Part shown: piece by piece, positions 1 through 64,000 of the stretch | Numbering within the stretch: position 1 is the stretch's first letter | Layout of the letters: every line of letters begins with the position of its first letter | From: Promethearchaeota archaeon | GTDB taxonomy: Archaea; Asgardarchaeota; Lokiarchaeia; Sigyniarchaeales; SOKP01 | Length of the DNA stretch: 64,000 bases | Reading direction: 5' to 3' | NCBI GenBank assembly: GCA_048938005.1 | Contig: JBHLMQ010000001.1 | Location: forward strand, 32,001-96,000 | Program-made: the position numbers and the translations under genes | The notes under the pieces: generated by a model | Databases searched by the model: none | What the model saw: the letters and a program-made list of their open reading frames with translations, nothing else | What the model was told of the DNA's origin: nothing

Positions 1-395
1 AAGTAATATTAGAAAATGCCATTTGGATTTCTGAAAATTTGAAAAAAAGCGGGAAAAAAATGTGGATTAGGACTCCGCTTATCCCCCATTATACTGCCAC
101 TGATGAAAATGTTAGAGGAATAGGGGAATTCATTGTAAATAAATTAGATAATTTCCCTGAAAGATGGGATCTTCTTTCATTTAATAATCTTTGTATCTCA
201 AAATATGAGAGATTAGATATGGAATGGGTTTTAAAAGATGAGCCTTTAATGAATGATAGAGAAGTAGAATATTTTTTCAACATTGCAGAATCCACAGGGG
301 TTAAAAATCCTCATTGGTCTGGACTAACAAAGAGAATAGATAATGATAAAAAAGGTACCAAGGAAATTAAAGAATCAAAATTACAATCTTGTTAA
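1..395 (+). CDS. Glycyl-radical enzyme activating protein (radical SAM), C-terminal part; 5' truncated by window edge
   Basis: Frame is open from window start (VILENAIWISENLKK...). WIRTPLIPHYTATDENVRGIGEF and LLSFNNLCISKYERL resemble the PflA-family C-terminus. Confidence 0.75.
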   Translation, partial: VILENAIWISENLKKSGKKMWIRTPLIPHYTATDENVRGIGEFIVNKLDNFPERWDLLSFNNLCISKYERLDMEWVLKDEPLMNDREVEYFFNIAESTGVKNPHWSGLTKRIDNDKKGTKEIKESKLQSC

Positions 396-439
396 TTATA
401 TAATTGAAAGTTTATATCAAATAGATAAATGTATAAATT

Positions 440-1318
440 ATGAATGGAAGTAATAATAACCTTGGTTGGAGATCTGAGTTTTCAGACGAACTTATTGAAT
501 TTACCCAACCAGATATAATGGTAAAATTAATATCAACAATAGATTCGCGTGGTTTGCCACATATTACGATGATTACTTCAAATCGGGCGATAAGTAATGA
601 TCAAATTGTATGGGGACAATTCTTTGCAGGTACTAGTAAGGAAAATGTACAGATAAATCCAAAACAAGGAATTTTTTATATGAATGCGGAACCACCATTC
701 AAGTTCCTCCAAGTAAAAGCCGATTTTATTCATACTAAAACTGAAGGAGAAGACCTTGAATATTTTAATCAAACAGAATTAATGCGGTATTTTACAGTTG
801 TCAACGTTTATAAAGTCTTTTACAATAAAGTTATTGCTGTGACTCCTATTAGAGATTTACCGCCTGGTGGTGTTCCAAAAAAAATTATTAAAGCTATTCT
901 AAAAGAAGCAAAAACCAATTTAGAAGAGAAACGATTAAATGTTATAGGATATAAATTATTTACAGATAAAATAGGTGTAAGAGCAATATCATATATCGAT
1001 CCATCTGATGGATATCCTGTAATTATTCCACATCTTCAATTAAATGCTGTTGATCATAATAGACTCTATTTCCCATTGACAGCATTAAAGGAAGATTTTT
1101 TAAAGATTCCTGTTAATTCAAAAGTAGCTGTTATTGGCGCTAATTTCGATATGGCTAGCCAAGTAGTAAAAGGAACGTTTACAGGTATTCAAAAACTCGA
1201 AAATATTGAGTATGGATTAATAGATATTGAAGAAATCTATAATAGTTCTCCTCCTATTACTGGTAAAATTTACCCTGAAATTGAAACAAGACCTAAGGTT
1301 AATAAATTTACACTTTAA
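440..1318 (+). CDS. Pyridoxamine 5'-phosphate oxidase-like (tandem FMN-binding split barrel) protein
   Basis: KLISTIDSRGLPHIT and a second repeat AISYIDPSDGYPVIIP; SKENVQINPK. Confidence 0.7.
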   Translation: MNGSNNNLGWRSEFSDELIEFTQPDIMVKLISTIDSRGLPHITMITSNRAISNDQIVWGQFFAGTSKENVQINPKQGIFYMNAEPPFKFLQVKADFIHTKTEGEDLEYFNQTELMRYFTVVNVYKVFYNKVIAVTPIRDLPPGGVPKKIIKAILKEAKTNLEEKRLNVIGYKLFTDKIGVRAISYIDPSDGYPVIIPHLQLNAVDHNRLYFPLTALKEDFLKIPVNSKVAVIGANFDMASQVVKGTFTGIQKLENIEYGLIDIEEIYNSSPPITGKIYPEIETRPKVNKFTL

Positions 1319-1391
1319 ATTTTTTCTCAATCATTGAAGAATTTAAACTAACAAACGAAGAAAATATTGAATATCACTTTATTGAATAAAA

Positions 1392-2090
1392 ATGTTTAGA
1401 TATCAAGATTTCGGGCTGAAAAAAGATAATTTATATGAAATTATAGCTACTACTTATTCTATTAATGAAGATGGTAAAGAAATTAAACCTAATGCCTCAT
1501 GTATGGGTATTAGAATGATAGAGGGAGAGCATATACAAATATCACCTTTCTATAGCACTACTACGTATAAAAATTTGAAAGAATATAGTGTAATTGCAAT
1601 TAATTTCGTTAATGATGTTTATTTTTATGCTCTCGCAGCTTTAAAAGAACCAGATTCTCCTATTGGTTTGATAAATTTTCCTACAAAATATTATGATTTT
1701 AAATATTTAGAATCTCGTGCGATGGATGTACCTTATATAAAGAAAGCATGGGGAATAATAATAGGCGAAGTTTCACAAGAATTACAGAAAACTAAAAAAG
1801 ATGATTTAGGAGAAGTTATTATACCAATATTTAAATTAAATGTTATTTTCTCTGAAAAATTTCAAGAATCTTATAAGTTATTTAATAGAGCAGATAATCT
1901 AGCTTTAGAAACCATTATTTTAGCAACTCGGTTAAAAATTGCAAAAGAAAACCAAAAACAACTACTATTTTCTAAAATCCACAAAAAAATTATGAATTAT
2001 ATAGAGAATATTAAAAGATTTGGGAAAAATGAAAAAGCACTTAATACTATCGAATTAGTAAATAAATATGTTAATAATTTAACAACTTAA
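1392..2090 (+). CDS. DUF447 family protein
   Basis: YEIIATT...PNASCMGI, TTYKNL and FNRADNLALETII motifs; adjacent to methanopterin genes. Confidence 0.75.
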   Translation: MFRYQDFGLKKDNLYEIIATTYSINEDGKEIKPNASCMGIRMIEGEHIQISPFYSTTTYKNLKEYSVIAINFVNDVYFYALAALKEPDSPIGLINFPTKYYDFKYLESRAMDVPYIKKAWGIIIGEVSQELQKTKKDDLGEVIIPIFKLNVIFSEKFQESYKLFNRADNLALETIILATRLKIAKENQKQLLFSKIHKKIMNYIENIKRFGKNEKALNTIELVNKYVNNLTT

Positions 2091-2482
2091 CTTTTTTCAC
2101 GAATTTTTTCAATGAACATTAGTGGATATTCCAATTCATCGATCCATTCTACTTTTGCGACCACTTGTACTGATTCATACTCAATAATTACTTCCGCTTT
2201 GATAATTTTACCGGAAATTTCATCATAATCGAATTCTGATTCTTTTCCACCTACAATTTTTTCTTTATCTAAACGAATTTTTACAGATTTTACAAATGGT
2301 TGGCATGAAATAGCTGATTCAATTCCTGATTCTATAGAATTAATTATATTTTCATTATTTTTAACAGGAATTCCGCTAAGGATATGATATAATGCACCTA
2401 GTTTAATACCTGTCTCAAAACAAGCTCTTTCTCTCTCAGTTAAATCAGGTGAGAAATATATCTTTTCATTACTTTTTGGCAT
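2087..2482 (-). CDS. mptD: Archaeal dihydroneopterin aldolase
   Basis: RERACFETGIKLGALYH, AISCQPFV and YPLMFI motifs. Confidence 0.85.
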   Translation of the reverse strand: MPKSNEKIYFSPDLTERERACFETGIKLGALYHILSGIPVKNNENIINSIESGIESAISCQPFVKSVKIRLDKEKIVGGKESEFDYDEISGKIIKAEVIIEYESVQVVAKVEWIDELEYPLMFIEKIREKS

Positions 2483-2488
2483 ATATTT

Positions 2489-3499
2489 TCAATCTATATA
2501 TTCTAATTTTGCTCCACAATTGTTAGGTTTACAAATATAGATATGGCCTCCATGATGTTTTTGATTCTTTTGAACTTCTTTTAATATTTTTTCTGCTTCT
2601 GAGACCGATTCTACAACTCCAAAAACACTTGGTCCAAATGATGACATTCCATATGCTTTTAGCCCACAATTCTCAAAAAAATTTAGTAGATCTTTAACTA
2701 CCTGATGCTGCAACCCTATCTCGATTTTTTTAAATCCTATACTCTGAATTCTTTTTATTCCTTCTCCAAAGCACAATAAATCATTTTTAATGATTCCAGG
2801 TAAAATCTTCATTATAACTTGATGTGAAACTTCATTTACTTCACTTCTAGGAATCGGGGCATAATTTTGAAATACACTGATTTCCTCGTCACCATAAGCA
2901 CCTTTCTTTACATTAGGAATAACAAGGATAAATCTCCAACTTTCAGGTATTTCATGTCTAACTATAGTTAAGGCAGGATTAGCTGAAGTTGACGCTGATG
3001 ATGGTAAAAAAGTTTCTTTTTCTTTCCCTTTTCCAAAATCATGTCCTCCATCTAAAATAAATCCACCTGTTTTAAAACCTTTCCATCCAATTCCAGATGT
3101 TCCGCCCCTTTCAACTAATTTAGTTAGGTCTTTATGAGTTAAATGATTAATATTTTTCAATTTCGTTATAGCTGTAGCTATAGCTAAGGATAATTGAGTT
3201 TTTGAACCCAATCCTACGTGTGAGGGAAAATATCTTTTAAGATTAAAATGAAAATTCTTATTACTAATATTATATCTTTTAAATACCTTAGAAGCTATTT
3301 CATTGATAACTTCAATTGATTCTCGATAATACTTATTAGCTTCAATTTTAAATTCTTTAGCATTATTAGAAGCTTCAAAGACCACATTAGGTCGATCTAA
3401 CATAAGACCAATTCCGCCATCCACTCTACCAGTGTATCCATTCTCGTCTATTAATGAAAGGTGAATGCGGCAAGGGGTTGTTATTCTTAAAGAAGTCAT
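2489..3499 (-). CDS. mptG: Beta-ribofuranosylaminobenzene 5'-phosphate synthase (GHMP family)
   Basis: TPCRIHLSLID, HVGLGSKTQL, RGGTSGIG...GGFILDGGH and GMSSFGP motifs. Confidence 0.9.
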   Translation of the reverse strand: MTSLRITTPCRIHLSLIDENGYTGRVDGGIGLMLDRPNVVFEASNNAKEFKIEANKYYRESIEVINEIASKVFKRYNISNKNFHFNLKRYFPSHVGLGSKTQLSLAIATAITKLKNINHLTHKDLTKLVERGGTSGIGWKGFKTGGFILDGGHDFGKGKEKETFLPSSASTSANPALTIVRHEIPESWRFILVIPNVKKGAYGDEEISVFQNYAPIPRSEVNEVSHQVIMKILPGIIKNDLLCFGEGIKRIQSIGFKKIEIGLQHQVVKDLLNFFENCGLKAYGMSSFGPSVFGVVESVSEAEKILKEVQKNQKHHGGHIYICKPNNCGAKLEYID

Positions 3500-3613
3500 A
3501 TTTATCTATTTAAAAAAGGAACTGTCAACTATAAATAAGAATTTTCAAAATAATTTAAATGTATTATATACTTTTATTCATAGTTTTTAGTGATTTAGAA
3601 GGATTGGTACAAT

Positions 3614-4999
3614 ATGAGCGATTTAGAAGGATTGACTAGAAATTTAATAAAAAAAGGATATTCTAAGCGACAGATTCTTGAAAGAATAGTACAAGAATAT
3701 CATGATTTCAAAGAGATTGATAATGGCTTAGCAATTAAATTAGCTAAAGCAATCTTAGATGAATGCATAAAAAGTGATATTAATTCTATATCAGAGCCTT
3801 TTGTAAAAGAATTATTGGATATCAATAATGCTAATGTCTCAGTAGGAAAACAAGGTGTTGGATGTAGGGGCGCTGGAGATTTTTTTGTTCATAAATTAAT
3901 CACAGAATTATCAGAAACAGATTATAAAGCTTTTTTATCACCAACATCATTAGACGATGCGGGAGCAGTTCGTATACATGATATTATGGGATATAAAAAT
4001 CAGCCATTTAAACATGAAGATTTAATAATTGTATCAAAAATGGAAGGAATTCATTCTCGTCTTAGTGATTTCCCATTCATATGTGGATTTCATGTAACTC
4101 GAGCTGCTTTAAGAGATTTATATGTTAAGGGAGCAAAACCTATTTCGATAATGATTGATATTCATCTGGGAGATGACGCAGATGTTGGTAAATTGTTTGA
4201 TTTTATAGCGGGGGTATCAACAGTTTCTGATTTAGCTAGAGTGCCAATAACCGCTGGTTCAACTTTAAGAATTGGAGGTGACATGGTAATTGGCAATAGA
4301 TTAGTTGGTGGAATAAGTGCAGTAGGAGTTTGTAACAGGTTGCTAGCAAGGAGAAATATTCAGGTGGGAGATAAAATTTTAATGACTGAAGGAGCTGGAG
4401 GTGGAACAATTACTACTACTGCAATCTATTCTGGAAATCATAAAATCGCAAGAGAAACAATGAACATTAAATTCCTTGAAGCTTGTGAAATTATTTTAAA
4501 CTCAGATTACATGAATGAAATTAGAGCCATGTGCGATGTTACAAATGGAGGATTACGAGGAGATTTATATGAAATTAACTATGAGGCTAAATGTGGTGTT
4601 AATATTTATGAAGAAAAGGTTAGAAACCTTGTAAATCCAACCGTTTTAAATATGTTGGAAACTGTAGGAGTTGATTATTTAGGAGTTTCTTTAGATGCAC
4701 TTTTAATATATTGTTCTGAATCCATATCAGAAAAAATTATTGATGATCTTAAAAGAAATGGTATTAAATGTGATGAAATAGGGTATGTAGACGATTCAAA
4801 CCAAGTTTTTCTTACTTATAATGGTAAAGAAAAAAAAGAAATACTCCCAAAATTCAGAGAATCTGCTTACACTAAAATAAAACAAGAGATAGGAGAAGAA
4901 ACACCCGAATCTCTTGAAGAAATGGAAAAAAGTATTGAAAAAGCAGCTTCAGAAGCGTTAAATAAGCGAAAAAAGATAATTGAATATATCAAAAACTAA
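3614..4999 (+). CDS. AIR synthase-related (PurM-like) protein
   Basis: GVGCRGAGDFFVH, GIHSRLSDFPF, HVTRAALRD and DVTNGGLRGD motifs. Confidence 0.85.
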   Translation: MSDLEGLTRNLIKKGYSKRQILERIVQEYHDFKEIDNGLAIKLAKAILDECIKSDINSISEPFVKELLDINNANVSVGKQGVGCRGAGDFFVHKLITELSETDYKAFLSPTSLDDAGAVRIHDIMGYKNQPFKHEDLIIVSKMEGIHSRLSDFPFICGFHVTRAALRDLYVKGAKPISIMIDIHLGDDADVGKLFDFIAGVSTVSDLARVPITAGSTLRIGGDMVIGNRLVGGISAVGVCNRLLARRNIQVGDKILMTEGAGGGTITTTAIYSGNHKIARETMNIKFLEACEIILNSDYMNEIRAMCDVTNGGLRGDLYEINYEAKCGVNIYEEKVRNLVNPTVLNMLETVGVDYLGVSLDALLIYCSESISEKIIDDLKRNGIKCDEIGYVDDSNQVFLTYNGKEKKEILPKFRESAYTKIKQEIGEETPESLEEMEKSIEKAASEALNKRKKIIEYIKN

Positions 5000-5016
5000 A
5001 ATTTGTAAATATTATT

Positions 5017-5853
5017 TTAATTTAAATCTAAAACTTCATTCATTGAGCCTGATCTAAATCCTTCAATATCGACCGTGACATAAGTAAATCCAAGTTCTTT
5101 TAGTTTACTTCTAATTAATTCCATATTCTTTGCTGTTAAAACCTTAGTTAAATCCTCAGGTAAGAATTCGATACGGGCAAGACTCTCTTCATGTAGTCTT
5201 ACCCTTAATTGCTTTAAATTAAATGAATTTTTAAGGTATTTTTCTGCCTCTCTAATCATATTTAACTTTCTTTCATTTATAGTTTGACCATAAGGAATTC
5301 TAGATGAAAAGCAAGCCATTGATGGCTTGGATTGAACATCTAGATCATAATATTTACTAATCTCTCTTATTCCATTTTTGTTTATATTATAATCAATGTA
5401 AGGTGTAGAAATTTTTAATTCCTTTAAAGCTTGCATTCCTGGCCTATAATCCGAAAGATCATCGGCATTTGAACCATCTAAGATAATATCAAAATTTTTT
5501 GAATTTTTAATCTCAATTATATCATTATATAACCCAGTTTTACAAATATAACATCTATTTGAAGGATTACATTGAAATTCTTCATCTTTTAAGGGATTTC
5601 GTTCAATAATCATATGATTTATTCCATATTTTTTAGCAAATTGAGAAGCTACTTCAATTTCTTCTTCAGGATATAAAATTGAACGTTCAGTTATAAGTAG
5701 TGAATCTTCTGCGTATCTTTTTGAAAGAAATGCTAAAAGTGAACTATCTACACCCCCGGAAAAAGCTACTATAACCTTTTTTCCTTTTAAAAAAGATATA
5801 AGCTGTTTAAGTTTAAGATTAAGATTCTTTGATAGTTCCATAATCATTCTCAA
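5017..5853 (-). CDS. larE: ATP-dependent sacrificial sulfur transferase LarE family
   Basis: PP-loop AFSGGVDS, RCYICK, DYRPG, ACFSSRIPYG and GFRSGSMN motifs. Confidence 0.9.
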   Translation of the reverse strand: MRMIMELSKNLNLKLKQLISFLKGKKVIVAFSGGVDSSLLAFLSKRYAEDSLLITERSILYPEEEIEVASQFAKKYGINHMIIERNPLKDEEFQCNPSNRCYICKTGLYNDIIEIKNSKNFDIILDGSNADDLSDYRPGMQALKELKISTPYIDYNINKNGIREISKYYDLDVQSKPSMACFSSRIPYGQTINERKLNMIREAEKYLKNSFNLKQLRVRLHEESLARIEFLPEDLTKVLTAKNMELIRSKLKELGFTYVTVDIEGFRSGSMNEVLDLN

Positions 5854-5948
5854 TATTTATTTAATAATGTTTAAAATTAAATAATTCTTCAACACAGACA
5901 ATTTAAAAAAAGAAAAAAAAAAAATTTTTTGATTATTTTTGAAAACTA

Positions 5949-7235
5949 TTAATAAAAATTTGCTTTTAATTTCTGAAGCTTACTTATTTTGTAAAAATTA
6001 GCAATCATGGTGCCAAAGATCGCAATTATTATTCCAATAATAACCCAAAAATAAATAATATAAGCTAAATTGTTGATATCATATGGAATTGGTTCAGTGA
6101 TTAATCCCCCTGAAAACAGAGAAATTGGAAACATTGTTGGATTATTTAGTAGTACTAAGAAGATTGGGATATATGCTAGTGAATAAAGCGCTTCAATTAC
6201 TAACATTACCTGTTGCCCGGTGTAATTTCTTACTCCAAGAATCAATCGAATCAAGTTAATTAAACCACTGATGATTATTAACAATCCGAATACCTTTAAC
6301 CAATCTAAGAATTCAACATCAAATACTCCTGGAATTCCAGCAAACGGTTGTATTATAATAAATAATCCAAATATTATTCCGGCAATAGCACCAAAGATCA
6401 ATTCACCGATTGTAACTGGCTGCTTTTTTTTTAATTCTCTTTTGATCTTTGCTGCTTCTTTTCTTTCTTCCCTACGTTGTTTTGCCCTTTCTAATCTTTC
6501 TTCTCTACGCATTCTTGCCTCCAATAATTTTTGTTCTCTACGTAATTCTGCTGCAGCTAATCTCTCTCGTCTAAGATCTTTAATTTCAGTTAATTTCTCT
6601 TCTATGCGTATTCGTGCTCCAGCAATCTTTTCTTTAGCTTTTTGCCTTGCTTCTTCTAGTTTAATTTTAGTATATTCTTTAGTTTCTTGATATCCTTTTT
6701 CTGATATGTGGAAAGGAAATATTAAAGCCAATCGTGAAGGAATTACTCCGAAGTCCTCAGGTAAAAATCCCTCCATGGAAAAATAGACAAAAACAACTGT
6801 TATTATAATGGCAGTTATCAAACAACCAATCCACATACCTGTAAACATACCACCTAAAACTTCCCACCATGGTTCTAAGAAAAATTGGAAAATTGAAACA
6901 ATAACGGTTATTGCTATAACAATAATGAAGAATAAAAACATTGTTCTTAAGTAAAAGTCAAAAAGTTCTTCTGTTATGTATAGTTTTGGTGTACCCCGAC
7001 GTTTGTATAGTTTAGCAATACTTTCTGGAGATCCAATTTGGAATAAGGCTTGCTGTATATCAGCATCAGTAGGTTCTTGTCCTTCCGAAACAATTCTAGC
7101 TTCATTAAATATCTGATTTTCCAAATCTTTTAAAATTTTATCAACTTCTTCTTGCTTTGGTTTTAACCATTCAGGAAATTTTTTCCGTACTTGAGAAAGA
7201 TAATTATTAATCATTTCATTTTCAGAATAGCTCAT
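5949..7235 (-). CDS. Membrane protein with N-terminal HAAS-like domain and a charged helical insertion
   Basis: INNYLSQVRKKFP...IGSPESIAKLY N-terminus, about 6 TM segments and an E/R/K-rich segment. Confidence 0.65.
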   Translation of the reverse strand: MSYSENEMINNYLSQVRKKFPEWLKPKQEEVDKILKDLENQIFNEARIVSEGQEPTDADIQQALFQIGSPESIAKLYKRRGTPKLYITEELFDFYLRTMFLFFIIVIAITVIVSIFQFFLEPWWEVLGGMFTGMWIGCLITAIIITVVFVYFSMEGFLPEDFGVIPSRLALIFPFHISEKGYQETKEYTKIKLEEARQKAKEKIAGARIRIEEKLTEIKDLRRERLAAAELRREQKLLEARMRREERLERAKQRREERKEAAKIKRELKKKQPVTIGELIFGAIAGIIFGLFIIIQPFAGIPGVFDVEFLDWLKVFGLLIIISGLINLIRLILGVRNYTGQQVMLVIEALYSLAYIPIFLVLLNNPTMFPISLFSGGLITEPIPYDINNLAYIIYFWVIIGIIIAIFGTMIANFYKISKLQKLKANFY

Positions 7236-7437
7236 TTATAATCCTTCAATTTTTTAGTTAAAAATATAAACATTTTTTTTAATATTGATAATTTAAATTA
7301 ACCTTAAGAATTTATTAAAACTAATGGGGTCCATTTTTCAATTGAATTAATCATCTCTTGCAATAATAGAAAAGGTGAATTAATAACTGTCTCTATTGTA
7401 ATTAATTTTATATATATATGAAATAATAATAAATACT

Positions 7438-7566
7438 ATGGAAAAAAAGAATATGATGATAATCGGAATAATTGCTGCGATAGTAATTGTTGTAATTGTG
7501 ATTGTGCTCGTTGTCACGCTTGGCGGTGGTGGTGGCGGTGGTGGTGGCGGTGGTGGCTTCTTTTAA
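7438..7566 (+). CDS. Unannotated 42-aa single-TM micropeptide with a Gly12-Phe-Phe tail
   Basis: Translates to MEKKNMMIIGIIAAIVIVVIVIVLVVTLGGGGGGGGGGGGFF*. An AT-rich TATA-like sequence lies about 25-30 nt upstream. Confidence 0.65.
   Translation: MEKKNMMIIGIIAAIVIVVIVIVLVVTLGGGGGGGGGGGGFF
7522..7557 (+). repeat. (GGY)12 repeat; 12-bp unit GGCGGTGGTGGY x3, encoding poly-Gly
   Basis: Read directly from the sequence. Confidence 0.9.
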
Positions 7567-7921
7567 CTTTAGGTTATAATTGAAAAAAGATAATGTTAAT
7601 ATTGAAGAAATTCAAATATCTATCAAAATATGTTGAACTAATCCAATTCGTCGTATAAACAAATTACCATTAATTTCCCATGAAAATAAGGGAATTAAAA
7701 TAATTCCTAATTAAAAGGGATATTTAATAATATTTAGAGTAATTACTTTTTGTTTAAAGGAAGTAATTAGGCTTATTTAATTTATATTTAAGATTTATTG
7801 ATTATTCTATTGTTAATATATGATTGTTTTAGATTATTGATTATTAGATAATAAAATGAAGATTTCGATTATAAGCTAAAAATTATTATCAAATAACTTG
7901 GAAACAAATATGAGAAAAAAA

Positions 7922-8701
7922 TCACCATTTAAAATTGGGATTGAAAAAGAGTAGTGTATTTAACTTTTGCAGAGTGATAAAAACTATAACATAATACCAC
8001 ACAAGTGAAGTAAACAACAAAATCCATTCAAGAAACTGCCTTGTTAATGGTGCTGGACATATTAAATACATTATAGAAGCTGTTGATGGACCGAATATCA
8101 TGAAGTATCCAATTGTTTTTGGGAATATTCTTCTTCTTAATACTATTGCAAAGCCTGTGAAAAAAGCACCAATTGCGAATCCAGTAAATGCAGATGTAGC
8201 GAAATAGAAATGTAACTCAAATGGATTAAAATCCAAAGTAAATATTCCTACAAAAAACATACCTATAACTCCAATAAAAAGAAAACCTACTCCAGTATAT
8301 CCAAATATTCTTCTAAACAAAATAATATAATGCTCTCTTTTTGAATTATCTAATTTATGATTTTGATGTGAACTATACAATCGACTTAAATTTAAAATTA
8401 AAGGAACAATGAAAATTGCACTAAAAATGCATGTTAAATCTAAAATTAAAGGAGCAGGTGTATATTTAATAGAACCTAAATCACTTACCCAATTATACCA
8501 TAAATTATAATCAAGAGAACCAAAATTTATAGCAATTATTATTCCTAAGATTAATCCCGGTAAAAATGTGAATACACTAATGTAAATAGAGATTTTAACA
8601 ATTTTAGGCTCCGTAAGCTTATCATAAATATATTTTCCGTTTTTTTTCAATTTTATCAAAAATGGATTCATAAATTCCATAGAAGAATTTTTTTGGCCCA
8701 T
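7922..8701 (-). CDS. DUF998-like membrane protein
   Basis: YNLWYNWVSDLG motif, multiple TM helices, conserved-looking His (ELHFY) and LEW. Confidence 0.65.
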   Translation of the reverse strand: MGQKNSSMEFMNPFLIKLKKNGKYIYDKLTEPKIVKISIYISVFTFLPGLILGIIIAINFGSLDYNLWYNWVSDLGSIKYTPAPLILDLTCIFSAIFIVPLILNLSRLYSSHQNHKLDNSKREHYIILFRRIFGYTGVGFLFIGVIGMFFVGIFTLDFNPFELHFYFATSAFTGFAIGAFFTGFAIVLRRRIFPKTIGYFMIFGPSTASIMYLICPAPLTRQFLEWILLFTSLVWYYVIVFITLQKLNTLLFFNPNFKW

Positions 8702-8921
8702 AATATTTTTTCCTTGTTATTATTTTATTAACATTTCACTAATATTAAATTTATTTATACCCAGAAACTGAATTCAAATTATTCTTAACCCGTCTCCTTA
8801 TTAATTTTATAGAGTATATCTATTTATTTGTTTACTTTTCGTTTAATTCCGTTTCTAAATATAATAATATAAATTGTCAAAAATTCTAATGATGATAGAA
8901 AAGAATTAAAAAACCTTAGGA

Positions 8922-10427
8922 TTAGAATATCAGTTTATTATATTTTGTCTCAGCATTATATCTAACCGTAATTGTTTGTCCAACCAGTTCTTGTTGTTCT
9001 AATTTCAAAAGGATATCTGGATCCGCATCAATATTAGCAAGAGTGCGCTCTCCGCTCTCTAAACGTCCCATTACAACACCTCTTTCGGGTAACCCATTTC
9101 GATCATAAATAATTGTATATGCTTCTATAGTAAGATTTCCATTGGCTTGTTCAATTGGTTCTGGCATGATTTTTGCTTCAATTATTTGCTGGATATCATC
9201 ACATTCATTTTCTTCCCATGATTTAGCAGGGAGTTCATTTCCATAAATTCCAAATGATTCTGCAGTATTATAACCGCCATTTGCTAATATCATTATTTTC
9301 ATCGACGGTTTTTTTTGGATGAGATTAACTGCTGTTACAATTGGATGCATAGCATAGCTACTGAAAGGTCCACCGAAAAAAGAAAGCCCTCCAGTTATAG
9401 TCAAATCTCGAGGATCATCTTCAGGAATCCCAATTTCTTTCCTAGCAATTTCAACCATACAAGGAAAACAACTATAGAGATCAAAAACATCAATTTGCTC
9501 AAGTTTGAGACCTGCTTGGTTTAATACTAGCCTTGATCCTTCTCTAATTGCTGGTGAATCATACAATATAGGACGCTGAGATAAATAGAAAATATTATTA
9601 AGATCTACACCTCCCATAGGGTATACCCAAAATTTTCGATCAATGTTAAGCTTCTTCGCAATATCTTCGTTTGTCATTACTAATGCCGCAGCTTGATCTA
9701 CATAAAGATTGGAAACCATTCGCTTAGTATATGGATGACATATGATGCGATTTTTTAAGCTAGGAGTGATAATTTCTTCAGAATTAAACCTATTCTTTTC
9801 CCAAGCATAAGGATTCTTAGAAGCGATAAGTGAGAATCGTTCATAGCGTTTACCTATATAGTCTAAGTGCTCTTTTAAATCTCTACCAGATGCTGCTCTT
9901 AAAGCGGTCTCGATTAAAGCGTATGTATATGGAGGATTCGTAAATTTATAATGATTTTCTAACTGGCTTAAATATGAATCAATTGCTTTTCGAGCTTTGC
10001 TTATAGTATTTGGGGATATTCTTGGCCAATCCAAAATAATTTCACCCTTATTAGCCCGATATCTAGAATAAGAAGATTCCCCTCCTGCAATGAGGATTGC
10101 ATTGCTCTCACCTAAGGAAATAGCTTTAGCAGCTTTATTAACTAATAATTGAGGTGTATTTCCACTTATACGAGCAGAATATTTTTGAGTGGGTTTAATA
10201 CCTAGAATATTACTAAGTTTACTTGGAGCATCCTCATAAATCCAGCTAGAAATAGTTGACATATATATAGTATCGATGATCTCTCGCAATCCTTCGCTTC
10301 CTGCATTAGAAAATGCATTCCGACACGCTTCTGCTATTAAATTAAGAGGATCAAGAGGTTCAACCACATTTTTTTGTTGAGTGATCTGAGCAGCCCCTAA
10401 TATGAGGGGTATGTTTTTTTGAGACAT
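8922..10427 (-). CDS. Acetyl-CoA acetyltransferase (thiolase-like) with C-terminal extension
   Basis: GNTPQLLV, VDQAAALV, DLYSCFP and GGLSFFGGP motifs. Confidence 0.85.
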   Translation of the reverse strand: MSQKNIPLILGAAQITQQKNVVEPLDPLNLIAEACRNAFSNAGSEGLREIIDTIYMSTISSWIYEDAPSKLSNILGIKPTQKYSARISGNTPQLLVNKAAKAISLGESNAILIAGGESSYSRYRANKGEIILDWPRISPNTISKARKAIDSYLSQLENHYKFTNPPYTYALIETALRAASGRDLKEHLDYIGKRYERFSLIASKNPYAWEKNRFNSEEIITPSLKNRIICHPYTKRMVSNLYVDQAAALVMTNEDIAKKLNIDRKFWVYPMGGVDLNNIFYLSQRPILYDSPAIREGSRLVLNQAGLKLEQIDVFDLYSCFPCMVEIARKEIGIPEDDPRDLTITGGLSFFGGPFSSYAMHPIVTAVNLIQKKPSMKIMILANGGYNTAESFGIYGNELPAKSWEENECDDIQQIIEAKIMPEPIEQANGNLTIEAYTIIYDRNGLPERGVVMGRLESGERTLANIDADPDILLKLEQQELVGQTITVRYNAETKYNKLIF

Positions 10428-10786
10428 ATTTAGATTTAACTTCTAATTCTAGAAAAATAGGTTTTAATTATTAAAAATTAGTAGATTTTTTCATTCTTGG
10501 TAAATAGTTTTGTTCCTTCTCCTAGTTCTTTATTGTAGTCTTTATAATAATTGAAATAATAGGTAAGGATATATAATCCACGAAAAATCACTAATAATAT
10601 CAAATTTGTCATAAAGATTTGTTCGAGATGTCGATATCCTAAATTATATAGTTCATAGAATATCATTATAATCCAATTAATCATAAACTTATATTGAGAT
10701 TAAATTATTAATAAAATTATCTGTAAATTCTTAAGAATCTGTTAATCTTTTATTTAGATAAAAATATTAAAATACGAATAACAAAA

Positions 10787-12244
10787 TTGGGAAAAAAACA
10801 GCCATTACGGATGGAAAGTAAAGTAAAAGAGTTTGAGGATAATAAACGTCGAAGATCCTTAGGAGTTCATTTAACTTCGAGAGATATTTTTTTAAAATAT
10901 ATATTTCCCGAAATACAAGAGAAGCTATGGAATTACGCTTGGATTGATTTATATGCTGGAGAAGGAAATTTAATTTTACCTGTTTTGAACTCAATTTCTA
11001 CTGAGAATAGAATTCAATTTTTTAAAGAACATATATATTTATTTGATATTCAACCAGAAATGGTGCAAAAATGCATTAATAATGCTAAAAATTATGAAAT
11101 ACCTTCAGAAATAGCCGAAAAGAATATTCAACTACGAGATAATTTAGAGAGTTTTCCTACATTTTTAAATAACTTGCACTACCCATTATTTCATATAACA
11201 AATCCACCATACCTTTATTTAGGATATATAAGAAAGCATAAAGATACTCAGAAATATTCAAAATTTTTTAAAGGTAAAAATGATGGTTATCAAGATTTAT
11301 ACCAAATTGCTATGATCAATGATTTGAGAAATGAGATTGAAAATATGATTTATATTATTCCTTCAAACTTCTTATTTGGTGCTTCTGTTTCAAATAAATT
11401 CCGTCAGGATTTTCTCAAATATTATATTATTGCTAAAATGATAATCTTTGAAATAAAGGTATTCGAATACACAGGAACAAACATCTGTATTGGTTTCTTT
11501 AAGAGGAAACAAGAGCCTAAAACTGAAAAAGTAGAATTTAAGGGTATTAAAATAAAAAGACAAGATAGAAAACTTGAAAAGAGATATATTCTTAAACCAG
11601 AATTTAAATATAGAGCTGGTTCTGAATTCGATGAGTTTCTTAAAGAATACCTTGTTCAAAAACCCGTGAAAGTAAACTATTATCTATTAAAAGGTGATGT
11701 TTTAAAAAATGAAGGTGATAATGAGATTAAGGTTATCGATGCTAATAATTATCAAAATAATGAATATAAGAAGATTATTCTCAATATTAATGATAAATTA
11801 AAAGAAAAAATTGAATCTAACATTTTATATGTTAGGACTGTTGATACGGGATCTTATGATGGTAGGGTTGGATTAAGAATTATTACTGAAGATTTTGGAG
11901 TTGATGCTGTATATGTTTCGGGGAATACGTATAGAACTCATCCAATTCAAATTTTTTTGGAACCAATAATTACTCAAAGTGATCAAAAATTGTTAAAAAT
12001 CTACTTTAATTTTGTATTAGAAAAGTTTAGAGAAAAGTTAGACAGTGAATTTCTAACAACATATAAATATTCTGATGCAGAGTATACAAGAAAATATTTG
12101 GGATTAACTCAAGTAAGATCCTTAATAGAAACATTCCCTATTACAAATATGAATTCAGATGATAAAGCTATCTTATATGATTTAATAAATAATAAGGATT
12201 TTGATGATTTAATTTTGTTTTTAAAAAAATTCAAAAAAAAATAA
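10787..12244 (+). CDS. N6-adenine DNA methyltransferase (gamma-type), orphan
   Basis: SLGVHLT, motif I DLYAGEGNL, motif IV ITNPPY, IIPSNFL. Confidence 0.8.
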   Translation: MGKKQPLRMESKVKEFEDNKRRRSLGVHLTSRDIFLKYIFPEIQEKLWNYAWIDLYAGEGNLILPVLNSISTENRIQFFKEHIYLFDIQPEMVQKCINNAKNYEIPSEIAEKNIQLRDNLESFPTFLNNLHYPLFHITNPPYLYLGYIRKHKDTQKYSKFFKGKNDGYQDLYQIAMINDLRNEIENMIYIIPSNFLFGASVSNKFRQDFLKYYIIAKMIIFEIKVFEYTGTNICIGFFKRKQEPKTEKVEFKGIKIKRQDRKLEKRYILKPEFKYRAGSEFDEFLKEYLVQKPVKVNYYLLKGDVLKNEGDNEIKVIDANNYQNNEYKKIILNINDKLKEKIESNILYVRTVDTGSYDGRVGLRIITEDFGVDAVYVSGNTYRTHPIQIFLEPIITQSDQKLLKIYFNFVLEKFREKLDSEFLTTYKYSDAEYTRKYLGLTQVRSLIETFPITNMNSDDKAILYDLINNKDFDDLILFLKKFKKK

Positions 12245-12256
12245 GATTAAATATTT

Positions 12257-13147
12257 TTAAAATTCAATACTAGCAAAAATAATCGCAATTAGCCCCAAAA
12301 ACATCCCTATTTTTAATAATAAACTTATTTTTGAGAAATCTTTTTTATCCAAATTCTTTTTAGGCATTAATATAGCAGCATAAAATACTACTACTATACC
12401 AAAAATCATAGAAATTGAAAAAGCTAATGGATTTATTAATTCTGTGAATGCTGCTAGTATGAAAAATAGTATAGATAAAAATGCGCAAATCATAGAGATA
12501 TAAGGAGTTCTTTTTAACCCTATTTTAATAGCTAAAGTATTTACACCTAGTTTTTTATCACCCTCAATATCTTCACAGCCTTTTATAATTTCACGAGATA
12601 ATAACCCAAAAATACTATTTAAAAAGAAGAGATAAATATAGAGAGGAATAATTGAGCTATTTAAAATTGCTCCATATATAAAACCAATAGAAAAAGATAC
12701 ACTGACAATTATGTTTCCCAAAAAACCGCTTCTTTTTCCCCATTTTGCATATACCCATCCCATAAAACCAAAAAAAGCAGCAATAATTACATTTAAAAAC
12801 AATAAATTGAAAAAAAGACTGTGAATTAGACTGTGAATAATAGAAATAGTTATTCCTAAAATAAAAACTCCAGCAAATATGTATTTTGCTTGTTGTAAAG
12901 TTATTGCTCCTCGAGGAATTGGTCTTTCGGGTCTATTTATCTTATCAATATCAACATCATAAATATCATTTATTACCATTCCTGAACCAGCAATAAAAAA
13001 GTAGGTCAGTGCTCCAAGAATTATATTTATAATGATTCTTTCAAAACTAATTCCAGTTCGAGTAACTAAAACTGTAATAATAACTGTGAGACTTCCCATT
13101 ATATCGTTAATTGGTCGAAGAATCTCGATAGCATCTTTAAATTTCAT
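12257..13147 (-). CDS. Digeranylgeranylglyceryl phosphate synthase (UbiA family)
   Basis: NDIYDVDIDKINRPERPIPRG and REIIKGCEDIEGD motifs; directly downstream of GGGPS. Confidence 0.9.
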   Translation of the reverse strand: MKFKDAIEILRPINDIMGSLTVIITVLVTRTGISFERIIINIILGALTYFFIAGSGMVINDIYDVDIDKINRPERPIPRGAITLQQAKYIFAGVFILGITISIIHSLIHSLFFNLLFLNVIIAAFFGFMGWVYAKWGKRSGFLGNIIVSVSFSIGFIYGAILNSSIIPLYIYLFFLNSIFGLLSREIIKGCEDIEGDKKLGVNTLAIKIGLKRTPYISMICAFLSILFFILAAFTELINPLAFSISMIFGIVVVFYAAILMPKKNLDKKDFSKISLLLKIGMFLGLIAIIFASIEF

Positions 13148-13163
13148 GATAAACCTCCATACT

Positions 13164-13991
13164 TTATTTCATGGAAAAATTTTTTTTCTGAGTTTTCCCA
13201 GTGTCTTTAATTTCATCAATGATAACTTTTAATGAGTTCCCATTATCTTTTAGAACATTATTTTCGATGAAAGTTCCTTGTACTATCGCGTCCGCCCCAG
13301 CTTCCACAAATGCTCTGGCATCTTCTTTATTATCGATACCTCCTCCAGCAATTATAGGAATATTTAAGATGGTTGAGCATGTTTTTATATGTTCTGTTGG
13401 AATTTTTTCACTGCCAGAACCAGCCTCTAGATATACAATTTTGAAGCCAAACATTTCTGCCGCTAAAGCATAAGCCGCTGTCAATTTAGGTTTTTTTCTA
13501 GGCAATAATTTCGCATTTCCGATCCATCCAGCGCTCCCTCCAGGCTCTATTACTAAATATGCCATCGAAATGTATTCTAAGTTATAAGATTTAATTGTAT
13601 ATGAAGCAAGGGCTTGTCGACCAACTATAGAATAAGGATCAGATGAGTTCAATAAAGACATGAAAAAAATCGCATCAGCATTTTGGGAAATATTACTAAT
13701 ATCTCCGGGGAATATAATAATCGGAACCTGTACTTTATCTTTTATTGCTACTATTGTTTTATCTACATAACTTTGATCAAATACAGTACTTCCTCCAATT
13801 AAAATAGCATCGGTTCCAGCATCTTCCGCAAATTTTGCCATCTTTGAGGCTTTATTGACACCTTGTCTTAATGGATCTGGATCTATTAAAGAGAAATGCA
13901 GAGCTCCTTCATTATTAATTTTTTTGATTATATATTCATAAGTGCTTTTTTCAATATACTCATCAATTACAATATCAACCATATCTTTCAC
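13164..13991 (-). CDS. Geranylgeranylglyceryl phosphate synthase (PcrB family)
   Basis: SLIDPD, DAILIGGS, ADAIFFMSLLNS and VYLEAGSG motifs. Confidence 0.92.
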   Translation of the reverse strand: MKDMVDIVIDEYIEKSTYEYIIKKINNEGALHFSLIDPDPLRQGVNKASKMAKFAEDAGTDAILIGGSTVFDQSYVDKTIVAIKDKVQVPIIIFPGDISNISQNADAIFFMSLLNSSDPYSIVGRQALASYTIKSYNLEYISMAYLVIEPGGSAGWIGNAKLLPRKKPKLTAAYALAAEMFGFKIVYLEAGSGSEKIPTEHIKTCSTILNIPIIAGGGIDNKEDARAFVEAGADAIVQGTFIENNVLKDNGNSLKVIIDEIKDTGKTQKKNFSMK

Positions 13992-14001
13992 ATCTTAAGA
14001 T

Positions 14002-15396
14002 TTATTTATTTGTTTTTTTATTAACAATCAGTTTCTTAATTTTATCATAAATTCCAATAACATTTGCTTTCCAACCTGAAAAATATTCTAATTTTTCTGG
14101 GAAGCTTTTATATAATTTAGAGATCTCTTTCATTCTTATTCTTAGATAATTTAAATCCAATAATAAATTCGGTCGAGAAATTCCTTTAAAAGCTTTTACT
14201 GCCATGTTAACTAAAGATAGATTTAATTCACCTGTTGATGATATTTCTAAGATTTCATCTCCAGTTAACAAATCACGTTCCAAGCCAAAATTTAAATCTT
14301 CATTTGAAAGAGATTGAAGTACAATTCTTAATAGATCTAATGAAGCAAATTCAGCGCCAAAACTTGTCATTACTTTATAATTATAATCCCATAATATATT
14401 AATTGAAAAATCATCATTGTGAATGGCATTAATCGCAGAGTTAGCTGCGTGAAATCCCGCCCTCATGGATGGGTCAATCCCACCACCATGAAGAGGATTC
14501 ACTTGGCAAGCAGCATCTCCAACAAATATGATTCCATTATCGGCACATGACCATAAAGGCCTTCTTACCGGAACCACACCCCCTCCAGAGGATAAAATTT
14601 CAAATTTTGAAGTTTTAATAAACTCTTGAAATACATTTTTTTGATAAAGATCTTTTACTTTACCCTTATAATCCATAAAAGTTCCTATTCCAATATTAAG
14701 AGAAGATTTATTCTTAGGAAAATACCATATATATCCTCCTGGAGCTTTTTCTTGATCAAGGATAATTGATATATACTCAGGATCATCAACTTGTTGATCT
14801 TTTGGAGAAAATTTCACAATTTCTCGATAACATAATATACTGTCTTCTTTTAGAATATCTTTTTCAATTAAGGAGCTTTTAATATTTTTTCTTAAAGGAG
14901 AATAAAAACCACTGGCATCAATTAAGATTTTAGTATTAAGATCTGCTTTTTCTCCATTCTCTAATTTTACTTGAAGCCCTTTGACAGTTCCATTTTTGTA
15001 AAGTAGATTTAAAGCCATAGTTTTATCTAAAAATTGTTTCACACCAGCATCGAGAGCTTCATTCAATAATCTTTGTCCAAATTCTAATCTATTTACGATG
15101 TATCCCGCTTGTTTTGGATCAAATAAAGTAATACATTTCTTAAGATTTGGAGAATATAGTTTTGCTCCCTTTATATAACAAGATAACTCTTCATCTTTTG
15201 GATGATTTATGCCAAGAAAATCAAATATATCGCTCCCAACAGCATCACCACATATTTTATCTCCAATTTTAGATTTTTCCTTCCTATCAATCAAACATAC
15301 ATTTAATCCTTTTTTTGCTGCAAATCTTGCAGCAGTGGTTCCTCCTGTCCCAGCCCCGACAACAATTACATCAAAGGTTTTCTTTATATGCTCCAT
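14002..15396 (-). CDS. Geranylgeranyl reductase family flavoprotein
   Basis: VVGAGTGG, KICGDA, PGGYIWYFPK and GDAACQVNPLHGGGI motifs. Confidence 0.9.
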   Translation of the reverse strand: MEHIKKTFDVIVVGAGTGGTTAARFAAKKGLNVCLIDRKEKSKIGDKICGDAVGSDIFDFLGINHPKDEELSCYIKGAKLYSPNLKKCITLFDPKQAGYIVNRLEFGQRLLNEALDAGVKQFLDKTMALNLLYKNGTVKGLQVKLENGEKADLNTKILIDASGFYSPLRKNIKSSLIEKDILKEDSILCYREIVKFSPKDQQVDDPEYISIILDQEKAPGGYIWYFPKNKSSLNIGIGTFMDYKGKVKDLYQKNVFQEFIKTSKFEILSSGGGVVPVRRPLWSCADNGIIFVGDAACQVNPLHGGGIDPSMRAGFHAANSAINAIHNDDFSINILWDYNYKVMTSFGAEFASLDLLRIVLQSLSNEDLNFGLERDLLTGDEILEISSTGELNLSLVNMAVKAFKGISRPNLLLDLNYLRIRMKEISKLYKSFPEKLEYFSGWKANVIGIYDKIKKLIVNKKTNK

Positions 15397-15453
15397 GACA
15401 AGTTTACTTAAAATTTAATAAATATTGGAAATTTAATATAAAATTAAATAATA

Positions 15454-16203
15454 TTAGATGAGTGTTAAAAGGTAAATAATTAATGTACTGCCTATTGGAA
15501 CTGTTAAATCATCATAAGTGCTTGGAGAAATTAGTTCAATTATCATAGCAATTGCACTCGTAATTAATGAATATATTATAATAGTAATTAAAGGTAATGG
15601 TGTTTGAAGGCTAGGGATTAGTGTACCAAATAGGAAAAACGAGAGAAAACATAATAAGAATGCAGTTATAAAAAAAGTTAAAGATCCCTCAAGTGTTCTT
15701 TTTGAATTTGTCCAAGGTAGGCTTATACCGATCTTTCCCCAACGTTTTCCTATTACTGAAGCTAAGGTATCAGCAACTATCATTAATAAAACACCCGCTA
15801 TTGGAAAGTAAAATTGATCCGGAGCAAATATACCAAAAATTAAAACTAAAAATGTAATAGAAATGCAATAAAAGAAAGGACCTTGAAGATATGCTCTATT
15901 TAAGCGATCTTCTTGTTCTTCAGATATTGCATCGTATAAATCTTTTAGTTGCTTCACTTTTGACTCTTTTGAGCTAAAATATACAAATACAGTTAAAGTA
16001 CCCGCAATTATAGTAGGCCAAAATGGCCAAAAGTAAAACGGGGATGATAAGATTGCTAATCCTGCAAACATATGCACTGCTTTTCTTGCTGAGAATTTCG
16101 TTATTTTTTGTTTTTTATATAATATTAATGGGATAAAAATCGTTAAAAGAACGTATAAGTATGTAATTCCAGCAATTCCAAGATCAATGAAGATTATACT
16201 CAT
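15454..16203 (-). CDS. CTP-dependent polyprenol/phytol/dolichol kinase family membrane protein
   Basis: ARKAVH, GPFFY, ADTLASVIGKRWG, KRTLEGS and DDLTVP motifs. Confidence 0.8.
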   Translation of the reverse strand: MSIIFIDLGIAGITYLYVLLTIFIPLILYKKQKITKFSARKAVHMFAGLAILSSPFYFWPFWPTIIAGTLTVFVYFSSKESKVKQLKDLYDAISEEQEDRLNRAYLQGPFFYCISITFLVLIFGIFAPDQFYFPIAGVLLMIVADTLASVIGKRWGKIGISLPWTNSKRTLEGSLTFFITAFLLCFLSFFLFGTLIPSLQTPLPLITIIIYSLITSAIAMIIELISPSTYDDLTVPIGSTLIIYLLTLI

Positions 16204-16447
16204 TTCAGTATCAATTAGTTCAATTAATAAACCACAAAAGTATTCTTACTTTAAAGACTTTATTAACAGGGATGATTTTATTACAAATAAGAATATGAGA
16301 TGTCTTATAATGGAGGTTGTGGTGGTACTATAAGTAAATCTGAAATTTTCTTAAAACTTTTATGTTAATTAGAATTTCAATTTTAAAGTAAATAGAATAA
16401 TGTAGTTTTATGTACATAAACGTAAAAGATATTTAATATTAATAAAG

Positions 16448-19123
16448 ATGTCAAAAAAATCATTTGGCTCAGGATATTTTGGTGAATGGATTGAAGATGA
16501 ATTTGGATTGCCCGCTTACCGTTATACATGTGATCAAATTAATGATCCTAAAGCAATTACGCCCATGAATGAAGTTTGGCATTCTAAAACTAATCACTGG
16601 CATCAAGTAGGTAATGATCGATTAGTCGCTGTAGCATCTAATTATGGGTATGTCCAAGTTAGACAAGATGAAGGAGGTCCAAAATTTCTTAATGTATATG
16701 ATCCTCAATATGGCCATTATGCTGGAGGATTTGGGTATTTAACCGATGGAGAAGTTATAATTAGCACTTTTTATACTGGAAATGATTCATCATTCGAAAG
16801 GATATTTGGAGTAGGATATTATCGAAAAACAGTTGAAGATAATGGATACAAATTGGATCAAGTGATTTACGCTCCATATGGAGATGACCCAATTCTAATA
16901 TCCCAAGTTACCATTACTAATAACCGTGAAGTGGCAGTTGATCTAAGTTGGGTCGAATATTGGGGTTGTTTTATGTATCAGTTTTCATTCTTATCTTTTG
17001 GTATCGGATTGAAAGAAAAAGATCAATCAATTACTAGAAAACTCAGACGAGAGTTTAGTGAAAAATTTAAACATAAATTCAACATTATTTGTGAAGGTAA
17101 AGGACTCCTAGAATCAAAATATATTGAGTCTGATAATAAAGATAAAAGTAAAAAAACTCGAGCTAAAAAACCAGCATATGATGATAAAGACCCTCCATCG
17201 ACATTTTTAATTTCTCTTGACGATATTGTAGATGGGTTAAGCACAAATGAATTATTGTTCTTTGCTAATGGAGATTTAGAATCTCCTAAAGGAATAACAA
17301 CTGCATTTAATTCAAAAGAGACATTGTCTAATAATGGAAATGCGATGTTTATTAAACGGAAAATTCATTTAAATCCTTCTGAGAGTCAAACTTTATTCTT
17401 TGCCTTTGGATATCTTCCAGAGGGTTTTGAATTCAACTCTCTTCTGAACAAATACAAAAAAGATAAATCTGAATTATGGAGAAAATCAAGTGAATCTTGG
17501 AAAAAGAAAATTATGGTACTAAACATTCCTGAGGAGCCTTGGATAAATAGAGAACTAAAATGGCACAATTATTATTTACGTAGTGCAATGACGTATGATA
17601 GCTTCTTTCAAGAACATATTCTTTCACAAGGATTAATATATCAATATATAATGGGTTTTCAGGGTGCTATACGTGATCCTTTACAACATGTTAAGCCATT
17701 TTTATATATTCAACCAGAAATTGTGAAAGAAGTTCTCAGATACTCACTAAAAGAAGTGCGGGAGGATGGAGAAATACCATATTCTATTATAGGTTTTGGT
17801 ATGACATTCGACTGGGTAAAAGCAAGTGATTTCGAATTATGGCTTCTATGGTTAGCTAGTGAATATGTTCTCATAACTAGAGATGCGAGCTTTCTTGACG
17901 AGGAAATTTCTACTTATCCTCTTTATGGTAGAAAAGCGGGAAAATCATATGTGCGAGAATTGCTGTATCGATGTTATATACATTTTACTGAAATAACTGG
18001 AACAGGACGCCATGGAATTCAACGATTATCTGCTGGTGATTGGAATGATACAATTTTATTAGGATTAGTTCCAAATGAGAAATTAAGCGAGGTTCGAAAA
18101 AATGGAGAAAGTGTTTTAAATTCGGCTATGGCTACTTATACTCTTAGGTTTTATGCTGAGATGTTAAATTTTATTGGCGAAAACAGTGTAGCTGACCAGG
18201 TTTTGAAATATGCTACAATTCAATGTGAAGCTGTTCGTGCTCAATGGACAGGTAAATGGTTTAAACGTGCGTGGATAGCAGAAGATATAGGATGGTTTGG
18301 AGAAGATCAAATGTGGTTAGAGCCTCAACCGTGGTCAATTATAGGGAAAATAACAAATCAAGAACAGGCAAAAATATTAGTTCAAAATATAAATCAGCTA
18401 TTACGGATTCCATCAAAAATTGGCACTATGCTACATAGTAAAGGATTTGAAGGTAAAATAATAGGCATGGGAGCAAATGCAGGTATTTGGTATTCTCTTA
18501 ATGGAACTTTGATTTGGGCGTTATCCAAAGTGGATGGAAGTATGGCATGGGATGAATGGAAAAAAAATACACTTTCGATTCATGCTGAAAATTATCCAGA
18601 TATATGGTATGGAATATGGAGTGGTCCAGATACATATAATTCTGTTTTATCTAAGTATCCAGGTCATACTGTTTTTAATCCATTCTATCTTACAGGAAAT
18701 CTGAGAGATCAGTCGAAAATTCTTACATCTGTAGGTCTAAACTTAACAGATTTCCCTATTATGAATCTTCATAGCCATGCGTGGCCAATATATAATACTA
18801 TACACTTGATAGGGGTAGAATTTACTGCTGAAGGTGTAGAAATATCACCGATTTTACCCAAAAAAGAATATGATTTTTCTTCCCCAATATTAGGATTTAA
18901 AAAATCAAATGACGGATATTCTGGATGGTACGCTCCGCTTGTTGAAGGTGAATGGAAAATTGTACTGAAATTAAATAAAGAAGAAATCGTAAAAATTGCC
19001 TTCTTGGAATTAAATGGTAAAATAGAAGATTTTAATATTGAAGAGGATAAAATAATTTGGAAAGGAAGGAGTAGACCAAATAAACCTTTAAATTGGAAGT
19101 TAATTTACAATTTAAACATTTGA
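16448..19123 (+). CDS. GH94-like glycoside phosphorylase/hydrolase
   Basis: RDPLQH, catalytic GDWND, GESVLN; beta-sandwich plus (alpha/alpha)6 size. Confidence 0.75.
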   Translation: MSKKSFGSGYFGEWIEDEFGLPAYRYTCDQINDPKAITPMNEVWHSKTNHWHQVGNDRLVAVASNYGYVQVRQDEGGPKFLNVYDPQYGHYAGGFGYLTDGEVIISTFYTGNDSSFERIFGVGYYRKTVEDNGYKLDQVIYAPYGDDPILISQVTITNNREVAVDLSWVEYWGCFMYQFSFLSFGIGLKEKDQSITRKLRREFSEKFKHKFNIICEGKGLLESKYIESDNKDKSKKTRAKKPAYDDKDPPSTFLISLDDIVDGLSTNELLFFANGDLESPKGITTAFNSKETLSNNGNAMFIKRKIHLNPSESQTLFFAFGYLPEGFEFNSLLNKYKKDKSELWRKSSESWKKKIMVLNIPEEPWINRELKWHNYYLRSAMTYDSFFQEHILSQGLIYQYIMGFQGAIRDPLQHVKPFLYIQPEIVKEVLRYSLKEVREDGEIPYSIIGFGMTFDWVKASDFELWLLWLASEYVLITRDASFLDEEISTYPLYGRKAGKSYVRELLYRCYIHFTEITGTGRHGIQRLSAGDWNDTILLGLVPNEKLSEVRKNGESVLNSAMATYTLRFYAEMLNFIGENSVADQVLKYATIQCEAVRAQWTGKWFKRAWIAEDIGWFGEDQMWLEPQPWSIIGKITNQEQAKILVQNINQLLRIPSKIGTMLHSKGFEGKIIGMGANAGIWYSLNGTLIWALSKVDGSMAWDEWKKNTLSIHAENYPDIWYGIWSGPDTYNSVLSKYPGHTVFNPFYLTGNLRDQSKILTSVGLNLTDFPIMNLHSHAWPIYNTIHLIGVEFTAEGVEISPILPKKEYDFSSPILGFKKSNDGYSGWYAPLVEGEWKIVLKLNKEEIVKIAFLELNGKIEDFNIEEDKIIWKGRSRPNKPLNWKLIYNLNI

Positions 19124-19134
19124 GGTAAAAATAA

Positions 19135-19278
19135 ATGAAAAAAATTGAATTTCCTAGTGGTTTTATTCGGGATTGTGCTACGTCCAGTTATCAAATAGAA
19201 GGAGCATGGCAAGAGGTTGGAAAAGGTGAAAGTATTTGGGATGATGTCTATCACAATACTAAAATAATTAAAAAATAG
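19135..19278 (+). pseudogene. Truncated GH1 beta-glucosidase remnant
   Basis: [37 protein letters not shown]... is the GH1 N-terminal signature with WG changed to RD. It stops after 47 aa. A GAGGT SD-like motif lies upstream. Confidence 0.85.
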
Positions 19279-19313
19279 GGATCTTTATTTTATATTCATG
19301 GTTTTTTAAGCTG

Positions 19314-20519
19314 TCATCTCATACAACAATTTTTGAATTTCTTTCCACTCCCGCAAGGGCATGGTGAATTACGACCAATTTTATTCGATTTAATTTGATT
19401 TGTTGATGTAATTTCTTTTCCACTTCTTACCTTATCTGCTAAAATTTTAAATCGCGGTAGTGCGTGTGTAAAAAACTTTTTCCAGCCTTTACATAAAACA
19501 CTTAACATTTTTGAGTTTTTAAAACTTCCAATACGGAATTTTTGGCAATCTCCATGGCATAGATTAATGAAATGACACGAGTCACAGTTCTTATGCCATT
19601 TAGATTTTTTTTGGCCAAATCTAAGATAAATTGGGGATTTAAGAATATCTTCCCATTTATCTACAAGTACATTTCCTAATAATAGATCCTCCCGAACAAA
19701 AAAATCACAAGGATAAATACTTCCATCATATTCAATTACAAAATATTGGCAGCAATCTTTTCCCATATGACATACGTTATAACCTCCATATATTAAGTAC
19801 TCTAAAATTGAATCAAAAAGGCGTATAGAAATTCGATTTATGTCTTCTTTTATCCATTGATCAAATATGTCGCAGAGAAAATCTCCCCATTCTTCTCCCG
19901 TTATTGAAAAGGACTTCGGATTATTATTATCATCAATTTCAACACATGGGATATATTGGTGATAATTAAAACCTTGATCTCGTAAATAAGAGTATATTTC
20001 ATTCGCCTTCTTTACATTTTCATTGTTTACTAGAATTAAAATATTGAATTCAACTTTATTATTTTTTAAATGCTCAATGCCATGCATAACTAAATTATGA
20101 GTTGGTTTTTGGCCTATAGTTTTCCTATAATGATCATGTAGATATCCTGGTCCATCAAGACTTACTCCAAGGAGGAACTTGTATTCTGCAAAAAATCTTG
20201 CTAAATCATCTGTAATAAGAGTACCATTTGTTTGTAGCCCATTACTTATGACTGCTCCGGAGGGAGCATATTGTTTTTGAAGGTTTACCACCTTTTCCCA
20301 AAATTTCAAACCTAGCAATGTAGGTTCTCCTCCCTGCCAGCCAAAAGCATATCTATTACTTTGGTTTGTTTTCATATAGCTAGATATCATTGTTTCTAAA
20401 ACCCTATCTGACATTCTAGGTTTATTCTCTACTTTTTCTAGATGATTAATATAAAAGCAGTAATCACATCTAAGATTACAATCTGCTGAAACAGGTTTTA
20501 TTAATAATGAGAAAGTCAT
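19314..20519 (-). CDS. Anaerobic sulfatase maturase (radical SAM/SPASM) with C-terminal SEC-C motif
   Basis: CNLRCDYC, WQGGEPTL, YPCDFF and GRNSPCPCGSGKKFKNCC motifs. Confidence 0.93.
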   Translation of the reverse strand: MTFSLLIKPVSADCNLRCDYCFYINHLEKVENKPRMSDRVLETMISSYMKTNQSNRYAFGWQGGEPTLLGLKFWEKVVNLQKQYAPSGAVISNGLQTNGTLITDDLARFFAEYKFLLGVSLDGPGYLHDHYRKTIGQKPTHNLVMHGIEHLKNNKVEFNILILVNNENVKKANEIYSYLRDQGFNYHQYIPCVEIDDNNNPKSFSITGEEWGDFLCDIFDQWIKEDINRISIRLFDSILEYLIYGGYNVCHMGKDCCQYFVIEYDGSIYPCDFFVREDLLLGNVLVDKWEDILKSPIYLRFGQKKSKWHKNCDSCHFINLCHGDCQKFRIGSFKNSKMLSVLCKGWKKFFTHALPRFKILADKVRSGKEITSTNQIKSNKIGRNSPCPCGSGKKFKNCCMR

Positions 20520-20568
20520 TTAAAAACTATGATTTTTAGTAAAACAATTGATAAAAAGTTTTTTTGTG

Positions 20569-22344
20569 TTATTTGGCTTTTTTTTTAACTAGTCCAATCA
20601 TCATTTTAAAATATTCCTTTAAATTTTTTGGAATATATTTGTTTAAGAAGTTTACTAAAAGATCCTCATCAATCTCTCGAAAGTTATCATTATTAATGTG
20701 TTTCTCAAATTCTAAAATCATTTGTTTTTGGATGGGTTTAGGAAGAAATCCTAAAATAAGGTAATACATACTTTTTCCTTTATTTATCCAAGTTATTTCA
20801 GTATCACCAATTTTTTCTTTAAAACCTTCCCTATTATCAATTAGATTTAAATGCTTATCTAAAATATCATTATCAAAAGGAATCCCAAGACGTTCATAAT
20901 GCTCAATTGGGGCATCATTCTTCTTCATTTCTTCAATCATTAATTTGATCATTCTCCTTTCAATCTGGGAATCTATAATAGGATTTTCCTGTTTTGGATC
21001 ATTTTGAAGATCAAATAGATAACTACCATATATATAGGGATTTATTGCCCTATATCTTGAGCTAAATCGCATAACTTTGCATCCTTTTGTGAAATCAAAG
21101 GATTTGGCTAGATCCATAGTTTTTATCTCATTAATAGAAAAGAAATCACGCATATGTGTTGGTATAAGGGTATAATTATAAAGTGGTTTATTCATGGGAT
21201 TTGTAGGACCTCTCATATATACAAATCTTCCATCTGTTATATTTACATGTGCACCATGAGTTCCAAAAAGAGCTGCCTCCCTTACTCTAACATCTGAATT
21301 AATTGTATCTTTTAAAACTTTACCCTGTATATCTTTTGGTCTTTTAATATTAAAAAATTCAAGTATAGTTGGTGCCAAATCTATTGTTTGTACAAGAGCA
21401 CTTCTTCTTTCATTATTCTTACCTAATCTTGGGTCCCAGATAAATAATGGAATTTGAGCAATTTCGTTATAAACTGGTGGTACTGTTTTAGCCCACCAAT
21501 CTTTTTCACCCAATAAAAAACCATGATCAGTGGTAACGATTAGCATCGTATCTTTCCACATATCTTTCTCGTCCATTAAGTTAATGATCTTTCCAAGATA
21601 ATGATCACACATGCTCACTGATGCAGCATATTCTTTTCGCATATGTTCCACTTGTTCTTCAGATTCTACTACTATATTATAATTTGGCCAATCGAAATGT
21701 GGTCCATTATAATCGTGTTTATATAAATCCTTATATTTCTTAGGAGTAAAGAAAGGTTCATGGGGATCAAACGTTTCAATATGTAAAAACCAGTTATTTT
21801 CTGTATGATTCTTTTCAATAAAATCTATAGCTTTTTTAAATGTTTTTGCTTGGGGCATATCCTCTTCATTTTTCATATATTTTCGATTTACCCAATCCTG
21901 ACGCCAACGAGGCCAGTTCTCTCGCATGTTATAAACATGTTCTGGAATTTCGGGATCTTTTACTTCACCTTTCCATGGATCTCCTTCATGTCCACGAACA
22001 ATTTCCCAAGTATTATATTGCGTATGATAGGTAGCACCTCCAACTTCCCAATAATGATAATGATCACTTACCAAATGTGTATAAATTCTTTTTTCTTTGA
22101 GGATTTTTTGCATTGAATCGTCAAAAGGCTCTAATGGCCCCCAACTTCTATGCAAAAAGTTATATCTTCCTGTATGAAGTTCTCTTCTAGCTGGTATACA
22201 CATTAGACTTCCAGAAAAATGATTATCAAATATTACTGTTTTTTCTGCTAATCTGTTAAAATTTGGAGTTTGAACCCATTTACAGCCATAGGGTTCAAGA
22301 AAATCCTTTCTTAATGTATCAAAAAAAATGAGTATTACTTTCAT
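20569..22344 (-). CDS. Cys-type sulfatase
   Basis: DTLRKD, CIPARRELHTGRY (CxPxR), DPHEPF and TDHG motifs. Confidence 0.92.
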   Translation of the reverse strand: MKVILIFFDTLRKDFLEPYGCKWVQTPNFNRLAEKTVIFDNHFSGSLMCIPARRELHTGRYNFLHRSWGPLEPFDDSMQKILKEKRIYTHLVSDHYHYWEVGGATYHTQYNTWEIVRGHEGDPWKGEVKDPEIPEHVYNMRENWPRWRQDWVNRKYMKNEEDMPQAKTFKKAIDFIEKNHTENNWFLHIETFDPHEPFFTPKKYKDLYKHDYNGPHFDWPNYNIVVESEEQVEHMRKEYAASVSMCDHYLGKIINLMDEKDMWKDTMLIVTTDHGFLLGEKDWWAKTVPPVYNEIAQIPLFIWDPRLGKNNERRSALVQTIDLAPTILEFFNIKRPKDIQGKVLKDTINSDVRVREAALFGTHGAHVNITDGRFVYMRGPTNPMNKPLYNYTLIPTHMRDFFSINEIKTMDLAKSFDFTKGCKVMRFSSRYRAINPYIYGSYLFDLQNDPKQENPIIDSQIERRMIKLMIEEMKKNDAPIEHYERLGIPFDNDILDKHLNLIDNREGFKEKIGDTEITWINKGKSMYYLILGFLPKPIQKQMILEFEKHINNDNFREIDEDLLVNFLNKYIPKNLKEYFKMMIGLVKKKAK

Positions 22345-22489
22345 TGTTTACTCCTAAAAATTATTGCTTTTAGCAATAGTATAATTATTTAAGATGTATT
22401 TTTTAATAATATGTAGAAAATTTTATAAAGATTTATAATTTTGAGTCAATTTAATAGAGTAATAGATACGATTTGTTAATTTTGGAATT

Positions 22490-23755
22490 ATGCTTAGGGT
22501 TGGAATAATAGGTTGTGGCGACATCGCAAGCTTAAATATTCTAGGTTATCTCCATTCACAAGATGCGGAAATTGTAGCCGTATCTGATACTGATATTAAA
22601 AAAGCTGGAGATAAATTAGACCAATGGGGCTTGAGAACTTTATAGGTTTATCTAGATTATCATCAAATGGTTGATCGTGAAGATTTAGATATAGTTGAAA
22701 TTCTAACTCCACATCATCTTCATGGACCAATGACGGAATATTGTGCTAAAGCTGGAGTCCCAGGTATTTCGGTTCAGAAGCCGATGGCACACACAATAAC
22801 AGATTGTGAAAGGATGATAAGGGTTTGTGAAGAAGAGAAAGTGAAATTAAAAGTATACGAGAACTTTCGATTCTCTCCCATATACTTAAAAGCTAAGGAA
22901 ATATTGGATAATGGAATTATAGGAGAATTTTTAAATTTTCGAATTAATTCAATAAATGCTGGGGGTCCCAGTATGCCAAGAGATCTTAAATCGATTGGAT
23001 GGCGTCAAAGTTTTGATATAAGTGGAGGAGGTCCATGGGTTTATGATGATGGAATTCATAAATTTTCTATGGCGCTTTGGTTAATGGGTCAAAAACAAGT
23101 TGAAAAAGTATATAGCTGGATTGATTATTTTTCAACAGTTTATGATGGACCAAGTTATGTATTTTGGAAATATCCAAGCAGATATTCTAATGAACCTCCT
23201 AAATATGGAATAATGGAAATCACACTAGCTCCAAATCTCTATTACCCTAGCAACTATTATGTGTGTGATGAATTTATTGAAATATCTGGTACAAAAGGAC
23301 TAATGTGGATAAATCAATGTACATGTGCTGGTAATTTTGTATCAAAAAGTCCCCAGTTCCCTCCAATTGTAGTGTATAGCAAAGGAGAAATAAACGCATA
23401 TGGAAATACCCTACCAAGAGATTGGAGATATTCCTTTATAAGATCAACAGAACATTTCATAGAAGTTATGAAGAGTGGAGGAGAACCTATTTATACTGGG
23501 GAACAAGGAAAAAATTTATCGATCTTTGCTAAAATGACGCATATCTCAGATCAGCAAAAAAGAACTGTCTTTTGGGAAGAAATTACTTCTGAGAATGAGG
23601 AAAATCGATCCTGTTTTGTTGAATCACCTAAAGACATCAATAGTGCTGGATTACATAAATTTTTCGCAAGAAAAAGAAAGGATTTAAGAAAGGGTGTTAA
23701 ACAAGGATTGATTCATAAAGAGTTGAAATATGACAAAGATTTACTAATAGATTAA
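22490..23755 (+). pseudogene. Gfo/Idh/MocA oxidoreductase interrupted by an in-frame TAG at 22643-22645 (nonsense allele, read-through or sequence error)
   Basis: ATG at 22490 gives the Rossmann start MLRVGIIGCGDIA, in frame with the 22667 ORF; the junction reads ...GLRTL*VYLDYHQM. Confidence 0.75.
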
Positions 23756-24867
23756 TTTATATCATCAAGAAAGATATCTCTTCCTTCTTCAACAGATTTA
23801 ATAGCAGCTAGATTAAATTTTAAAATATATCTTGCTTGATCGCCTGAAAATAGAGGTTCATCATTATTTTTTATAGCATCTATAAGAGAATTGGTTGCAT
23901 TAATAAAACTGAATTTCCAATCTTTTTCGAAATCTGTGTAGGTTTCTACTTTGCCATCTCTTATAATTACAATAGGAGGAAAAATTTCAGATTCTGATAT
24001 CTTGTTTCCTATAGATGTACCGTGGTTTATCTTCATTATCCCGCGACTGGCTATAATTTCAATAAATTCATCAACAGGATAATATTTTGAGTCCGAGAAA
24101 TCCATTTCTGGTAGCAATGCAAATTCCATATTACCATATTGTGGAACGACATGCTCTTTACTTTGTTTATATTTAAACATTACATATGCAGGCGCATCTA
24201 GACCTTGATATTTATCTGTCCATGCGAATACTTTTTCAATTTCTTCATTGAAGAACCACCAGGCTAAAGAAAAAGCATGCCATCCGTTATCAAAAAGAAC
24301 GGGGGAACCGTTATGCCCACCACCAATTTTTTTAGGATCTTTTCTCCAAAGTTCTGCGCTTTCGGGAATTTTCCAGCCACCTTTAGTGCCTATAGCAGTC
24401 TTAATCCGAATTGATGATGCATCACCGATGTAATCTTTATCTAATAATTCTTTTGCTTTAATAATATGGGGCGCAAAAATAAAATTCTCATATATCGAAA
24501 GAATTGATCCCGATTTTTTACATGTATCAATCATCTTATCAGCTTCTTCTAAAGTTAATGCCATAGGTTTTTGGACAGAGATTCCTTTTATTCCTTTTTG
24601 AGCAGCATAAATAGTGGCATCAGCATGAAGATGATGGGGTAAAAGTATCTCTACAAGGTCTAAATCTTCCTTTTCTAACATCTCCTTATAATCAGCATAT
24701 ATTGGTATATTCTTATCGAGATTAAATTTTTCAATTTTTTTTTTCGCTTTTTCAATAGTTCTATTGCATAAACAAGTGATTTGAACATCATTTCGATTAA
24801 GATATCCTAATATATTTAGGTCAAAAATAACACCCGTGCCAATGATCCCTACTTTTAGTTTTTCCAT
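23752..24867 (-). CDS. Gfo/Idh/MocA family oxidoreductase
   Basis: VGIIGTG, PHHLH, VQKPMA and DNGWH motifs; paralogue of the convergent neighbour. Confidence 0.9.
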   Translation of the reverse strand: MEKLKVGIIGTGVIFDLNILGYLNRNDVQITCLCNRTIEKAKKKIEKFNLDKNIPIYADYKEMLEKEDLDLVEILLPHHLHADATIYAAQKGIKGISVQKPMALTLEEADKMIDTCKKSGSILSIYENFIFAPHIIKAKELLDKDYIGDASSIRIKTAIGTKGGWKIPESAELWRKDPKKIGGGHNGSPVLFDNGWHAFSLAWWFFNEEIEKVFAWTDKYQGLDAPAYVMFKYKQSKEHVVPQYGNMEFALLPEMDFSDSKYYPVDEFIEIIASRGIMKINHGTSIGNKISESEIFPPIVIIRDGKVETYTDFEKDWKFSFINATNSLIDAIKNNDEPLFSGDQARYILKFNLAAIKSVEEGRDIFLDDIN

Positions 24868-24943
24868 ACTAAGTTCTTAAAATTTTTCCTTGAATTAAAA
24901 TTTAATATTGTTATAATGATAATTATATTCTCATAAATCAAAT

Positions 24944-25867
24944 TCATGAAATAAAATAAAATGTTAAAGAGATTATCCCTAATATAAATATAACTACTCC
25001 TACTGCTCTTCCCATTGTTTTAGCAGACAATCTTTGTACGTACAATGATGCTATTATTCCTGTTATTATTGATCCTATTGCTAAATAAAATGATATTTCT
25101 AAATTAAAAAAAAATTGTCCTTTAATTGCAATTCCTAAAAATTGATAAATTAAAAATGTACTTAAACACATTAGAATGCTTAATATTAAAGCTGTACCAA
25201 CTCCTTTTTTAATTGGATACCCATAAATTATAACTAATGCTAGTACAAATATGAAACCTGAATTTGCACCAAATAAACCAGAATTTAGCCCTATTATAAT
25301 TCCAAAAATAAGTGCTAAAACATAAAATAACCGTGAACCACTAGGGATAAAACCTTGAATATCTTCTCCTTTTGTATCAAATTCTGCATCGACTTGGTTT
25401 TCTTTTTTATCAAGTTTTTCATTTCTATTATCTTTTTTTAAAAATTTCTGAGCTATATTACGTATAGTTTTTTTCAATGTTTCTGTTGTAGGAAAACCAC
25501 GATAAAGAAAAAAGAAACCTAAGATTATAATAAATAGAGGTAAAAACCATCCATATATATTACCTAGTGGCGATGTCAATAAAATGAAAACCCCTAAAAG
25601 TGATATTAACATAGCTATTATTATAATAATTAAAATATCTGTCCTAATTTTAAATTGTCTCTTTCTTATATATCCAATGGTTACAAAAGCCGAAGTAATT
25701 AAATCATTTAACAAATTTATAGCGATTGCTAAAAACCCATTGCCTGTGAATAGAAGTACAACAGGGAGTACAACACCTTGACCTGTCTGACCAACAAAAC
25801 TGATACTTATTCCTACAAGAGCTCCAATCAATATTAAAGTGATAATCTGATAAATTTCTAAACTCAT
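24944..25867 (-). CDS. Sulfite exporter TauE/SafE family protein
   Basis: Two GxxG-rich repeats (GQTGQGVVLP; SGLFGANSG) and KKGVGTAL. The start is probably the ATG at 25867 rather than 25948. Confidence 0.8.
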   Translation of the reverse strand: MSLEIYQIITLILIGALVGISISFVGQTGQGVVLPVVLLFTGNGFLAIAINLLNDLITSAFVTIGYIRKRQFKIRTDILIIIIIAMLISLLGVFILLTSPLGNIYGWFLPLFIIILGFFFLYRGFPTTETLKKTIRNIAQKFLKKDNRNEKLDKKENQVDAEFDTKGEDIQGFIPSGSRLFYVLALIFGIIIGLNSGLFGANSGFIFVLALVIIYGYPIKKGVGTALILSILMCLSTFLIYQFLGIAIKGQFFFNLEISFYLAIGSIITGIIASLYVQRLSAKTMGRAVGVVIFILGIISLTFYFIS

Positions 25868-26017
25868 AGAGAACCGATTTCGGATAAATTTTTGAAATGT
25901 GATTTTATATTCATTAGGTAAACATTTATAGTTATTCTTTTTAACCAATAGATAGTTTTATATCTTTTTAGAACAAATGTCATTTAAAAAATAATTAATA
26001 AATAAACATCAATAAAA

Positions 26018-27301
26018 ATGGATTTAGAAATTTCAAAAGAAGATGCAGATTATATGTATGATTTAGTAGAGAAAATTATTGAAGAGGTAGGCCCACGTAT
26101 GCCTTGTAGTCTGCAAGAAGCTGAAGGGGCAAAAAGAATTAAAACTGAACTTGAACAAACATGTGATGAAGTAGTTGTAGAACCATTTACATGTCATCCA
26201 AAAGCATTTCTAGGATGGATTAAGATAATAATAATTATGACCTTCATTTCTATGATCTGCTATCTATTCATGCAATGGGTATCTGATATTTTATTAATAG
26301 GTTTTAGTTTAATCTCTTTTTTATTAACATTTCTATCATTTTTAATAATGTGGGAAGAATTTTTCAATTATAATGAGTTTATCGATCCCTTATTTCGTAA
26401 AAAAAGTTCTCAAAATGTAATTGGTAAGTTTAGATCAAATGAAAAACAAGAAAGAATAATAATTTTTTCAAGTCATATTGATTCGGCTCTACAATTTAAT
26501 TTACTCAAACTTTTGAGATGGGGTTTTATTCCCCTTGCATTGCTAGGAATATTAATAATTTTAACCTGGTTAGTCTTATCATTTATCAACTTGATAATAA
26601 TAATAATTGGATTCATTTCTTTTAAGGGGATATTTTTCTGGACTACAATTTGGATGTTAATAATTGGAACTCCTTGTTTTATTGGATTGTATTTCTTTGT
26701 ACCACTTGGAGATAAAGGAAATGTTGTTCCTGGAGCGGTTGATAATCTGAGTAGCTGTTCAGTTATAGTAGGACTAGGAAGATATATAAAAAAGCATAAA
26801 GAAATAATGCCTGAAAATACTGAAATTAGGTTAATTAGTTTTGGTTGCGAAGAGAGTGGATTACGTGGGTCACGACGTTATTGTTCTGCCCATTTAGAAG
26901 AATTAAAAAGATTTGATGCTGTTGTTGTTAATATGGATGGATTAGAAACTTCAGATGCATTTCTTATTATAGAATATGAGCCTACAACTCGAACAAGACA
27001 TTCGGAAGAGATAATTCAAAAACTACTAAAAGCCGTAGAATTAGTAGGTATTAAAGCTAAACGATTTGGTGCAGGAAAATTAGAAAAAACTATTGGCAGA
27101 TTAAGTGGGGGATCTGATGCTGCTCCGTTTTCAAAAGCAAATATTAAGGCTGCATTTTTAAATTCAGCTGATTGGAAACATCGTTCAAGTTATTATCATC
27201 AAGATACCGATACTCCCGATAAAATAAAAGATGGAACTTTAGAAAATGCCTTAAAAATTTGTATCGCTTTCCTATTAAATGAGAAAAAGAATTCAGTATG
27301 A
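26018..27301 (+). CDS. Membrane-embedded M28 family metallopeptidase
   Basis: SHIDS, GAVDNLS, CEESGL, SDAAPF and YH motifs with four TM helices inserted. Confidence 0.85.
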   Translation: MDLEISKEDADYMYDLVEKIIEEVGPRMPCSLQEAEGAKRIKTELEQTCDEVVVEPFTCHPKAFLGWIKIIIIMTFISMICYLFMQWVSDILLIGFSLISFLLTFLSFLIMWEEFFNYNEFIDPLFRKKSSQNVIGKFRSNEKQERIIIFSSHIDSALQFNLLKLLRWGFIPLALLGILIILTWLVLSFINLIIIIIGFISFKGIFFWTTIWMLIIGTPCFIGLYFFVPLGDKGNVVPGAVDNLSSCSVIVGLGRYIKKHKEIMPENTEIRLISFGCEESGLRGSRRYCSAHLEELKRFDAVVVNMDGLETSDAFLIIEYEPTTRTRHSEEIIQKLLKAVELVGIKAKRFGAGKLEKTIGRLSGGSDAAPFSKANIKAAFLNSADWKHRSSYYHQDTDTPDKIKDGTLENALKICIAFLLNEKKNSV

Positions 27302-27351
27302 AAATTTAAATTTTATTAGAATGTAATTTATCTAATTTAGAAGAAATAATT

Positions 27352-28254
27352 TTGAATGATAAAATAAATCAATTTTTAGGAAATTTATTTGAAACTAGCG
27401 AACTAAATCGCCTTCATAAAAAGTATGGAGGAGGTAGAATCTTTTCTAATCCTAGAATTGGGGTTGCGCAAGGAGATGATCCAATATTTCAGAAATTTAA
27501 AGAGGTAATAAGCCCAGAACACTTAACCCCTTTTGAATTATGGTTGACAGAAAATCAAGAGAGGGTTCCAGCTTCAAAACTTAGGGTAATCTCGATTGTT
27601 TTTCCTTTCGTTGACAAAATTCGTGAAGAAAGTAAGAATGTAATAAAGTTACGACGAGTTACACTCCCTGCAGAAGTTTATTCTGTAGGAAGGAATTATG
27701 CTAATCCTTTTAAAAAAGAGGTATGTAGGCTAATTATTGAATTTCTTAATAAAAAAGGGTATAGAGCTGTAGCTGGAATGTTAAGTGAATCATTTACAAT
27801 AATTGCAAAGGGAAGATTCTACTCCAATTGGTCAGAACGTCATATTGCATTTGCTACGGGTTTAGGAACGTTTAGTTTACATGAAGGTTTGATTACTGAG
27901 GTAGGGTGTAATATTAGATTAGCTTCTATAGTTACTGATGCACCTCTAAAAATTACTCCGAGAAAAAGTGATAACCCATATGGAAATTGTTTATATTATT
28001 CAGAAGGTACTTGTAGAAAATGTGAAGAGAGATGTCCTGGTAATGCAATTGATGAAAATGGTCATGATAAAATTAAATGTTATGAATATGGTCAAAAAGT
28101 AGCAAGAAGAATAATTTCACGTATTGGCCCTATTTTAAAACCTCATATTCGTCGTGTTAATGGGAAATTGAGACCTGCAACTTTTCCTGTGGGATGTGCA
28201 TTTTGTCAATTTGGAGTTCCTTGTATGGATAAAAATCCAACAAAAGAAATATGA
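27352..28254 (+). CDS. Epoxyqueuosine reductase-like (QueG/RdhA-related) 4Fe-4S protein
   Basis: WSERHIAFATGLGTFSL, RLASIVT, CxxCxxxCP and CAFCQFGVPC motifs. Confidence 0.8.
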   Translation: MNDKINQFLGNLFETSELNRLHKKYGGGRIFSNPRIGVAQGDDPIFQKFKEVISPEHLTPFELWLTENQERVPASKLRVISIVFPFVDKIREESKNVIKLRRVTLPAEVYSVGRNYANPFKKEVCRLIIEFLNKKGYRAVAGMLSESFTIIAKGRFYSNWSERHIAFATGLGTFSLHEGLITEVGCNIRLASIVTDAPLKITPRKSDNPYGNCLYYSEGTCRKCEERCPGNAIDENGHDKIKCYEYGQKVARRIISRIGPILKPHIRRVNGKLRPATFPVGCAFCQFGVPCMDKNPTKEI

Positions 28255-28301
28255 AACTAATACTTTAAAAAATAATTATTATAGTTTTATAGTGTTTAAT
28301 T

Positions 28302-29969
28302 ATGCCAATTCAAAAGGAAAAATTAGATCCAAGTAGAGCTTATGAGAGAGCTTTATTTCGTGCTTGTGGTTATTCTTATGAAGATTTACAAAAACCAAAA
28401 GTAGCAATTGTTAACTCCTGGAATGAAATTAATCCTGGGCATATACATTTACGTAAACTAGCTGAATTTGTTAAGAAGGGTGTTAAAGAAGCGGACGGCA
28501 CCCCTATGGAATTTAACACAATTGCCATTTGTGATGGGATTGCAAACTCAGGAAATTTTTCTAAATATGTTTTGCCCTCTCGAGAGATTATAGCAGCATC
28601 TATTGAATGTACAATAAAAGCATATGACTTCGATGGGATGGTAATGTTATGTTCATGTGACAAAATAATCCCCGGTATGCTTTTAGCAGCAGCTAGATGT
28701 AATATTCCTACAATCTTTTTAACTGGAGGGATAATGTTGCCTAAAACTTTTCAAGATGGGCCTCTAAAGGGAAAAACATTTGTAACTTCCGATATTAAAG
28801 AGGCAATTGGTAAATTTAATGCAGGTTTAATATCAGAACAGGAATTATTTCTTATTGAATCAGAAACATGTTGTTCTGCTGGAGCTTGTAATATGATGGG
28901 TACAGCAAATACTATGGCATGCATTGTTGAAGCGATGGGGCTTTCTTTACCCGATTGTGCTACAATGAGTGCCGTTAGTAAAGAAAGAGAAGAGTTATGT
29001 AAAGAAACTGGTAAAATTATCATGAATTTAATTGATAAAAATGTAAATGCTTTAAATTTAATCACACATGAATCTATTGAAAATGCTATAAAAGTAGCAT
29101 TGTCATTTGGCGGTTCTACTAACATGATACTCCATTTATGTGCGTTATTACATGAGATAGGGGGTAATTTAACTCATTTTGATTTTGAAAGAATGAGCAA
29201 ATCCGTTCCTCTATTAGCAAAATTCAAACCTGCTTCAGATTATAATCTTTCAGAATTTCATGAAGCTGGAGGTGTTAAGGTTTTAATGAAAAAATTATCA
29301 AGCCTTTTAAATTTATCTACAAATACTGTATTTGGTTTAACTCTAAATGAATATCTTGAAAAAGTCGAATTTGATGATTATCAAATTATAAGAAATTTAA
29401 AAGATCCAATTGAAAATGAGGGGGGGATTGCTGTATTAAAGGGAAGTTTAGCACCTGAAGGAGCAATTGTAAAACATAGTGCGATGGATCCAAAAATGAT
29501 GTATCATAAGGGAGCTGCGAAAGTTTTTGAGTGTGAAGAAGAAGTATGTGAAGCCTTATTTTCTAATAAAGTAAAAGAAGGTGATGTATTGGTTATCCGT
29601 TATGAAGGACCTAAGGGTTCTCCGGGGATGAGAGAATTATCAATTCCAGCAGCAATTTTAGTGGGTATGGGATTGGGTGATTCGGTAGCAATGATAACTG
29701 ATGGAAGATATTCTGGAGCCACAAGGGGACCTTGTATAGGACATGTATGCCCTGAAGCATATGAAGGAGGACCAATTTCAATTATCCAAGATGGAGATTT
29801 GATAGAAATAGATATTAAAAGCCGTAAATTAGATTTATTAATCCCTCAGGATGAAATTGATAAACGATTAAATGAATGGGAAAAACCTGAAAAAAAGATT
29901 AAAACTGGTTATCTAGAAATTTATAGAAAAATTGTAAGCTCTGCGAAAGAGGGAGCTTTTTTAAAATAA
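28302..29969 (+). CDS. ilvD: Dihydroxy-acid dehydratase (IlvD/Edd family)
   Basis: [35 protein letters not shown] and TDGRYSG motifs. Confidence 0.9.
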
Positions 29970-29988
29970 TAAAATAATCTATTTTAGT

Positions 29989-31143
29989 ATGATTGATGAA
30001 AAGCGTATATCATTTAATTTAAAAGAGTTTTCTTTTCCAAGATTATCTGGAACTGAATTTGAGAAAAAAAGTTTCAATATCGCTAAAAGGAAAATAGAAG
30101 ATTTAAATCTTATTCCAATGGTTCAAGAATTTTCATTTAGCACTTTCTATTCACGAGTTTATCCAAAAATTTCTCTAACATTACTAAGTTGGCTCCTTAT
30201 AGTCTTGTTTTTAAATATACAAGTGGTGTTTACGATAATTAATTTATCTCTAATTCTAATATTGATTTTGGTTCTTATTATTCTTACCAGGAATTCAGAG
30301 AATATCAAAATTGGACGAAAATTTTATTCTCAAAATTTATTTGTAAAAATATCGTCTCAACCTAAAAATAAAAGCTCAAATGGTAATATTTTTCTCTTTT
30401 CACATTTAGATTCAAAAGGACAGTTACTCTCAATAAAAATTCGAATCCGATTATATTATATATGGATTATCTCTTTTACTTTAAGTCTCCCATTTAATTT
30501 ACTTGACTCTTTTTTCTTTCAACAATCTTTTCTACTATTACATATATTCGCCATTTTAATATTAGTTATCAATTGTGGAGCCACTATTATGATCTTACTA
30601 AATACTACAAATAACAATTCTAAAGGGGCAATAGATAATGCCTCTGGCGTATCATGTGTTTTAGAACTGCTAAATTATTATTCGAAATCAGAAAATAGAC
30701 TTAAAAATTATAATTTATGGTTTGTTTTTACAGGTGCAGAAGAATCTGGCACTATGGGAATAAGAAATTTTTATAGATATATGAAAGACTATGATAGAGA
30801 TAAAACTTTTATAATCAACTTTGACTCTATTGCTAAAACAATAAATTTGTGGGATCATGGTCTCCTTAATAATAAATACTTTAAATCTGATAAATATATT
30901 TTAGAAAATAGGGAGATAATGAGTTTAGAGAAGACACGGAGAATATATATTGGCACATATAGCGATGGAATGTTTCTTCTAAGTAAGAGATTCAAAGGAC
31001 TTGGCAATGGAGATAAAAGCTCTTATAATTATATTCATTCGGTTAATGATGATGCGGATAAAATAGATATAACAGTTTTGAAAACACTCTGCCAATTTTA
31101 TATAGTTTTATTAAGTGAAGTTGATATTAATTTAAATAAATAA
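29989..31143 (+). CDS. Membrane-embedded M28 family peptidase
   Basis: FPRLSGT, SHLDSK, GAIDNASG and AEESG motifs. Confidence 0.85.
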   Translation: MIDEKRISFNLKEFSFPRLSGTEFEKKSFNIAKRKIEDLNLIPMVQEFSFSTFYSRVYPKISLTLLSWLLIVLFLNIQVVFTIINLSLILILILVLIILTRNSENIKIGRKFYSQNLFVKISSQPKNKSSNGNIFLFSHLDSKGQLLSIKIRIRLYYIWIISFTLSLPFNLLDSFFFQQSFLLLHIFAILILVINCGATIMILLNTTNNNSKGAIDNASGVSCVLELLNYYSKSENRLKNYNLWFVFTGAEESGTMGIRNFYRYMKDYDRDKTFIINFDSIAKTINLWDHGLLNNKYFKSDKYILENREIMSLEKTRRIYIGTYSDGMFLLSKRFKGLGNGDKSSYNYIHSVNDDADKIDITVLKTLCQFYIVLLSEVDINLNK

Positions 31144-31160
31144 TCTAAGAGTACTGATTA

Positions 31161-32696
31161 GTAATCAAATTTAATAATAAAGAATTAGGCGTAGTTATTA
31201 CCCCCTCAAAAACAGTAGAATATATTATATCAAAATTAGGGGAAGTTAAAGAAGGACAGAAGATTTTGGATCCATGCGTAGGTCCGGGTATTTTTATCAA
31301 GAAAATATTACAATCTGGAATTGATAAGAATCAGATATATGCATATGATATAAATTCAAATTTTAAAAGTGAAATAGAAAAACTAGGAGTCTCTTTTAAA
31401 TCACAAGATACGCTTATATCATTGTATCCTGATTCCTATAATGAATTTGATTTTATTGTCGGAAATCCACCTTATCTAAACAAGGCAAGCGTTTATGTAC
31501 GCAAAAATAAAGAAAAACTGAGAAAAATTTACGGGAAAATAAACGCTCATGAATCTTATGCAATGTTTATTGTAAATAGTATTTGGAGATTAAAGGAGGG
31601 TGGTAAATTAGGTTTCATAACCAGTGATTCATTCTTAACTCTTAGTACGCATAAAAGGTTAAGGAGGTTTATCCTTAATCATTGTATAATTAATGAGATT
31701 CTTTTAGCTCCTAAAAATTTGTTTACTAATCAAAAAGTAAGTACAAACCCAGTAATTATAATTCTAACAAAATGCTCAGGTCAGAAAAATAAAAAGATCA
31801 GGGAAAAAAATGTTATGAGGATAATTCCTAGAGTAAATAGCGAGGATGATTACCAATCTCCTTCTGGTGTTAATGAAATAAAGCAAATAAAATATAATTC
31901 ATTGCCATTTAACATATTCTTTACTGATGTTGAGAATGAAATTATAGAATTATTTGAAAAAGCACCTAAATTAGAAGAATATTTAAAGGGTTTTATTGGA
32001 ATGCATACACACGATAATAGGAAGTATATTGCTGCTATCGAAGGTACAGAATTAGCTGAGATTTTTAAAAAGCGAAATATGAAAATAACTGATTTAAATA
32101 AAAAATATAAGATTATTAAGAAAGTTGCTTTAGAAACAGATAAATGGAAACCTTATTTAAAGCGAGGTGGAGCAGATCAATACTATCGTCCAATAATGGA
32201 AGGATTAGATTGGAATAAGAAATCAATAGAAAACTATGATATTCCGAAAAATGTCCCATTTGAAGAAGACGGGATTGTCATAAGCGGTGTAAGTTCCAGA
32301 TTAGCAGCAAGATATATGCCGAGAGGTTGCTTTTGGGATTCTAATAAAGCCATTGGGTTTATAGTTAAAGAAAAAAGTATTTCAATTTTTTATTTTTTAG
32401 GAATACTAAATAGTTCCTTATACAATTACTTGGCAAAAGGAATCATAAATAATACAAGCAGTATACAAATAACAGGGATCCATGCATTACCTTTTGTTTT
32501 ACCTGATAATGAAACTAAAGAAAGAATAGAAGAGCTTGTTAATAAAATTATTAACTGTAAAATAAAAGATCAAAATTATAATTATATAGCAGAACAAAAA
32601 GAGATTGATAATATAATTTTCAATTTTTATAGGAATAGATTTAATTTTTCATTGAGTTTAAAAGATAGATTAGATGAATTCTTTGCTGTTTATTGA
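31161..32696 (+). CDS. N6-adenine DNA methyltransferase (Eco57I/TaqI-like) with C-terminal specificity domain; true start lies upstream of 31266
   Basis: The frame is open from 31158 and encodes KELGVVITP...ILDPCVGPG, then GNPPY, then LGILNS. There is no ATG/GTG/TTG in the extension. Confidence 0.8.
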   Translation, partial: VIKFNNKELGVVITPSKTVEYIISKLGEVKEGQKILDPCVGPGIFIKKILQSGIDKNQIYAYDINSNFKSEIEKLGVSFKSQDTLISLYPDSYNEFDFIVGNPPYLNKASVYVRKNKEKLRKIYGKINAHESYAMFIVNSIWRLKEGGKLGFITSDSFLTLSTHKRLRRFILNHCIINEILLAPKNLFTNQKVSTNPVIIILTKCSGQKNKKIREKNVMRIIPRVNSEDDYQSPSGVNEIKQIKYNSLPFNIFFTDVENEIIELFEKAPKLEEYLKGFIGMHTHDNRKYIAAIEGTELAEIFKKRNMKITDLNKKYKIIKKVALETDKWKPYLKRGGADQYYRPIMEGLDWNKKSIENYDIPKNVPFEEDGIVISGVSSRLAARYMPRGCFWDSNKAIGFIVKEKSISIFYFLGILNSSLYNYLAKGIINNTSSIQITGIHALPFVLPDNETKERIEELVNKIINCKIKDQNYNYIAEQKEIDNIIFNFYRNRFNFSLSLKDRLDEFFAVY

Positions 32697-32731
32697 AATA
32701 TTTTTCATTCAGGTTTTTAGATAAAACCAAA

Positions 32732-33415
32732 TCAATTTATCCCTGTAACATGGGGACAGACTTTTCTACAAGTATTGCATTTCTTCAAAACATAACCTTT
32801 CTGATGTTTATAAATGGAGTTTGATCTACATAGTTTTTGATTTACTGTGATTCCATCTAGAGCTTGTTTAGGACAAGAATTTATACAAATTTCACAATCA
32901 TGCAAACATCCTTCGTAATCGGCTATTTGATCACCCTCTAAGTCTATATTTACTAAAATAGCTCCGAGTTGAATCATGTTGCCAAACTGATTGTTTATTA
33001 AAAGAGTATTTTTACCCAAGACTCCAAGTCCAGCAAGGTGACCAGCATGTCTTAATGATAATATTGCTCTTCCATATAACCTATCAGGTTCCCAATATTC
33101 ATAAGGGTCATCAGAGGGAATAGGAACAGCTCCAATCCCCAATTTTTCTAAATTTCTTGTTAATTTTACCGTTAGATTATCAACTTCCTGAATAATTAAA
33201 CTGCCAAGATGAGAATATGGAATAAAACTTGAAGCATTAAGAGGCTCATTTGGCACTGTTTTTGCAAAGACAATAACAGATTTACAATCTTCATAAATAT
33301 CTGTAGGATGAAAACCAACTGGAGCATTACTAAATCGATCAATAGGAGCGATCCCACACAAATCAAAACCTAAATCAGTCGCAATTCCTTTTATCAATTT
33401 TGAATTGATCATCAT
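32732..33415 (-). CDS. Epoxyqueuosine reductase-like 4Fe-4S protein
   Basis: GFDLCGIA, SLRHAGHLAGLG, CLHDCEICINSCP and CNTCRKVCP motifs. Confidence 0.8.
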   Translation of the reverse strand: MMINSKLIKGIATDLGFDLCGIAPIDRFSNAPVGFHPTDIYEDCKSVIVFAKTVPNEPLNASSFIPYSHLGSLIIQEVDNLTVKLTRNLEKLGIGAVPIPSDDPYEYWEPDRLYGRAILSLRHAGHLAGLGVLGKNTLLINNQFGNMIQLGAILVNIDLEGDQIADYEGCLHDCEICINSCPKQALDGITVNQKLCRSNSIYKHQKGYVLKKCNTCRKVCPHVTGIN

Positions 33416-35229
33416 AATTTTTCTCCTTTAATTTCTTCTTCATATTTCTTTCTTTGATCTTTTAAATATTCTGGTATTGGAACATCCCACCAACCTACAG
33501 CAGGAGATCCAGTGAAAGGGTATTCCCTTTGAACTTCAATTTCTATTACTGCTGGTTTTCCTGATCTGGTAGCTTTATCAAGTGCAGGAAATATCTCGTC
33601 CTTTCTAGAGATTTTTTCAGAATAGCACCCAAATGCTTCACCAATTTTTGCAAAATCAGGAGAATATGTATTTCCATTTTTATCTTGAAAGGCTGTACCA
33701 TAACCTCGATCTTCACCAAAAGCTGCTTGTTGTAAATCCTTAATTGCAATCCAACCGTGATTATTAAGAACAATAAAAAATATATTATCCAATCCGAGTT
33801 GAACCGCTATTGACAATTCAGATATTGTCATCATAAAATCCCCGTCTCCAACTAGTGCAACAACTTGTCTATTTGGTTTTCCAATATCTATTGAACCTAA
33901 TTTAGCTCCAATTGCTGCGGGAATACTATAACCCATTGTTGAAAAACCACCAGCAGTAAGACATGTTTTAGGTTCATAAAACTCTAATTCTTGCAGCATC
34001 TGAGCTTGTACATTTCCAGAGCTAGTTACTATTACAGCATCTCGGTCAAAAAACTTCCTAACCTCCCTTAATACAGTAGATATCATTACTGGGATTTTTG
34101 AATCATCTCGATTTTCATCAAGAAATTTAAACCACTTCTTTTTCTCTTCTTGAATTTCTTTATAGTAACCAGTGGTTTTATAATTTTTTGAATAATCTCC
34201 CAATTCCTCTAAAATCTGATCCAGACAAGCTTTAGCATCCCCAAATATGCCTAATGTAACTGGATAATTCTTTCCAATTTCATGCGGATCGATGTCAATT
34301 TGAATGAGTTTTGTTGGTGGAATTGAAAAACTTACACCATCTTTATATGAACTCGCAGTTTCGTCAGCGAATCTGCAGCCTATTGCAAGAATAATATCAG
34401 CAGTGGAAGTCATTTTTAATCCAACTGTTGTACCTTTTGAGCCAGCTGACCAACAATAAAGTGGATGAGAATTATCAATAATATCTTTCCCCATCATGGT
34501 AACTACTACTGCTGCGCCTATTTTTTCTGCTAATGTTTTTATTTCCTCGCTAGCATTTGAAGAGATTGCTCCTCCACCTATAAATAAAACAGGTCTTTTT
34601 GCATCTTTAACTAATTGTACCGTTTTCTTTATAATCTCAGGATCCCCTCTTATACGCCCAGTTGCTCTTCTTTTGAGTGGATCTGGAATTTCAATTTCGA
34701 TAGAATTCGCTTGTACATCCATTGGGAGATCGATATGAACTGGTCCTCTTCTTCCAGTTAACATAATATTAAAAGCTCTCTGCATTATTGTTGTAAGTTG
34801 TCCTACTGTATCTACTTCAAAACTACGTTTTACTATAGGTTCTAAAATTTTGGGCATAGCAGAATCCTTTTTTCTCTCAATTTCTTGGAGTACACCTTTC
34901 CCTCTCATATGAACATGAGTATCTCCGGTAATTATAAGACAAGGAAAAGAATCAACAAAAGCATCGGCAATACCAATTGCTGTATTGATTGCTCCAGGTC
35001 CAATTGAAGTAAAAACACATAGAGGTTTTCCAGTAACTCTATAATATCCCACTGCAAGATGAACCCCTGCCATCTCTTGTTTAGGTTGAATCAACTGAAT
35101 TTTATCCTTATCTTTGAAGAATGCATCTACAAGCGGAAGATTTCCGTGTCCAGGGATTCCGATAACATATTTTATTCCTTCCTTTATTAAATACTTGGAG
35201 ATTATTTCTCCACCAGTATAGTTAGGCAT
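33412..35229 (-). CDS. Thiamine pyrophosphate-dependent enzyme (acetolactate synthase large subunit/IolD-like)
   Basis: GIPGHGN, SIGPGAIN, GPVHIDLPMD and GDGDF...NN motifs. Confidence 0.85.
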   Translation of the reverse strand: MPNYTGGEIISKYLIKEGIKYVIGIPGHGNLPLVDAFFKDKDKIQLIQPKQEMAGVHLAVGYYRVTGKPLCVFTSIGPGAINTAIGIADAFVDSFPCLIITGDTHVHMRGKGVLQEIERKKDSAMPKILEPIVKRSFEVDTVGQLTTIMQRAFNIMLTGRRGPVHIDLPMDVQANSIEIEIPDPLKRRATGRIRGDPEIIKKTVQLVKDAKRPVLFIGGGAISSNASEEIKTLAEKIGAAVVVTMMGKDIIDNSHPLYCWSAGSKGTTVGLKMTSTADIILAIGCRFADETASSYKDGVSFSIPPTKLIQIDIDPHEIGKNYPVTLGIFGDAKACLDQILEELGDYSKNYKTTGYYKEIQEEKKKWFKFLDENRDDSKIPVMISTVLREVRKFFDRDAVIVTSSGNVQAQMLQELEFYEPKTCLTAGGFSTMGYSIPAAIGAKLGSIDIGKPNRQVVALVGDGDFMMTISELSIAVQLGLDNIFFIVLNNHGWIAIKDLQQAAFGEDRGYGTAFQDKNGNTYSPDFAKIGEAFGCYSEKISRKDEIFPALDKATRSGKPAVIEIEVQREYPFTGSPAVGWWDVPIPEYLKDQRKKYEEEIKGEKL

Positions 35230-35443
35230 TTTAATTCTTGTTAATTTGTAAGTTTTTATTAAATATAATGTGATAAATCAAAAATAGATTTAAATTTGTG
35301 TATCAATGATATCTTTTAAACGAGAATTTTTAATTAAATAATTAAAGTAATTTTGAAAATTCAATATGCCCCCTTGTTTTATAAAGTAAATTTCAAGAAT
35401 TAATCTTATATACCACATTACGGTATATTATTCAACTTAACTG

Positions 35444-36781
35444 ATGGGTAAAGTGCCTTCTGTTTTAGAAAAGATTCGAGTCCTAGGAGAAAATTCAAAA
35501 TACGATATTTGTGCTAGTACTGCTTCCAATCGTACAGACAAATATCCAAAACTTTTTGGAAATTCAAAAAAATGGATTGGTACTACAGAAAGTGGCGGGA
35601 TTTGCCACAGTTATACCCCTGATGGTCGATGTATGAGTCTATTTAAAACTCTATATACCAACAAATGTATATATAATTGTAAATACTGTTTTTCTCACAG
35701 TTCCAAGCATAAGATGAGCTTTACACCAGAAGAATATGCTCGAACATTTATGAAACTCTATTCCATGAATGTTGTAGAAGGTATATTCATTTCATCAGCA
35801 GTTTGTGGCAGTGCTGATAAAACAACTGAAGAGATGCTCGAGGCAATTCGACTTCTTCGATTTAAATATAATTTCAGAGGATATGTGCATTTTAAGTGTT
35901 TACCAGGAGTAAGTCAATATTTACTTAAAGAGGCTATCTCTTTATCTGATCGCATTTCGATAAACTCAGAAGCTTCCACTAAAGAACACCTTGCCGAAAT
36001 AGCAGAACAGAAAGATTTTGACCATGATATCATAACACGTCAGCGCTGGTTAAAACAAATTCGCATTAGACATAATGATGAAACACTCAAAATCATGAAA
36101 GATTTGAAACAAGACAACCAATTAAATTACCAAGAAAAAATGATTAAAGACCGACGAGATGATGGATATAAAAAATTTCGATGGGATGGTGCTCCAATTC
36201 TAAATAGTGGACAAACCACACAATTTGTAGTGGGTGCTGCTGAAGATGAAAGTGATTATGACCTGCTTAAACGAATCGATTGGGGGTATAAAGAAATTGA
36301 CCTAAGGCGAGCTTATTTTTCTTCATTCATCCCTATCGAAGGGACACCACTAGCAGATAAACAAGCAGCCCCTCTAGCAAGGGAGCATCGATTATATCAA
36401 AGTGATTGGTTATTGCGCATTTATCATTATAAACTAAAAGACGTTGCAGAAATATTAACTGAAGATGGTAATTTACCCAAAGGTGATCCAAAAATTCACT
36501 TAGCAAGAGGTTATTTTAAAGATCGTGGACTAGTGGATCCTAATATAGCATCGTATAGTGAATTAATCCGAGTTCCAGGGATTGGTCCAATTTCTGCTAA
36601 GCGAATTATTAACTTGCGATCACAAAAATTTGTATTTAAACGTCGCCAAGATTTAAAATCTGTTGGTGTTGTGTTAAAAAGGGCTGATCCATACCTCCTA
36701 ATAAACGGGCAAAATCAAACAACGCTTCAGAATTTTATTGATTATGATAATAGTAAAATTTCACAAGGAGATTTTATATGA
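35444..36781 (+). CDS. Putative DNA modification/repair radical SAM protein with HhH motif
   Basis: GICHSYTPDGRC, CIYNCKYC, REHRLYQSDWLLR and RVPGIG motifs. Confidence 0.9.
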   Translation: MGKVPSVLEKIRVLGENSKYDICASTASNRTDKYPKLFGNSKKWIGTTESGGICHSYTPDGRCMSLFKTLYTNKCIYNCKYCFSHSSKHKMSFTPEEYARTFMKLYSMNVVEGIFISSAVCGSADKTTEEMLEAIRLLRFKYNFRGYVHFKCLPGVSQYLLKEAISLSDRISINSEASTKEHLAEIAEQKDFDHDIITRQRWLKQIRIRHNDETLKIMKDLKQDNQLNYQEKMIKDRRDDGYKKFRWDGAPILNSGQTTQFVVGAAEDESDYDLLKRIDWGYKEIDLRRAYFSSFIPIEGTPLADKQAAPLAREHRLYQSDWLLRIYHYKLKDVAEILTEDGNLPKGDPKIHLARGYFKDRGLVDPNIASYSELIRVPGIGPISAKRIINLRSQKFVFKRRQDLKSVGVVLKRADPYLLINGQNQTTLQNFIDYDNSKISQGDFI

Positions 36782-37440
36782 GAAAGTTAATACCAGAAAA
36801 AGACCCATTAGAAGTGGTTGGATGTGCTAAAGGACATTCACATGAAGAATTGATTCATAAACTACCCCGTCATTGTAATTTCACTTCGGCTCTAATCCAA
36901 AAGATTAAAGAAATTCCAGAAGTCATATTACGAAATTCAGGTACTCAACTCGCTAAGAAAGTCAACCGGATGATGCGAGAAGTGTCCACTGAAGCATATC
37001 GAGCAAAACAATTTACACGAACAAAGATAAATAACAAAGGTGTGCTTTTCGGCGTAGTCTCATTTAAACATAAAATTTTGGACCTCGTTTTGAAGTATTT
37101 TCATGAAAGATGGCCCCAGTGTATAATTTGTTTGCATAATGAACACACTCATAAAACAGGAGTAATAAATGAAAAAGGAATCATTCATGAGACTGATTTG
37201 TCTCTCGAGAAGGCTGTAGAAAAATTTAGTGAAAATCGACCAGTAATACCATATTTTGAAGATATCCAATTTTCTGGAGAAGAGATCTTTGAAACTCTAT
37301 ACAATTCGCAAAATATTCCTGAACGTGAAAATAAGCGTTATTTTAAAAGAATGATTCCTGACAAGTGTTTTGAATTACCTGGAATGAGAGGTGGAGTGGA
37401 AAAGCGTTTTCGAAATAAAAAGATTAATGATTATCTTTAA
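36778..37440 (+). CDS. DUF4130 domain protein (partner of the radical SAM)
   Basis: EAYRAKQFTR, YFHERWP and NIPERENKR motifs; overlaps the upstream stop (ATGA). Confidence 0.75.
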   Translation: MRKLIPEKDPLEVVGCAKGHSHEELIHKLPRHCNFTSALIQKIKEIPEVILRNSGTQLAKKVNRMMREVSTEAYRAKQFTRTKINNKGVLFGVVSFKHKILDLVLKYFHERWPQCIICLHNEHTHKTGVINEKGIIHETDLSLEKAVEKFSENRPVIPYFEDIQFSGEEIFETLYNSQNIPERENKRYFKRMIPDKCFELPGMRGGVEKRFRNKKINDYL

Positions 37441-37442
37441 TT

Positions 37443-38219
37443 TCACATTATTTTCGCAAATAATTCTTTTCCGGTTTTATATGCTTTGCTTTCGATAGGT
37501 AAGTTTAAAAGATTTTCCCCCACTAAGTTCATTTTACTGATTTCATCGCTATTATCAATAAAACCAAGAAGCTTAACATGATCATCTTTAATGCTAGTGA
37601 CTTCTTTTTCAAGAATATCTCTAATATTTTCTGGAAATCTATTTCCGAGTATCCAGATATTTTCAAATTTTAAATCAACTTCTTTAGCTACTTCCAAAAT
37701 CCGTTTCATCGTATGGATCCCCATTTTACTCGGATCAGAAACTATTACTAAATCTGTTACCTTTTGACCAGTCTTCCGAGAAAAAAATTCCAACCCCGCG
37801 GGAGCATCAATGAGCACGAAGTCATAGTTTTTCGCTAATATGTCAATTATGCGTTTTAAATAATTATTTATACTGCAATAGCATCCCTCTCCTTCCGCTC
37901 GACCCATTTCCAAAATATCAAAGCGATCCATTTCGATTAAAGAATCAAAAACCTCAGATTCAACGATTTGATCCTTAGATACGTCGAGAGGTATTAATCT
38001 CTTTTGGATTTTCTGTTTAAACTCAGCCATTTTTCCCCCAATAGTTTCTTTAAAATGGATTTCTTTGCCGATAATGTCTCCGATATTTGCGTCGGGATCT
38101 GCATCAATTACGAGGATGTCGAGATCTTTAAATTTTTCAAGAAGATATTTGAGCATTAAGACAAGGAGAGTTGATTTTCCTACACCACCTTTTCCAGAAA
38201 AGGAGATAATTTTTTTCAT
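37443..38219 (-). CDS. cooC: CooC/AcsF-type nickel-insertion ATPase
   Basis: GKGGVGKS, DADPD, GEGCYC and AGLEFFSR motifs. Confidence 0.85.
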   Translation of the reverse strand: MKKIISFSGKGGVGKSTLLVLMLKYLLEKFKDLDILVIDADPDANIGDIIGKEIHFKETIGGKMAEFKQKIQKRLIPLDVSKDQIVESEVFDSLIEMDRFDILEMGRAEGEGCYCSINNYLKRIIDILAKNYDFVLIDAPAGLEFFSRKTGQKVTDLVIVSDPSKMGIHTMKRILEVAKEVDLKFENIWILGNRFPENIRDILEKEVTSIKDDHVKLLGFIDNSDEISKMNLVGENLLNLPIESKAYKTGKELFAKIM

Positions 38220-38374
38220 AAGATTCTCCTCATAATTATTGTTTATTCTTCAAGTAAAGATAATTGATTTTATGTTAAAAATTTATTATAAATAATTCAA
38301 AAGACTAGGGAATATTCTAATAGGAAATATAAACTTAAAAGGTGGAGAAATTAATAGTTAATAAATTGTTGTAT

Positions 38375-39184
38375 TTATTGTTCTTGTTTATATACAGGAA
38401 CGATTTTTGAGGTGAATTCTTCCAATGTATATGGAAACTGGTCCTCACTTGATATTTTGCCCAGTTCAAGCATGATTTGCCTTGCCAAGAGCCAAAATGC
38501 TAAACCTAATGCTTTCTTTCCTCGGTTGTTTACGGGAATCGCAAGGTCTATTCCATTAAGAGTATCATCGGTATCAAATAGAGCTACTACTGGAATTCGA
38601 GCTAATTTTGCTTCCCGTAATATTACTTTGTCAGCATGGGGATCAACAATTACTACAACACTCGCATCTTTAATATAGGTATCAATAATAGGATTGGTAA
38701 GTGAACCTGGAATAAATCTTGTAGTTATTGCTCGACATCCTAATACTTCACAGAATTTTTTAACAGGTTCTTTTCCATACCTTCGAACCGAAGTAACGAT
38801 GACTCTATCACTTCCTTCTTCAACGAATTTACTTAAAAATTTAGCTGCAATCTTTAGGCGCTCATCTGTTTGAGTTAAATCAATAACATATAGTCCGTAA
38901 TTAGTTTGTCTATAAATAAACCTTCTAGCATCTCCCGTTAATATTTTTGTTCCAATATGGATGCCACAACTTAAATATAGTTGTTTTCTTTCTTCATCTT
39001 TATCAATTAATTCTTCTTTTGCTTCTATTCCTGCTTCTATATCTTCAGTATCTAATAAATCAAGTTCTTCTTCCAGATCTAAATCTTCTTCAAAATCAAT
39101 CTCAAAATCTTCGCTAAAGTCTTCTCTATCATCAGTTTTTTTTTCTTTTTCTGGTTCTTCAGTTTTCTTTTTCTTTCGAGCCAA
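38375..39184 (-). CDS. rps2: 30S ribosomal protein uS2 with long acidic N-terminal extension
   Basis: GIHIGT, RFIPGSLTNP and IPVNNRG motifs. Confidence 0.95.
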   Translation of the reverse strand: MARKKKKTEEPEKEKKTDDREDFSEDFEIDFEEDLDLEEELDLLDTEDIEAGIEAKEELIDKDEERKQLYLSCGIHIGTKILTGDARRFIYRQTNYGLYVIDLTQTDERLKIAAKFLSKFVEEGSDRVIVTSVRRYGKEPVKKFCEVLGCRAITTRFIPGSLTNPIIDTYIKDASVVVIVDPHADKVILREAKLARIPVVALFDTDDTLNGIDLAIPVNNRGKKALGLAFWLLARQIMLELGKISSEDQFPYTLEEFTSKIVPVYKQEQ

Positions 39185-39412
39185 ATTAGCAGCCTTATCT
39201 ATTTTTTTCTGACGTCATTTAAATTAAAATATTTTAGAATCCAACGACTAAAGAATATATTATTGAATACATAATAACTTTAATATTTTATTGAGTAGAT
39301 TTTTGTAAAGCATTAAGAACTAAAGTATTAATATACCAAAATAATTTTAATTATTATTATAATTCTTAGAATATAATTAGTAAAGATTGTTTTATCTAAA
39401 GTGGGTTGAACA

Positions 39413-39904
39413 ATGACTTCCTATCGATTAGTAATTGGTATTATTTTTGGAGTCTTACTAAGCTTTTTTTCTGTATTCTTCTTTAATATGACTGATATTC
39501 TTGCGCAAATTGATTTATACGCTGGAGGGGATGTATTAAAAATAGCTGCTTTATTAGTTGGGGCAAATTTTGATTTTGATATGATTTCATTTATTTATCC
39601 TGGACCCCCTTCAGTCTTAGGATTTTTTGCACCAGAGATTTTAGCATGGATCTTTATTGGTTTTATTTCAGGGACAATAGCAAAGGGTTTAAGACGTGGT
39701 GTAATAGTAAGTTCCTTAGTAGTGGTGATAGTTTTATTAATTTGGATAATATTAAGTATTATTTCTGGAGAGGATTTAATGGCTTTATTCCAAGGAACTC
39801 AATTAATTGAAACTTTAGGAGGTATAATTAGCGCTTTTATAGGAGTATTAATAGGAGGATTGGTTGGTGGATTAGTAAGTGGACCTTACGAAGAATTCTA
39901 TTAA
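39413..39904 (+). CDS. Gly-rich integral membrane protein of unknown function
   Basis: Four hydrophobic segments with GxxxG repeats. Confidence 0.7.
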   Translation: MTSYRLVIGIIFGVLLSFFSVFFFNMTDILAQIDLYAGGDVLKIAALLVGANFDFDMISFIYPGPPSVLGFFAPEILAWIFIGFISGTIAKGLRRGVIVSSLVVVIVLLIWIILSIISGEDLMALFQGTQLIETLGGIISAFIGVLIGGLVGGLVSGPYEEFY

Positions 39905-40044
39905 TATATTTCTAAAAAACCTATTAACATTTATTAACAATTATTTTTATGGGTTTAAGATCCCAGATTACATATTTTGAACAATATTGTATCGAATTTG
40001 TTAATAACTAAAATTTAAAGTTCACTGATTAATTACTAAACCTA

Positions 40045-40581
40045 ATGGTTAATAAAGAAGAAATTTTACCCGATCGGGAATTTGCATTAGATCTATTAAA
40101 AAAATTGAAAATTCCGCTATCAATTAGACGCCATTCAGAAAAAGTCTCAGAAAAAGCTATAGAAATTGCAAAGAAAATAAAAAAAGCTGATGTAAATCTA
40201 AGATTAATTGAAATTGGTGCTCTATTACATGATATTGGGAGAACTAAAACCCATGGTTTTAAACATGCTCTAATAGGAGGTAAAATCTTAAGACAGAGGG
40301 GTTTTTCAGATGGGCTCGCTAGAATCTGTGAGACTCACATTTTAGGGGGCTTAGACAAAGAAGATGCTAAAAAATATGGATTACCTGAAAGAGATTATCT
40401 ACCCATAACTCTTGAAGAAAAAATAATATGTTTAGCGGATAAACATATGGCTGGTACGAGAGAAGTGTCAATTCAAGACAGGTTTAATAGATGGTTTCAA
40501 AAATATGGGAGAAGTAAGATCTTATTAAAATCAAAAAAAAGAATTGAGAAAATTCAAAAAGAAATTGAAGAATTAATGTAA
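40045..40581 (+). CDS. HD (HDIG) domain metal-dependent phosphohydrolase
   Basis: RHS, LLHDIGR, HILGG and EKIICLAD motifs. Confidence 0.9.
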   Translation: MVNKEEILPDREFALDLLKKLKIPLSIRRHSEKVSEKAIEIAKKIKKADVNLRLIEIGALLHDIGRTKTHGFKHALIGGKILRQRGFSDGLARICETHILGGLDKEDAKKYGLPERDYLPITLEEKIICLADKHMAGTREVSIQDRFNRWFQKYGRSKILLKSKKRIEKIQKEIEELM

Positions 40582-40613
40582 CTAATTATCTTAAATATAT
40601 TTTCTTTATTTGA

Positions 40614-41903
40614 TTAACTAACCTCATATACTAACTCTTTATTTTTACATAAAGTTTCATAATCTTTATCTAATGAAAGAATTACTCTTCGAATTATTAT
40701 ATATGCTTTTAATAATACCTTAGGGTCGACCTTTTCAGGAAGGTCAACTTTATTATGAGCATATTTCCCACCTGCTCTTGTAACAATATCAACTGAATCA
40801 TATCCTCTTAAATGAAAAGGAACTGAATCAGTGTGAGCTCCCGTAGATAAATGATATCCTTTGATCTTTACACCCTCATCTATTGCTGCATTTTCTAAGT
40901 ATTTACTAAGTAAAGGCGCAATTTTTTTTCGAGGTAAAACACCATAAGATTTTAAATACTCTACTTGATTTCTACGTTCACCGACACAAGAAATCATATC
41001 TAAATTAATTTGAAATACTCTTCCTTTTATTAATTGGTTCTCATAATTATTCACAAACACTCTAGAACCCATAGTACCTAATTCTTCAGCAGAGAATTGG
41101 CAAAACCAAATATTAAAGTTATCAAGTGCGTTTTTTTTAAAATATTCGCTTAATTCAAATACCACTGCCATTCCAGAAGCATTATCCAATGCTCCGGGTG
41201 ATTTATTGTGGGTATTTAAAAACATTAGAAATACATTTGAAATTGAGATTAATATAGTAAAAGCCCAAATACTAGTTGCTAATATAAGAGGATTTATTTT
41301 TATTAAAGTATAAGTATGAATAAAGAGTAATATAAAAAATCCTCCAAGAAAAATTCCCCCATATAACCAAACTCTATAGAAAAATACCCTCCAATATGTT
41401 TTAAAAGTTTGTGATTTAGAATCTAAATGTGCCGAAATTATAATGTTTCCAGCATTGTCAGTTGGCACGGTTTTTGCTGGCAATTTTACAAACACATTAG
41501 TTGCTGAAATTGTCTTTCCATAATATTCTCCCCAAAATCCAGGATGTTCAGGATGTTTTAGACCTTTCATGATTAAGAAAACAACAATTGTCATTATTCC
41601 TCCTATAAGAATTGTATATAATAAATTAATATATGCAAACATTAAAACAAACAATGAAAAGGTTAAGTTAATGACCATGATTAACTTTATAAGTGTAGTA
41701 GAATAAAAATCTGAAAATTTAAACGTCTCGCTTTGAATTTGCGACCCATCAAATCCAATATCTTTAAAGGTCTTAATTGTTAAATCTACTGCTTTTGCTT
41801 CTCCAATTGTTCCAGCAAGACGTGGAAAACTAAAATTCTTAACATAATTAAATAAATTATCAATATTTAATGAGTAATCTTGAATAGAATTCCCATTTTT
41901 CAA
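40614..41903 (-). CDS. Membrane-embedded M28 family peptidase
   Basis: FPRLAGT, AHLDSKSQ, GALDNASG, AEELG and HTD motifs. Confidence 0.85.
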   Translation of the reverse strand: MKNGNSIQDYSLNIDNLFNYVKNFSFPRLAGTIGEAKAVDLTIKTFKDIGFDGSQIQSETFKFSDFYSTTLIKLIMVINLTFSLFVLMFAYINLLYTILIGGIMTIVVFLIMKGLKHPEHPGFWGEYYGKTISATNVFVKLPAKTVPTDNAGNIIISAHLDSKSQTFKTYWRVFFYRVWLYGGIFLGGFFILLFIHTYTLIKINPLILATSIWAFTILISISNVFLMFLNTHNKSPGALDNASGMAVVFELSEYFKKNALDNFNIWFCQFSAEELGTMGSRVFVNNYENQLIKGRVFQINLDMISCVGERRNQVEYLKSYGVLPRKKIAPLLSKYLENAAIDEGVKIKGYHLSTGAHTDSVPFHLRGYDSVDIVTRAGGKYAHNKVDLPEKVDPKVLLKAYIIIRRVILSLDKDYETLCKNKELVYEVS

Positions 41904-42001
41904 CTTTTATCAAAAAAAATTTATGAATTCTGATTTAATACTTTCTATTTTTATTATAGTAATGAAAATAAATGTTTTGTTATTTAATTTCATAATTTAC
42001 T

Positions 42002-42601
42002 TTAGAGTTTTAATTTATCAATAATAATTTTTTGTATTTTTTCTTGGACAAGTTCTATTATATCATCAGAGCTGATTACATGATATCCTTCTTGTTTAGC
42101 ACGAGCAAGATAAAGATCTCTTACTTTATCTAAGAAAGAAGTATCTTCAAATTTTTCCAAGTCTTTATCTTCTTTTCTTGCTAATGCTATTCTCGGTTCA
42201 ATATCTAAAATTATTGTTATATCAGGAATACCTACAAATTTATTGATCTCCTTAATCCAATCAACAGAAATCTTATCAGATTGTATCGATTGATATATTA
42301 TTGAGGACTCTAAATAACGATCGGAAATAACAATATAGCCTTCTTGTAATTTTTTTTGGATTTCATTATGGAAATGTAAATCTCTATCAGCAGCAAATAA
42401 TAGAGCATCTGTAGTGGGGGGAATTTCCTTATTTTTTAAAAATTCTCTTAATAATATTCCAATTTTGCTATTTGATGGTTCTTGTGTTAGATGAACATTG
42501 AAACCTTTGCTTTCCAAAAATCCTTTAAGAAGGTGACTGTGAGTAGTAGTCCCCGCCGCATCCCCGCCTTCCAGTACAATAAATAAAGATTTGTGCTTCA
42601 A
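42002..42601 (-). CDS. tmk: Thymidylate kinase
   Basis: FIVLEGGDAAGTTT, QEP, LLFAADR and SDRYLESSIIYQ motifs. Confidence 0.92.
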   Translation of the reverse strand: MKHKSLFIVLEGGDAAGTTTHSHLLKGFLESKGFNVHLTQEPSNSKIGILLREFLKNKEIPPTTDALLFAADRDLHFHNEIQKKLQEGYIVISDRYLESSIIYQSIQSDKISVDWIKEINKFVGIPDITIILDIEPRIALARKEDKDLEKFEDTSFLDKVRDLYLARAKQEGYHVISSDDIIELVQEKIQKIIIDKLKL

Positions 42602-42802
42602 TTTAATTCTAAAAATTAATTTTAAGTAGGTATATTTTTAATATAGTCAAAGTAAATTAATTATCAATAACAACTTATTTATATTATTTTTAATTCGCTT
42701 GGTTTATTAAAATATTAACAAAATAAAGTATAATCGAATATGTTAAAGACAATTTTTATATTTTACCAGAAAAATTAAAATGATTAAATTATCTTATTTA
42801 AA

Positions 42803-43198
42803 ATGAGAGAAATGGGTAAAAATAAGAACTTCGCTTACTGTAATAAATGTGAGAAAGAAATTTTCAAACCAAAAAGAAAATCCATAGAAAGCATTTATTA
42901 TAATGTCTGGATTTTTGCTATTATTTCTTCATTAGGATTCGCAATTGTTCCCTTTCTAATTTATCGCTATGTTATTTTGAAAAAAAATATTTGCCCGTAT
43001 TGTCAAAATCAATTAGATTTTTATAGATCACGTGAAGAAATTCCAGAACCAAAGGCACAAATTGCCCGAATACTTCAAACAATAGAACATGAGAAAAGAA
43101 ATAAAGAAGAAGACAAGGTATACTGTCCATACTGCCAACAAGAAATAAATAGACGAGAAGATATTTGCTCAAATTGTGGAGCTTCTCTTAAAGAATAA
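42803..43198 (+). CDS. LITAF-like zinc-ribbon protein plus C-terminal zinc ribbon
   Basis: CNKC-hydrophobic stretch-CPYC, then CPYC...CSNC. Confidence 0.7.
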   Translation: MREMGKNKNFAYCNKCEKEIFKPKRKSIESIYYNVWIFAIISSLGFAIVPFLIYRYVILKKNICPYCQNQLDFYRSREEIPEPKAQIARILQTIEHEKRNKEEDKVYCPYCQQEINRREDICSNCGASLKE

Positions 43199-43262
43199 AA
43201 ATATATAAGGATATGAATATTTACTATTATGCAATTTAACTGTTTAAATATAAAATTACCTT

Positions 43263-43646
43263 ATGAATAATAAGATGACAACTAAAAACCCAAGTGGATA
43301 TTGCCCCCGTTGCCAGCAGAATGTATTATTAACTCGTGAAGAGATTGATACGTGTCTTGCTATAGTATTATTGATTTTTACTGCAGGAATTGGCTTAATA
43401 ATTTACCTCGCTATATACTATAGTAAACCTGAAGAATACTGCATTCATTGTCGTACTAAAGTCACAGCCTTTCAAACTCCTACTCCCTATACATATCAAC
43501 CTCAAACTCAACAGCCATCGTATACTACGCCTGTAAACATATCCGAGGAAATTACAGGAGGCAGACCTAATTTTTGCGCTCTATGTGGAGAGAGGTTAGA
43601 AGTTGGAGCAAGATTTTGTCCGAACTGTGGAAGTCAAATAACATAA
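43263..43646 (+). CDS. LITAF-like zinc-ribbon protein plus C-terminal zinc ribbon
   Basis: CPRC-hydrophobic stretch-CIHC, P/Q/Y-rich linker, then CALC...CPNC. Confidence 0.75.
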   Translation: MNNKMTTKNPSGYCPRCQQNVLLTREEIDTCLAIVLLIFTAGIGLIIYLAIYYSKPEEYCIHCRTKVTAFQTPTPYTYQPQTQQPSYTTPVNISEEITGGRPNFCALCGERLEVGARFCPNCGSQIT

Positions 43647-43765
43647 TATTGATTTTTTTTTGAATTTATTTTTTTTGTAGAGCTATTACTCCTATTCAAA
43701 TTTAAAAATTGGACTCCAAATTTTTTTAATTCTTTTAAAATCTCATATTAATTAAATAAAATAAA

Positions 43766-44155
43766 ATGATTTGGAGTGATAAAAAGATGTTTTGTCCAAA
43801 ATGTAATATGAATGTATACACAAAAAAGAATGATTTCAATATTGGTTTAGCGATTATTTTAGCTATATTCACTGGTGGTATAGGGCTACTAATTTATGTT
43901 GCTATTTATTTAGACAGGGAGCATAAACCCCGCTGTATTCATTGCGATTCTATCTGTTATGATAACAAAGAAAATAATCGACCAATTTCAAATTATCAGG
44001 TAATAAGTAGTTCCAATCAAGTACAGAGTCAGAAGCTAATTATAGAATCACAAGAAGCTGGGGAACACGCAAAATATTGTTATAATTGTGGATCTGAGCT
44101 AGATCAAAGCGCTAATGCTAAATTTTGTGCATTTTGTGGAAGTGCAACACAGTAA
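43766..44155 (+). CDS. LITAF-like zinc-ribbon protein plus C-terminal zinc ribbon
   Basis: CPKC-LAIILAIFTGGIGLLIY-CIHC, then CYNC...CAFC. Confidence 0.75.
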   Translation: MIWSDKKMFCPKCNMNVYTKKNDFNIGLAIILAIFTGGIGLLIYVAIYLDREHKPRCIHCDSICYDNKENNRPISNYQVISSSNQVQSQKLIIESQEAGEHAKYCYNCGSELDQSANAKFCAFCGSATQ

Positions 44156-44167
44156 TTTTTTTTGTAT

Positions 44168-45076
44168 TTATTCTTTTTTTTCCTTTAAAATCTTCATAAA
44201 TTCATAGAAATATTTGTATGAGTAATTGAAATGATAGTCTTCCTTAGAATATTCTAATGCTTCAGTAAAAAGATGTTTAAAACCTTTTAAGTCTTTCTTC
44301 TTGATTATAATTTTATATTCTTCAATTAAATTTTCGAGTAAGTCTAAAATTTTATGAAATTTATCATTTTTTATTTGGATTTCGCCGAACATTTCCATTT
44401 CTCTCTGAATAATGCTTTCAGCAAAAACTTTTTGTAATAGGAAAGTTGTACCTGTATATCGTGTCAATTCAGAGAGAGATTCATTCGTTCTTTTTAATAA
44501 ATTTAAAAATAAGATATTAAACATATGCGGTACTCCTAAGGTTAAAGCAATCCTTGAATCATGAATGTCAGGTATAGTTTCTGTTATAATAAATCCATCT
44601 GATCTAAATAAATCTAAGAATTTATTTATAATTTCATTATATTGTTCCGTTCCATCGATTTTTAATACAAGTATAACATAGTTTTTCATAGTTTTGATCC
44701 CTGGTCCAAACATTGGGTGAATCGATAAACAATTAATAGGATATTTTTCTTGAACTTCTCTTAATATTGTATAAATTTCTTGTTTTAGAGAAGTTATATC
44801 AAAAAGTAAGGAATCCTTTTTCATCAAGGGTGCAATTCTTTGAATCATTTCTGATGTAGAATTGATAGGAACTGAAATCATTACAATATCTGCATTTTCA
44901 ACACTCTTTTTGAGATCTAACTCATAATTGACTCCTAAGTTTTTAGCTACAATTTTTAGTTTAATTTCATTTCGAGCCAATAAAGTAACATTAAATCCAT
45001 GCCGCTTGAAATATTTTCCAAAAACTTGACCCATGCCACCAGAGCCACCAATGATGGTTATATTTTTACCTAGCAT
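44168..45076 (-). CDS. tyrA: Prephenate dehydrogenase
   Basis: IIGGSGGMG, DITSLK, HPMFGP and HD motifs. Confidence 0.9.
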   Translation of the reverse strand: MLGKNITIIGGSGGMGQVFGKYFKRHGFNVTLLARNEIKLKIVAKNLGVNYELDLKKSVENADIVMISVPINSTSEMIQRIAPLMKKDSLLFDITSLKQEIYTILREVQEKYPINCLSIHPMFGPGIKTMKNYVILVLKIDGTEQYNEIINKFLDLFRSDGFIITETIPDIHDSRIALTLGVPHMFNILFLNLLKRTNESLSELTRYTGTTFLLQKVFAESIIQREMEMFGEIQIKNDKFHKILDLLENLIEEYKIIIKKKDLKGFKHLFTEALEYSKEDYHFNYSYKYFYEFMKILKEKKE

Positions 45077-45954
45077 TATTTTATCCCAAGAAATTCAATA
45101 ATTTTATTTTTCATTAAATTAACGTTTGGTTTTTTATTAGTCCACCACTCAAACGCTAAGGCACCTTGATTAACTAACATATCTAATCCTCCAATCGTTT
45201 TACAGCCTTTTTCAGTAGCATTTTTTATTAATTTAGTTTCTATAGGGTTATAGACTATATCGTAAACAATTAAGTCATCATGTAAAAATTCAGCAGATAT
45301 GGGTGATAATTGAATATTTGGATACATTCCAATAGGAGTTGCATTAATCAGAATATCAGCTTTTTTAGATTCCCTTTTTAAAACACTAGTACTATTATAT
45401 TTTCCTTCAATATTAGTGTTAAAATATTTTTTTAATTCATTTGCTATTTTAATCGCTCTTTTTTCAGTTCTATTTACGATAACTATCTTATTAGCCTCTT
45501 TAGCCATAATATAAGCTATAGCTCTTGCTGCACCGCCAGCGCCTAATAACAAAACATTTTTTCCAGAAATCGAATACCCTGAATTTAAAAATGCCTTCAT
45601 AGCGCCTTCCGCATCGGTATTTCTACCTATTAAATAATCCTCATTATTTTTAATTGCATTCACCGCCCCTATTTTTTGTGCCATAGGCTCAATTTCATCT
45701 AAAAATTTCATAATTTTTTGCTTAAAGGGAATCGTCACATTAATTCCCAAGATATTAAATGCTCTAAATCCTTTCACCGCATGGCTCAAATTATTGGGAT
45801 GGATATTGAATGCTAAATAAATAAATTCAAGCTTTAGCTCACGTATAGCAGCGTTATGCATTATTGGACTTAGCGAATGCTCAATTGGATGCCCTATAAC
45901 GCAAAGGATTTTTATCCGCTCAGTAATGAAATTATTATCTAACATCTTAAACAT
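45076..45954 (-). CDS. aroE: Shikimate dehydrogenase
   Basis: HSLSP, NVTIPFK, NTD, GAGGAARA and GLDMLVNQG motifs. Confidence 0.95.
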   Translation of the reverse strand: MFKMLDNNFITERIKILCVIGHPIEHSLSPIMHNAAIRELKLEFIYLAFNIHPNNLSHAVKGFRAFNILGINVTIPFKQKIMKFLDEIEPMAQKIGAVNAIKNNEDYLIGRNTDAEGAMKAFLNSGYSISGKNVLLLGAGGAARAIAYIMAKEANKIVIVNRTEKRAIKIANELKKYFNTNIEGKYNSTSVLKRESKKADILINATPIGMYPNIQLSPISAEFLHDDLIVYDIVYNPIETKLIKNATEKGCKTIGGLDMLVNQGALAFEWWTNKKPNVNLMKNKIIEFLGIK

Positions 45955-45968
45955 TAATACTGATTATA

Positions 45969-46589
45969 TCAACCTATTATTTCATCATTGAAATGACTCT
46001 CAAATTCTTTTGATCGTACTATTGTGGCTTGTCTATATCTTTCAAAGCGATTTTCCCATTTAGCATCTACATTAAATGCAACCTTTGCAAAATTAATTGA
46101 TTTAATAGCTTTAGCCAATGGCTCTTGATCTTTTGGACGATATATTTTAATAGGATCTCCAATAGCAATGTTGTTTGGAGGGATAAAAAGATTAGCGGGA
46201 ACAACTGTATTTGCATGAATAAAAGCTCCAACAGCCACTGCAGCGCCAGATTGAACAACAGCACCTTGTAAAATAGTGGCACCTGTTGCTATATATGAAT
46301 TAGACTCAATTTCACACCCAATAAGTGTTGATTGAGGTGAGATAAAGACATGATCTCCAATTATTACTGGATACTCGCGATTTCCTGATGATGTAGCTCT
46401 AAGAACAGCATTTTCACATATTATGGAGTATTCCCCGATTTCGATTTTAGATCCCTCCGAATCAAGAACAGCTCCATACATTATCCGTGAATCTTTTCCA
46501 ATTGAAACTTTCCCGATAATAGTTGCTGTTGGTGCAATAAATACTGAGGAATCAAATATAGGTTTAAATCCTCTATGTTTTATTATCAT
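45969..46589 (-). CDS. Gamma-carbonic anhydrase/CaiE-like hexapeptide-repeat protein
   Basis: FIAPTATIIGKVSIG left-handed beta-helix repeats. Confidence 0.8.
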   Translation of the reverse strand: MIIKHRGFKPIFDSSVFIAPTATIIGKVSIGKDSRIMYGAVLDSEGSKIEIGEYSIICENAVLRATSSGNREYPVIIGDHVFISPQSTLIGCEIESNSYIATGATILQGAVVQSGAAVAVGAFIHANTVVPANLFIPPNNIAIGDPIKIYRPKDQEPLAKAIKSINFAKVAFNVDAKWENRFERYRQATIVRSKEFESHFNDEIIG

Positions 46590-46880
46590 CCTTTTTCACC
46601 TAATATTGTTTATAAAATTTTTGATTACAGATCAATTCTACATAATTTAATTTTTGTACATGAAAAAATGAGATTATTTAATTAAATGCTATTTAATATG
46701 TTTAAGATTAATAGGAATTTAAAATTATATCACTAAAATAGGAAAAATTAGATTTATTATGGGAAAATGGGAAAAAAAAAGTTACATTAGAAAAGTATGG
46801 ATTTTCAAAAGAGTTGTTTCTTTCTTACCTTATAAAAATTATTAAAAATGCAATTAATAAAATATTCAATGTAATTCATT

Positions 46881-47411
46881 ATGACTAAAAATTCCATTGC
46901 TCTTATTGGTTTTATGGCTACTGGAAAAACATTAATAGGAAAAGCATTAGTAGAGTACCTTGGTAGTGATTACACATTTATAGAAACAGATCAACTTATA
47001 GTTCAAGAAGTTGGTAAGCCTATTCCTAGAATTTTTGCTGAAGAGGGAGAAAGCAAATTTAGAGAGTATGAGATTTCTGTGTGTGAGAAAGCCTCTAAAT
47101 TAAATAAAGTTGTTATTTCATGTGGGGGTGGAGTAGTTTTGAATAAGGTCAATATTGAAAATTTAAAAAAAAATTGTCATATTGTCTTATTAAAAGCAAC
47201 TCTAGAGGAAATTTATAAGAGAGCTATAAAAAACGGAAAAGAAACTAGACCTGTTATTGATAAAGAAGATCCAAAAAGAGAAATTGAAGAGGCTCTAAAT
47301 TTTCGGAGATCTTATTATGATGCAGCAGCGGAGATCGTTATTGATACAACAAATAAAAAAATTCAGAATATTGTTAGAGAGATTGCTATAAAAACCCTTT
47401 TAAAAACCTAA
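46881..47411 (+). CDS. aroK: Shikimate kinase (AroK/NMP-kinase type)
   Basis: GFMATGKT, GESKFREYE, SCGGGVV and RP motifs. Confidence 0.93.
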   Translation: MTKNSIALIGFMATGKTLIGKALVEYLGSDYTFIETDQLIVQEVGKPIPRIFAEEGESKFREYEISVCEKASKLNKVVISCGGGVVLNKVNIENLKKNCHIVLLKATLEEIYKRAIKNGKETRPVIDKEDPKREIEEALNFRRSYYDAAAEIVIDTTNKKIQNIVREIAIKTLLKT

Positions 47412-47470
47412 ATTTAAATTTATCCACTCTACTAAATATTTAAAATATATTATAAAAGGGTAAAGCTATC

Positions 47471-47670
47471 ATGACAGAATATAAAAGAGTAAAATGCCCT
47501 CAATGTGGCAATGATAATCCACGTAAACTTCATGAAGAACCAGATAGGAATAAGGTGCTTTACTACAGTATAGGTAAAGCTATTTCAGCTTACCGCTGAG
47601 GCAGGGCACTCCGGTTTATGCAAAAAACATTAAGTGTGGAGATTGCGGTAATTATTTCAAAAAAAATTAA
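47471..47670 (+). CDS. Unannotated 56-aa zinc-ribbon protein split by a candidate 29-nt intron: join(47471..47571,47601..47670)
   Basis: Spliced translation is MTEYKRVKCPQCGNDNPRKLHEEPDRNKVLYYSMQGTPVYAKNIKCGDCGNYFKKN*. The unspliced frame stops at TGA 47597-47599 with only one CxxC. Confidence 0.8.
47572..47600 (+). other. Candidate bulge-helix-bulge(loop) pre-mRNA intron, 29 nt
   Basis: 4-bp helix CAGU(47566-69)/GCUG(47595-98). 3-nt bulges AU|A and AG|G. Intron hairpin GGUAAAGCU/AGCUUACC. Exon-exon stem GUGCUUU(47555-61)/AGGGCAC(47603-09). Confidence 0.75.
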
Positions 47671-47709
47671 TTTATAATTATTTTTTTCTTATTTTTTTAA
47701 TTTTAGTTT

Positions 47710-48915
47710 TCACATTAATGATAAAACAATTTTATTTTGTGCCTTTAGCATATCTCCCATGATAAGTTCCATAGCTTCTTTAATATCTGGATTATTCTCA
47801 GAGATACTACGCTTAGCATTGACACTTGCCATTAATACTTCATTTAATCCACGTAATATCATATCAGGAGAATACCAAGGGCGTTGTGAAGCCCACCATT
47901 GCTGGCAGCTATGAATTCCCCGATCTAACAAATTCCTTGCATTATCGAATATCTTTTTCTTTTCATCATTCATACCATCCCGATATTTAGCTGCTAAATG
48001 AATTAAAGTAAGAGCATACATGAAAAATCTATGTTGTTCGATATGAATTTCATTAGTAGGGTCGAACCAGAGAGGAAAGGGTACATCCTGGATAATATCA
48101 TATGGCATTGTCGACCAACTGGAATCCCGTGGGACTTGAGTGAACCCTTTAGGAAATTTATCGACTATTTCTGAAATTGTACATATTTTCACATCATTTC
48201 GATGTGGTAGTACGCCAAATAACGGTATGAGAAAATTTTTAATTGCATGTTTTACATGGTGCCCAAATGTTTCACCATCCATTGCAAGTATTACATAATA
48301 ATCCTCAGAGGTGTTCTTATAATATAAACGTTTAATAAACGCATCAACGTTGTTAATCTTATCGAAAGCACAATCAATTGAGGTATAATCGTCCCTAAAT
48401 AGTAATTTTAATCCATTTGGATGGATTGATATATTATTCGTAGGAAACTCTGGTAAAGTATTGGCAATACCACTCATAATCATCCAATCAAATCCCGCCT
48501 TTTTAACAATTTTAAATACTTCTACAGAAACCGCCATTTCTGGGGGGAAAAATCCACGAGGCTTAAAAAGTTCCCCAAAAAAATGCCGATTAGTCTCATT
48601 ATTTAACTCTATTTGACGCGTAATTTCAGGTTCCGGAATTAAAGGAAGTAAAGGATGAAATTTACCTGAACCTGTAAATTCAATTTGCCCTCTAGAAGCT
48701 AGAGTAGTAATAGTCCCTATTAGATCATCATATCCAAAATCATGTAATTGTTCAGTTAAGGTTCCATTAATGTTTAGTGTTATTTTTACCTCTGGATGAT
48801 CTGTCAAGGCATTAAAAATAGGTCTATAGGATTCATTAACGATTTGTTTAATTACAGCCGGGATTTGAACTGGAGGTTGATAAATATGAAATAAAAAGGT
48901 AAAATAAACTACCAT
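47710..48915 (-). CDS. Glycoside hydrolase family 57 protein
   Basis: HIYQP, ESY, HPLLPL, FPPEMAV, MDGETFGHH and SSWS motifs. Confidence 0.9.
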   Translation of the reverse strand: MVVYFTFLFHIYQPPVQIPAVIKQIVNESYRPIFNALTDHPEVKITLNINGTLTEQLHDFGYDDLIGTITTLASRGQIEFTGSGKFHPLLPLIPEPEITRQIELNNETNRHFFGELFKPRGFFPPEMAVSVEVFKIVKKAGFDWMIMSGIANTLPEFPTNNISIHPNGLKLLFRDDYTSIDCAFDKINNVDAFIKRLYYKNTSEDYYVILAMDGETFGHHVKHAIKNFLIPLFGVLPHRNDVKICTISEIVDKFPKGFTQVPRDSSWSTMPYDIIQDVPFPLWFDPTNEIHIEQHRFFMYALTLIHLAAKYRDGMNDEKKKIFDNARNLLDRGIHSCQQWWASQRPWYSPDMILRGLNEVLMASVNAKRSISENNPDIKEAMELIMGDMLKAQNKIVLSLM

Positions 48916-48980
48916 ACTATATATTAAAAAATATATTATTTTTAATCTTCATAGTTTTTTTTTTAAAGGTTATAATTAAT

Positions 48981-49733
48981 TTAAAGATTATTCAGTATTA
49001 AATCATAAATTTCTCTCATTTTTTGGATTTCTATTTGTCCTGATGCTGTTTTTTCCTCAAGGGACGCATATGTAAAAAAGGATCCAGCAATGACACATGT
49101 AATTCTAGAGAAAACACCTAATGTTCCCATACAGAATGAGATAATTTTTTGATTTGAATTTGAGAATTCCTTACACAATTTTAATGGTATTATATTATCC
49201 TCGAAGTTTTGAGCTGTAAAAATAATTTTATAGATATTATCTTTAAGGTTTTTTGGCTCTAAAGATAATTCTTGGTTCAATTTTTTATTAAAATTCTGAA
49301 CCAGATGGATTCCCTCTTCATATGTTAGTGTTTTTTCAAAATTGTGATATGAATAAATTAATTTTACCCCTTTTTGAGACGTTAGATTAAGAATTTCACT
49401 TAAGATGTTTTTATCACTCCTTATTTCTATATCAAGATAATCAGGTTTAGATTCTATAAACATTTTTAAAATTTTTAAGCGATAGTCTTGTTCTATTTCG
49501 ATTTGACCACCTTCTAATGGATCTCTAAAAGTAAAGATAACAGCAGCATGAGGATGAATAATATTCAATAAATCTTTTACGAAATCTATGGTAATAGTTT
49601 TAATATCAGAAATATAATCGAATCTCAATTCAATTAGATTAGGTTCTTCTTTTATTACCTTATTAATTATTGGTTTAACTTCTTTTATCCTTGTATATCT
49701 AATAGGAATCGGAATACAGAGATTATATTTCAT
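48981..49733 (-). CDS. aroD: Type I 3-dehydroquinate dehydratase
   Basis: IELRFD, FTFR...EGG, SYHNFEKT, MGTLGVFSR and TASGQ motifs. Confidence 0.9.
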   Translation of the reverse strand: MKYNLCIPIPIRYTRIKEVKPIINKVIKEEPNLIELRFDYISDIKTITIDFVKDLLNIIHPHAAVIFTFRDPLEGGQIEIEQDYRLKILKMFIESKPDYLDIEIRSDKNILSEILNLTSQKGVKLIYSYHNFEKTLTYEEGIHLVQNFNKKLNQELSLEPKNLKDNIYKIIFTAQNFEDNIIPLKLCKEFSNSNQKIISFCMGTLGVFSRITCVIAGSFFTYASLEEKTASGQIEIQKMREIYDLILNNL

Positions 49734-49761
49734 AATTTAAAATGAAAATTAAAGAGATATT

Positions 49762-50406
49762 TTATATTTCGATAATTTTTTTTATATCGTCCTCGGTGTA
49801 ATTTAAAGTATCTGTAGCATCAACTTTTTTCAGTTTTCCTCTTTTCTTATAATATTTAATTAGAGGTTTAGCATTTTTTTCGTAAGCATCTAACCTATTT
49901 TTTAATGTTTCTTCATTATCATCGCTTCTTTGCTCAAAACTAATTTCAGCACCACATTTATCACAAATTCCCTCAACTTTTGGCGGAAGTGTAAATTTAT
50001 TATAAATCTCCCCACAGTTTTTACAGCCGTATCTGCCCAAAATTCTTTTAAATATAATATCTCTGGAAACTTGTAATAATAAAAGCAGATCTATTTCAGT
50101 TATATTTGATAATGCTTCTGCTTGAGGTAAAGTTCTCGGAAATCCATCAAGAATGAAGCCACCTCTCTGAACATCTTCTTTATTTAATCTATCTCTAACC
50201 ATTTCAATAGTAACATCATCAGGTACTAATTCACCCTTATCCATATAACTTTTAGCTTTTAATCCTAAAGGTGTTTCATTTTTTAAGTTTTCCCGAAAAA
50301 TATCTCCAGTACTTACATGAACGATTTCAGATAAAACTTTTTTTATCTGCCCCGAAAAAGTACCTTTTCCAGCTCCTGGTGGTCCAAATAATATTAATTT
50401 TTTCAT
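49762..50406 (-). CDS. adk: Adenylate kinase, bacterial-type with Zn-binding LID
   Basis: GPPGAGKGT, STGDIFR, LDGFPRT, CKNC...CDKC and QRSDD motifs. The likely start is ATG 50406. Confidence 0.93.
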   Translation of the reverse strand: MKKLILFGPPGAGKGTFSGQIKKVLSEIVHVSTGDIFRENLKNETPLGLKAKSYMDKGELVPDDVTIEMVRDRLNKEDVQRGGFILDGFPRTLPQAEALSNITEIDLLLLLQVSRDIIFKRILGRYGCKNCGEIYNKFTLPPKVEGICDKCGAEISFEQRSDDNEETLKNRLDAYEKNAKPLIKYYKKRGKLKKVDATDTLNYTEDDIKKIIEI

Positions 50407-50492
50407 TTTTATAAGCACTTTTAATTTTAATTCGTAGATAATTAAATTAGACATTAATTAAATTTATTTTGCTTAAATATATAGAAAAAAGT

Positions 50493-51080
50493 TCATCCAG
50501 TAAAATAAGAATATTCGATTTTTTTAATCAAGTATTGTACAATTCTTTTTTCTCTTAAGCTAAATAGAGGGGCGAAATCACTTTTTATTGAAGATCCATA
50601 ATAAGAATTTCCAAAAAAAGTATTTGATTTTTTAATTGCCTTTAATAATGGATTTTTATTCCCTATATGAAAATAAATCGAAATATCGTTAATAATTAAT
50701 ATTTTTGTTGGATTATCGTTAAAAAATTTTAATATTTTAAAAGTTTTTTTATAATTTTTACATGCATTTTCATAAAGTTCTCTTTTATTCCTTGCATTAA
50801 GGCGGGGTGGGATAATATCTCCTTCAAAATATATGTTCTTACAAATAACACTATTTTCGTAGAAGTCCTTGATTCTACCTCCAATTTTGATATTTTTAAT
50901 AAAATTTAGCGGTGGAGCAAAATCTAATACACTGATTTGTTTTTGATCAAAATGTTTTGATTCTATGAGAAACTGAATAAATTTTGCAGTATAATAAGTT
51001 TTTTTTGTATTAGTTTCTCCATATAGAAAAGTATAATGTCCAATGCAACTTTCAAAATTTAAAGATGGATTATACCTCAT
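50493..51080 (-). CDS. Uncharacterised P-loop-like protein
   Basis: Degenerate Walker A (LYGETNTKKT), LDFAP and ILIIND motifs. Confidence 0.55.
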   Translation of the reverse strand: MRYNPSLNFESCIGHYTFLYGETNTKKTYYTAKFIQFLIESKHFDQKQISVLDFAPPLNFIKNIKIGGRIKDFYENSVICKNIYFEGDIIPPRLNARNKRELYENACKNYKKTFKILKFFNDNPTKILIINDISIYFHIGNKNPLLKAIKKSNTFFGNSYYGSSIKSDFAPLFSLREKRIVQYLIKKIEYSYFTG

Positions 51081-51105
51081 AAAATTGTATCATTAAATAT
51101 TGAAT

Positions 51106-51681
51106 TTAGAAAAAATCCTCCCAAGTTATTTTTGCTTGTTTTAAGATCATTAACATTATAAATCCCATAATAGATCCAGGAATACAACTTAACGCAAATA
51201 AACCCCAAAATGTATAAAGGCTTTCAATGGCAAAAATATTTCCTGAAATTAAATGTGCGATAGTTCCCCCTAAAAAAATCGTTCCCAATGGTTCTGTAAA
51301 AGCAGCTAATTCCACATATTTTGGATATTTTTTCCGTAAAAAATAAGAAACCATTCCAACAACAAAAGCTCCAGTTATTCCTCCATGAAATGCATGAATT
51401 GTACCAATTGAAAATGAAAATCTAAGGATGGCAATATCTAATGCTACTATAATAGCAAAATCTAAACCTATCAAAACACCCGTTATAGCATTAATAAAAT
51501 GAGCAAAGGGGTTGATCTTTGTCCCAAATATTAAAAAATATCCAAAGGGATTTAGATAACTTAATACTAATCCAATTGCTATAAAAATACCAGAAGCAGC
51601 TACTTTTTTAGTTAGAGTATTTTGGAAAAACCGTTTTTGTTTAGTTTTTACTTCCATCTGGTCAGAAATTTCCTCGTTCAT
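51106..51681 (-). CDS. thiW: ECF transporter S-component ThiW
   Basis: PFAHFINAITGVLIG, GTIHAF and EPLGTIFLG motifs. Confidence 0.8.
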   Translation of the reverse strand: MNEEISDQMEVKTKQKRFFQNTLTKKVAASGIFIAIGLVLSYLNPFGYFLIFGTKINPFAHFINAITGVLIGLDFAIIVALDIAILRFSFSIGTIHAFHGGITGAFVVGMVSYFLRKKYPKYVELAAFTEPLGTIFLGGTIAHLISGNIFAIESLYTFWGLFALSCIPGSIMGFIMLMILKQAKITWEDFF

Positions 51682-51811
51682 TTTTTAATCTGATTTGTTA
51701 AAGTAATTTTTCTTGTTAAATTTGAATAATCTACAAAGTTCTTTAAAATTTAATCATTTTTTGAATTAATCAAAATGTTTATCATAGTATTAATTAAGAA
51801 GTTATAAAGCT

Positions 51812-52486
51812 ATGAATCTTGGAGATCAAGAAATAAATCCTACAAAAATCATATGTATTGGTACAAATTATATGGATCATATCGAAGAAACTAAATTAGA
51901 TGTTCCTAAAGAACCTGTTTTGTTTCCAAAGACATTAAATTGCTTGATTTCCAATAAAGAATTTATTATTTATCCAAAATTTTTATACCAACAAAGAAAA
52001 TATAATAGAGTAGATTATGAAGTAGAATTAGCTTTTATTATAAAAGACAAATGTAAATATATTCCCAAAAATGAAGCATATAGCCATATACATGGGTATA
52101 CAGTTTTTAACGATATTACTGCAAGAAAAATGCAAGCGAAAGATATAATATCAAAATTACCATGGTTTCGTTCAAAATCATTTGACACCTTTGGACCCAT
52201 TGGCCCTAGGATTGTTAATACAGAGGAAATTAAAAATCCGCATAATCTGAAGATTGAATTAAGATTAAATGGAGAGACTAAACAATCTTCTAACACTAAA
52301 TATTTGTTATTTAAAATTCCTGAACTTTTGGAATATATCTCTACCTTTTTCACTCTCGAACCTGGAGATATTATAGCCACAGGAACGCCAAGTGGAATTG
52401 GACCTATACAACCGGGTGATATAATTGAAGCAACAATAGAAAAAATTGGAACTCTAACAAATAAGGTTGTTTTGGAAGGTGAGTAG
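51812..52486 (+). CDS. Fumarylacetoacetate hydrolase family protein
   Basis: KIICIGTNY, DYEVEL, NDITAR, KSFDTF and TGTPSG motifs. Confidence 0.92.
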   Translation: MNLGDQEINPTKIICIGTNYMDHIEETKLDVPKEPVLFPKTLNCLISNKEFIIYPKFLYQQRKYNRVDYEVELAFIIKDKCKYIPKNEAYSHIHGYTVFNDITARKMQAKDIISKLPWFRSKSFDTFGPIGPRIVNTEEIKNPHNLKIELRLNGETKQSSNTKYLLFKIPELLEYISTFFTLEPGDIIATGTPSGIGPIQPGDIIEATIEKIGTLTNKVVLEGE

Positions 52487-52489
52487 AGT

Positions 52490-53167
52490 ATTAATATTAA
52501 AATTGGAAATAAAACTATAGATCCAACGAAGATAATTTGCTTAGGACGAAATTATTTAGATCATGCGCAGGAGATGAAAGCACAAGTCCCTAAGAGACCA
52601 GTATTTTTCGTAAAAACTGTGAATACATTAATCACTAATGGGAATCCAATTATTTATCCAAAAATATTATACAATAATCAGGATTATAATCGAGTAGATC
52701 ATGAAGTAGAATTAGCGTTTATAGTTTCTCAGATTTGTAAAAATATTCAAGCTGACCACGCTCACAAATTTATTGAAGGTTATACTGTTTTTCTTGATAT
52801 TACTGCTAGGAAAATGCAAATCAGAGATAGAAATATAAATTTACCATGGTATAGAAGTAAAAATTTTGATACTTTTGGTCCTATTGGTCCGAGGATCACA
52901 CCTTATAGTGAGATTGAAGATCCTCATAATTTAAATATTCAATTAAAAATTAATGGAGAAATACGGCAACAATCCAATACTATAAATATGCTTTTTAAAA
53001 TTCCAGAAATTTTAGCCTATCTTTCCAAGTTTATCACATTAGTCTCTGGGGATATTGTAGCAACAGGTACGCCAAGTGGAGTGGGATCAATCCAACCAGG
53101 AGATATCATTGAAGCTTCAATAGATCAAATTGGAACCATTACACATGAGGTAATTTTGGAAGAATAG
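52490..53167 (+). CDS. Fumarylacetoacetate hydrolase family protein (tandem paralogue); probable ATT start
   Basis: The in-frame upstream extension INIKIGNKTIDPTKIICLGRNYLDHAQEM contains the conserved N-terminal motif. GGAAGGTGA, an SD-like motif, lies 7 nt before ATT 52490. Confidence 0.85.
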   Translation: MNIKIGNKTIDPTKIICLGRNYLDHAQEMKAQVPKRPVFFVKTVNTLITNGNPIIYPKILYNNQDYNRVDHEVELAFIVSQICKNIQADHAHKFIEGYTVFLDITARKMQIRDRNINLPWYRSKNFDTFGPIGPRITPYSEIEDPHNLNIQLKINGEIRQQSNTINMLFKIPEILAYLSKFITLVSGDIVATGTPSGVGSIQPGDIIEASIDQIGTITHEVILEE

Positions 53168-53430
53168 AACTAAATTATAATTTTCTATGTAGGTAAGATT
53201 TAAGATTTATTTTTATTAGCAACATATTTTTAAACAAGAAATTTTATTATTTTCAGTAGTAGATAACAAATTAAAAAATATCAAAACGATTTTTAATAGC
53301 TTCTGAATTCGCCTAAGTTAACTACTGAGATGGGTGCAACAGATTTAATAATACTAAATTATAAAATTATAGATGAATTGATTAGATTTGTTAGTTAAAA
53401 TTTATTAATAATTAGTAATATCTTACTATA

Positions 53431-53616
53431 ATGATCGCAGAGGTTAATGAAGAAGTCAAGAAAGAAATTTTTAATTTAATATCAACTCCTGGAATTGAGA
53501 TAGAAGATATTATTGCTAAAGTAGGGTTGGATTATGATACAATATTAAAAATTTTATCTGAAGAATACTTTAAATGTAATCTCGATCATGGACGTAGGCC
53601 TTGTTGTAGATTTTAA
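53431..53616 (+). CDS. Small hypothetical protein (HTH-like, C-terminal CC)
   Basis: 61 aa with protein-like composition (IEDIIAKVGLDYDTILKIL). Confidence 0.6.
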   Translation: MIAEVNEEVKKEIFNLISTPGIEIEDIIAKVGLDYDTILKILSEEYFKCNLDHGRRPCCRF

Positions 53617-53830
53617 TTCATTCTTATTTTAATAAAACTTTTTAATTTCCCTTAATTCACTAAATCACTAAGTTCAAATAATTTTTAAATGGCTTAGGAC
53701 GTAATAATAAAACGGTTTCAATATAATATAGATATTGAAATGTTCTAGTAAGAAAATAGAGTTTATTTTTATGTTCATTAGTCTTTTAAAATTAGTATTG
53801 AAATAAATTACTGTTAGAAGATTAAAGAAA

Positions 53831-54325
53831 ATGAGTGAAAAAGGTAAAGTCGTTGTTAAGGCATTAGTAACTGGAGGAAGTGCCAGTGGAGGGCCTCCAA
53901 TTGGTCCTACCGTTGGTCCAACGGGAATTAATATTAAGGATGTAGTTGATGAGATCAACAAGCAGACAATGGTGTTTAAGGGATTAACAGTACCTGTTAG
54001 AATTGAATGTGATCCAGAAACAAAACAGTTTGAAATTTTTATCGAAACACCTTCAACAGCCTCATTATTATTAAAAGAAGTAGGCGCTGAAAAAGGGAGT
54101 TCTGTCCCTTCAGAAGATAAAATTGGGAATGTGACACTTGAACAAATTCAAAATGTTGTAGATGCTAAAAAAGATAAATTTTTGGATAAAAGCTATAAAA
54201 CAGCTGTAAAAACAGTGTTAGGAACAGCATTGTCGGTAGGGTTAACTGTAGAAGGAGAGGATCCAAGAATAGTCCAAAAAAGAATAGATAATGGAGAATA
54301 TGACGATAAAATAAGAGGTGATTGA
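53831..54325 (+). CDS. rpl11: 50S ribosomal protein uL11
   Basis: GGSASGGPPIGP, PSTASLL and GTALSVG motifs. Confidence 0.96.
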   Translation: MSEKGKVVVKALVTGGSASGGPPIGPTVGPTGINIKDVVDEINKQTMVFKGLTVPVRIECDPETKQFEIFIETPSTASLLLKEVGAEKGSSVPSEDKIGNVTLEQIQNVVDAKKDKFLDKSYKTAVKTVLGTALSVGLTVEGEDPRIVQKRIDNGEYDDKIRGD

Positions 54326-54331
54326 TAAAAA

Positions 54332-55060
54332 TTGAAAGTGGATGATAAATTATTAAAGAGATCATTAAACGCTGCTATTGATTTTTCTATAATTAAAAAA
54401 GAAGGATTTAAAGATAAAGTTAGAAAATTTGATGAATCAATTGATCTTATAATAAATATAAAAGATGTTAATCTAAACGATCCAAAAAACAGAATTGATA
54501 AAGAAATTATTTTATCGAACGAAATAATAACTGATGATAAACCCAATATATGTGTGATCGCTTCAGACGAGATATTACTTGAAGGCAAAAAACTCGGTAT
54601 TGATACGCTTGATTCAGACGGGTTGATTAAATTAAATAATGAAGAGAAAAAGTATAAGAAAAAATTTGCTAAAAAATATGATTATTTTGTTGTGGAAGAT
54701 AAAATGATGAGGGATGTTGCCCGATACTTAGCAAGATTTCTTGGACCTGTCGGTAAAATGCCAAAACCTTTCCCTACTGGATATGGAATCATTTCTAGCC
54801 CAGATGATTTAAAAGTAGCATATGAACGATATAAAAAAGTTATTCGGATTCAAATGAAAAAGCAACCTATTATTTTCGCAAAAATCGGGAAAAAATCTAT
54901 GGATAAGGAAAAATTATATGAAAATATGAAAACGGTTGTAAATTTTATTGTTGATCAAATGCCACATAAATTTAATAACTTTAGATCAATGTATCTAAAA
55001 TCTACAATGGGTAAACCTGTAAAAGTTACAGAAGAATTCCTAAAAAGCATTGAGGTGTGA
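54332..55060 (+). CDS. rpl1: 50S ribosomal protein uL1
   Basis: RKFDESIDL, LGPVGKMP and KSTMG motifs. Confidence 0.95.
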   Translation: MKVDDKLLKRSLNAAIDFSIIKKEGFKDKVRKFDESIDLIINIKDVNLNDPKNRIDKEIILSNEIITDDKPNICVIASDEILLEGKKLGIDTLDSDGLIKLNNEEKKYKKKFAKKYDYFVVEDKMMRDVARYLARFLGPVGKMPKPFPTGYGIISSPDDLKVAYERYKKVIRIQMKKQPIIFAKIGKKSMDKEKLYENMKTVVNFIVDQMPHKFNNFRSMYLKSTMGKPVKVTEEFLKSIEV

Positions 55061-55064
55061 AATC

Positions 55065-55952
55065 ATGATTAAGAATAAACACATCCCACAATGGAAAATA
55101 GATGAAATTAATCATTTGGTTGATTTATTTAAGAACTATAAAAATATTGCTGTGATTGAAGTTGGTCGTATAAATGATATGCAATTTCAAGCAATGAAGA
55201 AAATTTTAAGAGGAAAAGCTGTATTTAGGATGTCTAAGAAATCACTTCAATTACGTGCCATAGAACATTATAAAAAAGAATCTAAAAAGAAAAATCTAGA
55301 TGAATTTGCAAAAAATATTCCAGGTCAATCTAGTCTTGTATTTACTAATATCGACTTGTTTGAATTAAAAAAGATTTTTCTTGAAAACGAGTGGATGGTC
55401 CCTGCAAAACCGAATGAAATTACTCCAGTAGATATATGGGTCCCTGCGGGTGACACTGGACTTCCCACAGGTCAAGTGATAAGCGAATTAAACATGACTT
55501 TGCGATTACCGACAAGAATAATAAATGATACAATCCATATTCGGGAAGATACAAGAACACACAAAGCTGGTGATCTAGTCAATGTTAAACAAGCTGCAGT
55601 TTTGAAAAAGCTAGGAATTACACCTATAGAATCATTGATTAAGATCCACTTTGCATGGAGTGATGGCGAAATTATCCCTGAAGAAATTTTATATATGGAT
55701 ATAGAACAATTGGAGCATGATATTACTATAGCTTACAGACAAGCATTAGGAATTCTTTTTGAAATGCCTTTCTTTTCAGAAGATATGACAGATAAATACA
55801 TTCATAAAGCTGTATCTGAAGCTAATATCTTAAATGCTCATATTTTTGGAGAAGGTATCGAAACATCTATAAGAGAAAAACCTAAAGTTGAAGAAAAGAA
55901 ATCAGAAGATGAAGAAGAAGAATCTGTTGGTATTGGAGGATTATTTGGGTGA
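55065..55952 (+). CDS. rpl10: 50S ribosomal protein uL10 (P0)
   Basis: IPQWK, PAGDTGLPTG and an acidic tail ending GIGGLFG. ATG 55065 follows a GAGGTG SD. Confidence 0.95.
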   Translation: MIKNKHIPQWKIDEINHLVDLFKNYKNIAVIEVGRINDMQFQAMKKILRGKAVFRMSKKSLQLRAIEHYKKESKKKNLDEFAKNIPGQSSLVFTNIDLFELKKIFLENEWMVPAKPNEITPVDIWVPAGDTGLPTGQVISELNMTLRLPTRIINDTIHIREDTRTHKAGDLVNVKQAAVLKKLGITPIESLIKIHFAWSDGEIIPEEILYMDIEQLEHDITIAYRQALGILFEMPFFSEDMTDKYIHKAVSEANILNAHIFGEGIETSIREKPKVEEKKSEDEEEESVGIGGLFG

Positions 55953-56028
55953 ATAATTTAGATTTTTTTTAAATTTCTATTAAAATTACAAATATAATGA
56001 TAAAAAAATAAAAAAGAGGTTTGATTAT

Positions 56029-56316
56029 ATGGAAAGTATTTACGCTGCCTTATTATTACATAAAGCTGAAAAAAAAATTACTGAGGCAAATTTAGAGAAA
56101 GTATTGACTGCAGCAGGTGCGAAAGTTGATAAAACCGAAATTGCTAAGCTCATTACTGGATTGAAGGGAGCAGATATCGATAAAATTATAAAATCAACTA
56201 GTACCATGCCAGTAATGGCATCTCCATCCGAAAAACCTGCTAAAAAGAAAATAGAAGAAAAAGAGAAAAAAGAAGAAGTAGAAGAAGAACCCACAGGTAT
56301 TGGTTCATTATTTTAG
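56029..56316 (+). CDS. rpl12: Ribosomal stalk protein P1 (L12p)
   Basis: MESIYAALLLH, ITEANLEKVL and tail GIGSLF. Confidence 0.95.
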   Translation: MESIYAALLLHKAEKKITEANLEKVLTAAGAKVDKTEIAKLITGLKGADIDKIIKSTSTMPVMASPSEKPAKKKIEEKEKKEEVEEEPTGIGSLF

Positions 56317-56575
56317 CCTGAATGCAGAATAGAAAAATTAAAGCTAATGATTCAAAAGGTAGTAATAACTGGATAGTGAATAATATATAAATAGTTGTTA
56401 TTTTAAAGGATAACATTTTTACTCGAAATTTTTCAGAATATACTTAATTTTGAATCGCAAACTTTTTTTTAAATTCAATTTTTTTTAAATTACATTTTAA
56501 AATAAAGAATAACAAAATATCTACCTAATTGATTTACTAAAATTTACTTTAAAAAACTCACGTTGTTGAATATAA

Positions 56576-58057
56576 ATGGCTGGAAAGTTTCTAAAATTCT
56601 TCTCACCATTCGTAAAGGCAATGCCGGAACTCAAACAACCGCAACGTGAAGTTTCTTTTAAAGAAAAATTCATTTGGACCGCTGTTGTTTTGATCATTTA
56701 CCTAATCTTAAGTAGTATTCCTCTTTACGGTACCCAGATGGCCGAATCAACTGATTATTTCTATTGGTTAAGAGTAATTCTTGCGAGTACACGCGGTCAC
56801 TTAACAGAATTAGGTATAGGTCCCATAGTTACAGCTGGTCTTATCATGCAGTTACTTTTAGGTTCAAGGATAATTAATGTAAACATGGCAGATCCATACG
56901 ATAGAGCTATGTTTAGTGGAGCTCAAAAAGTGCTTGCTATATTTTTAACGATATTCAATGCTATAGCCTATATTTTAGGGGGGGCATTTGGCCCATTATC
57001 AAGCATTGTGGATGCATATGGTGTAGGAGGACCATTCTTTATTTTTTTCCAGTTATTATTTGCTGGAATAATAATAGTATTGTTAGATGAATTACTTCAA
57101 AAGGGATGGGGTCTTGGTAGTGGAGTTTCTTTATTTATAGCAGCGGGTGTTGCTGGACAGATCTTTTGGCATGCTTTTAGTTTTGTCCCTGCTGCTGATG
57201 GCGTCCCAACAGGAGTTGTAATTGCTTTCTTTTCAGTGTTATTTGATGGTAATCCTGATACAAACCTTGGAACTATTCTTATACGAGGAAATTTTCCATC
57301 ATTGATAGGGGGTCTTACGACACTTTTAATATTCTTTTTAGTAATCTGGTTTGAATCTACGCGAGTTGAGATCCCACTTGCATATCGAGGCTATCGAGGT
57401 TTTAAAGGTAAATACCCCATGAAGCTCCTTTATGTCTCCAATATCCCTGTGATTTTGGTCAATGCGTTATATGCTAATATTCTATTCTTCGGACAATTAT
57501 TAGCGGGACCTACATCCGGATTGCGGGCATCAAATGGTGGAATTATCCCTGATTTTTGGCTTAATTTAATAGGAGTGTTTGAATCTGAAACAGCGGATGT
57601 GGGAAGTCAACTTATACCGAAAGGCGGGTTAATTTATTTGCTCACACCTCCATTAGGAGTTGATCAGTTAGCAGAAAATCCTCTTAGAGCCGTGATTTAT
57701 TTAGTGATATTTATTTTTCTTTGTATATTGCTCGGCCGTGTATGGGTCGAAGTTTCCGGATTAGCACCACGTGATATTGCCAGTCAAATAATAGATTCAC
57801 AGATGCAAGTACCTGGATTTAGGAGCTCTGGTAAAATAGTCGAACGAATATTGAAGCGATATATCCCAACACTGGTAATATTAAATGGTATTATTATTGC
57901 ATCATTGAGCTTCTTCGCAGATAGCTTAAGAGCGTTAACTTCAGGCACGGGATTACTAATAACAATTGGAATTGTGCATCAATATGCCGAGACAATCTCG
58001 AAGGAACTCGCAGCGGCACAATACCCAGGCATGCGTGCTATGCTTGGTTTAGATTAG
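56576..58057 (+). CDS. secY: Protein translocase subunit SecY/Sec61alpha
   Basis: ELGIGPIVTAGLIMQLL, GWGLGSGVSLFI, YVSNIP and GTGLL motifs. Confidence 0.97.
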   Translation: MAGKFLKFFSPFVKAMPELKQPQREVSFKEKFIWTAVVLIIYLILSSIPLYGTQMAESTDYFYWLRVILASTRGHLTELGIGPIVTAGLIMQLLLGSRIINVNMADPYDRAMFSGAQKVLAIFLTIFNAIAYILGGAFGPLSSIVDAYGVGGPFFIFFQLLFAGIIIVLLDELLQKGWGLGSGVSLFIAAGVAGQIFWHAFSFVPAADGVPTGVVIAFFSVLFDGNPDTNLGTILIRGNFPSLIGGLTTLLIFFLVIWFESTRVEIPLAYRGYRGFKGKYPMKLLYVSNIPVILVNALYANILFFGQLLAGPTSGLRASNGGIIPDFWLNLIGVFESETADVGSQLIPKGGLIYLLTPPLGVDQLAENPLRAVIYLVIFIFLCILLGRVWVEVSGLAPRDIASQIIDSQMQVPGFRSSGKIVERILKRYIPTLVILNGIIIASLSFFADSLRALTSGTGLLITIGIVHQYAETISKELAAAQYPGMRAMLGLD

Positions 58058-58224
58058 ACGGATAATCTCATCTAATCAAAAAGAAATTATGTAAGACTAG
58101 CTTAGATTATTATAAATATAATTATTTTTGATTTAGATCAAGCATAGAATTATTTATGAATTTATTATGAAAACTAAATCATCTGAAAACTTTATAATTA
58201 TTTCAATATAAATAATCTATAGAG

Positions 58225-58824
58225 ATGTTATCTTTGATGTTTGTAACTTTTTGGGATTTCATTATAAATCCTCCAGGAACGATGATATTTGTTTTTTTGT
58301 TAGCTTTAGCAACAGCGTTAATTAGTGCTCTTTTAACAAAGTGGTTAGTAGATACTGAAGAAATAAACCGGAAACAAAAACAAATAAAAGCTCATGAAGA
58401 AGAAAAACAAAATATAATTGATTTAGCAGAAAATGACCCTGAACGCTATAGAAAGGCTCGAAAAAGATGGGAACGTAAAGATGCTATGTTAAAGAAAACA
58501 CAGCAACGAATGGCGCTTCAAAGGATGAAACCAACATGTATAACATTTATTCCAATGATTATAATTTTTGGTATTATGAATACGATTTTTGGCGGGAGAC
58601 AAATAGCATTATCCCCGATGCACGCTAATGATGTTCCAATAATAGGCCCAATAATAAGTGCTGATGCATTTTGGATTAATTTTACAGCTTGGTACTTTCT
58701 TTGCTCTTTGGGAATTAACACACTTGTTCAAAGGGTATTAAAACTTCAGAGCCAAGCTTCAGGAGGAATGGGAGGTATGTTTGCTGGCCAGAAAGCAAAA
58801 TCATTAGAATTTCCAGAGGTATAA
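58225..58824 (+). CDS. EMC3/TMCO1 (DUF106, Oxa1 superfamily) membrane insertase
   Basis: TM1, coiled coil, MKP...FIP, WYFLCS; located after secY. Confidence 0.88.
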   Translation: MLSLMFVTFWDFIINPPGTMIFVFLLALATALISALLTKWLVDTEEINRKQKQIKAHEEEKQNIIDLAENDPERYRKARKRWERKDAMLKKTQQRMALQRMKPTCITFIPMIIIFGIMNTIFGGRQIALSPMHANDVPIIGPIISADAFWINFTAWYFLCSLGINTLVQRVLKLQSQASGGMGGMFAGQKAKSLEFPEV

Positions 58825-58851
58825 CATATTAAATCTATATAAATAAATATA

Positions 58852-58982
58852 CGCAACGGGAGGGATATATTCCCATAAGAAGTGGCTTCTTATCGTTTGA
58901 ACCCCCGAGTGCATTCACACACCGGCTTTCTGGGACAGAATCCTCTCCAAGCCGGCGCCGTACCGGGCTAGGCAACCGTTGC
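58852..58982 (-). tRNA. tRNA-Ser(GGA) with two BHB introns (37/38 and 58/59)
   Basis: Acceptor GCAACGG/CCGTTGC plus G73; anticodon stem CCGGC/GCCGG; anticodon GGA (58946-58948); long variable arm; T-stem GGGGG/CCCTC. Introns at 58928-58944 (17 nt) and 58867-58896 (30 nt). 84 nt after splicing; CCA is not encoded. Confidence 0.92.
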
Positions 58983-59033
58983 ATATAAAAAAATAAATAT
59001 TCAAATTATTTTCTTGATTTTAATTTACTTATA

Positions 59034-59306
59034 CTATTTTATAGGGATAGAGACAAGTTCTTTCATTTTCTTTTCTAATTTTGCTTTTTTAATCGCAGCT
59101 TCTACTTCCTCATGCGACGCTCCTTTCTTGATTTCTACAGTTTCTGTAATTGGTTCAATATGTTTATAATTTATCCTTCTTCTTCGAACTTTTAATCCAT
59201 CAATAAGCAAGTAATTCTTATCAATGACATCAACAATAACACAGTAATATCCTGATTCTCTTCCCATGGTTTTTATGCATAATCTTCCAATATTGTACAC
59301 GCTCAT
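59034..59306 (-). CDS. rpl14e: 50S ribosomal protein eL14
   Basis: IGRLCIKTMGRESG..CVIVDVID and VRRRRINYKHIEP motifs. Confidence 0.95.
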   Translation of the reverse strand: MSVYNIGRLCIKTMGRESGYYCVIVDVIDKNYLLIDGLKVRRRRINYKHIEPITETVEIKKGASHEEVEAAIKKAKLEKKMKELVSIPIK

Positions 59307-59453
59307 ATAATTTGTCACCAAATTATTTATAAAATTTTCTTTATTACTGACTTTTTTAAGTGGCCAGTAAACAAAAACAATTTATAGTGATTTAGAAAAT
59401 CAATACGAAAATAAAATTTTTATGCTTTTTCCAATCATATTAGTTTATCACAA

Positions 59454-59987
59454 TCACATTTTTTCTAAGATTGAAAGAATTTCTTGTAAAATTTCCTCAA
59501 CTGTAAGGTTTTCTGTATTTATAATTAGGTCATATGTTTTTTTTACTACTTCTTGATCGCTCAAATCGATATTATAGAGATGTTTAAATCGTGCTAATTC
59601 TGATTCTTCTCTCAATTTCGTCTCTTTTAACTTTTCTTCATAAGGTGTACTGTCTCTTTCGGCCATTCGTTTAACTCTGATTTCTAATGGACATAATAAT
59701 AATATTTTAAAATCTGCTATAGATTTCAGAATATATCCACTTAATTGACTGTCAATAATGATATTCCCTTTTTGGGCAATTTCAATTATTTTTTCATCTA
59801 ATTTTTCATCTATTTCAGGATTTTTTTCAACATATTCAGTAAATTCTTCTAATGTCATATTCATTTCTTGTGCAAGATCTCTAAATGCTTGTCCAGTGCT
59901 GTAATATCGGATTCTTAAATTTTTTGCAATTAGTTTTCCTATTGTACTTTTACCAGTTCCGTGGAGACCTGAAATAGTCAAGATCAT
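59454..59987 (-). CDS. cmk: Cytidylate kinase (archaeal type)
   Basis: ISGLHGTGKST, STGQAFR, RE.SE..RF..LYNID; located between eL34 and eL14. Confidence 0.9.
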   Translation of the reverse strand: MILTISGLHGTGKSTIGKLIAKNLRIRYYSTGQAFRDLAQEMNMTLEEFTEYVEKNPEIDEKLDEKIIEIAQKGNIIIDSQLSGYILKSIADFKILLLCPLEIRVKRMAERDSTPYEEKLKETKLREESELARFKHLYNIDLSDQEVVKKTYDLIINTENLTVEEILQEILSILEKM

Positions 59988-60092
59988 TATATTATAAATT
60001 GTGTGATTTAGAATATTAATTCAATTATTAAAATGAAAATTTATGATTTTTTCTATTAAAACTATAGAATCAAGAAAAAAATTAAAAATGAA

Positions 60093-60362
60093 TTATTGAC
60101 TCCAAACCGTTTCTTTTATTAAAGATTGAAGACATTTTGCGCAATATCTTCCACTTTCCGTTCTATTTGCTCTTCTCGCTGTTTTATATGTTTTAGTCAT
60201 TTTGGAAGGTCGTAATCTTGGAATAGATTGAAGTGGTTTTTTACAAATGGCACAAATTGCTCTTTTGGGTTTTCTTCTCCAATAATGGGTAATATTTTGG
60301 TTTCCGGGGGTTCTTAATTTCTTCCTAGCTTGAGCTTTAGATCGTAAGCTTGGACGTGGAAT
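60093..60362 (-). CDS. rpl34e: 50S ribosomal protein eL34 (missed by the ORF track; ATT start)
   Basis: (M)PRPSLRSKAQARKKLRTPGNQNITHYWRRKPKRAICAICKKPL...RANRTESGRYCAKCLQSLIKETVWSQ*, 89 aa. Confidence 0.93.
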   Translation of the reverse strand: MPRPSLRSKAQARKKLRTPGNQNITHYWRRKPKRAICAICKKPLQSIPRLRPSKMTKTYKTARRANRTESGRYCAKCLQSLIKETVWSQ

Positions 60363-60457
60363 TGCAATTACCTTTTTTTTCTTATTTTTGAGATAATATT
60401 AAATTAAAAATAATATGAAGTTAAAGAGCAGAAGAAATATTAATTTTGCGATTTTTA

Positions 60458-61096
60458 TTAAGTTTTTAGAGTTATTTTATTTTGAAATTCTTTAAATATA
60501 TGATATAAATTATCTATGAATTCCTCTTTTATTTTCGCATCATATTTAAGTTTATCAATGTTATTTAATGCTTTTTTTTGAAGTGACTTAACCCTAAATA
60601 AAATATCATCTAATCCTGGAAAATCATTTAGATTATGAGTCAATTCTTCGAATAAGTTAAAGATAAAGTCATTTTTTGTTAAACCGTCTAAAGATAAAGC
60701 ATCCATTAGAGTTATAAAAGAAGAGGTTATTTCTGACGTAATACCTGGTAATTCTAGAAAAGTTCGATTTTTCGTAGATAATTTATCATCTGATAAATTT
60801 AGGGAAGAAACTCGATTTATAATAGTAATTGCGGTTTTGTATTCGTGGGAAATATCCATTTTTTTTAATAAATCTGACAAGTGGAGATTATTCTCTTTTA
60901 GGATAAAGTTTAACTTTATTAAATTATTCATAGTACTTTTTAAAGCTTTTCTGAAGAAATTATCATTAACTATACCTTTTTGATATTTATTATTCAAGTT
61001 TGTTATAGATTTAACTAATGCGAAGAGCTCAGATTCAATTTTTATTTTATTATCGGAAGCAATGTAATTATCTTCAACCATATTAAAGTTTAACAA
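60458..61096 (-). CDS. vps28: Vps28-like protein (ESCRT-I subunit homologue)
   Basis: SELFALVKSITNLNNKYQKGIV resembles the Vps28 N-terminal helix. SEITSSFITLMDALSL resembles the C-terminal bundle motif FITxMDxLxL. Confidence 0.75.
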   Translation of the reverse strand: MLNFNMVEDNYIASDNKIKIESELFALVKSITNLNNKYQKGIVNDNFFRKALKSTMNNLIKLNFILKENNLHLSDLLKKMDISHEYKTAITIINRVSSLNLSDDKLSTKNRTFLELPGITSEITSSFITLMDALSLDGLTKNDFIFNLFEELTHNLNDFPGLDDILFRVKSLQKKALNNIDKLKYDAKIKEEFIDNLYHIFKEFQNKITLKT

Positions 61097-61144
61097 TTAT
61101 AAATTGAAATTTATATATAAGGTTTGGATTGAGAGTTAATAAAT

Positions 61145-62071
61145 TTAACCAAATATTGTTGGGCGTAAAAAGTAGAATAATATCGCAACTAAAACACCAA
61201 TGATAATAGTAGGGATTAATACTCGAGTAGTTGAAGAATTACTTAATTCTCTCATAGCTAGGGTCATCAAAATAGGAACCCATACTGCAATAGTTAATGC
61301 ATCAATTATATCTAATATTGCCCAGGTTCTCGCATTAAACATTTGATTTAATACTGTGTCATCAAAAGGAGTAATAATAGCAGTAGTTACACTCGGAAAG
61401 GCGAATAGAATAATTAATATTTTTAAAGAATTTATCAATAAAAATGGTGTGAATGCACATAACATCATTTTGAATTTATGTGATCCTTCTAATTGTAGCA
61501 TTGTACCACCTTTATATATACTGAATGGACTTACATCTGCTTCTTTATATTTTTCTTTTTGTTCTTTAAATGAGCCAAAACGCTTTTCTAATTTATCTGT
61601 GAATCCTACAGCATAATTAGCTCCTTTACTAAACAACCATATTAGAATTGCAAAAAAAATTAATTCAAAGCAGAAACCAAATACAAAAAAAGTAGCAAAA
61701 AAACTTATATTAAACAAGAAGTGTGTGAGTGAAAAAGCAGGGGCGTTACTAAAGTTAAAATGTGAAAGAAATGCTATGCCCATTAGGCCATATAATATTG
61801 AACAAAATAATAAAATCAGCCATCCTGGTGCTTTACTTCTTTTATGATTGATATCATGAAAAGCTTTTGGGGCATTCACAAAAAGATAAAAAATTTTCAT
61901 ATACCATGGGTATGGAGCAGTCCATTCTGCTTCATATCTTCTAAAAAACCTAATTTTTTCAATCCTTTCAATTTTTAATCTAAAACCACAGAAATTACAG
62001 GCAAAACTATCAGCAGTATTCTCGTTTCCGCATCTAGGACAACGCTGAAATGCTGCAACTGTCTGAGACAT
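61145..62071 (-). CDS. Yip1-domain membrane protein with N-terminal zinc ribbon
   Basis: CPRC...CNFC, then LFVNAPKAFHDI, then about 5 TM helices. Confidence 0.7.
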   Translation of the reverse strand: MSQTVAAFQRCPRCGNENTADSFACNFCGFRLKIERIEKIRFFRRYEAEWTAPYPWYMKIFYLFVNAPKAFHDINHKRSKAPGWLILLFCSILYGLMGIAFLSHFNFSNAPAFSLTHFLFNISFFATFFVFGFCFELIFFAILIWLFSKGANYAVGFTDKLEKRFGSFKEQKEKYKEADVSPFSIYKGGTMLQLEGSHKFKMMLCAFTPFLLINSLKILIILFAFPSVTTAIITPFDDTVLNQMFNARTWAILDIIDALTIAVWVPILMTLAMRELSNSSTTRVLIPTIIIGVLVAILFYFLRPTIFG

Positions 62072-62195
62072 TCTTTCTAATATATTTTAATAATTTTAAT
62101 AATAATCATATAATAAAATAATCTTATAAACATTTCTTCAAATTTTGAAATCATCTTATAATTAGAATTTTCTGTAAATAGGTATTTCGTATCAA

Positions 62196-63257
62196 TTACC
62201 GAAATTCTATTATGAAATGTGCGTTTTCTTTTTTAATATAATATTTTCTGTTTAAAAATAATTTAATTAATTCTAAATTAGTTTTAGTATGATTTGTAAT
62301 CTCGAGTACTTTTATTCTTGACGGCTCCTTAGCGAAAGCCATGAATGGTATTAATTGATCGCTTAAATAATTGTCAACGGGAATCTCTTTTTTAATATAT
62401 TTGACAAGTTCATTAACAGCCAGTTTAGCAAGATTTTCTGAAGTAATATTTCTTTCTCCTAGTATTGTTCCTGAAGAAATGATAGCTCCCGTATCTGAAC
62501 AAGCCCATAAAGAAAGTCCTACCCCTGGACTCAATGAATTTACATATTTAAAATCAATTTTAATATCCGTTTTTAGATTTTTCTTTAGTTGTTCAAGTGC
62601 AGATTTTTGTATTCTCTCGCCCACCTTATTTCTTCTTAATTGATTAGTAATTATTATTTCTCCCTGAATTAAATCTAAGTTTCCTAATTCGATTAGAGAG
62701 ATAGGCATAATCTTATTTTTGGGAGGGAATAGAGTACATTTTACAAGAGCACCTCCTTTTGGATAAAAACCATGTTTCTGAATATCAACATCAATCTTAA
62801 AACCATAATTTTTAAAAATCTTATATGTAACTTCTTTAAGATAATTAAGACTTGGAGCCCATTTGCCAAAAGTTCCCCCTCCATCGACTAAAATTTCAAT
62901 TTTTTCTTGTCCGTTGAATCTCATACAAGCTATCTGGACAGGTTGAAGTAACAGTCCTATGCTTCCAGCTGTTCCAATCTCAACCTTAATATTATTTTTT
63001 ATTGATTGATAAGGGTGTAATGTGATTTCTGTAGTCCCAACTCTACATTCAGATAATTTGCTATTTGTTAATTCCGATAATGTTTTTAATCCCATTAAAT
63101 GTTGTAACCTTAATCCAGGTTTAGGTCTATTTGCTCTTATATTTTTTATTCGAATTGATCGCATAAATAATACTGAAAATCCTGCTCCTATTCGAAGTAT
63201 TGCACCTCCACCTTCTCCGAAAGAGCCATCAATATCTAAAAATTTCCCTACTGCCAT
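62196..63257 (-). CDS. rtcA: RNA 3'-terminal phosphate cyclase
   Basis: DGSFGEGGGAILR, RPKPGLRLQH, GFYPKGG, DQL and catalytic His in TNHTKTN. Confidence 0.93.
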   Translation of the reverse strand: MAVGKFLDIDGSFGEGGGAILRIGAGFSVLFMRSIRIKNIRANRPKPGLRLQHLMGLKTLSELTNSKLSECRVGTTEITLHPYQSIKNNIKVEIGTAGSIGLLLQPVQIACMRFNGQEKIEILVDGGGTFGKWAPSLNYLKEVTYKIFKNYGFKIDVDIQKHGFYPKGGALVKCTLFPPKNKIMPISLIELGNLDLIQGEIIITNQLRRNKVGERIQKSALEQLKKNLKTDIKIDFKYVNSLSPGVGLSLWACSDTGAIISSGTILGERNITSENLAKLAVNELVKYIKKEIPVDNYLSDQLIPFMAFAKEPSRIKVLEITNHTKTNLELIKLFLNRKYYIKKENAHFIIEFR

Positions 63258-63260
63258 GAG

Positions 63261-64000
63261 TTATTTACTTTTTTTATACAAAGACTGTATTCGATTAATT
63301 CCATTGATTTCTTCAATTAATTCAACTATTTCTTTTGGAACTAAAGTTTTCCACGTTTTATTATTCTTTATAATTAGATTTCTAATATTATTTCCATTAA
63401 ACTTTTTATTAAAAATGGTTAGTTTTTTCTCAACCTTAATTCCTTTATTAAAAAATAATTCTCTTACCCAATCACTATTAGAAAAAATTGAATTAAATTC
63501 CCCTACAATTGAGACTACATGATCTACCCATTTTTTAGCATTAAAGATATCTGGAATATAATATATTTCATATCTCTTGGACTGGAAACCCCTTTTTTCT
63601 AAGGATGCATTGAGAAATTTTTTTCGTTCTTCGCTAGTAAAGGGATCATTTAAAGTGTGGGATAATTGGGAGCTTCCTATTCCAATTTTTACTTTTTCAT
63701 ATGTTTTTAAAATACTTTTAAGAACATAAATATGACCATGATGTAGAGGTTGAAATCTCCCAATAAATAAAGCAATGCTGTTTTTCCCTTCGGTTCGTTT
63801 AATTTCTTTCTCAAAAAGAGATAACACGCTTGTGTTTAATAATTTTTTCCATATTTTTTTTGAATAATCGATATTTCTTCTATGCTCCAACAGATTTAGA
63901 AGTTCAGTCTTATTATAAAACTTACTGAATTTAACATCTAACTCTTTCGGATTAGGATTTAATGGAACATTGCGGTCAACAATTCCTAGAAAAACATATG
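63261..64000 (-). CDS. nadM: Nicotinamide-nucleotide adenylyltransferase with an N-terminal extra (possibly Nudix/IDI-like) domain; 5' truncated by window edge
   Basis: FIGRFQPLHHGH, GIGSSQ and DPFTSEER motifs. The frame is open to the window end (YVFLGIVDRNVPLNPNPKELD...). Confidence 0.85.
   Translation of the reverse strand, partial: YVFLGIVDRNVPLNPNPKELDVKFSKFYNKTELLNLLEHRRNIDYSKKIWKKLLNTSVLSLFEKEIKRTEGKNSIALFIGRFQPLHHGHIYVLKSILKTYEKVKIGIGSSQLSHTLNDPFTSEERKKFLNASLEKRGFQSKRYEIYYIPDIFNAKKWVDHVVSIVGEFNSIFSNSDWVRELFFNKGIKVEKKLTIFNKKFNGNNIRNLIIKNNKTWKTLVPKEIVELIEEINGINRIQSLYKKSK

What the first reader, a model, noticed from the sequence alone, without database searches (positions are those of the whole stretch)
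47471..47670. Candidate BHB-type pre-mRNA intron in an Asgard zinc-ribbon protein gene
Seen in sequence: a short gene missed by the ORF track starts with CPQC and hits TGA at 47597. A second knuckle (CGDC) lies downstream in another frame. The intervening GC-richer insert folds into a splicing-endonuclease substrate: central 4-bp helix CAGU(47566-69)/GCUG(47595-98), 3-nt bulges AUA(47570-72) and AGG(47599-601), intron hairpin GGUAAAGCU-AUUUC-AGCUUACC, and exon-exon stem GUGCUUU/AGGGCAC. The exon side has an A.C mismatch or internal loop, so it is a relaxed BHB/BHL. Established: archaeal EndA cuts after the second nucleotide of each bulge. Applying that rule with no fitting excises exactly 47572-47600 (29 nt), creates AU+G = Met, removes the stop, and gives a 56-aa CxxC...CxxC protein (...VLYYSMQGTPVYAKNIKCGDCG...). 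The well-known precedent is the crenarchaeal cbf5 mRNA intron; I know of none described in Asgard mRNAs. Inference: expression depends on EndA/RtcB splicing, an mRNA-splicing switch mechanistically reminiscent of eukaryotic non-spliceosomal HAC1/XBP1 splicing.
Basis: partly seen in the sequence, partly recalled or inferred. Interest (0 to 1): 0.95.

Follow-up and report, generated by a model that had tools for sequence, protein, structure and literature searches.

The report
Splicing-endonuclease intron inside an Asgard gene
A 29-base insert that breaks a tiny zinc-ribbon gene of an Asgard archaeon has the shape cut by the tRNA-splicing enzyme. It is kept in 35 related species while other relatives lack exactly those 29 bases, so it is very probably a real intron in a protein-coding message, which is rare in archaea.

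Summary

- **Census.** In the window's genus (54 species genomes), 35 carry an insert of exactly 29 nt at this site. Another 14 have the site uninterrupted and read YYSMQGTPVY. Five could not be assessed.
- **Boundaries.** The boundaries set by the intronless orthologues are exactly those given by the cut-after-second-bulge-nucleotide rule: 47572-47600.
- **Structure.** The intron hairpin covaries in 7 of 8 pairs. The 4-bp central helix is 99% paired.
- **Selection.** Exon 2 is under the same purifying selection as exon 1 (dN/dS 0.078 versus 0.076), in a frame reachable only after the 29 nt are removed.
- **Rivals.** No common frameshift site exists, and G000 holds no intact second copy.
- **Machinery.** Two EndA paralogues and RtcB are encoded in the genome.
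- **Further inserts.** The same ~170-nt gene carries other BHB-like inserts at three other sites, in G015, G016, G057 and in two genomes of a sister genus.
- **Missing evidence.** There is no RNA evidence, because no run was listed. The 3' bulge is relaxed. The "regulated switch" idea is untested.
- **Literature.** Six searches of the held library found only cbf5, plus one haloarchaeal 5'UTR, as precedents. None was in Asgard.

The parts
47429..47447 (+). Conserved A/T-rich block about 25-40 nt upstream of the start codon. It is inferred to be a TATA-like promoter element of a short-leader transcript.
   Evidence: The block is nearly invariant in the 20-locus alignment. The promoter role is inference only.
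47471..47571 (+). Exon 1: the start codon through the first two bases (AU) of the split Met codon. It holds the first zinc knuckle, CPQC.
   Evidence: The boundary is fixed by the intronless orthologues.
47572..47600 (+). The 29-nt BHB-type intron. Read without removal, it changes the frame and brings TGA 47597-47599 into frame.
   Evidence: Exactly 29 nt are present in 34 of 46 loci and absent in 12. A 35th bearer is G067. 24 of 29 positions vary, yet the structure is kept.
47601..47670 (+). Exon 2: the G that completes AUG, then 22 codons with the second knuckle CGDC, then stop TAA at 47668-47670.
   Evidence: dN/dS is 0.078. Third-position variation is seen in 18 of 19 codons, against 6 and 9 at the first and second positions.
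47566..47569 (+). 5' strand (CAGU, exonic) of the 4-bp central helix H.
   Evidence: Pairs with 47595-47598. 99.3% of cells are paired across 34 sequences, with C-G to U-G or U-A and U-G to U-A or C-G variants.
47570..47572 (+). 5' three-nucleotide bulge AUA. The inferred cut lies between 47571 and 47572.
   Evidence: Unpaired in the MFE fold. A and U are invariant; the third base varies A/T/G.
47573..47594 (+). Intron hairpin h': 8 bp with one bulged A and a 5-nt loop.
   Evidence: 7 of 8 pairs show changes on both sides.
47595..47598 (+). 3' strand (GCUG, intronic) of the central helix H.
47599..47601 (+). 3' bulge or loop AGG. The inferred cut lies between 47600 and 47601. This side is relaxed: it can pair weakly with 47563-47564.
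   Evidence: MFE pairs G47600 and G47601. (alternative closing helix U-A in 34 of 34 sequences, C-G/U-G/U-A in 33 of 34, after an invariant A.C).
47555..47561 (+). 5' strand of the exon-exon helix (GUGCUUU). It pairs with 47603-47609.
   Evidence: 93.3% of cells paired. One pair covaries: GC in 16 sequences, AU 6, GU 4, UA 1, unpaired 7.
47603..47609 (+). 3' strand of the exon-exon helix (AGGGCAC).
47681..47698 (+). Two T-runs after the stop codon. They are inferred to be an oligo-T transcription stop.
   Evidence: Sequence. A T-rich block is conserved downstream in the orthologues. The terminator role is inference only.

Best explanation
Window 47572-47600 is a 29-nt bulge-helix-bulge (relaxed, HBh'-like) intron inside the coding sequence of a ~56-aa CxxC...CxxC zinc-ribbon gene of an Asgard (Promethearchaeota) archaeon.

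**Shown**
- The pre-mRNA can fold so that exonic CAGU pairs with intronic GCUG. An AUA bulge and an intron hairpin lie on one side, and an AGG bulge or loop closed by exon-exon pairing lies on the other.
- The insert boundaries agree with intronless orthologues, the structure covaries, and exon 2 is under purifying selection.

**Inferred**
- The two-subunit splicing endonuclease EndA cuts after the second nucleotide of each bulge, and RtcB joins the exons.
- Joining rebuilds an AUG (Met) codon, removes the in-frame stop, and puts the second zinc knuckle in frame.
- Without splicing, only a truncated 42-aa one-knuckle peptide could be made.
- The intron was most likely gained once within the genus and has been inherited by at least 35 species.
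- Splicing is probably constitutive.
For: 1. **Presence or absence at one site.** Of 54 genomes of the genus, 35 have an insert of exactly 29 nt, 14 have the site uninterrupted, and 5 are not assessable.
2. **Boundaries.** Uninterrupted orthologues read ...AGTAT|GCA(A/G)GG... or ...TC(A/G)AT|GCA(A/G)GG..., which is YYSMQG. Only removal of 47572-47600 reproduces this. These are the positions the bulge rule gives, with no fitting.
3. **Covariation on 34 sequences.** 93.3% of cells are paired, against 25.9-49.8% when partners are slid. 9 of 19 pairs change on both sides, and 0 of 500 shuffles reach this. In the hairpin, 7 of 8 pairs covary. The central helix is 99.3% paired.
4. **In-silico removal.** 32 of 34 sequences give full reading frames through the second CxxC. 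The other 2 carry a second insert.
5. **Selection.** Exon 2 has dN/dS 0.078 (311 pairs) and exon 1 has 0.076 (409 pairs). Read in the unspliced frame, the exon 2 region holds a stop in 27 of 32 sequences.
6. **No spare copy.** G000 has no other orthologous copy.
7. **Machinery.** Two PF01974 EndA paralogues are present. One matches solved tRNA-splicing endonucleases best at 1.8e-35. RtcB scores 568 bits. PMC5829648 (passages read) states that Asgard archaea have the (alpha-beta)2 EndA with the L1 loop, and that only this type and the epsilon2 type cut relaxed motifs. ARAGORN calls introns in 21 of 30 tRNA genes of G000.
8. **Same rule at other inserts in this gene.** The rule also repairs the frame at other inserts in G015 (31 nt), G016 (30 nt), G057 (32 nt), and G076 and G139 (30 nt each).
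Against: - **No RNA-level evidence.** No RNA run was listed for this sequence. Excision, the exact cut sites and ligation are therefore inferred.
- **The 3' site is not a clean 3-nt bulge.** In the MFE fold two of its three bases are paired. In the canonical register, the base pair that should close the bulge is an invariant A.C mismatch.
- **Some folds are not better than shuffles.** The short-window fold of the intron alone (z = -1.2) and those of the single-genome inserts of G016 (z = -0.18) and G015 (z = +0.30) do not beat shuffled sequences.
- **The covariation shuffles ignore relatedness.** The slid-partner control is the sounder one.
- **The cut rule is recalled.** 'After the second bulge nucleotide' was not read in a paper here. 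The preprint read says only 'one cut in each bulge'.
- **EndA subunit roles are inferred.** They rest on sequence alone.
Confidence: 0.88

Rival explanations
1. Translational recoding. The mRNA keeps the 29 nt, and the ribosome reaches the second frame either by a programmed -1/+2 frameshift or by hopping over the insert, as in phage T4 gene 60 or the mitochondrial 'byp' elements (both recalled).
For: A stable hairpin sits directly after the break, with a stop codon shortly downstream. These are also features of bypass sites (recalled).
Against: - **No common frameshift window.** The stretch where both frames are open is 1 nt in G023 and G062 and 4 nt in G051 and G052. In G008 it ends at +4, while in G051 it begins at +21, so no common shift site exists.
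- **No slippery heptamer.** None is visible in 47572-47597, and no matching take-off and landing triplets flank the insert (read).
- **Variation is RNA-like.** The insert varies by compensatory base-pair changes, not by codon.
- **The Met codon.** A, U and G flanking the insert are invariant, so removal rebuilds exactly the Met of the intronless orthologues.
Confidence: 0.03
2. Broken or split gene. The insert is an inactivating insertion, and only the 42-aa N-terminal peptide (or nothing) is made. Exon 2 is then a relic.
For: Public gene calls treat it this way. At least 9 listed database proteins of 42-44 aa cover only about 60-67% of the family profile.
Against: - **Selection.** Exon 2 shows dN/dS 0.078 and a third-position bias in the post-removal frame across 32 species.
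- **Second knuckle.** It is intact in 32 of 34 sequences after removal.
- **Length.** The insert is fixed at 29 nt in 35 species.
- **No spare copy.** No intact second copy exists in G000.
- **Read-through tail.** It varies in length, giving unspliced products of 35-48 aa.
- **No own start.** Exon 2 has no start codon of its own in frame in G000.
Confidence: 0.03
3. The 29 nt are removed from the RNA, but by something other than EndA and RtcB, for example another structure-specific nuclease or ligase.
For: The 3' site departs from the canonical bulge.
Against: - The 5' half (4-bp helix, 3-nt bulge, hairpin) is canonical.
- The EndA cut rule lands on the exact boundaries at this site and at five other inserts.
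- EndA of the type reported to accept relaxed motifs is encoded.
- 29 nt is far too short for a self-splicing intron (established knowledge).
Confidence: 0.05
4. Assembly or sequencing artefact.
For: The genome is a draft of 101 contigs.
Against: The same insert, with its own substitutions, occurs in 35 separately assembled species genomes, one of them a single contig (G006).
Confidence: 0.01

Closest known systems
cbf5 pre-mRNA intron of Crenarchaeota (Watanabe 2002, recalled from reference lists; Yokobori 2009, PMC2738675, passages read)
   Same: - A short BHB or relaxed-BHB intron inside a coding sequence.
- The host has a hetero-oligomeric EndA.
- Presence or absence differs among related lineages.
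- The gene is easily mis-annotated as frameshifted or truncated.
   Different: - The gene is different: a 56-aa zinc-ribbon protein of unknown function, not the pseudouridine synthase.
- The lineage is different: Asgard/Promethearchaeota.
- There is no RNA confirmation here.
- Here the same small gene has taken up inserts at four sites.
[quoted passage not shown]
   Same: - The motif is the same: a 4-bp helix between two 3-nt bulges.
- The size range is the same (ARAGORN calls introns of 9-65 nt in G000).
- The presumed enzymes are the same.
- Gains are repeated and lineage-specific.
   Different: - The host RNA is an mRNA.
- Removal is needed to restore a reading frame rather than a tRNA fold.
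- That preprint does not use the word mRNA (0 occurrences).
BHB intron in the 5'UTR of Haloferax volcanii HVO_1309 (PMC7714728; passages read)
   Same: An mRNA substrate of the splicing endonuclease.
   Different: That intron lies in the untranslated leader of a euryarchaeon with a homodimeric enzyme. This one lies inside the coding sequence and changes the frame.
HAC1/XBP1 unconventional cytoplasmic splicing in eukaryotes (recalled; RtcB's role is cited in the reference list of PMC5829648)
   Same: - It is non-spliceosomal.
- An endonuclease leaves ends that an RtcB-type ligase joins.
- The intron is small and its removal changes the frame.
   Different: - The nuclease is IRE1, which recognises twin stem-loops, not a BHB.
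- It is stress-regulated.
- No PF06479 domain was found in G000, though no positive control rang.
- No evidence of regulation exists here.
Translational bypass elements (T4 gene 60, mitochondrial byps; recalled)
   Same: Short structured inserts that interrupt an otherwise intact coding sequence.
   Different: Bypass needs matched take-off and landing codons, and the insert stays in the mRNA. No such codon pair is present here, and the flanks rebuild a Met codon.

Membership tests
Archaeal bulge-helix-bulge (EndA-dependent) intron | A 4-bp central helix flanked on the 5' side by a 3-nt bulge and an intron helix (the H-B-h' half) | tested here: met
   CAGU/GCUG is 99.3% paired in 34 sequences. 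AUA is unpaired. 7 of 8 hairpin pairs covary.
Archaeal bulge-helix-bulge (EndA-dependent) intron | A second 3-nt bulge on the opposite strand, closed by an exon helix (the strict hBHBh' form) | tested here: inconclusive
   The MFE fold pairs 2 of the 3 bases. In the canonical register the closing pair is an invariant A.C, followed by U-A (34 of 34) and C-G/U-G/U-A (33 of 34). Alternatively there is a 4x4 internal loop before a 7-bp exon helix. It fits the 'relaxed' class, not the strict one.
Archaeal bulge-helix-bulge (EndA-dependent) intron | Cuts at symmetric positions in the two bulges give exactly the exon junction seen in uninterrupted homologues | tested here: met
   Cutting after the 2nd nucleotide of each bulge removes 47572-47600. 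14 uninterrupted orthologues in the genus and 20 from named records are collinear with that junction. The exact cut rule is recalled.
Archaeal bulge-helix-bulge (EndA-dependent) intron | The host encodes a splicing endonuclease able to take relaxed motifs, and an RtcB ligase | tested here: met
   Two PF01974 paralogues (104.7 and 73.8 bits) and RtcB (568 bits) are found in G000. The specificity claim comes from PMC5829648 and was not assayed.
Archaeal bulge-helix-bulge (EndA-dependent) intron | Excision and exon ligation observed in RNA (spliced junction, circular or linear intron) | not testable with these tools
   No RNA run was listed, so read laying could not be used.
cbf5-type pre-mRNA intron (homologous locus) | The intron lies in the cbf5 / pseudouridine synthase gene | tested here: not met
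   The host gene is a 56-aa zinc ribbon with only sub-threshold Pfam and NCBIfam hits.
Programmed ribosomal frameshift site | A conserved shift site inside a region where both frames are open | tested here: not met
   The overlap windows are as small as 1 nt and do not overlap between orthologues.
IRE1-type unconventional splicing (HAC1/XBP1) | An IRE1 kinase/RNase and twin stem-loop cleavage sites | tested here: inconclusive
   No PF06479 match in G000 (95% complete), but the family rang in none of the 14 control genomes, so there is no positive control. The RNA motif here is a BHB, not twin 7-nt loops (the IRE1 motif is recalled).

The most novel reading that the evidence does not exclude
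BHB introns in this Asgard family are still mobile. They colonise protein-coding messages as well as tRNAs, landing where the exon can supply half of the splicing motif.

- **Repeated invasion.** This ~170-nt gene has been invaded at four sites.
- **A copied intron.** The second intron of G015 is a sequence relative of intron 1 (about 30 of 38 aligned positions). It sits 48 nt downstream, at a second exonic CAGUAU.
- **A shared site.** The site after Pro-Val-Tyr-Lys is occupied by an unrelated insert in G057 and by a related pair in two genomes of another genus.

If this is right, the locus is a natural record of how endonuclease-dependent introns arrive in genes of the closest archaeal relatives of eukaryotes. 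A 2026 preprint on Asgard tRNA introns leaves that question open (abstract read).
Probability: 0.3. Interest if true: 0.9.

Novelty: new member of a known kind. Interest (0 to 1): 0.8.

Why it matters
**How rare this is.** Endonuclease-spliced introns inside archaeal coding sequences have rested for two decades on one gene, cbf5 of Crenarchaeota. PMC7714728 (2020; passages read) says cbf5 was the only such BHB intron reported until then, and itself adds a haloarchaeal 5'UTR intron.

**What this locus adds.** It is a second coding-sequence case, in a different gene and in Asgard archaea. Its comparative support (presence or absence at one site, covariation, selection on exon 2) is about as strong as sequence alone can give.

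**Annotation.** Public gene calls list a truncated 42-aa protein. Small interrupted genes in these genomes are therefore being missed.

**Open question made testable.** The same gene carries further inserts at three other sites, one of them a copy of the first. This gives a tractable system for asking how BHB introns are gained. It also shows that the tRNA-splicing machinery of the eukaryotes' closest relatives plausibly acts on messages.

Tried and rejected
**RNA evidence.** The look-up of sequencing runs (kind rna, window 46881-48915) listed no RNA holder. Read laying was therefore never used.

- The protein-atlas search did not hold P0003. The stored homologue P0082 gave only generic small zinc-ribbon clusters at scores of about 0.9, within the tool's stated chance range. 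The protein's function stays unknown.
- Pfam and NCBIfam gave only sub-threshold zinc-ribbon hits.

**Genome-wide hunt for more mRNA introns in G000.**
- A script found 330,980 H-B-h' structures.
- It then counted those whose rule-based removal fuses open frames, and compared this with the same count when the 3' cut was shifted by 1 or 2 nt.
- No enrichment appeared: 18,558 against 18,263-18,690; 897 against 849-889 at 100 codons or more on each side; and 951 against 954-1,037 when exon 2 had to lack a start codon.
- The scan recovers the target among 52 candidates in the window. It has no power to see a handful of true cases, so it is uninformative rather than negative.

**Covariance model R1.** It found no further member in the 54 genomes of the genus, apart from the second insert of G015, which was in the training alignment. 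The next hit (G058:C62, 26.8 bits) lies inside an uninterrupted dehydrogenase-like frame and was rejected. No hit appeared in 98 genomes of 23 other genera.

**Direct repeat.** The 11-nt repeat at 47459-69 and 47573-83 was considered as a duplication or target-site mark and rejected. The upstream copy is not conserved in orthologues.

**Weak hits in genus g14.** Five g14 genomes with weak profile hits held only paralogues.

**Literature.** Six searches found no report of a BHB intron in an Asgard mRNA. The held library lacks most subscription journals, and supplements were closed, so this is not proof that none is in print.

**A bias to note.** The search for related loci used two peptide patterns, one of which spans the intron site. 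Interrupted orthologues with a divergent first knuckle could therefore have been missed in that call. The profile search does not share this bias.
Full report
**1. What is in the window.**
- The ORF 47471..47599 encodes 42 residues with a CPQC knuckle and ends at TGA 47597-47599.
- Downstream, in the frame that starts at 47602, lie 22 codons with a CGDC knuckle and a TAA stop at 47668-47670. That frame has no start codon of its own in G000.
- RNAfold of 47550-47615 gives -21.6 kcal/mol, z = -2.35, with 5 of 200 shuffles as good.
- The fold holds the exon helix 47554-61 with 47603-10, the helix CAGU 47566-69 with GCUG 47595-98, the unpaired AUA 47570-72, and the hairpin 47573-94.
- The 3' AGG is not a clean bulge in that fold. 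G47600 and G47601 pair with U47564 and C47563 between two single mismatches.

**2. The decisive comparison.**
- A DNA search placed the locus in relatives of the same genus. The first 20-locus alignment showed 17 with the insert and 3 without.
- The whole genus holds 54 species genomes.
- From 46 collected loci, 34 carry an insert of exactly 29 nt at the same place and 12 lack it.
- A covariance model then found a 35th bearer, G067.
- A profile search found two more genomes with the site uninterrupted, G043 and G057.
- Five genomes cannot be assessed. G001 has the locus at a contig end. G022's locus is masked by N. G050, G020 and G066 gave paralogue hits only.
- The census is therefore 35 with, 14 without and 5 unknown, out of 54.
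- All 14 uninterrupted genes read YYSMQG(T/N)PVY across the site. So do 18 of 20 further orthologues from named Promethearchaeota, Promethearchaeia and similar records, with one substitution in the other two and all 20 uninterrupted.
- The uninterrupted genes read ...AT|GCA..., so the insert boundaries cannot slide. Only removal of 47572-47600 reproduces them.
- Those are the positions obtained by cutting after the second nucleotide of each bulge. The rule is recalled, from Marck and Grosjean 2003 and from structural work. The preprint read says only that there is one cut in each bulge.

**3. Structure is conserved, sequence is not.**
- 24 of 29 intron positions vary among 32 sequences.
- On 34 sequences and 19 pairs, 93.3% of cells form standard pairs, against 25.9-49.8% when the 3' partners are slid by 1-3 columns.
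- 9 pairs change on both sides; the shuffled mean is 4.8, and 0 of 500 shuffles reach 9.
- In the hairpin, 7 of 8 pairs covary. The central helix is 99.3% paired, with U-G to U-A or C-G and C-G to U-G or U-A variants.
- The shuffle control ignores relatedness, so the slid control is the safer one.
- For the 3' side, the canonical register has an invariant A.C, then U-A (34 of 34), then C-G, U-G or U-A (33 of 34).
- I therefore class the motif as relaxed (HBh'-like), not strict.

**4. Exon 2 is a working coding sequence, but only after removal.**
- Removing the 29 nt in silico gives complete frames through the second knuckle in 32 of 34 sequences. The product is 56 aa in G000. Lengths of 54-69 aa reflect the script's choice of the first ATG, GTG or TTG.
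- Across 32 sequences, exon 2 has dN/dS 0.078 (311 pairs). Its variable sites number 6, 9 and 18 at codon positions 1, 2 and 3 of 19 codons.
- Exon 1 gives dN/dS 0.076 (409 pairs).
- Read in the unspliced frame, the exon 2 region holds a stop in 27 of 32 sequences.
- G000 has no other orthologous copy. The family profile hits 79471-79572 (profile positions 1-35) and 79581-79667 (32-57) of contig C97 in two frames. Otherwise it hits only distant paralogues.

**5. Rivals.**
- *Frameshifting.* The stretch where the old and new frames are both open is 1 nt in G023 and G062 and 4 nt in G051 and G052. In G008 it ends at +4 of the insert, and in G051 it begins at +21, so no shared shift site exists.
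- *Hopping.* There is no matched take-off and landing triplet. The invariant A, U ... G flanks rebuild the Met of the uninterrupted genes.
- *Decay.* This is excluded by section 4.
- *Artefact.* This is excluded by 35 separate assemblies.
- *Another nuclease.* This cannot be excluded without an assay.

**6. Machinery.**
- G000 encodes two EndA-family proteins, scoring 104.7 and 73.8 bits against PF01974, of 198 and 205 aa.
- The first matches solved tRNA-splicing endonuclease chains best at 1.8e-35, and the second at 8e-25.
- Two distinct paralogues fit the (alpha-beta)2 architecture. Which one is catalytic is my inference from sequence.
- RtcB is present at 568 bits.
- ARAGORN finds only 30 tRNA genes in this 95%-complete genome, 21 of them with a called intron of 9-65 nt. 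This fits the heavy interruption of tRNA genes reported for some Asgard families (preprint abstract).

**7. The same gene holds other inserts.**
- *G015.* Besides intron 1 it has a 31-nt insert 48 nt downstream, at a second exonic CAGUAU. It has the same CAGU/GCUG helix, an AUA bulge and an AGA bulge. By my count on alignment A2, about 30 of 38 aligned positions are identical to its own intron 1.
- *G016.* It has a 30-nt A/U-rich insert with an in-frame stop. A 3-of-4-bp central helix and a 9-bp hairpin give an in-frame removal. A second placement, also 30 nt, is possible.
- *G057.* It lacks intron 1 and has a 32-nt insert after Pro-Val-Tyr-Lys. The helix is UUAU/AUAA, both bulges are AAA, and the hairpin has 8 bp.
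- *Sister genus g14.* In a profile search of 151 genomes of the order, I count 57 genomes outside the genus with an orthologue-level match. Of these, 55 are uninterrupted. Two, G076 and G139, carry related 30-nt inserts at that same site.
- In each case the bulge rule gives a product collinear with uninterrupted orthologues.
- These are one- or two-genome observations. The short-window folds of the G015 and G016 inserts are not better than shuffles (z = +0.30 and -0.18); G057's is better (z = -2.12, 5 of 200 shuffles as good), but its minimum-free-energy fold lacks the UUAU/AUAA helix. The G076 and G139 inserts were not folded against shuffles. They are supportive, not proof.

**8. History.**
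- Model R1 hits only this genus: 34 of 151 genomes in the order sample, all in g1, and 0 of 98 genomes in 23 other genera.
- On a tree of the neighbouring shikimate-kinase gene (58 rows), the 35 bearers need 2 changes, against a shuffled mean of 18.4. The 12 outgroup rows are all uninterrupted.
- Holding the bearers as one clade is not rejected (p-AU 0.225).
- One gain within the genus is the simplest reading. The tree is poorly resolved, with 22 of 55 inner branches open.

**9. The protein.**
- It is a ~56-aa two-knuckle zinc ribbon. The big database holds 130 relatives, nearly all 55-58 aa.
- Where named, they are called hypothetical protein of Promethearchaeota or Lokiarchaeota, with some automatic JGI labels of 'ribosomal protein S27AE'.
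- The S27ae model scores 17.5 bits against a cut-off of 54, so I do not file it there.
- At least 9 listed entries are 42-44 aa and cover only 60-67% of the profile. These are the interrupted genes as called by pipelines.
- The function is unknown.

**10. Novelty.**
- PMC2738675 (2009; passages read) states that no archaeal pre-mRNA splicing was confirmed outside cbf5.
- PMC7714728 (2020; passages read) still names cbf5 as the only such BHB intron reported until then, besides the HVO_1309 5'UTR intron it describes.
- Six searches found nothing on Asgard mRNAs.
- I rate this a new member of a known kind.

**11. Limits.**
- There are no RNA data.
- My single-genome scan for further mRNA introns had no power.
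- The regulated-switch idea remains speculation.

Noticed in passing
L049:1475-1514 (minus strand; genome G015): A second, 31-nt insert in the same gene, 48 nt downstream of intron 1. It has the same CAGU/GCUG helix and AUA bulge, and about 30 of 38 aligned positions match intron 1. The exon bases just after it differ much more from the sister genome G014 than the rest of the gene does. It looks like a copied intron.
   Followed up: partly
L038:1641-1698 (genome G016): A 30-nt A/U-rich insert with an in-frame TAA between the Tyr-Ala-Lys codons and the second knuckle. It has a relaxed BHB with a central helix of 3 of 4 bp. Two placements, both of 30 nt, restore the frame.
   Followed up: partly
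L169:1612-1667 (G057); L204:315-376 (G076); L205:223-284 minus strand (G139): Inserts of 32, 30 and 30 nt at one and the same site (after Pro-Val-Tyr-Lys), in one genome of the window's genus and two of a sister genus. The central helix is UUAU/AUAA or UUAU/GUGA with AAA bulges. The two sister-genus inserts resemble each other. G057's hairpin is unrelated in sequence.
   Followed up: partly
window 47459-47469 and 47573-47583: An exact 11-nt direct repeat, GGTAAAGCTAT, lies just upstream of the start codon and again at the start of the intron hairpin. The upstream copy is not conserved in orthologues, so it is probably chance. In G000 it could in principle compete for pairing with the 3' arm of the hairpin.
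   Followed up: partly
G000 whole genome: ARAGORN calls only 30 tRNA genes in a 95%-complete genome, 21 of them with an intron. Many tRNA genes are probably missed because of multiple or non-canonical introns.
   Followed up: no
window 46881-47411 and 47710-48915 (minus strand): The zinc-ribbon gene sits between a shikimate-kinase-like gene and a 401-aa gene on the other strand. The kinase neighbour is kept in 59 of 66 loci examined, including other genera.
   Followed up: partly
proteins P0111-P0123: Public gene calls list the interrupted genes as 42-44-aa hypothetical proteins. This is an annotation error that will recur for any small interrupted gene in these genomes.
   Followed up: no
loci L135-L148: A distant paralogous family of small two-knuckle proteins (a conserved RRKCPKCG start and a WREK end) is widespread in the same phylum. 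All those seen were uninterrupted.
   Followed up: no
L168 (G022:C1, about 203990-204090): The orthologous locus of this single-contig genome is masked by a run of N just after the first knuckle, so its intron state could not be read.
   Followed up: no
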